A DNA stretch of 62,377 nucleotides, filler included, from Basidiobolus ranarum (Eukaryota), in assembly GCA_040143965.1 (NCBI GenBank). It is 4 parts of 4 records of this genome, joined end to end, with 100 filler letters (N's around TTAATTAATTAA, not from the genome) between each part and the next. Parts side by side here need not be neighbours in the genome. Positions count along the whole stretch, not along the records: positions 1 to 15,585 come from JASJQH010007249.1; 3 more parts are not named here. The stretch is one strand, 5' to 3'. A program made the position numbers and the translations under genes. How positions within the stretch are numbered: position 1 is the stretch's first letter; each line of letters begins with the position of its first letter. The notes beneath the pieces are model-generated. The model did no database searches and was not told where the DNA came from. It saw nothing but the letters and a program-made list of their open reading frames with translations. Positions 1-62,377 of this stretch are shown one piece after another.

Positions 1-14
1 GATGGATTCAATCG

Positions 15-983
15 ATGTCATCATTGTGGGAATTCAGTGCTATGTTGGAGCGAATGAGCTTTAATGAGGTGGATTGTACCAGGGGCAATGATTTACTGGA
101 ATTGACTCCATTTTTCAACGACTATGGTAAACTCGCGAAGGAATACGGCAGAGATAGCATAAGCTATGGAGAGGCTCTGATCGGATATGGACGTCCGCTG
201 AGTCTGACCAAGTTATTTGATAACTATAGTCGACTTGTGAATCATTACAACACAAGTGACATTCCAGTTTCTCGACATGATATCCTGCTGGTAGCTGGCT
301 TATCAGCAATCCAAGAATTAACAAATATCAAGATACATAACGACAATTATTTGGCTGATATGCTGGAAATGGAATCCAGGAATGGAGATAGTCAACTGAT
401 CAAGTTGGAGTTGACATGTGATAGCGATTTATCATCCTCAAAAGTAGAAATGATGGCGAAATTTATGGGAAGATTGAACTTGGAATATCTTGAACTGAGC
501 ATTGGCAATGATTGCAACGCCATACCGATATTACAGCAAATCAATTATTCATCACTAGTGACATTTAAACTAAGAGGTATGATTGATGAAGCAGCATGGG
601 AAGCATTAGACGATGGGTTCAGGAATTGCTCTATGATGGAGGATCTGACACTGTTGAGTCGCACTTCCGCGTATAAAGATGCCCTCCCACGTATCGTATC
701 CGGACTATCCCTTAAAAGCCTTCACACACTAAATTGCACAGGAACATCTGATGAGGAATGGGCCAACATGTTGCAATCCATGGATGTATCACAACTAACA
801 TATATTAATATTGCTTATTCACAGTTTGGCAGCAAGGCGGCCAAAACTCTAATTGATCGCCTGTCTGAAGCTAAAGCACTATCCCGTTTGATATTAATTG
901 GAACTGCAATATGTGAGACAGCCTATAAAAACCTCAACGATGCCATCAAAAAAAGTGAGCGAAACATATATGGATACATATAA
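15..983 (+). CDS. C-terminal part of an RNI-like leucine-rich-repeat protein, probably 5'-truncated by the window edge
   Basis: 322-aa ORF with LxxLxL periodicity (LEYLELSI, LVTFKLRG, LHTLNCTG, LTYINIAYSQFG, LSRLILIGTAI). Its C-terminus aligns by eye with the decayed copy at 2857-4325. Confidence 0.7.
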   Translation: MSSLWEFSAMLERMSFNEVDCTRGNDLLELTPFFNDYGKLAKEYGRDSISYGEALIGYGRPLSLTKLFDNYSRLVNHYNTSDIPVSRHDILLVAGLSAIQELTNIKIHNDNYLADMLEMESRNGDSQLIKLELTCDSDLSSSKVEMMAKFMGRLNLEYLELSIGNDCNAIPILQQINYSSLVTFKLRGMIDEAAWEALDDGFRNCSMMEDLTLLSRTSAYKDALPRIVSGLSLKSLHTLNCTGTSDEEWANMLQSMDVSQLTYINIAYSQFGSKAAKTLIDRLSEAKALSRLILIGTAICETAYKNLNDAIKKSERNIYGYI

Positions 984-2856
984 GCGTAGTCTCATTTCAG
1001 ATCACAATTCGGTACTGTAGGCATATGCTATCAGCATCATATCTCCACAACCATGTGATATAATAAAAACGTAAACTAGCGGTTCTTTAATCTATACGTG
1101 AATGGCTATAGTATCTACTTGTAGAGTTGTTTGAAGAATAGATAATACTGGTTTAGGGTGTTCTCAGCATATTTTCACATATGCATCCTTTTCCCATCAA
1201 CTCTAGTGACTGCATCTTTATTTTGCATTTGCATCAATTGGAGAAGTGGCAGTAAACCGTCTGATCTATCACCCCTCCCAAAGTGAGATAGTTTCCCATG
1301 TGGTCTTAGTAACAGAAACATGCATGAGCATCATACAGAGCTTACTCAATACAAAAACTTAAATCGACTATTGAGGCACTGTTACACGTATCATGATCGG
1401 TGTAATGCTAATCTGGAACATCGAGGTGTTGCGAACTTTCCAGATGTTTCAAGGTAGAGTGCATGTGGTAATATTGTACTGATTTATATACTACAATCTG
1501 AATTCAACATTCAATCCAGTTGACCGCAAACGTATATGCATACAACGTATTATATCAGATTGGATGAATCGGTTGGCGGCATGTAATAGCAGTCACAACC
1601 ATTCAGGCTGTTGCTTTTTTCAATAAAGTGGTACACTATCTTGTTTAAGCAAGTCCTTTCTGTAACCTCTTTTGTGCTTATTGTTAAATATCTGCTCAGC
1701 TTTTCTCTTTTATCATATCATTGACGATAAGCTTTGTATTTATTTGAACAATGACATTACTAGCACATTGCGTAAGTAGCTTTATGTATCCAGTATTGCA
1801 ATTGTGCGTACCACTAATAAAATCCTGTTACCATTCTGTAACAGGATAAGCAACTTCACTCAAAGAGGTTGGATCTAAGGAAGGCGGATTTTAACTTCGT
1901 GCTGTATCAAGTCATGAATCTACCAAAGCATTCGGCAACCCTGTTTAGAGTTGAAACAAGCGATAAACTGGCTGTATTTTGGAAATGACACCACAATCAA
2001 GTATTTAGCACGTTTGGAACAAGCGCAACTTCAAGAAAACTGGCGGAAAAACTTCTAAGCCCAGAAAGGTAGTATCTTGAATTGAATGATTCAATGGATT
2101 ATCAATGCACCATACAGTGGTTTGTAAGTTTAACCTATCTTCCTATAGATCCGGAATTTCATGGATTATTTTCAAAGAAGGTTCCATTTGTTATCCATGT
2201 TGTACTAGAACAATAATAATGAGGGCAAGACCACCACATCAGCTGAATTAAATTGCTTTTAAGTAACTCATTGGACCTTGGGTTGCCATACCCCAACTGT
2301 TCTATAGACATTTGCAACCGCTCACTCACTTCAATTTGGTTATTGGTACTTTGGTTCACCAGAACAGTACCAAATACCTAGGAAACTCTTGTCCAGATGT
2401 TAAGAACGTTAGTATGGTAAGCGCCTATGGATATCGGCCACAACTGTTGAAGAAAAACGATAGGTTCTACTGAGCGAAGTCGATTATTGTATTCCAGGAG
2501 CTTGTCGATAGAGTATGAGGAGCTTCCGATCCCATTTGTGCTTACACCAAGCTATGAACAGTAAGTTGTATTGTTTCCAGAGGGCTATTGAATTGTTAGG
2601 AATAGGAGTTTTGACGAATTAATTGGTTGAAATATTAAATTTCTGACTCACTATATCTCTAGTTCACATCCATGAAGGATCAAGTATCATCCAGATTGTG
2701 TACTTACCGTCACGTCAAAGATCAAAACAGTGGTTTCAAAAGAAGAGGCGATAAGCATTCAGATAATTTCGATAGTTGATGAGACTCTAGTGGCTAACGT
2801 TGGTGTTCTCTCTGTAACAAATATCTTGAGTAGGGATTCTCCAGTAAACAATAAAG

Positions 2857-4325
2857 GTGTATCTTGACGTTGATGGTAAGAAAGAAATTATGGCCAAAAT
2901 TCAAGAAGTGATTGAACAAAACAAGAAACTACACGGTCAAAACGAAAAGACCCATCAGCGTCTAGCCCTTCTTGATAGAAAAATGGACACTTTGTTAATA
3001 CAAAACTACGAATTACACGAGTTCCCTACTCCGCGAATGTTTATCGTCCTTCCGGTCAACAGGCACTCACCCAATCCAGCTGCCATTTTTACTACCAAAT
3101 ACCGTCTCTATTTCTTGTGTGAATGTGGAAAGCACACCGAATCCAAAACATCCAAGCCCAGTAGTAAGCATGTAACTCATATTGCACTTCATGAAGAGTA
3201 CGATATCTTAAAGCCAACAGAGTTCTATGCAAAATATGGTCCCCATATTCTCTATCTATTAAGAGCGCTTCGCTTAGGTCTTCAAGTTGCTAGTTAGATA
3301 TTGATAGAGCCCTAGAAAGGTGGATTGATGTGTCAAACAAAACTCTAGATGCATCCATTACATTTTTAGATTCAACATTGTCTAACATCCCTACTTCAAG
3401 TAGAATGATAGCACAAGAAGAGATTGATGAATTTGGCCAAGAGCTAGAGGCCTTAGAAGGAGCGGACTTGCGTCCTTTGGGAACGTTTATTAGTGGTAAT
3501 GACAAGTATAAAGTGCTTGGAAATCTGTATAGGATTGTCACAGAAAACGAACATGTAAAGTGGGTTTACTTGAGTCATTATCATACTGACTATATGGAAG
3601 CAGCTGAGAAACGGTTCAGAGATATTGTCCGTATCCAAAGTGGTGATTATGATGAACATTTTGGGGAAGTGGTGCTTACGTTGAAATCAGCCATATTGGT
3701 CGAAAAGTTTCCAGATACTATAGTTCACGCCAAACAGATACAAGAGTTGGATGTTAGATTTCAATACAAGTGGCAATCCTGTGTCATATCAAAGATCGCG
3801 TTAAGCAACTCAAGGAATGGGACAATTCGCTTGAAAAATTTGAACTGACATTGAGTGTCAATTCTTCAGTATTAGAAGTTGAAACAATCGCACTGTTTAT
3901 AAGCAGACTGAGGTTGACACATCTCTCACTTAGTACAATTGCTTGCAATGCCATACCAGTATTACAACAAATCGACTACTCATACTGCTAACAACATTTA
4001 CCCTAAAAGGAAAAATTGATGATGTGTGGGAAACGTTAGAAGATGGGCTAAATAAAAGTTCTATGGTACAGGAGCTGTACTTTCACTTATACAGATTCTC
4101 TCTCTATCATCATATCTGGACTATCTCTGAAGAGCGTGTTAACATACAAATGCAGAGGAATATCCGACGAGGAATGGGCTAGCACGCTATATTCCATGGA
4201 TATATCTCAACACTTCGTATTGATAAATGGCGATCTATAGTCTGATTGATCACTTACCTGAAGCTAAAGCCCTGTTACACCTGATACTATATAAAACTCC
4301 AAGTATCCATTTGGTGCTTTCATAA
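2857..4325 (+). pseudogene. Decayed paralog of the upstream LRR gene (coiled coil + LHEFPTPRMFIVLP/LYFLCECGxH domain + LRR)
   Basis: Coding sequence is broken over ORFs 2857-3297, 3330-3848, 3770-3991 and 3943-4182 in different frames with no splice sites to join them. 'CNAIPVLQQIDYS..TTFTLKGKIDDVWETLEDG' matches ORF1 'CNAIPILQQINYSSLVTFKLRGMIDEAAWEALDDG'. The ends are approximate. Confidence 0.75.
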
Positions 4326-7052
4326 AGGCATAAAATACATCATTTCACATCAACTGACCAGTAACTCCTATATTTACAATAACTCCTCATGTTAAAATAT
4401 GTTCCACAAAGCCCAAGTTTTCCCATAGATGTTATGTTTATTTTCTGCTCGCCTAATAAGATTTCAAAGTGATACTTCAATATTATTCGGTAATAAAGCA
4501 GTCATGCCATTGCTCAGCTTATCAGTTAGAATCAAACTCAAGGTGTAGGAAGACATTTTATGATAAAGATAGATAACTAATTTTTGTTTAGCATCGTAGT
4601 TAACTTTAGCTACAATACATATACCAGATCCTCCAACAGATAAGCAATGACATCTATTGTAGTGTGATCAAATTCTTGAAATATAGAAGCGCCTAACTAT
4701 TCATACAACTTGTTTAGCATAGTTGAGATTTACTTGGTTAATATTTAACAAGTATTATATATATCAGATATGTTCAAAAAGATATATATCTTTCAAACAT
4801 GTTCAAAACTCCCCAAGCTTTAACCCCTACTCCCTGAATAGCCTAGAAATACAACCTTTTCATTATTGGTCTTCCTTTTGAACATAAGCATAAATACTTT
4901 TCGATTCAATAAGACAAGCAGTGCAAATCACATATTTCTTCTAATTATACTGAGCACTTCCAATTCATCCCAAATACTGAAAACACTGATAACAATGTCA
5001 GTGCACTTGACAGTGTGATGTTAGATCCAGTTCAAACAAGTACTTACAATGTTCTAGTCTCAGTAGCCTTTACAATAATACTATTGTTTGCGAGGTTTAA
5101 ATAGGTTTATTTTTGAACACCTAAAGTGCTTAAATAGCAAATGCAAAGTGAGTATTTTCAGTGGGGCCTTGTGCTAGATAAGCGCATATCTTTTCTATGC
5201 TTTGTTTTGCTTGTACTCTGATCTCTTGTGTGCTACAAAAATAACTTCAAGACTCTTCCGAGTCTGTGATTGTTCGCTGCATCAGATAGGATGGATAGTA
5301 AATAATCAAGTAATCAGCTAAATCGGTGTACATAATTGAGCATACAGTAGTGCACAAGTCATTCTAGAAAGATGGTGTTTATATATTTATATATGGAATC
5401 CAAACCAAAATTGTTTCAATCCGATTTGAGTAATTTCCTTGGCCCGGGCCTGCGCAAATGTAAATGCTGTAGTAGCCGATGTGCAAACTCTTCAGCATTT
5501 CGATTTTATCTTCACTTCGCCACGCACCAGAGCAAATGAGCATGGAACCATTGTACCAAGAATCATGAAACCCATAGGAAATATTTAGTTGCTACGTATT
5601 TGCACGTATATGGTTGCACGTATATGGGCCAAAGGTTACGACACTGTTGCTGTATTAATATCATGGTTACTGTTAATTGTAATCACCGGATTATTGTGCT
5701 AACTTTCAATCTGTATCAATCACTAGATTAGACACGGTATTGGCAAACCGGAGTATTTACCTCTCTAGCACGACCATCACATTGTGGAAAAGTCCCGGTA
5801 CTTGTGTCGCTAGGATAGCGTTTGGATAGGGTTAGGATAAATCAACTAGTTTTATCGATGGAACATCGAAGCTAATGGAAAAAGTTACGGAGCTCTACCC
5901 GTTTTGGAAATAGAACATAATGCAACTAGAACACAGTGCAACTCGGAGTATTTTCGAACGAACCAACCGTATATATACCACACTGTTATCTTCTCACGAA
6001 GTTTACAGTATGAACATTAAGATCATGTGATATCGAAATGTCGCCTAAAGAAGTAATATTTCTAAAGGGAGAGTCGACCAATTATCTCATGCTAAAGATT
6101 TAACAATGTTTTCATATACGCATTATATTTGGGCTCATTGATAGCCCAAATAAGGTGGCAATTTAGCCAAGTTTGTAGCAACTTGCAATGCCTTCCACAA
6201 TAATCCACCCTTCAATAGGCCCGAATGAATGTAGAAGGTAGATATAGAGAGCGAATAAGCAGTAGACTTGAGTGACAGCGAACAACTTAGTACTAATAAA
6301 GATAGAATACAGTTACTTCGGTGCTTGAAGTACACAATACATCAAAGAATGTAGGTTGAATTGAGATACGGGAGACAGTTACTATGCTTCAAGGCAATAA
6401 AACTCGAGTACACTAACCACCCAAGTACTACCCATCCAAAGCACCATACGCGGTATGGCCATTGTGAATACTGCACCGATACTCACCTAATGTAACAAGT
6501 ATTAAACAGCTTAAAACGCAGCACAGCAACATATAAATATAAAGTAATCCAGTACATCCCACCATATTGACTAAGAGCGTTTGTCCTAACCCTAAGTGTG
6601 TACATTGCACACCATCTAACATGGATTGGGGCGAAATGCGTCATAGATAACAATTAATAAGGATACGCAATCTTGTTCGTTGTAGTCTCTGTGTCATTTG
6701 TTATGTCATCTGGTATGGGTTGGGGTCAGGATACTATAATCATAGTAGGTAGTAACATGAAGTTAGTAACATAGAGCTAGTAACATAGTAGCTAGTAGGA
6801 AGGACCGATTAGCATACTAACTTATTTCTAGGCTATTGTGCATTAGCTCATATGATGATAATTAAGATTAAACATTCCTATATATTTCTATATATTGTAG
6901 CTCAACTAGATATTAATGGACTTAGCTATAGGCTGTGCTCTCGCAATCATGTTACTCCAGTTCCACTCTGCAGTGATCGTAAGGCTTTTGTGGCACGTTT
7001 CTACCGAAGCACAGATACTATTTGAGTAAGATTAAAATTATTTTATTTTCAA

Positions 7053-7061
7053 TATATAAAA
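7053..7061 (+). promoter_or_regulatory. Candidate TATA box of the GPCR gene
   Basis: TATATAAAA lies about 130 nt upstream of ATG 7188. Confidence 0.4.
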
Positions 7062-7187
7062 GACTTGCTCTTTCTGAGCAGCAGCATCACCTATATCGGT
7101 CCCTTTATTACCACTTCCTTCTCTAGCGGTCACGTATATTACTATTCAATTTTCTAATCGTCACCTATTAGTGTAAAGAACTCTCAA

Positions 7188-8282
7188 ATGGCTGAACTGA
7201 CGCCCGAGCAGCACGAAGTTCTAGCTACACTAATCAAAGTATTTTGTCCTATATCAGCTATATGCTCATTGACAATAATTTTGATAGTGATGTATTTGAG
7301 TCGAAAATTCCCAAAAGACGCCAACAGAATTTCGTTCAGGTTACAGTTGGGCATGTGCTATGCAGATTTACTACTAGTCGCTACAGTACTAACTTCTGCT
7401 AATTTGCCAAAAAATAATCACTTAGACTTGGGGTGTAAGCTAACATTATTCGTATACATCTTCTCTTCGATCATGTTAGTGGCATTCGCTACATGTATTG
7501 CTTTGAACCTAATGTTGGTCTTTATCTTCAATCGTTTAACTCGCAATTTACAAAAGTACTACGTCTCTGCTTCATTGCTTCTCTCCGCTGCCTGTGCGGC
7601 TATCCCCTTGATCTTCAACAAGTACGGTTACGATGCCCCAACAGATGCCTGCTGGTTTTATGATCGTGGGTCAGTGCAAGAGCTAATCTGGGAATATGCC
7701 ACAATGTTCTTCTGGATAATTATTGGTATCTTATTTTGCTTGATCGTAGTGATTATTGTGGCCAGAAAACTCATCCAAGAGAGCAACAAACTTAGTCGAT
7801 CGCTGACACAGGAACCCAGCGAAATGGCCCCTGAACACACAAAGTATATCATGAAGCGCCGGGCCCAAGAAACATCGAAAAAGGTCCATCGAGCCGTTCA
7901 ACGAATTATTGGTTATCCCATGGTTCCTATTCTAACATATACATTTACCATTATAAATACTCTCTACTCATTCACCCCCGAAAAGCACAATTATGTCATT
8001 GATTTCATCAGAGTAATAACTTCTTCTTCACCTGGTGTATTCAATTTCATAGCTTTCATGATGGATCCCATGCTCTATAAAGCATATCAGCATTGGGTTG
8101 GTGGTCCAGCGGTTTCTGATGGGAAGGAAGAATGGCATGACTCTTTTGAGATGTCAAAGCATCCTAATAGCCAGGAGGATAGCTTCTTTCCTACGGATAG
8201 TAGCCCTATCATTACACTTGACGACGGCGAACAAGGTTATCAAAGTAGAGTAACTGTGGCCCAAGTGCTAGCCTCATGCTGA
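7188..8282 (+). CDS. 7-TM G-protein-coupled receptor, cAMP-receptor-like (Dicty_CAR/Git3-like), intronless
   Basis: 364 aa with seven hydrophobic segments. Motifs NRISFRL, C at the TM3 start, CIALNL, YGY..xCW in ECL2, RIxxYPxVP in TM6 and GxxNxIAFxxDP in TM7. Confidence 0.85.
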   Translation: MAELTPEQHEVLATLIKVFCPISAICSLTIILIVMYLSRKFPKDANRISFRLQLGMCYADLLLVATVLTSANLPKNNHLDLGCKLTLFVYIFSSIMLVAFATCIALNLMLVFIFNRLTRNLQKYYVSASLLLSAACAAIPLIFNKYGYDAPTDACWFYDRGSVQELIWEYATMFFWIIIGILFCLIVVIIVARKLIQESNKLSRSLTQEPSEMAPEHTKYIMKRRAQETSKKVHRAVQRIIGYPMVPILTYTFTIINTLYSFTPEKHNYVIDFIRVITSSSPGVFNFIAFMMDPMLYKAYQHWVGGPAVSDGKEEWHDSFEMSKHPNSQEDSFFPTDSSPIITLDDGEQGYQSRVTVAQVLASC

Positions 8283-10054
8283 GTATTCGTATTCCTAATA
8301 GAAGAATTAATACAACCTCTTAAACTCATCACTGTTGCTGATATTACCTCTTCTGGCCATTACTTGCATCCTACTATAATATAGTCAACGGGTTCCCGGC
8401 ACACATCAGCAGAATATTTTAAAGTAAAGGATCTAGCTCAGATATTATTGAGGATGAGGTTAAGCAACGAATCCATATACTATTTAGTCAATTCAATTCA
8501 CTCATAAATTTGCATATCTCCTCAAAAGCTCCAATGACTGTAACTTCCTGTAAATTCATTAAACATTGGTATTGATTTTGAAAGCCTGAATCACAGAACT
8601 GTGTCATAGCAACTATTTCTAAACTCGATTACCTAGTACTGATTTTCAATTCGAGCGTAGTCTCTTTTCGGCTTGGAAGGACTCGTCTTTGTGAGGAGAA
8701 AGAATAAGCACATATTAAGAAATATAATCGAGTACAGAATTTCATTTAACTTGTTTTGATGGGATACGCTCTTATGTCAACATTGAGAATTCTTTCCCAG
8801 TTAAAGATCACACTGGCCTATGTCATACAGATAATATCCGTCAAACAAAGCTCAGTGCAATTACAAATGAGATAAAATTCTTGAAGCATTTCCCGAGTGT
8901 CCAAGTCAGTCGTGGGCATATAGGGCCTATCACTAGATGATACAGAGGTGAATGAATTGTTTTGAGTACGGTTACAGCCACGAGCCAGATACATTTGTAG
9001 CATCTCTATTTTTGTTTTTGTGATATCTCCTTTCTACACCCCTCCATTTAACTCGCTCTGTAATTCGCGATACATTCATATGTCCCCACAACTTCATTGT
9101 GCTACCACTCATTTAGAACCGGGAAATGTGGGTTGCCAGTCATAACCACTTACTGATCCTTTGCTACCGTTCGGCGATGGGTTCATATTCGGTGATAAAT
9201 GGTAAGTTACCATTCTCTAGCTAACAGAAGATTGAGTAGATGGGAGAGTGCTATAAGGGAATAATGAGATATACTTAAAATAATAATAGAGAAATCAATG
9301 TGACTCAGGTAATGATTTCACCAACTTTTTATGAAACAAGCATATATGATGATGGAGCAGAGCATACAATGATGCAAGAATCGGCATATATACGACCTGG
9401 CTTGAACGATTGATAATATTCACAATATTGTTTAGCAACTTCCAATCATACTGTTTCTCATTGTAGTAAAGATTGTAGTTCAACGTTGATTCGCACTGCC
9501 ATAAGAGCACGCGAGATACGCCTTGGCCTTTCGCAAGAGTTCGTCTGCCTGCTTCTGGAAAGTGATGAGAAAGGCTTATCCAATCATGTAGATTGGAAAC
9601 TGAGAGAACGCTTCTGAATAGCCATCTATTGAGCCATGTTTGTTGGCAAGTTCTGTTACTGAATTCCTTCACTTGCCCAAATGTATGAATATCAACTAGA
9701 TACGTACTCGTTCTGCGCCAAAAAAGGATTTGCATACTGAATACTGTTTGCATCACTCCCGACGTAGCTCATCTCAAGCTCTTTGTTGGCAAGATCGCTC
9801 ACGAGTAATATATGGCCAAGATCTGCAGCCTCTGACGGTTGCTCCAACAGTACCGATTGGTTTTAGCTTGACTCCTAATCCAAGGAGGATTTCAATTTAA
9901 GTCCTGTTTCTCTGCTCGAAATTTAATCAATAATCCAATCTCCAGTTTTAGAACTGAAAGATAGCTTAGTTGCCTCTTTTCTCGTGCTCTCGTGCCAAAA
10001 ATTTGCCAATTTTCTCTATCTACTTATTCATACAGGTATTCTCATACTATCACA

Positions 10055-11250
10055 ATGACTTCAGCTCAAAAAAACAAACGCAACTCATAAGATAATAAAG
10101 ACCCTGGTTCTTGACCCTGATGCTTTTACGCCCGAAATGGCCAGACTTGCCATAACAGAAATTATGGAACAAAAGGCAACACCTACTCAAATGGCGGCCT
10201 ATTTAGTCTCTTTACGCTTACAACAGCTGGACCGTCGTCCCGAAATTGTTGCTGCCTGTGCCATAGTTATGCGCGACCACGCCTTGTATGTTGATTTTTC
10301 GGTGCATCCTCATCTTACTTCCTCTGTAATTGATATTGTTGGCACGGGAGGTGACGGTCACAATACGTTCAACGTATCTAACTCAGCCGCTATTATCGCT
10401 GCTGGAGCGGGGTGTAAGGTTGCCAAGGTAGTTGGGGTCAGCCCATATACGTTCGTATGATGCTTTACTTAAAATATCTTTACCTTGTAAATAGCATGGA
10501 AATAGGGCCTCTTCATCTAGCTCAGGATCGGCTGACTTATTAGAGTCATTGTCTTGTGTGCTTTCTAATGTGACGCCTGCTAGAGTCCCTGAGATCTTGA
10601 ATTCCAGTAATATCTGTTTCCTATTCTCTCAGATTTATCATCCTGCTATGAAGCATGTATCTGCGGCTAGAAAAGAGATTGGAGTACCTACAATATTTAA
10701 CATACTTGGCTCATTAAGTAACCCAGCCATTCCAGCAAGAATGGTTTTGGGTGTTCACTCACATTACCTTGGGCAGCTTATTGCTGAATCTTCAAAGCTC
10801 ATGGGAATTGAAAGAGCCTTTGTAGTCTCTGGATTCGAGGGATTAGACGAGATCAGTCCAGAGCTGGACACATATGTAAGATAAAAGCCCGTTGTTTTTT
10901 TTATGAAACAATAGTAGCATTTTCTTAAACCAAAGCTATGGGAATTAACCAACGGTGAAATCACTGAAAGAAAAATATCTCCCGAAGATTTTGGACTCTC
11001 TCGTCATTCTTTAAGCTTAGTCGCAGGTGGAGATTCCGTATATAATGCCAAGATATTAAACGATATCCTTAACAATAACTACGAGGGTCCAATTTTGGAC
11101 TTTATACTAATTAATACCTCTGCTTTGCTTGTGCTTGATGAGAAGGCTTCTGACTTTAAGGAGGGTGTTGCTTTGGCACGCGAAGCAATACGATCCGGTA
11201 AAGCTAAAGAGGCATTGAATGCTTTTGTTTTGGCTACTCAGTCTGCATAG
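10055..11250 (+). CDS. TRP4: Anthranilate phosphoribosyltransferase, 3 exons, with an apparent +1 frameshift near the start
   Basis: Motifs DIVGTGGDGHNTFNVS, AKHGNRASSSSSGSADLLE, YHPAMKHV, GLDEISP. Introns 10428-10494 and 10876-10935; stop TAG at 11248-11250. Confidence 0.93.
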
Positions 11251-11722
11251 AGATATTTAGCAGCTAGATTCCGGCATTTCGCAGGTAGAGCTGAATTTTA
11301 AATAAATCCGAATTTTGCAGCTGGATATGAGCACTTATTGTTTGGCATTATATATAAATGAAGCATTCACTAAGCACCTCTAATCAGCATCATTGATCTT
11401 AGCAAGCATGATAATTTTAAAAATAGAGTTACCCTTTAAGTCTACGAAAACAGCCAACAAAATTAGAAGTCTATTGCTAATTAAACTCTTCTACCAATCA
11501 CTACAAAGTTCCTTTAAATATTTTGTATAAGCAGTCTCTCTTAATAGTTCTCAGCCACCAACACCCCTATCCCCTCAAATCAATTACTCGTTGATTGGTA
11601 AAGATGTAGGGCTACCAAAAGTACCTCATGTGACGTCAGATAAGTGCAAACTTAAGAGCATTAAATACATTATTCTATCGGTTACCAGTAATCAAGAACC
11701 ATCCTTTGAAAAAAGCTGTAAA

Positions 11723-14700
11723 ATGGTAGTCCAAAACGAAAGAATAACTTACTTGGAAGTGAAGTTGTTTGAAGCCAAAAACCTGACTCCTATGGATGAA
11801 GATACTGGTATGCACATTAGAGTGATAAAGATATACGAGCAACATATGATAACACTAACAATATCCCGAATTTCAACTCGAAATAGGCTCTTCCGATCCT
11901 TACGTGATAATGACGGTTGGAAGTGGAAAAGGTGGTCAATTTGCTCAGTCAAAAACCATTCACGAAAGCTTGAATCCAGTATGGAACTCTAACTTTAAAC
12001 TATTCTTGACTGAAGGTGACTCTAAGGTAGTTAATAGTTCTTCTTTTTTTTATATATCCAGTTTATTTGTACTCACTTGGGTTTTTGGACAAGATAAAAT
12101 TTACTCTATTTGATCGTGATTTTCTCTCTTCGGATGACCCATTGGGTGAAGTAGAATATGATTTTTCTGGACTCACATTCGAATCTTCAGTTGAGAAAAA
12201 TTTGCCCATTGCTGGAAGCCAGGTATAGATGAGAAAGAAAATTTTAAGATTGGTCACAATTATTCAACACTTGTATATTCATAACAAGGGTCAACTACGC
12301 TTTAGTCTTCGTTTAGTTAAAGTAGATAGTAAGTTTCTAGAATAGTACTGCTCACTTTTTGACCTTTCACTTACCTTTTATACTTTTAGGTAATCACGCC
12401 AGAGCACTCTTGGACAATCCTGCTAACACCTCTGTAAATAAATTTCCCATTATTGCCGGTAGAATTCGTTATTAATAACTTACTAATTATACTAAGCTAA
12501 ATCGTCCATGGGCTGGTGCCATCTACCCACCAAGTCAATTCATTCCGTCAAGCAATAGCTTACCAAGCGAGTCCCTTCAATTAGACCATGTATACGGATA
12601 TCGTACACGTGATTGTCGCAACAACATATTTCCTTTACCTACCTCCACCAGTGAATCCCCTGAGCTTGTATATTTTGCAGGCTCGGTAGGAATTGTTCAC
12701 GATGTTAGATCAAATACACAACGATTCTTCACTGGACATAACGATGATGTTATTAGCATAGCAGTACATCCTTCAGGTGAGTATACAGCCACTGGAGACG
12801 TTGCTTCAGTTATTGATCCACAAGGCGGTGTCAAAGTGCACATTTGGCAATCTAAGAAACCAGAAGCACCCCCTGTGGCAACTCTAAAGTGCGGATCAGG
12901 AACTATATTCAAAGGAGTTGTATCCATTTCTTTTTCACCTGATGGCAAATACCTGGTTGCTGTCTGCAAAGATAAGGATCACACCGTAAGTAAAATCAAT
13001 ATGCTTCTCTCTGTTTAAAACTTAACCACCCTCTGCGTACATATAGATTGAAATCTTTGATTGGAAATCGAGCGCCGAGCCCATAACCTCTATTAGCGGC
13101 CACTCTGATTTGGTAAGATGGTATTTACTTACTAAGCTTAGAAGAACACGATAACTCATCATGCAGACAGGTACTCGATATATTGTTCAACCCATATGAT
13201 GGGGCCGAGTTTGTTACTTTTGGAGTAAAGCATATTAAATTCTGGCGCTTTGATGGAAACCCTCAAGCATTGAACAGCAAGAAAGGGATATTTGGACCGC
13301 TTGGAAAGATACAGGTAATATTCTAATATTTCTTTTTAACTAGAGAAACGGCTATTCATTTACTCGATCAACACATTCTTTATCACAGACCATTCTGAGT
13401 GGCACGTTTATCGATAAGGAAACAGTAGTCACTGGCTGTATGGATGGTGACATCTACTTGTGGGACATAGCTAAACGCCAAGTCAGCAGAGTTATTGCTG
13501 GTGCTCACAAAGTACGTTCATAAGCACCTCTGATTAAATTGGTTATCTCCTAATACATCAATTTTTATAAGGGCCCAATATATGCGGTTTATTTCAGCAA
13601 GACTAAGAATTGCATATACAGCGGTGGAAAGGATGGAAGGGTTTTGAAACATGATATGTCTAAAAAGATCGCTCCGCAAGCGATTTGGGAGGGAAGTAGC
13701 GTACGTGCTTTAGAAAGAAGTGGGGAAAACTCCTTGGTAGCAGGTACTGAGGATTCCGGAATTTTTCATTTGGATTTAACAGATACAAAGAAATCAAGAT
13801 TGATTGCTACAGTTAGTATTTTTGATTATATGAAGAGTACATTCTGAAGCGCTAACCAAACCTTAAGGCCCACGATAGCTTCAAAATGAGTGAGGTATGG
13901 GGATTGGCCATACATCCAGACGCGCCAGAATTTATCACCTGTTCCGATGATCAAGTCGTTGCGCATTGGGATATGCATAAAAAGACATTGGTTGGTTTCT
14001 CCAAAGATCTTTAATTTGTAACACGATTAATGACCAGTGCCAAATTTCTCAATAGATCTGTAAAGCAAAACTTGATGTTCCTTTGCGCTCAGTAGCCATT
14101 CATCCTAAGGAGCAACAATTAGCTGTGACAGCAACGACAGATAAGGTACTTTTGTTCCCATCTGGAAGATCAACTTGGACGTACACTCACCAAAAACATG
14201 ATGTTTAAGTTGTTTATCTTGAACTTGCAAGGGCTCTCCAAGATTCACGAAATTGAACCAAGAAAAGGAGGAACAAAGGATAATTGGCAACATGTGGTCA
14301 AGTACTCTCCAAATGGGGAGTATCTTGCTGTTGGAGCGTTCTCGGAGGATAGTGGCATTGATGTGTATGCAACAAAAGGGTGGAAACATCTTGGAACTTG
14401 TCAGGTATGGATATTTATATATGTGTATGTCTGATTGGAATGATTACTAGTAAGTCGGATTGTAATCTCTTTTATTGTTTATTAAAAGGGGCATTCAAGT
14501 AGAGTGATGCGAATGGACTGGTCCAATGATTCCCAACACCTGCAATCAAGTAGTCTTGATTCTGAGCTACTGTTTTGTAAGTCACCCTCTTACCAACGGA
14601 ACATCCATGATATCGAACTAGATAGCTTATATATGATATGTAGGGAACATACCCTCCTGTGAACAAGAGAAGCATCCTTCAAAACTGTCTGATGTGGAGT

Positions 14701-15191
14701 GGAACACTGTTGAATGCCCAATTGGTTGGCCAACTCTGGGGGTCCAAGAATCCTGGATGAATGGGCGAGATGTGAGTGCTGATTTACTCATTATCTTGGG
14801 AAATATTTACTCATTGTCATCGCCACCATGTATTAGATTTATGCGGTTTCGAGAAGCCCAAGAATGAATATCTTGGCCAGTGGGAATACACGCTCCCAAA
14901 TCAAGCTGTACGCATACCCAGCGTATCAAGAAAATGTATAGCTTAGTCATACATCTTGTCAAGAAACATGATCAGTAACACAGTAATTTATTCTAGGCAC
15001 CCAGCAAAACTTACCAAGGACATTCGTCTTTTGTTACGAATGTTGGTTTTTCTTGTGACGGTGAGTATTTAATCTCCACTGGCGGTATGGACGGATCCGT
15101 CATGCAGGTAAGTTAATTTGAAGTACCCATGATAGACTCCAGGACTCTACTAAACCAATACTTCAATTTTTAGTGGAAAGTAGTTGAATAA
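11723..15191 (+). CDS. C2 domain + EML/EMAP-like (HELP motif + WD40 tandem propeller) protein, about 17 introns
   Basis: Spliced translation gives a C2 domain (LEVKLFEAKNLTPMDEDTGSSDPYV...LNPVWN...FDRDFLSSDDPLG), a HELP motif (LQLDHVYGYRTRDCRNN) and WD40 repeats (FFTGHNDDVISIAVHP, EVWGLAIHP, GHSSRVMRMDWS, GHSSFVTNVGFSCDGEYLISTGGMDGSVMQW). Confidence 0.88.
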
Positions 15192-15485
15192 TACCCATGG
15201 AGTTGATACATCTGAACTAAATTGATAATTTCACTCAATCTCAATAAAATGAATTAAAGAACAAATTAAATTTTCAAAATGATTTACTTTGTTGAATTAT
15301 GGTTTGTCGGAAATGATGAGAAATGTTCTTAATTCTACTAAAAAAAGGATCATCTATTGAATGTTGCTTTTCTTGTGATCATGTAGGTCAGGGAGTGTGA
15401 AGTGAATGGTGGGGAATGGGTTTGGTGATAAGCGTTAATGTGAGTAAATTGTATAAGACATATGCATATGAATCGGCAAATTCAT

Positions 15486-15585
15486 TTAGTTCTTGGTAAT
15501 TTCAACACCACCGGTAGCACCAAGGACTCTCTTGATATCACCGTAGATGGCGAATTGAAGGGAAGTCAAAGCACCAACCATGACA
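15486..15585 (-). CDS. MIR1: C-terminal fragment of the mitochondrial phosphate carrier; the rest is in the gap
   Basis: Minus strand reads VMVGALTSLQFAIYGDIKRVLGATGGVEITKN*, the typical fungal Mir1 C-terminus. Confidence 0.8.
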
Positions 15586-15685
15586 NNNNNNNNNNNNNNN
15601 NNNNNNNNNNNNNNNNNNNNNNNNNNNNNTTAATTAATTAANNNNNNNNNNNNNNNNNNNNNNNNNNNNNNNNNNNNNNNNNNNN
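15586..15685. other. Assembly gap with TTAATTAATTAA linker
   Basis: N runs flank an artificial all-frame stop linker. Confidence 0.98.
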
Positions 15686-16030
15686 CCCAACAGCACGTAC
15701 AAAAAATACAAATAGAGTTAGTGATATTTCTCTTCATGATTTATGAAAAATCATCCCTGTTAAACCTTCATCATAACCTATAGATACGATCAATTAATCC
15801 TCGATTGTAACATGAGAAAAGAGGACGCAGGTCGAGAGATCTTCAAAATTCTTGAAGAGCTGATCACCTTCAAAACACATGTTGAAACTAGTCTTTCTGA
15901 TTTGGAGGTACTAGTCAAAGAAGAATTTCAAACCGCCAAAGGGCTTCATTCTACGATAGGAAAGTTTAGTAAAGCAGAGCTCGTTGTAGACACTTCAGCT
16001 TCAAGCTCGCCAGTCATATTTAGCAGTTAA
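15686..16030 (+). CDS. NDC80: Last exons of kinetochore protein Ndc80; the rest is in the gap
   Basis: Spliced QQHVQKIQIE|YDQLILDCNMRKEDAGREIFKILEELITFKTHVETSLSDLE resembles the fungal Ndc80 C-terminal coiled coil (IEYD.L ... L.D.I.FK.H+..SL.D.E). Confidence 0.65.
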
Positions 16031-16559
16031 CTTGAGTATGATTTGTTTCATCTGCTTCAGATATATTTGTAAAGGGCCTAGTCCGTCAAACTGTATATAA
16101 ATCAGGATGATTGTTAACATAGGTTGGATTTCTCTCTATTGCAGTTTTGGTTCGTATTCTCTACTTCACCTCTCTTTCTTATAAAGATCACTTTAGTCAA
16201 TTCGTCAACTTCAACATGTCGAGTCTTTACTCAGCTTGATTCAGCGTCCACGAAACTAGTCTACACCACAAAGGTGCTCTATGTTTATTGTTAATAGCGC
16301 TTACTCTACAAAGGCGAGTAACCCAATATTAGAATCTAGCTTACTTTGAAGACAATAATTTTATATCAATATTTCACTTTTCAAAGAAATAAACAAATGG
16401 TAAACATGATGAAAGTAAACAACGCCCTGATAAATGCTCAAAGCTTTACAATAAATATTAACCTAATAAGAGAATGAAATAAGATAATACATCTAAAGTA
16501 TCCGAGGTTATGTAAAGTTGAAAGTCAAGGCGTGCTGGCAAGGGTGTTATTTTGTTTCA

Positions 16560-18278
16560 TTAATCCTCCAGATTAAATGAGGAATAAACGATAGCTGAGT
16601 AACTCTGAAGTTCTTTGACCGAACACAGAATCTGCGGAAGAAATAGAATATTAGTCAATATCACGAAAACACAGTGAAATCACTACCAACCTCTACATAT
16701 TCATTAGGAACCCCGTTGATGATTTGATGAACTTGTCGACTAATGACTGGAAGCAATGATACCAACGGAATAGCTCTTTCGGAGGCTTGGTCGACAGTAG
16801 GGTCTTCAGGAGAGTCCAACTCATAAAGTTTCGGCGTTGGCCGAACTGGAGTTCCTTTTGATAGGAAAGTGGTGCGCAAATTATAGCTAAGAAAAGAGAA
16901 TGCCTCATCTAGACATGACTGACGGACGACAACGAAGTCCGGGCTTTAACAAGACTAATGTCAGCAAAAGCCATTAAGATAGGAATTGATGAGAATTGAC
17001 AAACCTGTCCAAAAAGTCTTTAACTTCGTCCAATAACATCCTTAATTCGTTATCCATCTGCGGGTCTTCCATTCCACTTCCTTCCTTCAATACTTGCAAC
17101 TCTCCTTCCAAATCATCAGGTAATAAAAGATCACGCATACTGTAAGAAAACAAAATGATAAGAACACACATCACACTAATGATGTGAAGAAATGAAGTAC
17201 TTTGTAGGGGTCCGGTTGTCAGAAAGGTCGCTAGTATTTCCTTCAAATTCAACTCGGGTACGAATCTCTTGGATAGTGTTGACTACATCATGGAGGTTGA
17301 AAGTTTTCTTAAGAGATGTTCTATCGTCAGAAGGGAAATTTGTGTTAGGAAAATAGATTTGAATTGTTCTTGGAACCTGTTTTGACTTACTCTCCGAGAA
17401 CCTCTTCAACAGCTACTTTAACATTATCTACACAACGTTTCCAACCAACATGTAAAAGCCACCAGCTGAAAGTAAGAAACTTTCTTTCTACTTCTCTAGA
17501 AAGACGTCGTCTCTCGTCAGTTGTAGGCTCAAGTCTGAAAGATTTCTCTCTATCTTTTTCAGAAAATGAAAGCACCGAATCAATGTAGATAAAACGACCG
17601 AGTAAATTGAGTTGAATATGAACGAAAATATTTAGCAATACAGTAAGGTAAATAGAAGCTATAGTTTGTGTAAAGCCTAGAGTTGGAAAAGATTTAGAAG
17701 GTGAAACATAAGTATACGGTTGTGATGCTCTTCAATAATTCCTATATTGAGAGTGTTACAAGTATCTTTATAAACCAAGGCTCAACACGTACTTGTAATT
17801 TTTAGTTCTTCCCATAGTTCAAGTTTGGTTTTGCGATCCATAACTTCCTCTGAAACAACAGGCTTTGCTTGGTCTTCATCAATGGACTCAGTAGCTTCAG
17901 GTGGAGTGCGTGTGGTGCGTTTTTGTTGCAGTCTTGCAATCGAACCCTCAACGTTAACTTCGGATATCATTTGTTCACCAAGAGTAGGTAACAAAGAGAG
18001 TACCGTCATGAGACAGTCTCGTTGATTTTGTTCAAATCTTCTTCGTAAGCTTTGTTCGTATATTAGAAAGGATGTAAGTAGAGGTCTAAACTTATAAACA
18101 CGAAGACAATAGGAAATTACTTTTCTTTGGCAACGTTATCCCTAGTGGCTTTCTCTTGTAATTCAACTATCTTACGCTTAGCATATTGTCCTAAAGCATA
18201 GAAACTTCCAATGATACCGGCAGTGATGAAAAAGCCTCGCCTGTGACGTCGCCCGAAATTGGCAATGGACTCGAACAT
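16560..18278 (-). CDS. PEX3: Peroxin-3, multi-exon
   Basis: MFESIANFGRRHRRGFFITAG..., NLRRRFEQNQRDCLMTVLSLLPTL, KLELWEELKI, IQLNLLGRFIY, FLTFSWWLLHVGW, C-terminal ELQSYSAIVYSSF. Confidence 0.93.
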
Positions 18279-20429
18279 GACTTGTATAATGAATGAATGG
18301 AATTTATCTTTTTCCACTACTTGTAGAGGGAGACTCTAGGATACCTCGTCGAGGAGTAGTAGTAGAGACAAACCACAGGATTGATAGGCTACAGAAGGTA
18401 AGGGGGCTGTGGTACCTAAATTCCAAATTATTCGTCTTAACATATGAAATCTTGAGCACTAGAGATTTTGATTTGTCAAACAATCATTTATTTTAGTAAT
18501 TTTAAATACAGCTAAAAGCTGATCTGGAAGGTAATGTTACCGACTATGTTGGTTATTAACTTTGCAATGGTGACGATTCCTTAGAGCCAAACAAAAATCT
18601 ATGAAAAATATATAGATCCGATAAAACCCCGACTCGAGCTTAACGTTAAGCGAATATCATCAAAACACTTTGCCTAGCCACGATTATAGATCGCACTTCA
18701 CCAAAATCCATGATAATCGGTGAAAATAGCCGGAGGAAGTAATCCATAGTAATTAAGAATACCCACCATTGATTACAGTTTTGCTTAGATGCTCCTGGTG
18801 CAAATGCATCCTCTTCCTGCCGCAAGAACATTTTGAGAGTGCATACTTTATTGCATGTCTTTTCATTGTTGAGATACCGATCACTATTCTAACCAAAATT
18901 TATTAATGCTTTTGAACAATTGGTTTGTTTCATTCCATCATAGAACTACGATCCATTACACTGTTAACGTACATTGTTTACTACTTTCAGGAAGATCGTT
19001 AGGTAGAAAATGGAACAGTATGGAATTGATATGTCGGTGAGGTGAGCCAAGGTACAGTACAAAGTAGCCTGCGGAATTCAAAATCCTCAAATTCGAGCAC
19101 ATTAAGCACAGTGGAAACATTCCATTACGAAATCTTATCAATAAACATCATCAACGTACACTTCAGAAACCTTAACATTTTTATGTGCTTTTGGTAATTG
19201 TACAGAGAAGAAATTGAAGTAAACCTGTAAATGATAGAGATCTGGAGAACTGTAGCATCAAAACAATCTTGTGATCAACACACTTCATTGACTCTGTTTA
19301 GATAGTGAATAAGCATGGTAGTCACCTAATGTGATTTCCGCCAAACAAATCATCTCTTGAACTCCAGGAACATATCTACCAGACTGGCTTCTGAACCAAT
19401 GAGTCATCGAGAACCCAACATCGCTTCTGATACTTGAGCATGTCACCTTGCTATTAGAATGTTTGATCGTGTACAATGAAGCCAAAACTGTAATAAAGTT
19501 CTGCAAGGTGAGACATACAAAGCAGGCCTATAAAGATATGAAGTTACAATATATCACGAACAGCCTTTGGATCCATCTACCCTTCTTCCTCGAATGGAGT
19601 CCTTTAAGCACGTGCTCTGAATCTTAAGTGAAAACACCGCCAAATAGATCGTGAACCCAATTTTTAAAGGGCGACTTGGCTAGAACATTGTTGATGTATT
19701 TAACTTAGTAGCACCATAATGAGCATCTTTGAATTAATAAAAGGTAAACATGAAGAGTGGAAATATGTTCAAGTGATCTCACCTTACTCTTAACCTTCGG
19801 TTTATTCATTTGGTACGCTCTCGGATTCTATTTAAAAGTCCGACCCGTCACAATTAAGTGCTACAGCATTATTGATATCGCCGAGGTCTTGATCGAAATA
19901 CTTAACAAGCAATCAACAGTATTGTAAGGTAATGTTGCCATGGTTGCAAGGCCCGATAGATGAAGTAAATCTACTACTTTTGTAACTTATGATCACCGCC
20001 TTTTCGGGTATCCTTTGTCATTTCAAATTATCTCAACTCCAGAATCCCTTTATGGATATAATAATGCCAATACCAAAACTTACTCTGTGGATAAAGTAGC
20101 TAGTCTATCTCATATTCAAGTATTTCTTCGAATTTATCTTGCCTTTATATAGGGCAAAGTGGACTATGCATTTCTAATCCTTTTATTGTCCCATCTAATA
20201 GCCAACCTCATCCTCCATGTTCTTGGAGGTTCCCTCTCTTTCAATCGTCTTGTATTGGTTGTGCTAGTGAGCTTTATCCATTGCTCAGCTCAACCAGCCT
20301 CGTCTCAGCAAAAGTTGTTATGACAGCCCAGTTACCTCTCAGTTTATTTCAGATTACCTCTTTGTTACCTCATCCACTATAGTTCATATTCTAGATACGG
20401 AAAATTGCTCATATAAGCCACCTATCCAA

Positions 20430-21480
20430 GTACTCCATGCTAGAGCCGGCTAAGCTTAAGCAGATGAAGCTGGATGTACTTCACAAGTCTCAGTCTGAAT
20501 ATATTGTTGATAGAGAATGCACCATAAAAGTCGGGTCATGTGTTACAGTATGGAGTACATGGATGATGGCTCATTGGATAAACTTTAACACGACAAAACT
20601 CCTGAGGACGTTCATGCTAAAATAACTCTCTCGATATGGTATGGTTCAGATTTAATTCCACTCAATTCATTTTATGCTGTATTACAAGGATTGTCAAGGG
20701 TCTGAAATTTCTCAAAGATAATCTGTTAGCAATACATCGAGGTGAATATTGATTTTATCGTTTGTAGGCTGATTGTCTCCGCTATTGCAGATGTTAGGCC
20801 TACCAATGTTCTGATTAACTCAAGAGGCGACGTCAAACTATGTGATTTTAGTGTTTCTGGCCAATTCAATCAATCTTTGGCGAAGGCCGATATTGACTGT
20901 CAAAGCTATATACGGCCGTAAGTAGTGCACTTTCTTTCAATTTCTCGATCCATTGAATACTGATTGCTCTGTTACTGTCGTCTGTAGCCTGAGAGAATCT
21001 TCTCTAGTACCACCTAGTCGTATACAGTGCAAACTGAAGGGTCGCTGGGTCTTTCCGTATTAGCTTGTGCTTGGGCACCCATCCTACTGAGCAGTACGAC
21101 AGCCTGGTTTCCAAGCTAACCGCTATCGTTGAAGATCAACCGCTTCCTCTTCCAGAGGATTAGATGAATGCAGTGCTAGTGTATGGTATATAGATTATTC
21201 ATGTAATCTATTCAAGGCTTTCCATAGATATCAATATTTTGCTCCTCACTTAATCTCGTCAAAGACCCTAAAACTGGACCCAAATATTCGGACATCCTGG
21301 TATTTATACACATGCATGCATTGATTCATTATCTATCATCCCTTTGAAACTCGGTTTTCCGCATCATAAGCGCACCCATGGTTACAGAAATACAAAGATG
21401 CTGATGTAAAAGCTTGGGCCAAAGAAGCATTCAGGAAACTCCAGATAAAAGAGAGTATGATATGGTGGCTTTCACCTGAG
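20430..21480 (+). pseudogene. Decayed Pbs2/Wis1-like MAP kinase kinase that retains introns
   Basis: Remnants LEPAKLKQ.MKLDVLHKSQSEYIVD, MEYMDDGSLDKL*, IHRDVRPTNVLINSRGDVKLCDFSVSGQFNQSLAKADIDCQSYIRP, PERI and HPWL. It has stops, frameshifts and DFG>DFS. Intron 20742-20790 is intact. The ends are approximate. Confidence 0.85.
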
Positions 21481-23114
21481 TAAATTTCATCATTAGTTCG
21501 TGAGAGGTCCTCTTTGTTGTTAAAACATTACTGACTGGCAATCGACTGGCCTTGATATTGATTTCAAAAATAATTGCGTGCTTGGTACATCGATTCTGTT
21601 TCCTTGATCTATGACTTCTCAGACACTAAGTAGGACTATCCTTATGGATGCTCTTATTTAATTTTATATTGTTACGTTCTATTCGTTCTGAGGTTGTATT
21701 CTCTACTCGTTGTGAAGCCCCAGTGCCTTACAGACTTACAATAAACCGTACTCGTATTAGATATGTATTTCTTTATGATATGCTCTGTCTCCTTATATGT
21801 ACTACTCTGTGCAGAATGATGATTTTTTTATACCTAGGCTATCCGGTAGCGTACAGTGCAAGAAAGATCCGAAGACCTTCTAGAGGGACAGACTTTTATC
21901 CTTGTAGACATGTAGCTACTTATAGTATAATCTAGCAACACCCCACCAGTCATATTTTTAAAGCAGGGGGAGGATTTGAAATTCATGCATTGATACCGAT
22001 TCGACCACAAACGAAGAGTTTCATCACTCGGCTAAAGATCTCCAATCAGAGCCAGATGCTCTTCACTAGTAGCTGTTTCTAGATGTTCTGTAAAGACAAA
22101 ATTATCCTGGATTATGGAATAAGAAAGTCACGGGTTTGATATTCTGAATTGAGTAAACTCGTACATTGAGAGAGTGCTTGGAGTTGGCATCTACTATCTC
22201 ATCCAACTACGAAAAAGCACCCTGTTTGGTACGTGTTGTTTTTTCTTATCCCATGGTCGCTCCCAAACTGTCAATATCAAAAAGTAAGGTCCTCTGATGC
22301 CTTACCTCGGCACCCTTTGAGGCTACTATTTCTGGGGTGTATGGTGTTTACAACCTAAAAATGAGCTGCTAATTATACTAGACCACGACAAAATCCCAAT
22401 AAATTTTGAACCCTTAGCATAAAGTTGAATGTTCTGTAGATTTTTACGCTGCTAACTGATTTATTACTGTATATCAGCTGTGTATTTAAACCAGCGCGGA
22501 AAGAGCAATTGAAATATATGCCGTAATAATAACTATTGGAGAGATTCCTGTTACGCTGAAGTAATAATCAACAGGAGACAACTTATTAATGATAGCAACG
22601 CCTCTTCTGTTCAATAGTATTTCTGGTGTTACTCGCTTAATGCTCCACGTTCTCGTTGAGTCCATGCCATGCGGTGAGATGCTTGTGCCTAATTCTCAGC
22701 TCATAAATTATGCAACTCTAGGTCATGTTACCATCATATCTCCTCGGTTTCTTATTTTTGATTTTTCTCCGGAAGTAATTCACATGTTTAGCTACCTAGC
22801 CCAAAGGCTAGACCGAACCATTAGCAGAATTTACTCACCACACTAAAGATGCGGGGAATAAAGCTATGGAAATCATTGTCAGAATTCACTTTGATATCGA
22901 TTAAATAACCAAATTAATATTTGTTAAACCCCCAAATCCCCTCATTTTCTCCAGATTTTACTTTGATATACATTAAACTATTGTGACGGGGGAACCCCCT
23001 GGATCTGAGGCAAAAAATGAACACCCCAAAGAGTAGATGCTATGATTTCTAGTGTGGAGACATATACCTGTTTGTCGAGTTTTTCTCTCTCTTCGTTACC
23101 TTCACTTATCAATT

Positions 23115-23661
23115 ATGTTCCGTTCTTTGGCCACTGCTGTTGCTCGCAACTCCCCCGTTGCTATTCGCGCCTCCAAAAGCGCTCGTGTTGTTCAAGGTAC
23201 TTACACCATTATCATATGCTTCTTGACCGTATTTGAAACCATAATCTCTGATTCAAATCCAAGATTTTTTTCACTCTTTATGTTTGTAAAACTTCAACTT
23301 ACGCTATATATGTTTATTTTCTTTGTTAGCCACTCGCTTTTATTCTGCCGGTCATGAGGAAGAATCTTTCGAAACTTTGACTGAACGTTACGTAAAGTTC
23401 TTTGATGGAGTCGACGATTTGTTTGAACTTCAACGTGGTCTTAACAACTGCTTCGCTTTCGTTATGGTTCCTGCCGTCTCTGTCGTCGAATCCGCTCTCA
23501 AGGCCTCAAGACGTGTCAATGACTTTGCTACTGCCATTCGTATCTTCGAGGGACTTAAACAAAAGGTAGAAAACGATGGTCAATACAAGCAATACCTCGA
23601 GGAATTAAAGAGCATCAAGGAAGAACTTGGTGTTCCCACCAGAGAGGAACTTGGTATTTAA
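23115..23661 (+). CDS. COX6: Cytochrome c oxidase subunit VI (Va), 2 exons
   Basis: Mitochondrial presequence, then DLFELQRGLNNCF..VP...ALKASRRVNDFATAIRIFEGLKQKVEN. Intron 23197-23329. Confidence 0.95.
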
Positions 23662-25542
23662 AGTGAAAGTTTATCTACGAAAAGTAAAGGAAAAGTATAG
23701 AAGAATAATTCATGTCTGATTTGAACCAAGCATTCAGATTCATTCTTCTCACATCTCTACATCCCCTTCATTTATCGCTTTCTTCTTTTGTCATATACGC
23801 GTAAATAAATTCCGCGTTCCTAAATATTTTCTTGGATCAATCATGGAATTTACTTCATCCGTAAATCTGTTTTTCTTAACGGTAGTGGTTTAGCTGGTAT
23901 TTTGATTACTATAGGGTATGGTCGTTCTTCAGTGGAATCGCTTCAAAAGAAAGCTGATTGAGCATTTGATGTCAATGCAAAGAGTTATATTAGTGTCAAC
24001 TTCTGACAGTCCAGTTATGCTTTTGGATCCTTATGTTTCCATTACGTAGATCACATTTCCAGGTACGCAGTCACTGCTACTGGGAAGTTTAGTATTATTT
24101 TCAATTCATCAAAAGCTATAGAATATACCACCTTTATGATCCAATGGTTTATAATTAATTGATCAATGATATGCAAACTCAAGATCTCCAGATGACATAT
24201 CTCTATTGACCACTCTCATACTCGGCTTATTCATGGCCAAGTGCTTCTTTTTAGGAGGAATTTATATATATGAGCATCACTGTACTAATAATAGCGGAGT
24301 TTTTCGTTTCCAATTCTATTAACACTATATCTGAACAGTTCGAGAAGTCAGAAGTGAAGTAGGGTGGGATACATTTGTATATTTATTCGCCCTCGAAATA
24401 ATCGAAAGTAAACGTGCGGTGATAACCTCGTACGATCGTAAGGTAACTATTAGTTCGTCAGGAAAAAATGACCTTAAAGACTCAATATACTTGCGAGGAT
24501 AACTGGTAAGAATGTTAGGAACAGGAGTAATCCTCAAGCAGTCATGACGAATCTTGGCAATAGTAATAATCATCAGTGGGCCTAAGGGGAATAAGGGTTG
24601 GGAGCTTAAAGTTGAGAAGGTGAGCAACTCAAAACAAGAGACTAAACAACAACGGGTTGCCATAATGCTTGGGTAAGGGCATAATGAATACAATGACCAT
24701 CAAGAGCCATAGCTTCCTCAATAGTATTAACATTATTGAGACTTGGAAGAATTTGAATATCAAAGCTATAATTTACTGAAGTATAATTTTAGCACCTCTA
24801 CCCGGACCTAATCTTAAATCTAAGGCCCATTCTACTGGATTTTCAAGATTCATACTCCCGGCCATCTCGTACCTACCGTTCATAGTGGTCTTATGTTAGT
24901 GTAGGCTACCCAGTTGTTGGTACCATACAATAATAAGCTAAGTGTTTGAGCACTCAGATAAGACCATAATGAACAAAGGTAGTTTACAGAGATGTTTTTC
25001 TCGCTGAGCACATAAAGCCTCTGTATTGTGAGTTTGGCTGAACTTGTCTATCCTAAAATAATAGTGTAATCCATATGCCTGGGGGCCATCAAAGAGAGAC
25101 CCGAACTCCTTGACTGCTAATATTGATTAATTTAGCTATGGTATGTTTCTCATGAATCTTCTGTCGAATCAAATATGGTATACAGCAATCATTGTTGGGC
25201 CGAGCTCTGCAATAGTAAGCCATATTTCTACCAAGGCATAGCAGTGGGCGTGTAGTCATTAACAACTGATAATGATTTCACTAGTAAGATAATACTTGAT
25301 CATAATTGTGGGCGTACATAATAATATCCCACGAATTACGTATTAGAGATGAGAATTATTTGTGGATGAATTTCGTTGGTACGATAGCTGTTTTCAACAT
25401 TTTTTACAAGCATGACCATTGGCTAACATTCACTAAGCATCATTTATGATTGTTTTTAGATCCTTCTATTGAGATTAAATTGCTCACTTGGTAGCAACAT
25501 ACTCTTGACACACTTCAGGTACACACACACCTATAAGCTATC

Positions 25543-39229: not shown

Positions 39230-41139
39230 CTACATAACAGTACAGCTATTGCCAACATCACCATTAACACCAATGACCTTCAAATCCTCCCGAGCTTGCT
39301 CATAATCGTTTTCTTTCTGCTTAGCTTTGATCTCACGGGGGAAATAGAGTTTCATGAAATTCATTCGAGAAACATCCAAGTTTCCGGTATTAGCTTCGGT
39401 TATAGAGTCAGGAGCTCGACAAAGTGGACAACTAGTCAATTTACGTCTTTGAGCTCCAATCATGCATTGGACGCAAAAGACATGTCCGCATTTTAGCCGA
39501 ATGGGCTTCCATGAAATAGCTACATAATAGTTGACTTTTAGTAAATCAACATTTGGTTAAGGATTGAGGTTCTTTTACACTTACACAAGCATATTGGACA
39601 CTGATAATCATCCGGCTGTGGAATAATGATCAACAACTCGGACTACCAACATAAGTGTTAATATCAGATAATGAAATGCACTAAACCATTCACTTATAGA
39701 TTACTTACATGCAAAGCACTGAGAAGGGCTTTCGATAGATTACCTTTAAAAATCATACTAGGTGCCATAAGATCAATAAACCAAGACTTCGCGCTGTTTT
39801 CAAATGAAAAGTTGGTTAGCTACCAATCGGTCCTCAACAAATGGAAAAGTCTTAAATACCTAAGGTGAGTCCTCTTATCATGCTTCTTGATAATCTTCCT
39901 AATTGCAGTTTTGTTGAGTTCATGGAACTGCATGATAGCAAGCAGATCTCGGTTCAGCTGAGATGCGAGATGTTTTAGGATCGCTTCGAACGCATTGATC
40001 AGAATCTCTACTTCAAGAACCTACCATCATAAATTGTTCGAGGGCCTTGTTGGAGTTGCCAGTACGAAATTTTTCGGTCTTTAAATGTGCTATTGTTAGT
40101 TTCGGTTACGTATGATAAGCGCATGAATATTGTAGCTACGCTACCAAAGAGAGACGTGATATTTCTTGGAGGAACCATTGAAACTGCCTTTTGGTTTTTT
40201 CAATGGATTGTGATTTCTGCCAAGCATGATTATTGGCCATCCATATATTTGCATCAAGGTATAAGTTGAAAATCTCTCGCCTTGAAAATAACCCAGCAAC
40301 AGCGTTAAGACTTTGGACACGAATAGCCAACTCATTCTATAACACAAATTTACATACCATATATACATGTCTTTAGAATACGGCGATGCAGTATGAGAGA
40401 TTATGGAACCAAGTTTAACGATCTGGTTTGAGCAAATCTCTTCCATATTTCGCTCGAATTTAGTCAACCCATTGATAGAAGTACTAAGGTTCCCGAAAAA
40501 TTCGGAATCCGTAGGCAACACAAAACTTAAAGCTCTAAGAGATAGAAGGTATGTTAACTCGTGCATTCATTATTAAACATGCGATTTCTCATAGACCTAG
40601 CAGAACTGCTGATAGACTCTGAGTCTTCTGAATATGGAGAATTTCGGGAAGGCTCGTCGTTCAAGTCCATTCCACTGTTTATAGTATCTATTTGGTCTGA
40701 TTGACCTACATACTCATTGGAGATAACCAAATCCTCAGATTCTTCGAAGGTATTGTTTAATGTCAAAGAGCTAAGCTTGGTTGATATCGCTTCCAGCTCT
40801 GGTGTTACTTTCTCAGCATTCTCCTCCATAATTACTTCAATATTAGGAGAAAACTTCTCAACCGTACCTGAAAGTCAAAGTAAGTGTCTATATGCATTCG
40901 ACAGTTCTCTTAAGTAAACGAATCAACATACCAGTAAAAGAATATACAAGTTTGACATGCTGATTACTTTCGATATTTTCTTCTGAGTGCTCCGCTGCAA
41001 GGTGTGCCAAACCACTTTCCTCTAGCTCTTCGACAATACGATTAATACATTTCTTTAGTTGTGCATAGTGAACTACATGTTGTCGCCAATCTTCTGGAAG
41101 TTCCTGTGCCGAAGCATTCAAACTTTTTCCGAACTTCAT
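39230..41139 (-). CDS. SPX-RING E3 ubiquitin ligase (fission-yeast Pqr1/Spx1 and plant NLA architecture)
   Basis: N-terminal MKFGK...W....V.Y..LKK.I and LNKTAIRKIIKKHDKRT (SPX). C3HC4 RING CPIC..ISWKPIRLKCGHVFCVQC...CPLCR, followed by FMKLYFPREIKAKQKEN. Confidence 0.9.
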
Positions 41140-42618
41140 TGTCAGGTGAAAGAAAACGTGCAACAACGTTAAGTCAAAGTCCACTGGTCTTCAATTATCT
41201 TTATCAGTTATTTTATAACAAACTTGAATATTAAAGAGTTTCTGTACTAAAGAAAATTCATGAAATACTGACATTACTTCCGATCATTACGAATAACCAA
41301 TTGAGTGGAACTTATAAATCATATTCTATATTTGGAAGAAAGTGGCAATTATAGCGAAAACTGCAACCTCATGGCAGAATTCAATCAGTTGAAATATGTG
41401 TATGAAACCATTACATGATACATAACACAAGCATATACAAGCTAAATACGCTAAATTCGTTAAATATACTATATTTTGGATGAGTCTAACTTTAATAGCT
41501 ATCAACCGCTTCTACATTTTGCCACTTCCTGTTGACTTCACTTTCTGCCATCGGCCATAATTACTTCATTTAGTATGTATATCATAGATCACGGGTTCTC
41601 TCTCATCTTTAAACCCAATTAACAACCTTCAACCTGGGGTATGGTTCTTCTCTTTGTGTCTATTGGCTCAATCTCTTTTACCGAGAATTTCTAATGTTAT
41701 AGTAACAACCTAAACTGATCAATCATATACACCATTAATTTTAATCAAAATTGATCGGTCAATTTTGAAACAACTCAATAATCCATATATCATCAGTGAC
41801 CACCACAGAGCATTATACATGCTACATGTTAAACTATTCCTCAATGAAAGCTTATCTAAACATCTGTTCCAGTGTGTTCTCCCATCTAAAAGCAGCTCTA
41901 AGATTCTACACTTTACTTTTTTGTTATTAGATGGATATACTGACTAATATGTTAAAGTATTTTGGGAGCCTAAGTGGTTTGGAGAACTAGAGAAATTGGT
42001 GGTTTTCACTTATTGATTTATTGAGTAGAAAGTTGACATTTATAATTTTTCAAGATTTAGACAAAATAACGTGTAGAATATGTCAAGGAAGGTCCCAGGA
42101 ACATGTGTACAGTGTTTGGGGCTTCTAGCACAAGTTTGAAAAATCTATATATCTGAGAACTTTAAGTAAATTCCGATATAGAATAATGGGTGATATCTTA
42201 GTTCAATACAGGATAACTAAATACCAAGCTATATACGACTATATAGGTGTTTAGGCAATGCTAATTTCAACAATATTAACCAATATATTTTAGACATCAT
42301 TGAACCACAAGCTTAAGTGCTTCGTTTCCCATATGAGGATACCTGTTAAATGTGTTCAAGTCTTTAACTAGGTTCTGAGTATCATAAAGAACTTTAATAT
42401 TCATACAAATATTGAATTTCATCCTGTATCAACATAAGATCTTTATGGTTTTGAATAATACGGTAAGAATTGCAATTTCTGACGCGTTCAAGGATTTCGT
42501 GAATGTATTTAGTCACGTGATCGGGAGTGGTAATTTTTGTCATTCAGGTTCATATTCGGCGTATGCACTTCATAGAGATTTTTGTTTACTAGTATTAACA
42601 TAGTAATTGTAAAATACC

Positions 42619-44934
42619 ATGGACGATCTCTCAGACGAAATTCTTGCTTTGGTCGAAAGCGGAGACGAAAGTAACTCCCGTAACGCACGTAAGCGTCGTA
42701 GAAGAGCTCGGTTAGAAAATAGTTTTATTGGAGTTTAACCGGATTTGTTAATAGTTACTAAACACATCCCCGTCAAAATAGGGATTCTGAAGAGGAAGAT
42801 AAAGGGAAATCCTTCTCAGACGATCAGTATTCAGACTTAGAAGAAGCTGTAGATGAATATGGTCCAGATTTGTATAAGGATTCTGAAGATAGAAGAAGGT
42901 TTTCCTTTCAAAATTGAATTTTTATAGTTGTTGCATTTTTACTGATCTTGTGGGTATTTTTAGACTTTCTGCAATGACAGAAATGGAACGTGAGGGTATC
43001 TTAACTGAACGTGCTGAAAAGGTCGGTTTTGTTTATTTCATTGTTGTTTTCCCCTTAAAATATTATTAACCCTTACTTCTCACTACAATTAGAGACAATA
43101 TCTTCTTGAACGTCTCGAGGTTAAAAAGAAGCTTAAAGCTGGTCAGCGAAAAGACGATCCCACCAGAAGTAGGTTTTTTTGTAATATAGTATAGTTAAAG
43201 TGGTAATGTTAATCGTTTCTTTAGGATCTTCTAGAGCAACAGCACGCGAAAGTGAAAAGACTAAAGGATTATCGGAACTAAGAAGACGAAGAGAGGAGAA
43301 AAGTACACGTCATGTAAGAGAGCCTCAAATAAGACTATAGTTTCTCAACTTTACTAATTTGGAATTTTAACTTAGAAACGTTCTAACAGCCCACGTAGAA
43401 GCAAACGTCGTTCACCATCATATAGTGGACGTAGCGATTCCGAAGACGATTACAACTCCGATCGCGACTCCCATAGAAAAGTAATTACAGCTCTAAATTT
43501 ACCTGATTCTTCTATTACTCATTATTTTTTAAACCTTTTTCAGGAAAAAAGAATCGCAAAGCTAGAGGACCTTAATGAAGTTAGAATAGGAAGAGATCTC
43601 TTGGAAAAGTGGCTTCATACTCCCTTCTTCGAAAAAACGATTATCGGTACTGTTACTACTAATGGTTTATGTATATATATTATCACAAGGAACACTTGCT
43701 AACAATTCTGATTAATAGGTTGCTTCGTTCGTATTGGTCTTGGTGTAGACGAAAATAAAAACTTGGTTTACAGAATCTGTCAAATTGAAGGTGATATCAG
43801 TGAAATAGATATATAGCAGGTGAACATAAACTTACAGTATTTCCACGGACAGATGTGACAAAATACCATCGCCCATATCGTCTAGGCAACACAATGACTG
43901 ACAAAGCATTGTTACTAAAACACGGGAAAGCGGAGAAAGTATTCTTGATGGATATTGTTTCCAATGGAGATTTTACTATGGTAATTGCTACGATCCAAGC
44001 TAGATCAGAGTATTTCACTTTCTAATCCACCTTTTTATAGCACGAGTACAAAAGATTGGAAGCCACAATTAGTGCCGAACATCTCAAAATGGCAACTTTA
44101 GATCATGTAGAAGAGAAGAAGAAGGACCTCGAAAAAGCCCACAGCTATGTGTTATCGGATGTTAGTACCAAAGGGTGTTTATTTTTCTACGTTTACGAAA
44201 TAACCATTCGACACCACCATATTGTAGGCTGAAATCAATGCAATGATTCAAAAGAAAACGGAGTTTGCTAAAGCGCCTCTTAACACTGCCATGGAGAAAG
44301 CACAAATAATTAGACTTAGAGAAACGGCCGAGCAATCTGGAGATCATGAGCAATATCCTTTATATACCAGTTTCTGACATACTTTCTAGATAGTTACGTA
44401 CATACCCGATTTCCTTAACTCAACATTACAGTTCAAAGGTTAAATGCCAAGCTAGCTGAACTCGACGAGCTTTCAAGTGAACGTAAAAAAGGCAATGGCA
44501 ATAGATTAGATGCTTTAGCGGAGCTCAATAAGCGCAATCGAATGATCAATATGCGTGAAGGTGCAAAAGCTGAACATCGCTTTAATCAAGATAAGCGGTC
44601 TCGAAGTAAGAAAACAAGTATCTCTGTAGCAATTGATCTCGATTACTGATTCATATTGTAGTTCAAGATCCTAAAAACCCCACGACACCATTACCAAGCA
44701 GAGTATCTACTCTACGCAGTAAACCGTAACTAACTTTCATAACCTTCCTGGACAGGGATTCTTGTTAACCTTGATGATCTTTTTCTTTTCAGGATTGATG
44801 AGCCTCCTTCACCTGGAAGTGTCAATTTCAAACTTCCGGAAATCCCAGATGATGAAATTACTATCGATCGACCTTGGTCTAAATACGAGTTGCTAATCTC
44901 TTCGATTCCAATTAATGTAGAGTGTAATTTGTGA
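42619..44934 (+). CDS. RTF1: Paf1 complex subunit Rtf1 (Plus3 domain), many exons
   Basis: LYKDSEDRRRLSAMTEMEREGILTERAE; Plus3 [24 protein letters not shown]...YRICQIE...FLMDIVSNGDFT; ELNKRNR. Confidence 0.92.
44353..44429 (+). other. U12 (minor spliceosome) AT-AC intron in RTF1, 77 nt
   Basis: 5' ATATCCTTT, branch site TTCCTTAAC at 44411-44419, 3' AC. Splicing gives in-frame GDHEQ|VQRLNAKLAEL. Confidence 0.92.
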
Positions 44935-45230
44935 GAATCTCGATGGCCCATTCAACAATCCATGTATATTTAACAGTTTTATACATTATCTAATAAATAT
45001 CAAATGTTCTCGTCAAATTATGAATGCCAAACTGTCATGTAGCAATTTATTGGATTTTGTGTTTGTATATGCTGGTACCCTGTTGATAAGAGCCCATCCT
45101 GGGAAAACCTAAGGGGTGTTTGATGATTGTTTATCACATATAATGGGTGAACAGAAGAGAGAAAGTGCCAGTTCTTTCTTTAGGTAAAGAAACCGGATAT
45201 TCTTTGTGTGTAGAAAGGAGGATTTCAATA

Positions 45231-45762
45231 TTAGTGATGACTTGAATCTTTCCCGATCACTAGTGTATCTTGAGAAAACAGTAAAAACCCAACAAATGCA
45301 CCCAAAATAACACTCAACATCAGGAAGCCATTGAAGGACATAAAGACCAACATCAGGCAAAATGATATTGAAACTTGAATGGTATACATCGATGAGCGAA
45401 TAACCTGCTCACTATAGCTCAGCTTCAAATTAGTATTGACCTTCTGTATGTCCACAAATAGGTGTGCATCCTTCTTTACTCGAGTGTTGATTCCTCTACG
45501 TAGTACTATCTGATGGTCTAAGATACGGGAAACTAGTCGTGCTAATTCATATGTCAATGAAAGGCAGAAAGTCCCAATACAAACGGCTAGTAATCCAGTG
45601 AGCGTCCGTATCTGCCAGTTACTGAATATCACACATATATTTTGATAGTCCCAATTGAGGGCCATCTAGATTGTCGAGTTAGCACTCACATGACCGTAAA
45701 CAAAAGTAAGAAAACTAACTAACCTGGCCCATACAAGGGCTATTAGAAGTGTGATGTTCCAT
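45231..45762 (-). CDS. CTR2: Ctr-family copper transporter (Ctr2-like), 2 exons
   Basis: M..NWD..NICVIFSNWQI, YE..R, MLVFM (MxxxM), and GAFVG. Intron 45666-45723. Confidence 0.88.
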
Positions 45763-46164
45763 CTCGTTATCCTTTAGAAATCTTACCAAGCTCGTGACAA
45801 TAGGCAAAATAAGCAAGATTACAGCTGAACAATAAACATACACTCGATTACATCCTTTTTATCTACCTTGCGCTCGAAACTTGAGGCGTACCAGATTGTA
45901 TTGCAAGTTTCGACTCAGAAGACTATTTCCGAATCTACGGAACTTGTAAGCTATCAAATGAAGATCAGGTTTCAATTTCGTACTAGCACAAGTCTCCGAG
46001 GATCCATATTCAAAATGAGACAGTGATTAGGAAATTTCTCATTCAAAATGAAACAAGGTTTTATTAAGTGTTGAATCAGAACGGTAGAGTACATATTTGT
46101 ATATTACACCAAGAATGTGAAAAAGTGGTAAATGGCATATTTGCGGCACCTTAGCGCCATTACC

Positions 46165-46820
46165 TTAATCCATAAAGCGGCAAATGGGAAGTCTGTATTC
46201 ATTGAGAGTCCAGTATCTATCTTTGACTCCTTCCCAAATTTGATCTGCAGATGGATCGATGTTGATAGGAACATACTCGGTTACCAAACCCATTCCACGG
46301 AGGTCAATCTCAGCAACACGGCAGTAAACGTCGTGGAAAAACTGGTTGGTAGCGCCGAGTCCATTGAAGAAAGAGTAGATTCCATCGTCTTTCAAGATGT
46401 TAGGAACGTACTCGTGGAATTCACGTAAATCAGCATAAAATTCTCCAAATGTGTCGAAGAAAATACCGTCAAAGGCATGCTCAATCTGATCCATAACATC
46501 TTGCCAGCGACCAAAGAGGATTCGGACACCTGGTTTTTTGTCCCATCCAAGCTTCAACATGTGAGCATAGACATCTGGATGAGCTTCAATAATGGTGTGA
46601 GTACGAGGCTTGTACTTCTGGATCTCGTCGTCAATTAACCCAAGCCCAAATCCAACATTGAGGACATCAAGACCTTCTGAAGGGCATATAATTTTGGCAT
46701 GACGCTCCATCAAAGGCTTTTCCCAGCCCATCATAACACCATTCTTCTCCGCATCCAATAATTTCTCATCCTCGTAAATCAATGGTTGAGATAAGTAATC
46801 CTTGTTAGCGGCTTCCTCTT
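46165..46820 (-). CDS. RMT2: Arginine N-delta methyltransferase, C-terminal part; the 5' end is in the gap
   Basis: GVMMGWEKPLM, VLNVGFGLGLID, HTIIEAHPDV, GRWQDV, FDGIFFDTFGE, SFFNGLG, RYWTL..YRLPIC. Confidence 0.92.
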
Positions 46821-46920
46821 NNNNNNNNNNNNNNNNNNNNNNNNNNNNNNNNNNNNNNNNNNNNTTAATTAATTAANNNNNNNNNNNNNNNNNNNNNNNN
46901 NNNNNNNNNNNNNNNNNNNN
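46821..46920. other. Assembly gap with TTAATTAATTAA linker
   Basis: N runs plus linker. Confidence 0.98.
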
Positions 46921-47814
46921 TGGTAATCAACGGAACGGAGAGGTATCTTGCACTAACATGGATTGATGTTCCAACATGTCCGGAACTCATACTGCACCTG
47001 TCAAACTGGCTCTGTGTACATGTACTTGAGTATCTTTAGTCACAAACAGAATACATGGAACCACTTCTTGAGTCACACCTCTTCAGCCTTATTGATCGTA
47101 TATCACTCGTTCAATCGCTGGGTATGTCTACCTTAGGAGCTACGATAGGCACCTTGTGTAGTATGATTGGCTGGCTCTCACTGACATTCCGATGGAACCC
47201 GAAGTAGAGTGAGATATTCCCACGGACACAAGAAATCAATAACGAATGCAACTTGGGTTATATTGAAAGGCAGTGCATGTTAGTCATGAAACCGCTCAAT
47301 AAATGTATCATCCATACATACCTGGGTCTTAATTTCTGTACTATTGATGGGATTCACTCGACTCAAGCATCGGCTTTCTTGATACTTGGATGCACATATA
47401 AAGGCGCTGTACGATATCACCGGGAAAATTACCCACAGGTTTTTATTCAAATTTGAACCGTGTACAACTGTGCTCATTCAAGAATAGACATGATTGATGT
47501 TTACATCCGAAAGTAGCCCAATTCGTCATCAGTCTAAGCTTTTAGATTTTTATATGTAGGAATGAAAATTTGATTGCTATCAACCCCACATGAGGCCACA
47601 TGCAGTCCTTGTTATGTTTTTAAAAATGCAGGTGTATTTTTCTAATTCAAACTCGAAAAAGTTTTAGAGCAAGTCAAAGAGATATGCTTCTCTATTTACA
47701 GTGCTTCAAGAAGAAATTCACGATCAGATGAAATGTAGGAAAAAGATGATGTTAATTTGCGCTAAACAAAAGGAGATGGAATGCTTTCTTTAAAAGAGGT
47801 AGGTCTGACTTTTC

Positions 47815-48324
47815 TTATTCAGCAGAAGCACCTTGCTTTTCAGATAAATCCAGTTGGAATTTTTTATGAAGCTCATCGAGTCTATTCATCTCCTTATTGA
47901 TTTTTTCGATCAGTACCTTTTTCTTGCGCTTCAATTTATTCAATAGTTCCAAATGCCACTCCTCTGGCTCTTGATCAACGGGTAGGATATCGCGTTGACG
48001 AACACCATCTAATTGCTCTAATAAACGAAGCATCATCTCGGGAATACCGCGCAATTGATTATCGATACGCCTAGCCAAACGAGAATCATACTCGGAGCTG
48101 TTGAATTGTTTAATTAATCCAGAAACGTCCTTGACGTTGTCGTGAACAAGCGACTCAAAGGAATATCTTATCTCGGTCACTTTACTCTGAAGCTTGTTGG
48201 CTATTTGAAGAGTATCTTGACGTTTCTTATGATATAAATGATCTTTAAGAAGTAGATAACTAGCCAAGAAAGCAACCGAAGCGACAACTGTTGCTCCAAC
48301 GATGAATGTTCTCTCGGCAGACAT
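47815..48324 (-). CDS. N-terminally membrane-anchored BAG-domain-like protein (Snl1-like topology), intronless
   Basis: TM segment FIVGATVVASVAFLASYLLL. EMMLRLLEQLDGV...KRKKKVLIEKINKEMNRLD matches the BAG helix 2/3 pattern (E.L...L..LD.+ ... RK..+..+...L..LD). Confidence 0.6.
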   Translation of the reverse strand: MSAERTFIVGATVVASVAFLASYLLLKDHLYHKKRQDTLQIANKLQSKVTEIRYSFESLVHDNVKDVSGLIKQFNSSEYDSRLARRIDNQLRGIPEMMLRLLEQLDGVRQRDILPVDQEPEEWHLELLNKLKRKKKVLIEKINKEMNRLDELHKKFQLDLSEKQGASAE

Positions 48325-51199
48325 GACTCGTATAAGATATAAAAGGGAAGCTATGGTATCGCCTCTCACGAAAGCTTAGATATATCTTAACAGCGACAAA
48401 ATTTTCGATCAACTATTTGAAATCTCTATATTCCTAAATCTCAGTGTCTCGGCATAGAATTTTGCAGATCACACGTCACTATTGGTCAATGAAAACAAAA
48501 GAGAAATGATCGAACTTCATATAGATAGAATGACTGATACTACATGCAAGACAAGGCGCCAAATTATTTTTTGTCAATTTTATCATTAGTATGACCATCT
48601 ACATTCTTTACCAGAGTCCTGTTTTATTTATTATAAATAAGAGTCACCATATACTGTACCCATTTTTCAGTAGAGTAAGCTTCATCTGCTTGTGGAATTC
48701 ATATACAAAACTTAATAGCATAGAGATTGATTAAGTCTCTATAATATGTGAAATAACATTGTATTTGCAGATATCTCCCAGGTTGCATTTTTCAACTGGT
48801 CTGGTAAGTGAGCTTTGTATTTGTAGGGGAGCCCAAAGAAAAATATTACAATTTGTATTTCATGTAATTTTCCTACTGTTTCTCAATGGTATTCTGGTGG
48901 CATTGCACTAATTCTCTCATGGTAAATCCAAATTTTGAATTTTCCTCTGGTATTCCGCTGGTATTCCTAGGTCTCAGCTTGTATTTCCTCTGGTATTACT
49001 ATGGTATTCATGCCCATATTTTTCATAGGGGAGTTCAATCATATAGCATAGATTATTTCAACCAAACTACAGACAATACTACTGCTTATATATATCTTTC
49101 AAATATCTTGGGATGCTCAGTTATATGAGATTTTCATATGTAAAGATACAGCCTTATTTCTAGGTACCTGTGGAATGAATCTGAAAATATTTTATGACTA
49201 CCATATTACTTATTCTATTCTATATTATCTGCGTTAATCATTGGAAGGAGTGTCTCTTTGGCGGCCACTGAGTAAATTTGAACCACTGATAATTGTCCAA
49301 ATACTCACTCATCAGCCTATTAAAGTAATGCCTGCACAAAGACAGTACACTCAGCTCTACCCCTCATGTCAAACTCTAAGCTTATCCAAGATAGTTTTGC
49401 AGGGCGAATGCTTGTATTTGTAGGTGTAAGTACATATCCAGAAAATCATTCTTTCTGATCATTGTAAACTCCATCTTGACTCAATAGAGACATAAATCAG
49501 TGAAGTGGCTTTTCCATAACAACTAGCTACATACTGATGAGTAAGTGGTAGCGTTGACAATAGCATGTTCTACTCCTGATTTAGTTTACCTGCTATTTCC
49601 TGTATGCGCATACTGTAGGACATATGAGGGATGAGAGGCAACAAAACGTTTGTTCAAGCAATATCAAAGCCACTTTCGTTGGTCTTGAAAATCCGATAAG
49701 AAATGTTCATTCACTGTAACAATGTCAATAACTATGTATAGCCCCTGAACACTGGATTGGCCAGAAAATAATACAGCTTCAAAACTCCAAAAGTCCTGTT
49801 GGTACGGCCGACTCAATATAGCATTTATGAGCTCTGTATAACATTCAAAATGTTGAGACTGTCAGGAGTATCAAAGAACAAAGCTTGTTTGTAGTAAAGT
49901 TACGAACTAATAACATACAGTAGATAGTTGTCTACTCTCAAATTATTCTTCATGGTGCCACTCCCAACTGCCTGAAACAAGTAACTAGATCGTGAGCTCT
50001 TAGATCTTGGGAGTCACGTGAACAGATATAGGATTCAGATGAATGCATGCTCAACTCTCTGGAGTTATTATCGGCCTAAACCCGGAACAAGATGGATTTA
50101 TAACACTCTTGATTTAACTAGAATTGTTTGAAACTCTTAGGAGATGCAGTCTCACACCCCTGCACTCTCGTCCAAACTCACTAGGTTTTACAATATTCAC
50201 AATGGCTAAATTATGACTTAGCAAGTCCGCTAATTGGCAGGATGTTTGTTTGATACTGATCAAACTAGTGGCGGAGCTTCTTTAAGAACGTTTTACCATG
50301 GACAGACCAATGCAAAGTTGGATCTTGATACAGAACTAGAACTCTGGAGATTGTCGGGTTTTAGCCGTCATCGTCTGGAGGTTCAAATTAGCCAAGGCTA
50401 ATTAAGTTCCGTGCTAGCGTTGAGGGTAACGTAACTACCAGCCAGAGGTACTCAGTTGTATAGTATATATGATGATATAATTATATAAGATCGATTCAGG
50501 TGATATGGGGTTGCTGTCATATATCTATGCCAAATCATTCAAGTTCGATTAGGAACGCTACTGGAGGGCGGATGTAGCTTAGACCTTGCACTAATCAAAT
50601 CCCAGCTGTAGGTCAAGTGGTGTATATAAAAGTAACAACGGCTCGTGTCTTCATTTGCTATCCAGATTCTGCGAGCATCATCTTTACATGGTCTACCATA
50701 ATTGGGAAACACATGGCATATATGGAAACATCTATTGTGACAGCATCCAATATAACAACTATAGTCTCAGCATTTACATTGATGATCATATTATCCAAAA
50801 TAGTAATTAGTTTTGGTGTGATGAGCATATATTCGTAAATAGATTTCATCTGGCTGAACACTGATAAATCGAACATGTATCAGATCATTCAGAGTGAATT
50901 AAAGTGCCTAAAGTGCCCATTGAGTACTCTCATTAGTTTATATGAGCATCTCACAAACCAACAAATTTTATATAAATAGCGCGTTGTCAATCGTTTGTTC
51001 ATCAGTTTTTCCCTCTCTCTTTTGCAATCCCTGTAGCAGTCACGGCTATCCTCATAAAATTATACTGGCTAGCTGTGGTTCCTGTTCTCTTTACTCAGTA
51101 ACGTTAAAACTAATACCAAATCTGCGTATACATATTTAAACCCGTCTTAATCTCTATACACCTCAATAATATAATTACTTGCTCAGTCCATTGTCAAAA

Positions 51200-52186
51200 A
51201 TGCCTGCTTGGGTGTCAACTACCTATCGTCCGAGTCCTATCATTGGACTTATTCTCGCTTTTCTTCTTTCTTCGATGCTGGTTTATTATTCACTTACATT
51301 GACGTTCTTCTCATTCGATGGGTATACTACTTCCCAAGATTTCCTATCACAAAACTTTTGGAAACTAATTATTTATATTCTGTAGCGATATTGAGATGAA
51401 ATTCCCGAAAAACATGGATGATGTGAAGGAACTTGCATTGGCACTCTCTGAATTTATGAACGGGCATTATTTTTCCGTTCTTTATTCTTACATTGTACTC
51501 TACATTTTGTAAGTTAATTAACATCTATAGCTACACTGATAGTTTTATTTACCTACTAACACATTATATATCTAGTCTCCAAGCTTTTGCCATCCCTGGA
51601 AGCGCCATGCTTAGTGTTCTAGGTGGAGCTCTATTTACAAAATGGCCCGCCTTACTCTTAGTCTGTCTATGCTCCGGGCTGGGTGCAACTATATGCTATC
51701 TAATATCATATTACATCGCTTCTCCCATAGTTGAAAGATATTTAACGGAACGTTTGGTCGATTGGAGTGAACAGGTGAGTTTTTTCTGTATAATATATTT
51801 ATTTCTGCTTCCACTAAGCTATCGTGTAATAGATTGCTCGTAGGCGTGAACATCTGCTGAATTATCTGATGTTTTTGCGTATCACACCAATTTTGCCCAA
51901 CTGGTTCATTAACATCGCATCACCACATTTGGATGTTCCTGTTGGTGTATTCTTCGTAGCTACATTCATTGGAGTTGCCCCCATATCCTTCTTACATGTC
52001 CAAGCTGGTGTAGCTATACAAGAGCTTTCGGCTGGAAAGGAGATATCTTTATTTAATTTCACTACTATTTTGACAATCACCATAGCCGCCTCCGTCTCTT
52101 TGCTACCTGTGATATACAAGAAAAAGAATTCAGAAGATATGCCCACAATGTCTCAATCAGAGAGATCTCCTCTGTTACCCAGATGA
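51200..52186 (+). CDS. TMEM41/VTT (DedA, SNARE_assoc) family membrane protein, 4 exons
   Basis: MKFPKNMDDVKEL, YIFLQAFAIPGSAMLSVLGGALF, GATICY, NYLMFLRITPILPNWFINIASP. Confidence 0.9.
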
Positions 52187-53259
52187 AAGTTCCTCTCGCA
52201 GCTATTGCTGTGTAATTTCACACAGTTTACTCAACATTTTTAAGTCGCATCTTTTACTGAATCTGAATTTGCTCCTATCACACCTCTGTACCCTTCTGTG
52301 ACTTAGAACTGGGTTTGATTCTCCAGTCTTTCAGTTTTTTATTAGCTGTTACGTTTACGTTTACCTATCATCATATAATATTGGCAATGTTATTTTGAAA
52401 ATGATCGAGCTTGTTGTAAATATATGAAATCCCATTTTCCATAGAAAACGATGCTCTTCTAATTTACATTCTTGACGACGCTGGCCTTTATGACTTAATG
52501 AGAGTATAGTGGTAAGACGAAAGTTCAGTTGATTGGTTTCTATTTGTGGTTGGCATCATTTTTGTTAGTTTTGGTGATCAAACACCTGGGCACACTAACT
52601 TGTCTTACATACTTGAGTTTGTACACCACTTGATTGCGACAACATTCATTAGTATTAGCCGCCTTAGAATAAAATGCCACCAACAGCCGGCAATAATGAA
52701 CTTACTTAAACCGATAGAAACAAACAACTTGAGTCTGCATATCTTGAATCTATATTTACTTATTACCCGCACTCAAGCGCAACTCATCGTCACAAACCTT
52801 TTGTCTGTATATAATAAAATTAATGTTGCAAACCCTGCAGCTTCAAACAGGCCGATTCAAATAGATCACTTCAATGAGCACATCCCGGATTGATTATCTA
52901 GATGGAATTTGAATGCAGTCTCCCACTGTTTGAATGTGACATGTTAAACAGCTGTGGCTAAGGCAGCCAGATTTGCAACCAAACTATGTGAAGAGATTGA
53001 TGCTTTATAGACACCCTTGACTGGGGCCACTATCAGATTTATTATGGTAAGGACTTTATCCACATTATAATACAGGTTCCTATGAAAATCTATCATCGAG
53101 AAGAAATTTATTTGTATATGCAATGAAGCCATTATTTATCGAAGAGAAAGAAATCAGTAATTTTTAAAGAGAAAAGAAAAATGTGCTGTTCAAAGAGTTT
53201 TGAAGGGTTTGAAACAGCCAAGTGCCACATGAGTTAAAGAGAAATGCAAGGTTCATGCT

Positions 53260-62377: not shown

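Follow-up and report, generated by a model that had tools for sequence, protein, structure and literature searches.

To our knowledge, EML proteins have been studied almost exclusively in animals, as in work on the oncoprotein EML4-ALK and on cortical malformation involving EML1. In animal EMLs, the coiled-coil/basic N-terminus is credited with microtubule binding, and debate continues over what the TAPE module (HELP plus two EML-type propellers) does. The literature basis for tubulin and microtubule binding by the family lies in PMC4761370 and PMC12182296, and EML5 and EML6 are defined by three tandem HELP-WD (TAPE) units (PMC4761370). Human EML2 has a natural isoform that consists of the TAPE alone, EML2-S (ELP70); it binds tubulin, localizes weakly to the lattice, and is reported on tyrosinated or shrinking microtubules (PMC12182296). 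Its contacts are made by three hydrophobic residues together with an R-patch (PMC10471123). This isoform is the best guide to propellers acting alone. TAPE behavior varies among EMLs: the TAPE of Drosophila DCX-EMAP gave no microtubule signal (PMC10471123). DCX-EMAP is also a precedent for the exchange of an N-terminal module with the TAPE kept, the module being in that case a tandem DCX that binds and stabilizes microtubules. It was termed "unique" in the EMAP family for this N-terminal replacement, so the C2-bearing EMLs described below were missing from its authors' list (PMC10471123).

The window, a stretch of 62,377 nucleotides (filler included) from Basidiobolus ranarum assembly GCA_040143965.1, carries one such protein. 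In a model built by hand from the sequence, positions 11723-15191 (+) form one intact gene of 18 exons that starts at the first in-frame ATG (11723) and stops at TAA (15189-15191). All 17 introns are GT-AG, with sizes of 56-84 nt, and the 2352-nt coding sequence (783 codons plus TAA) encodes 783 aa. Its translation agrees at every residue with a deposited database protein (P0001), which carries the NCBI name [quoted passage not shown] The features of the gene and its product are as follows.

11723-11807, 11887-12026, 12094-12222, 12289-12328, 12390-12433, 12497-12985 (+): exons 1-6, hand model
13047-13112, 13171-13314, 13389-13511, 13572-13811, 13868-13990, 14056-14145 (+): exons 7-12, hand model
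14210-14404, 14489-14576, 14644-14771, 14837-14935, 14997-15107, 15174-15191 (+): exons 13-18, hand model
11723..12328 (+): C2-coding exons 1-4, aa 1-131, from the Pfam C2 match, exon-level matches, and AF2 strands
aa 10-109: C2 domain, Pfam PF00168, E 3.1e-21, 76 bits against a cut-off of 22, profile positions 2-99 of 104
12390..12433 (+): exon 5, aa 132-146, a 15-aa linker with a short helix (132-139) followed by flexible sequence
12497..12562 (+): opening of the EML module, "NRPWAGAIYPP," aa 147-168, start of exon 6, from alignment starts and the motif in relatives
12563..12694 (+): HELP, PF03451, aa 169-212, Pfam E 4.3e-13, 49 bits against a cut-off of 27
12716..13766 including introns (+): first EML propeller, Beta-prop_EML PF23409, aa 220-485, E 1.9e-64, 218 bits against a cut-off of 88
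13895..15182 including introns (+): second EML propeller, Beta-prop_EML_2 PF23414, aa 510-781, E 4e-108, 361 bits against a cut-off of 90

Judged against the curated cut-offs, the Pfam scores of the deposited protein are far above chance level. Profile searches exon by exon matched the C2 and EML families with individual exons alone, and HELP with exon 6 alone. A preliminary description of this DNA had placed C2, HELP, and WD40 regions in one spliced frame, and this reading held: the hand model equals the deposited protein, in which Pfam finds all of these domains. We are highly confident in this gene and architecture part taken alone, namely, that 11723-15191 is a single intact gene for a 783-aa member of what we call the C2-EMLs.

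The AlphaFold2 (AF2) model of the 783-aa protein has a mean pLDDT of 89.8 and a pTM of 0.79. Eight C2 beta-strands are predicted (residues 7-19, 33-39, 46-49, 60-68, 75-82, 90-98, 107-113, and 120-131) in blocks with pLDDT of 73-95, and exon 4 (12289-12328) encodes the eighth at pLDDT >90. Confidence falls below 50 at residues 139-148, and the exon 5 linker differs in sequence between paralogues, with no conservation; the tether from C2 to TAPE thus amounts to about 15-35 poorly conserved, flexible residues. Immediately after it, the start of the EML module is sharply marked in alignments. Of the 26 non-insect EML rows, most start aligning at query offset 1-4, as do all five rows that bear a C2, and 49 insect EML2-like rows start at about 18-23. 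The motif [KR]PW.GA is present at this point in P0245, P0228, P0199, and P0008, and the consensus of alignment A1 reads "RPWAGAI." The TAPE of human EML1 (4ci8_A) matches residues 163-782 at E 3.9e-99 by sequence and, by Foldseek, at E 1.4e-58 with a TM(target) of 0.89, an rmsd of 2.6 over 645 columns, and 33% identity. The C2 domain may dock on the propellers, a point on which the AF2 output carries no inter-domain error estimate. A search of the ESM Atlas with residues 1-230 returned no usable match.

Based on Pfam, the 4ci8_A sequence match, and Foldseek, the protein belongs to the EML family: HELP and two EML-type propellers are both present and, as in human EML1 (4CI8) and EML1-4 generally, extend over the whole TAPE length. 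The N-terminus differs. The preliminary description had a C2 domain standing in place of the trimerizing coiled coil and basic region of EML1-4, and the model agrees: residues 1-131 are a C2 sandwich, the sole helix before the propellers is the 8-residue 132-139, and, where EML1-4 have a Ser/Thr/basic linker in contact with the microtubule lattice, residues 131-168 contain two K/R and have a net charge of 0. In the Basidiobolus protein, a C2 domain and a neutral tether of 15-35 residues take the place of these parts. It also has one HELP and one propeller pair in its 783 aa, unlike the three tandem units of EML5/6, so that the deposited "EML5-like" name is a mere best-hit label. Compared with EML2-S, which has no targeting domain, it adds the C2, and its module is of the lipid/Ca2+ type, in contrast to the microtubule-binding DCX tandem of DCX-EMAP.

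A further likeness is found in four EF-hand-EML records of protist or metagenome origin, in which precomputed Pfam lists (PF13499, PF13405, and PF00036) place a Ca2+-sensor-type domain together with HELP and EML propellers. Two of these, P0005 (1850 aa) and P0006 (1763 aa), have at least two TAPE units each; the other two, P0030 (400 aa) and P0357 (1013 aa), are smaller proteins. Their sensor is an EF-hand, whereas that of the Basidiobolus protein would be a C2, and together they point to a putative recurring Ca2+ link in the EML family.

The C2-EMLs are a conserved, unstudied EML subfamily, an old branch of a known family. Based on source names, the C2-HELP-TAPE layout occurs also in Syncephalis and Piptocephalis (Zoopagomycota), in Neocallimastix and Piromyces (Neocallimastigomycota), in the Amoebozoa Cavostelium and Rhizamoeba, and in the metamonad Paratrimastix; in Ancoracysta, a variant places a C1 domain (PF00130, E 9e-14) before the C2, giving C1+C2+EML. 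An exhaustive phmmer search found C2 in 8 of its 150 best representatives, and 9 of 85 word-index matches carried it. Pfam confirmed the C2 in all 12 full-length C2-bearing proteins scanned, with C2 and both EML propellers listed for Basidiobolus P0002-P0004 and for P0160 (HELP not listed at E<=1e-8), P0167, P0207, P0226, P0228, P0262, P0290, and P0295. The fragment P0199 includes the last third of C2 only, matched at E 1e-5 with our own HMM and without a Pfam C2 at E<=1e-8. The spacing is common to the subfamily: C2 lies at the N-terminus or close to it, and about 158-182 residues separate its start from that of HELP. When the C2 region alone was used as a word-index query, HELP occurred in just 4 of 85 matches, all from Basidiobolus, and the wider family surfaced through the exhaustive search. 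Among the EML matches listed there is no Mucoromycota or Dikarya name.

Given this distribution, the local "swap" of a C2 domain that had been envisaged was not borne out, as other Zoopagomycota, Neocallimastigomycota, Amoebozoa, a metamonad, and Ancoracysta have the same layout. A link to flagella and centrioles, also raised, fared no better: the carriers include flagellates and non-flagellates. The impression that the architecture was not known as characterized is in line with our literature search at title and abstract level, which found no paper describing a C2-EML or an EML phylogeny, only unrelated co-occurrences. The sequences are already public under generic names; what is new is the recognition, not the sequence.

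The C2 region matches 55 solved-structure sequences at E<=1e-5, and those listed are C2-domain proteins such as dysferlin, synaptotagmins, PKC alpha/beta/gamma, NEDD4, E-Syt2, and AT3G17980. Aspartates were matched through a HMMER alignment to synaptotagmin-1 C2A (chains 5kj7_E and 5ccg_E), as follows.

11795..11797 (+): codon of D25, first Asp of loop 1 ("PMD"), aligned to the "alD" Asp of synaptotagmin-1 C2A
11895..11897 (+): codon of D32 ("SDPY"), aligned to the "sDpy" Asp of synaptotagmin-1 C2A
12112-12114, 12118-12120, 12136-12138 (+): codons of loop 3 D82 and D84 ("FDRD") and D90 ("SDD"), aligned to "yDfDrfskhD"

All five (D25, D32, D82, D84, and D90) fall on an Asp of the synaptotagmin-1 C2A loops, where the Ca2+ ligands are D172/178/230/232/238, and the alignment upholds the initial placement of five Asp at the usual ligand positions. 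These five loop Asp are shared with the classical Ca2+-binding C2 domains of synaptotagmin-1 C2A, PKC alpha/beta, E-Syt2, and the plant CAR proteins. Relative to synaptotagmin C2A, the Basidiobolus domain starts at the second strand and has an extra strand C-terminally, from which we infer a circularly permuted "type II" order. It differs from the classical C2 proteins in its partner, which is a propeller module rather than a kinase, an SMP domain, or a second C2, and in having no polybasic strand: on inspection none is obvious, residues 35-58 containing only K43 and K51. Residues 1-130 have a net charge of -6. Lipid binding by this domain, and any lipid specificity, may be proposed as putative properties.

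Across the subfamily, D32 is kept in all 14 rows that cover its loop. Asp occupies all five columns in 5 of 15 rows, namely, the three Basidiobolus proteins, Syncephalis, and Piptocephalis. The Cavostelium, Rhizamoeba, and Ancoracysta rows have Asp in four of the five columns and a fifth Asp one residue along, a displacement that probably reflects an alignment offset. Another five of the 15 rows, of the Neocallimastigomycota type, have E and L at positions 84 and 90, and loop 3 of Paratrimastix is degenerate. Ca2+ ligation thus varies within the subfamily, whose C2 domain may serve some other purpose.

We propose that the C2-EML is a Ca2+-dependent linker of membranes to tubulin. By homology, its TAPE module should bind alpha/beta-tubulin in the manner of the EML1 and EML2-S TAPE, and, having no coiled coil or basic region, the protein would not stay attached to the microtubule lattice in the way that EML1-4 do. 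On a rise in Ca2+, the C2 loops would bind acidic phospholipid, and this anchoring would bring a tubulin- or microtubule-end-binding propeller to a membrane, for instance, the plasma membrane, the hyphal tip, or the nuclear envelope, where it could locally alter microtubule capture or dynamics. Taken alone, this mechanism is plausible on grounds of homology, and we hold the chances for and against it to be about even. The explanation as a whole, which joins the intact C2-EML gene and the Ca2+-membrane-tubulin mechanism to a vertical history in fungi and an architecture predating them, we regard as somewhat probable.

The strongest alternative is that the C2 is no Ca2+-dependent membrane anchor and instead either mediates protein interactions without Ca2+ or regulates the propellers within its own molecule, in which case the protein would be a soluble regulator of tubulin or microtubules, with no membrane step. 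Many C2 domains act without Ca2+, and this idea would account for the retention of C2 in the 5 of 15 Neocallimastigomycota-type rows and in Paratrimastix despite degenerate ligands, as well as for an acidic region without a polybasic strand. It fits less well with the five Asp kept in Basidiobolus, Syncephalis, and Piptocephalis and, by the loop reading, probably also in Cavostelium, Rhizamoeba, and Ancoracysta, across a very deep divergence. In addition, the C1 domain ahead of the Ancoracysta C2 recreates the C1 + C2 membrane-targeting pair of protein kinase C, and the low-confidence, non-conserved tether is what would be expected of two modules acting independently. We consider this alternative unlikely.

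Whichever role the C2 plays, a widespread family in which the TAPE is kept and the N-terminus is a C2 (or C1+C2 in one protist) is a natural experiment on the TAPE alone. If the C2 does act as a Ca2+-dependent membrane anchor, C2-EMLs suggest a mechanism, open to experiment, through which tubulin-binding activity could be recruited to membranes by Ca2+ signals. They also add another "protist-type" cytoskeletal gene to those retained in Zoopagomycota and Neocallimastigomycota.

In a 51-row IQ-TREE analysis of the TAPE, the fungal sequences form a clade (SH-aLRT 97) made up of Neocallimastigomycota (with C2), Zoopagomycota (with C2, support 99), and Chytridiomycota (without C2, support 100), and the animal EMLs form a separate clade (support 100). 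This arrangement is consistent with vertical inheritance within fungi, in which the C2 was probably kept in Zoopagomycota and Neocallimastigomycota and replaced in Chytridiomycota, and the architecture itself is probably older than fungi.

Repeated assembly by domain shuffling, separately in fungi, Amoebozoa, Preaxostyla, and Ancoracysta, would offer another account of the distribution. The C2 domain ranks among the most mobile in eukaryotes, and its carriers do not form one clade on the TAPE trees: they need 6 changes (at least 4 forced by starred branches) in a 216-row FastTree tree and 5 (no fewer than 3 of them forced) in the IQ-TREE tree of 51 rows. Yet the deep backbone of the latter is poorly settled, with 16 of the tree's 48 forks open, and grouping the fungi, Paraphysoderma, both amoebae, Ancoracysta, and two Preaxostyla costs a mere 2.07 log-likelihood units (AU p 0.434, in a test made lenient by naming the group after the tree was seen). 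The layout is the same everywhere, including the approximate distance from C2 to HELP, and the C2 regions of different lineages match each other at E 1e-16 to 1e-53, in searches whose family HMM was seeded with some of them. Repeated origin is, in our judgment, improbable.

A single origin could be much older than fungi. Under the boldest form of the idea, which we advance tentatively and think doubtful, C2-TAPE would be the ancestral single-unit EML, older than the divergence of fungi, Amoebozoa, metamonads, and Provora from one another and thus near the last eukaryotic common ancestor. EMLs would at first have served to couple tubulin or microtubule ends to membranes under the control of Ca2+, and the C2 would have been replaced later in the coiled-coil/basic EML1-4 of animals, in the DCX-EMAP of flies, and in the chytrid forms. 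If so, retention in the aflagellate Zoopagomycota would mark a non-ciliary function linking microtubules and membranes, perhaps sited in Basidiobolus at the hyphal tip or at its unusual nucleus-associated body.

The junctions joining exons 3, 4, 5, and 6, on which the fusion depends, are predicted ones, based on gene prediction and conservation across relatives. Exons 5 (44 nt) and 4 (40 nt), which correspond to the small linker exons of the preliminary description, together preserve the reading frame from C2 to the propeller module, and the frame is kept only with the exon 5 donor at 12433/12434. Another candidate donor for this exon, at 12458/12459, is in phase 1, and no acceptor of matching phase was noticed for it upstream of exon 6.

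That the fusion is an artefact of gene prediction, with a C2 gene and an EML gene lying head to tail, is very improbable and close to refuted. The shortness and lack of conservation of exon 5 might invite this reading, as might an ATG at 12229 in intron 3, in frame with exon 4, from which a C2-less product is conceivable. However, the exon for the eighth C2 strand lies only 168 nt upstream of exon 6, at whose start the conserved N-terminal motif of the EMLs is encoded. No Met from which the EML part might start lies between residues 37 and 397, and read-through past the exon 3 donor meets a stop two codons on. The same fused product is found in other species through independent annotations and transcript assemblies: a TSA transcript contains P0228 as a complete ORF, P0207 and P0226 are ORFs of Trinity transcripts, and the contigs that carry P0271 (786 aa) and P0294 (788 aa) measure 2361 and 2367 nt, respectively, the exact CDS size.

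Horizontal transfer into Basidiobolus, with an animal host or a protist as a conceivable donor, might be suggested by its life in animal guts and by the absence of Mucoromycota and Dikarya from the EML matches listed, but it is the least credible account and is already contradicted by the TAPE tree, in which Basidiobolus groups with Syncephalis and Piptocephalis inside a fungal clade that mirrors fungal classification and the animal EMLs stand apart, and the gene has 17 short introns like those of its neighbors.

Reading the three forward frames, we assembled an 18-exon gene that, with its G+C content of ∼39% and short introns, has the look of an intron-rich eukaryotic gene. All 17 introns are GT...AG and 56 to 84 nt long, and the coding sequence of 2352 nt is free of internal stops. 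Searched against the database by itself, the largest exon retrieved P0001, the deposited 783-aa protein that NCBI names [quoted passage not shown] to which our hand-built translation is identical at every residue; individual exons searched singly matched the same families (C2 and EML). All four Pfam domains of P0001 exceed curated cut-offs. We propose the name C2-EML for proteins of this layout, in which C2 precedes a TAPE module (HELP plus tandem EML beta-propellers).

11723-15191, + strand: C2-EML gene, first in-frame ATG at 11723, TAA at 15189-15191, 18 exons
P0001 residues 10-109: C2 (Pfam E 3.1e-21, 76 bits versus a cut-off of 22)
P0001 residues 169-212: HELP (Pfam)
P0001 residues 220-485: Beta-prop_EML (Pfam)
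P0001 residues 510-781: Beta-prop_EML_2 (Pfam)

Strong indirect evidence places the C2 and EML parts in one predicted gene product. The last C2 strand comes from exon 4 (AlphaFold2 pLDDT, >90), and exon 6 starts with "NRPWAGAI," a motif with which C2-less EMLs also begin their EML module. Just 168 nt lie between them, 44 of which form exon 5, and exons 4 and 5 (40 + 44 nt) jointly preserve the frame. Met is absent from P0001 between residues 37 and 397, and read-through of the exon 3 donor runs for two codons before a stop. In relatives, a TSA transcript encodes the same fusion as a complete ORF (P0228), and so do Trinity ORFs (P0207 and P0226); P0271 and P0294 occupy contigs whose lengths, 2361 and 2367 nt, exactly equal those of their coding sequences and which we read as transcript contigs. 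The single spliced frame from C2 to HELP and WD40 claimed in the preliminary description is thus upheld by the stop-free frame, the features of exons 4 and 6, and the same fusion in independent annotations and transcript assemblies of relatives.

An ATG at 12229 (+), in the 12229-12288 segment of intron 3, lies immediately past the exon 3 read-through stop, in frame with exon 4, and begins an ORF at 12229-12345 (+). A transcript starting there could encode a C2-less form like the TAPE-only isoform EML2-S, which, in the available text of PMC12182296, binds tubulin and localizes weakly to the lattice. In P0002 (Basidiobolus meristosporus, 750 aa), part of C2 after "NLNP," the last C2 strand, and the linker are absent relative to P0001 and two other Basidiobolus proteins (P0003 and P0004); exons skipped by mistake in the gene model seem a likelier cause than a true difference.

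The AlphaFold2 model of P0001, based on a 32-sequence alignment (A1), had a mean pLDDT of 89.8 and a pTM of 0.79. It comprised eight strands within residues 7 to 131, a helix (132 to 139), a tether (pLDDT <50 at residues 139 to 148), and the propellers. The top Foldseek match was the human EML1 TAPE structure, 4ci8_A (E 1.4e-58; TM(target), 0.89; rmsd, 2.6), the full domain of which also aligned with residues 163 to 782 in a search of solved-structure sequences (E 3.9e-99). Structure prediction, one of the checks proposed beforehand, returned C2-like strands, a tether, and EML1-like propellers.

Residues 1 to 146 matched 55 PDB sequences at E<=1e-5, among them dysferlin, synaptotagmins 1, 3, 4, and 7, PKC alpha/beta/gamma, NEDD4, E-Syt2, and plant AT3G17980. 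Five aspartates had been assigned to Ca2+-ligand positions, and the synaptotagmin-1 C2A alignment places them correctly: D25, D32, D82, D84, and D90 each line up with an Asp in "alD," "sDpy," or "yDfDrfskhD," positions that we take to be Ca2+ ligands D172/178/230/232/238. The domain opens with a strand matching strand 2 of synaptotagmin C2A in the alignment and closes with an additional one (120 to 131, encoded by exon 4), from which we infer a permuted "type II" strand order. Residues 35 to 58 contain just two Lys, so the C2 has no polybasic strand.

In a 15-row conservation table, Asp fills 5/5 ligand columns in three Basidiobolus proteins, Syncephalis, and Piptocephalis, and four of five in Cavostelium, Rhizamoeba, and Ancoracysta, which have "A" in the first column. 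The printed loops of these three ("AAD," "PAD," and "AAD") place Asp directly after that "A," and we read the apparent loss as a one-residue alignment offset. In five Neocallimastigomycota-type rows the set is degenerate: D32 and D82 persist, but residue 84 is E, residue 90 is L, and loop 1 carries an insertion. Loop 3 is shortened in Paratrimastix. Given these full, four-column, and degenerate rows, the complete putative ligand set is deeply conserved yet not family-wide.

When the C2 region was the sole query of a word-index search, HELP occurred in 4/85 matches, all from Basidiobolus. Exhaustive phmmer gave 87,781 matches at E<=1e-3, of which 1,253 reached E<=1e-30; among the best 150, which we examined, alignments started near the N-terminus in P0160 (query 4-781), P0167 (9-783), P0207 (11-780), and P0226 (11-782), and that of the fragment P0199 began at query residue 77. 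With a local C2 HMM made from seven of these proteins, C2 was detected in 8 of the 150 representatives, adding P0228 and P0262, in 9/85 matches of a second word-index search, and in 20 sequences overall. Pfam recovered C2 and both propellers in all full-length C2-bearing proteins scanned; at E<=1e-8 it listed no HELP in P0160 and no C2 in the P0199 fragment. The spacing from C2 start to HELP start is 158 to 182 residues in all carriers, which by source name include the following.

Zoopagomycota: Piptocephalis tieghemiana, Syncephalis fuscata
Neocallimastigomycota: Neocallimastix spp., Piromyces finnis
Amoebozoa: Cavostelium apophysatum, Rhizamoeba saxonica
Preaxostyla: Paratrimastix pyriformis
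Ancoracysta twista: P0228, transcript ORF, C1 N-terminal of C2

Because a C1 (phorbol ester/diacylglycerol) domain precedes C2 in P0228 (residues 4-54; PF00130, E 9.1e-14), its predicted product is a protein-kinase-C-like C1-C2 membrane-targeting pair joined to a TAPE module. The suggested comparison with flagella and centrioles gave no support for a link, as the distribution does not follow flagella: carriers include presumed flagellates (Neocallimastix, Paratrimastix, and Ancoracysta) and presumed nonflagellates (Basidiobolus, Piptocephalis, Syncephalis, and Rhizamoeba). Basidiobolus bears an unusual centriole-like nucleus-associated body (PMC3281927, available text); any tie between it and the C2-EML gene is speculation.

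Phylogenies built with FastTree (216 TAPE units, drawn from every stored EML match) and with IQ-TREE "quick" (51 chosen units over 608 columns; 40 single-unit proteins plus 11 units of 7 multi-unit proteins, with the remaining stored rows left out) agreed. A fungal clade (support, 99 and 97, respectively) contained Zoopagomycota (C2; 99), Neocallimastigomycota (C2; 100), and Chytridiomycota (no C2; 100), with Basidiobolus clustering with Syncephalis and Piptocephalis. Animal EMLs formed a separate clade (100), and Cavostelium paired with Rhizamoeba (92), as did Paratrimastix (C2) with Trimastix marina (C2 absent in the transcript model; 99). Our reading is that C2-EML was probably inherited vertically within fungi and that C2 was lost or replaced in chytrids; in one of them, Synchytrium (P0184), a long N-terminus rich in Ser/Arg takes its place. 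The C2 label changes five times on the IQ-TREE tree, at least three of them forced by starred branches, and the deep backbone is poorly resolved. One older origin is possible. Forcing a one-sided group of all fungi, Paraphysoderma, both amoebae, Ancoracysta, and two Preaxostyla cost 2.07 log-likelihood units (AU p 0.434), a group picked after viewing the tree and for which p >0.05 proves no clade.

In the available text of PMC4761370, EML1-4 have a trimerization domain and a Ser/Thr/basic linker, EML5/6 consist of three HELP-WD units and carry no coiled coil, soluble tubulin associates with intact TAPE, and the HELP motif sits buried between propellers. Unlike EML1-4, P0001 lacks a coiled coil and basic region, and unlike EML5/6, it has one HELP-WD unit; its predicted architecture is thus neither type, contrary to the deposited name. 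PMC10471123, as far as its available text goes, calls fly DCX-EMAP "unique," with DCX domains in place of the coiled coil, and reports that microtubule binding varies among TAPE domains. Precomputed Pfam lists also contain EF-hand-EML fusions in protist records (P0005, P0006, P0030, and P0357; PF13499, PF13405, and PF00036), some of which contain two or three TAPE units, apparently a second type of Ca2+-sensor-EML fusion. Together with DCX-EMAP, these suggest that swapping the N-terminal module on a constant TAPE is a habit of the EML family, with Ca2+-sensor modules recurrent.

The comparisons and predicted model establish the C2-EML architecture, a full acidic loop set, a putatively flexible tether, the lack of the animal microtubule-binding N-terminus, and distant conservation, and C2-EML is by these measures a real, conserved, unstudied EML subfamily. 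In its proposed role, Ca2+ would cause C2 to bind acidic membranes, placing a tubulin- or microtubule-end-binding propeller there. The acidic C2 region, the missing polybasic strand, the loss of the ligand set in some lineages, and the differing TAPE behavior between EMLs count against this testable Ca2+-membrane-tubulin hypothesis. The view that the architecture was uncharacterized held insofar as we found no description in the literature at title/abstract level (supplementary tables may mention it); the proteins themselves are already public, labeled generically, and the layout will be listed in domain databases.

Three identical 100-nt spacers (15586-15685, 31225-31324, and 46821-46920; N runs around TTAATTAATTAA) mark the window as a chain of separate short contigs in four pieces, so genes across a spacer are not known neighbors. 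At 15486-15585 (-), a short open frame reaches the edge of the first contig; a 32-aa piece of it had no Pfam match, and it probably represents the 3' portion of a neighboring gene that is truncated. The upstream neighbor (10383-11250, +) ends 473 nt before the C2-EML start codon, and two of its exon ORFs match Glycos_transf_3 (PF00591; E 1.8e-38 and 9.5e-20), the fold seen in enzymes of the anthranilate phosphoribosyltransferase (TrpD) type.
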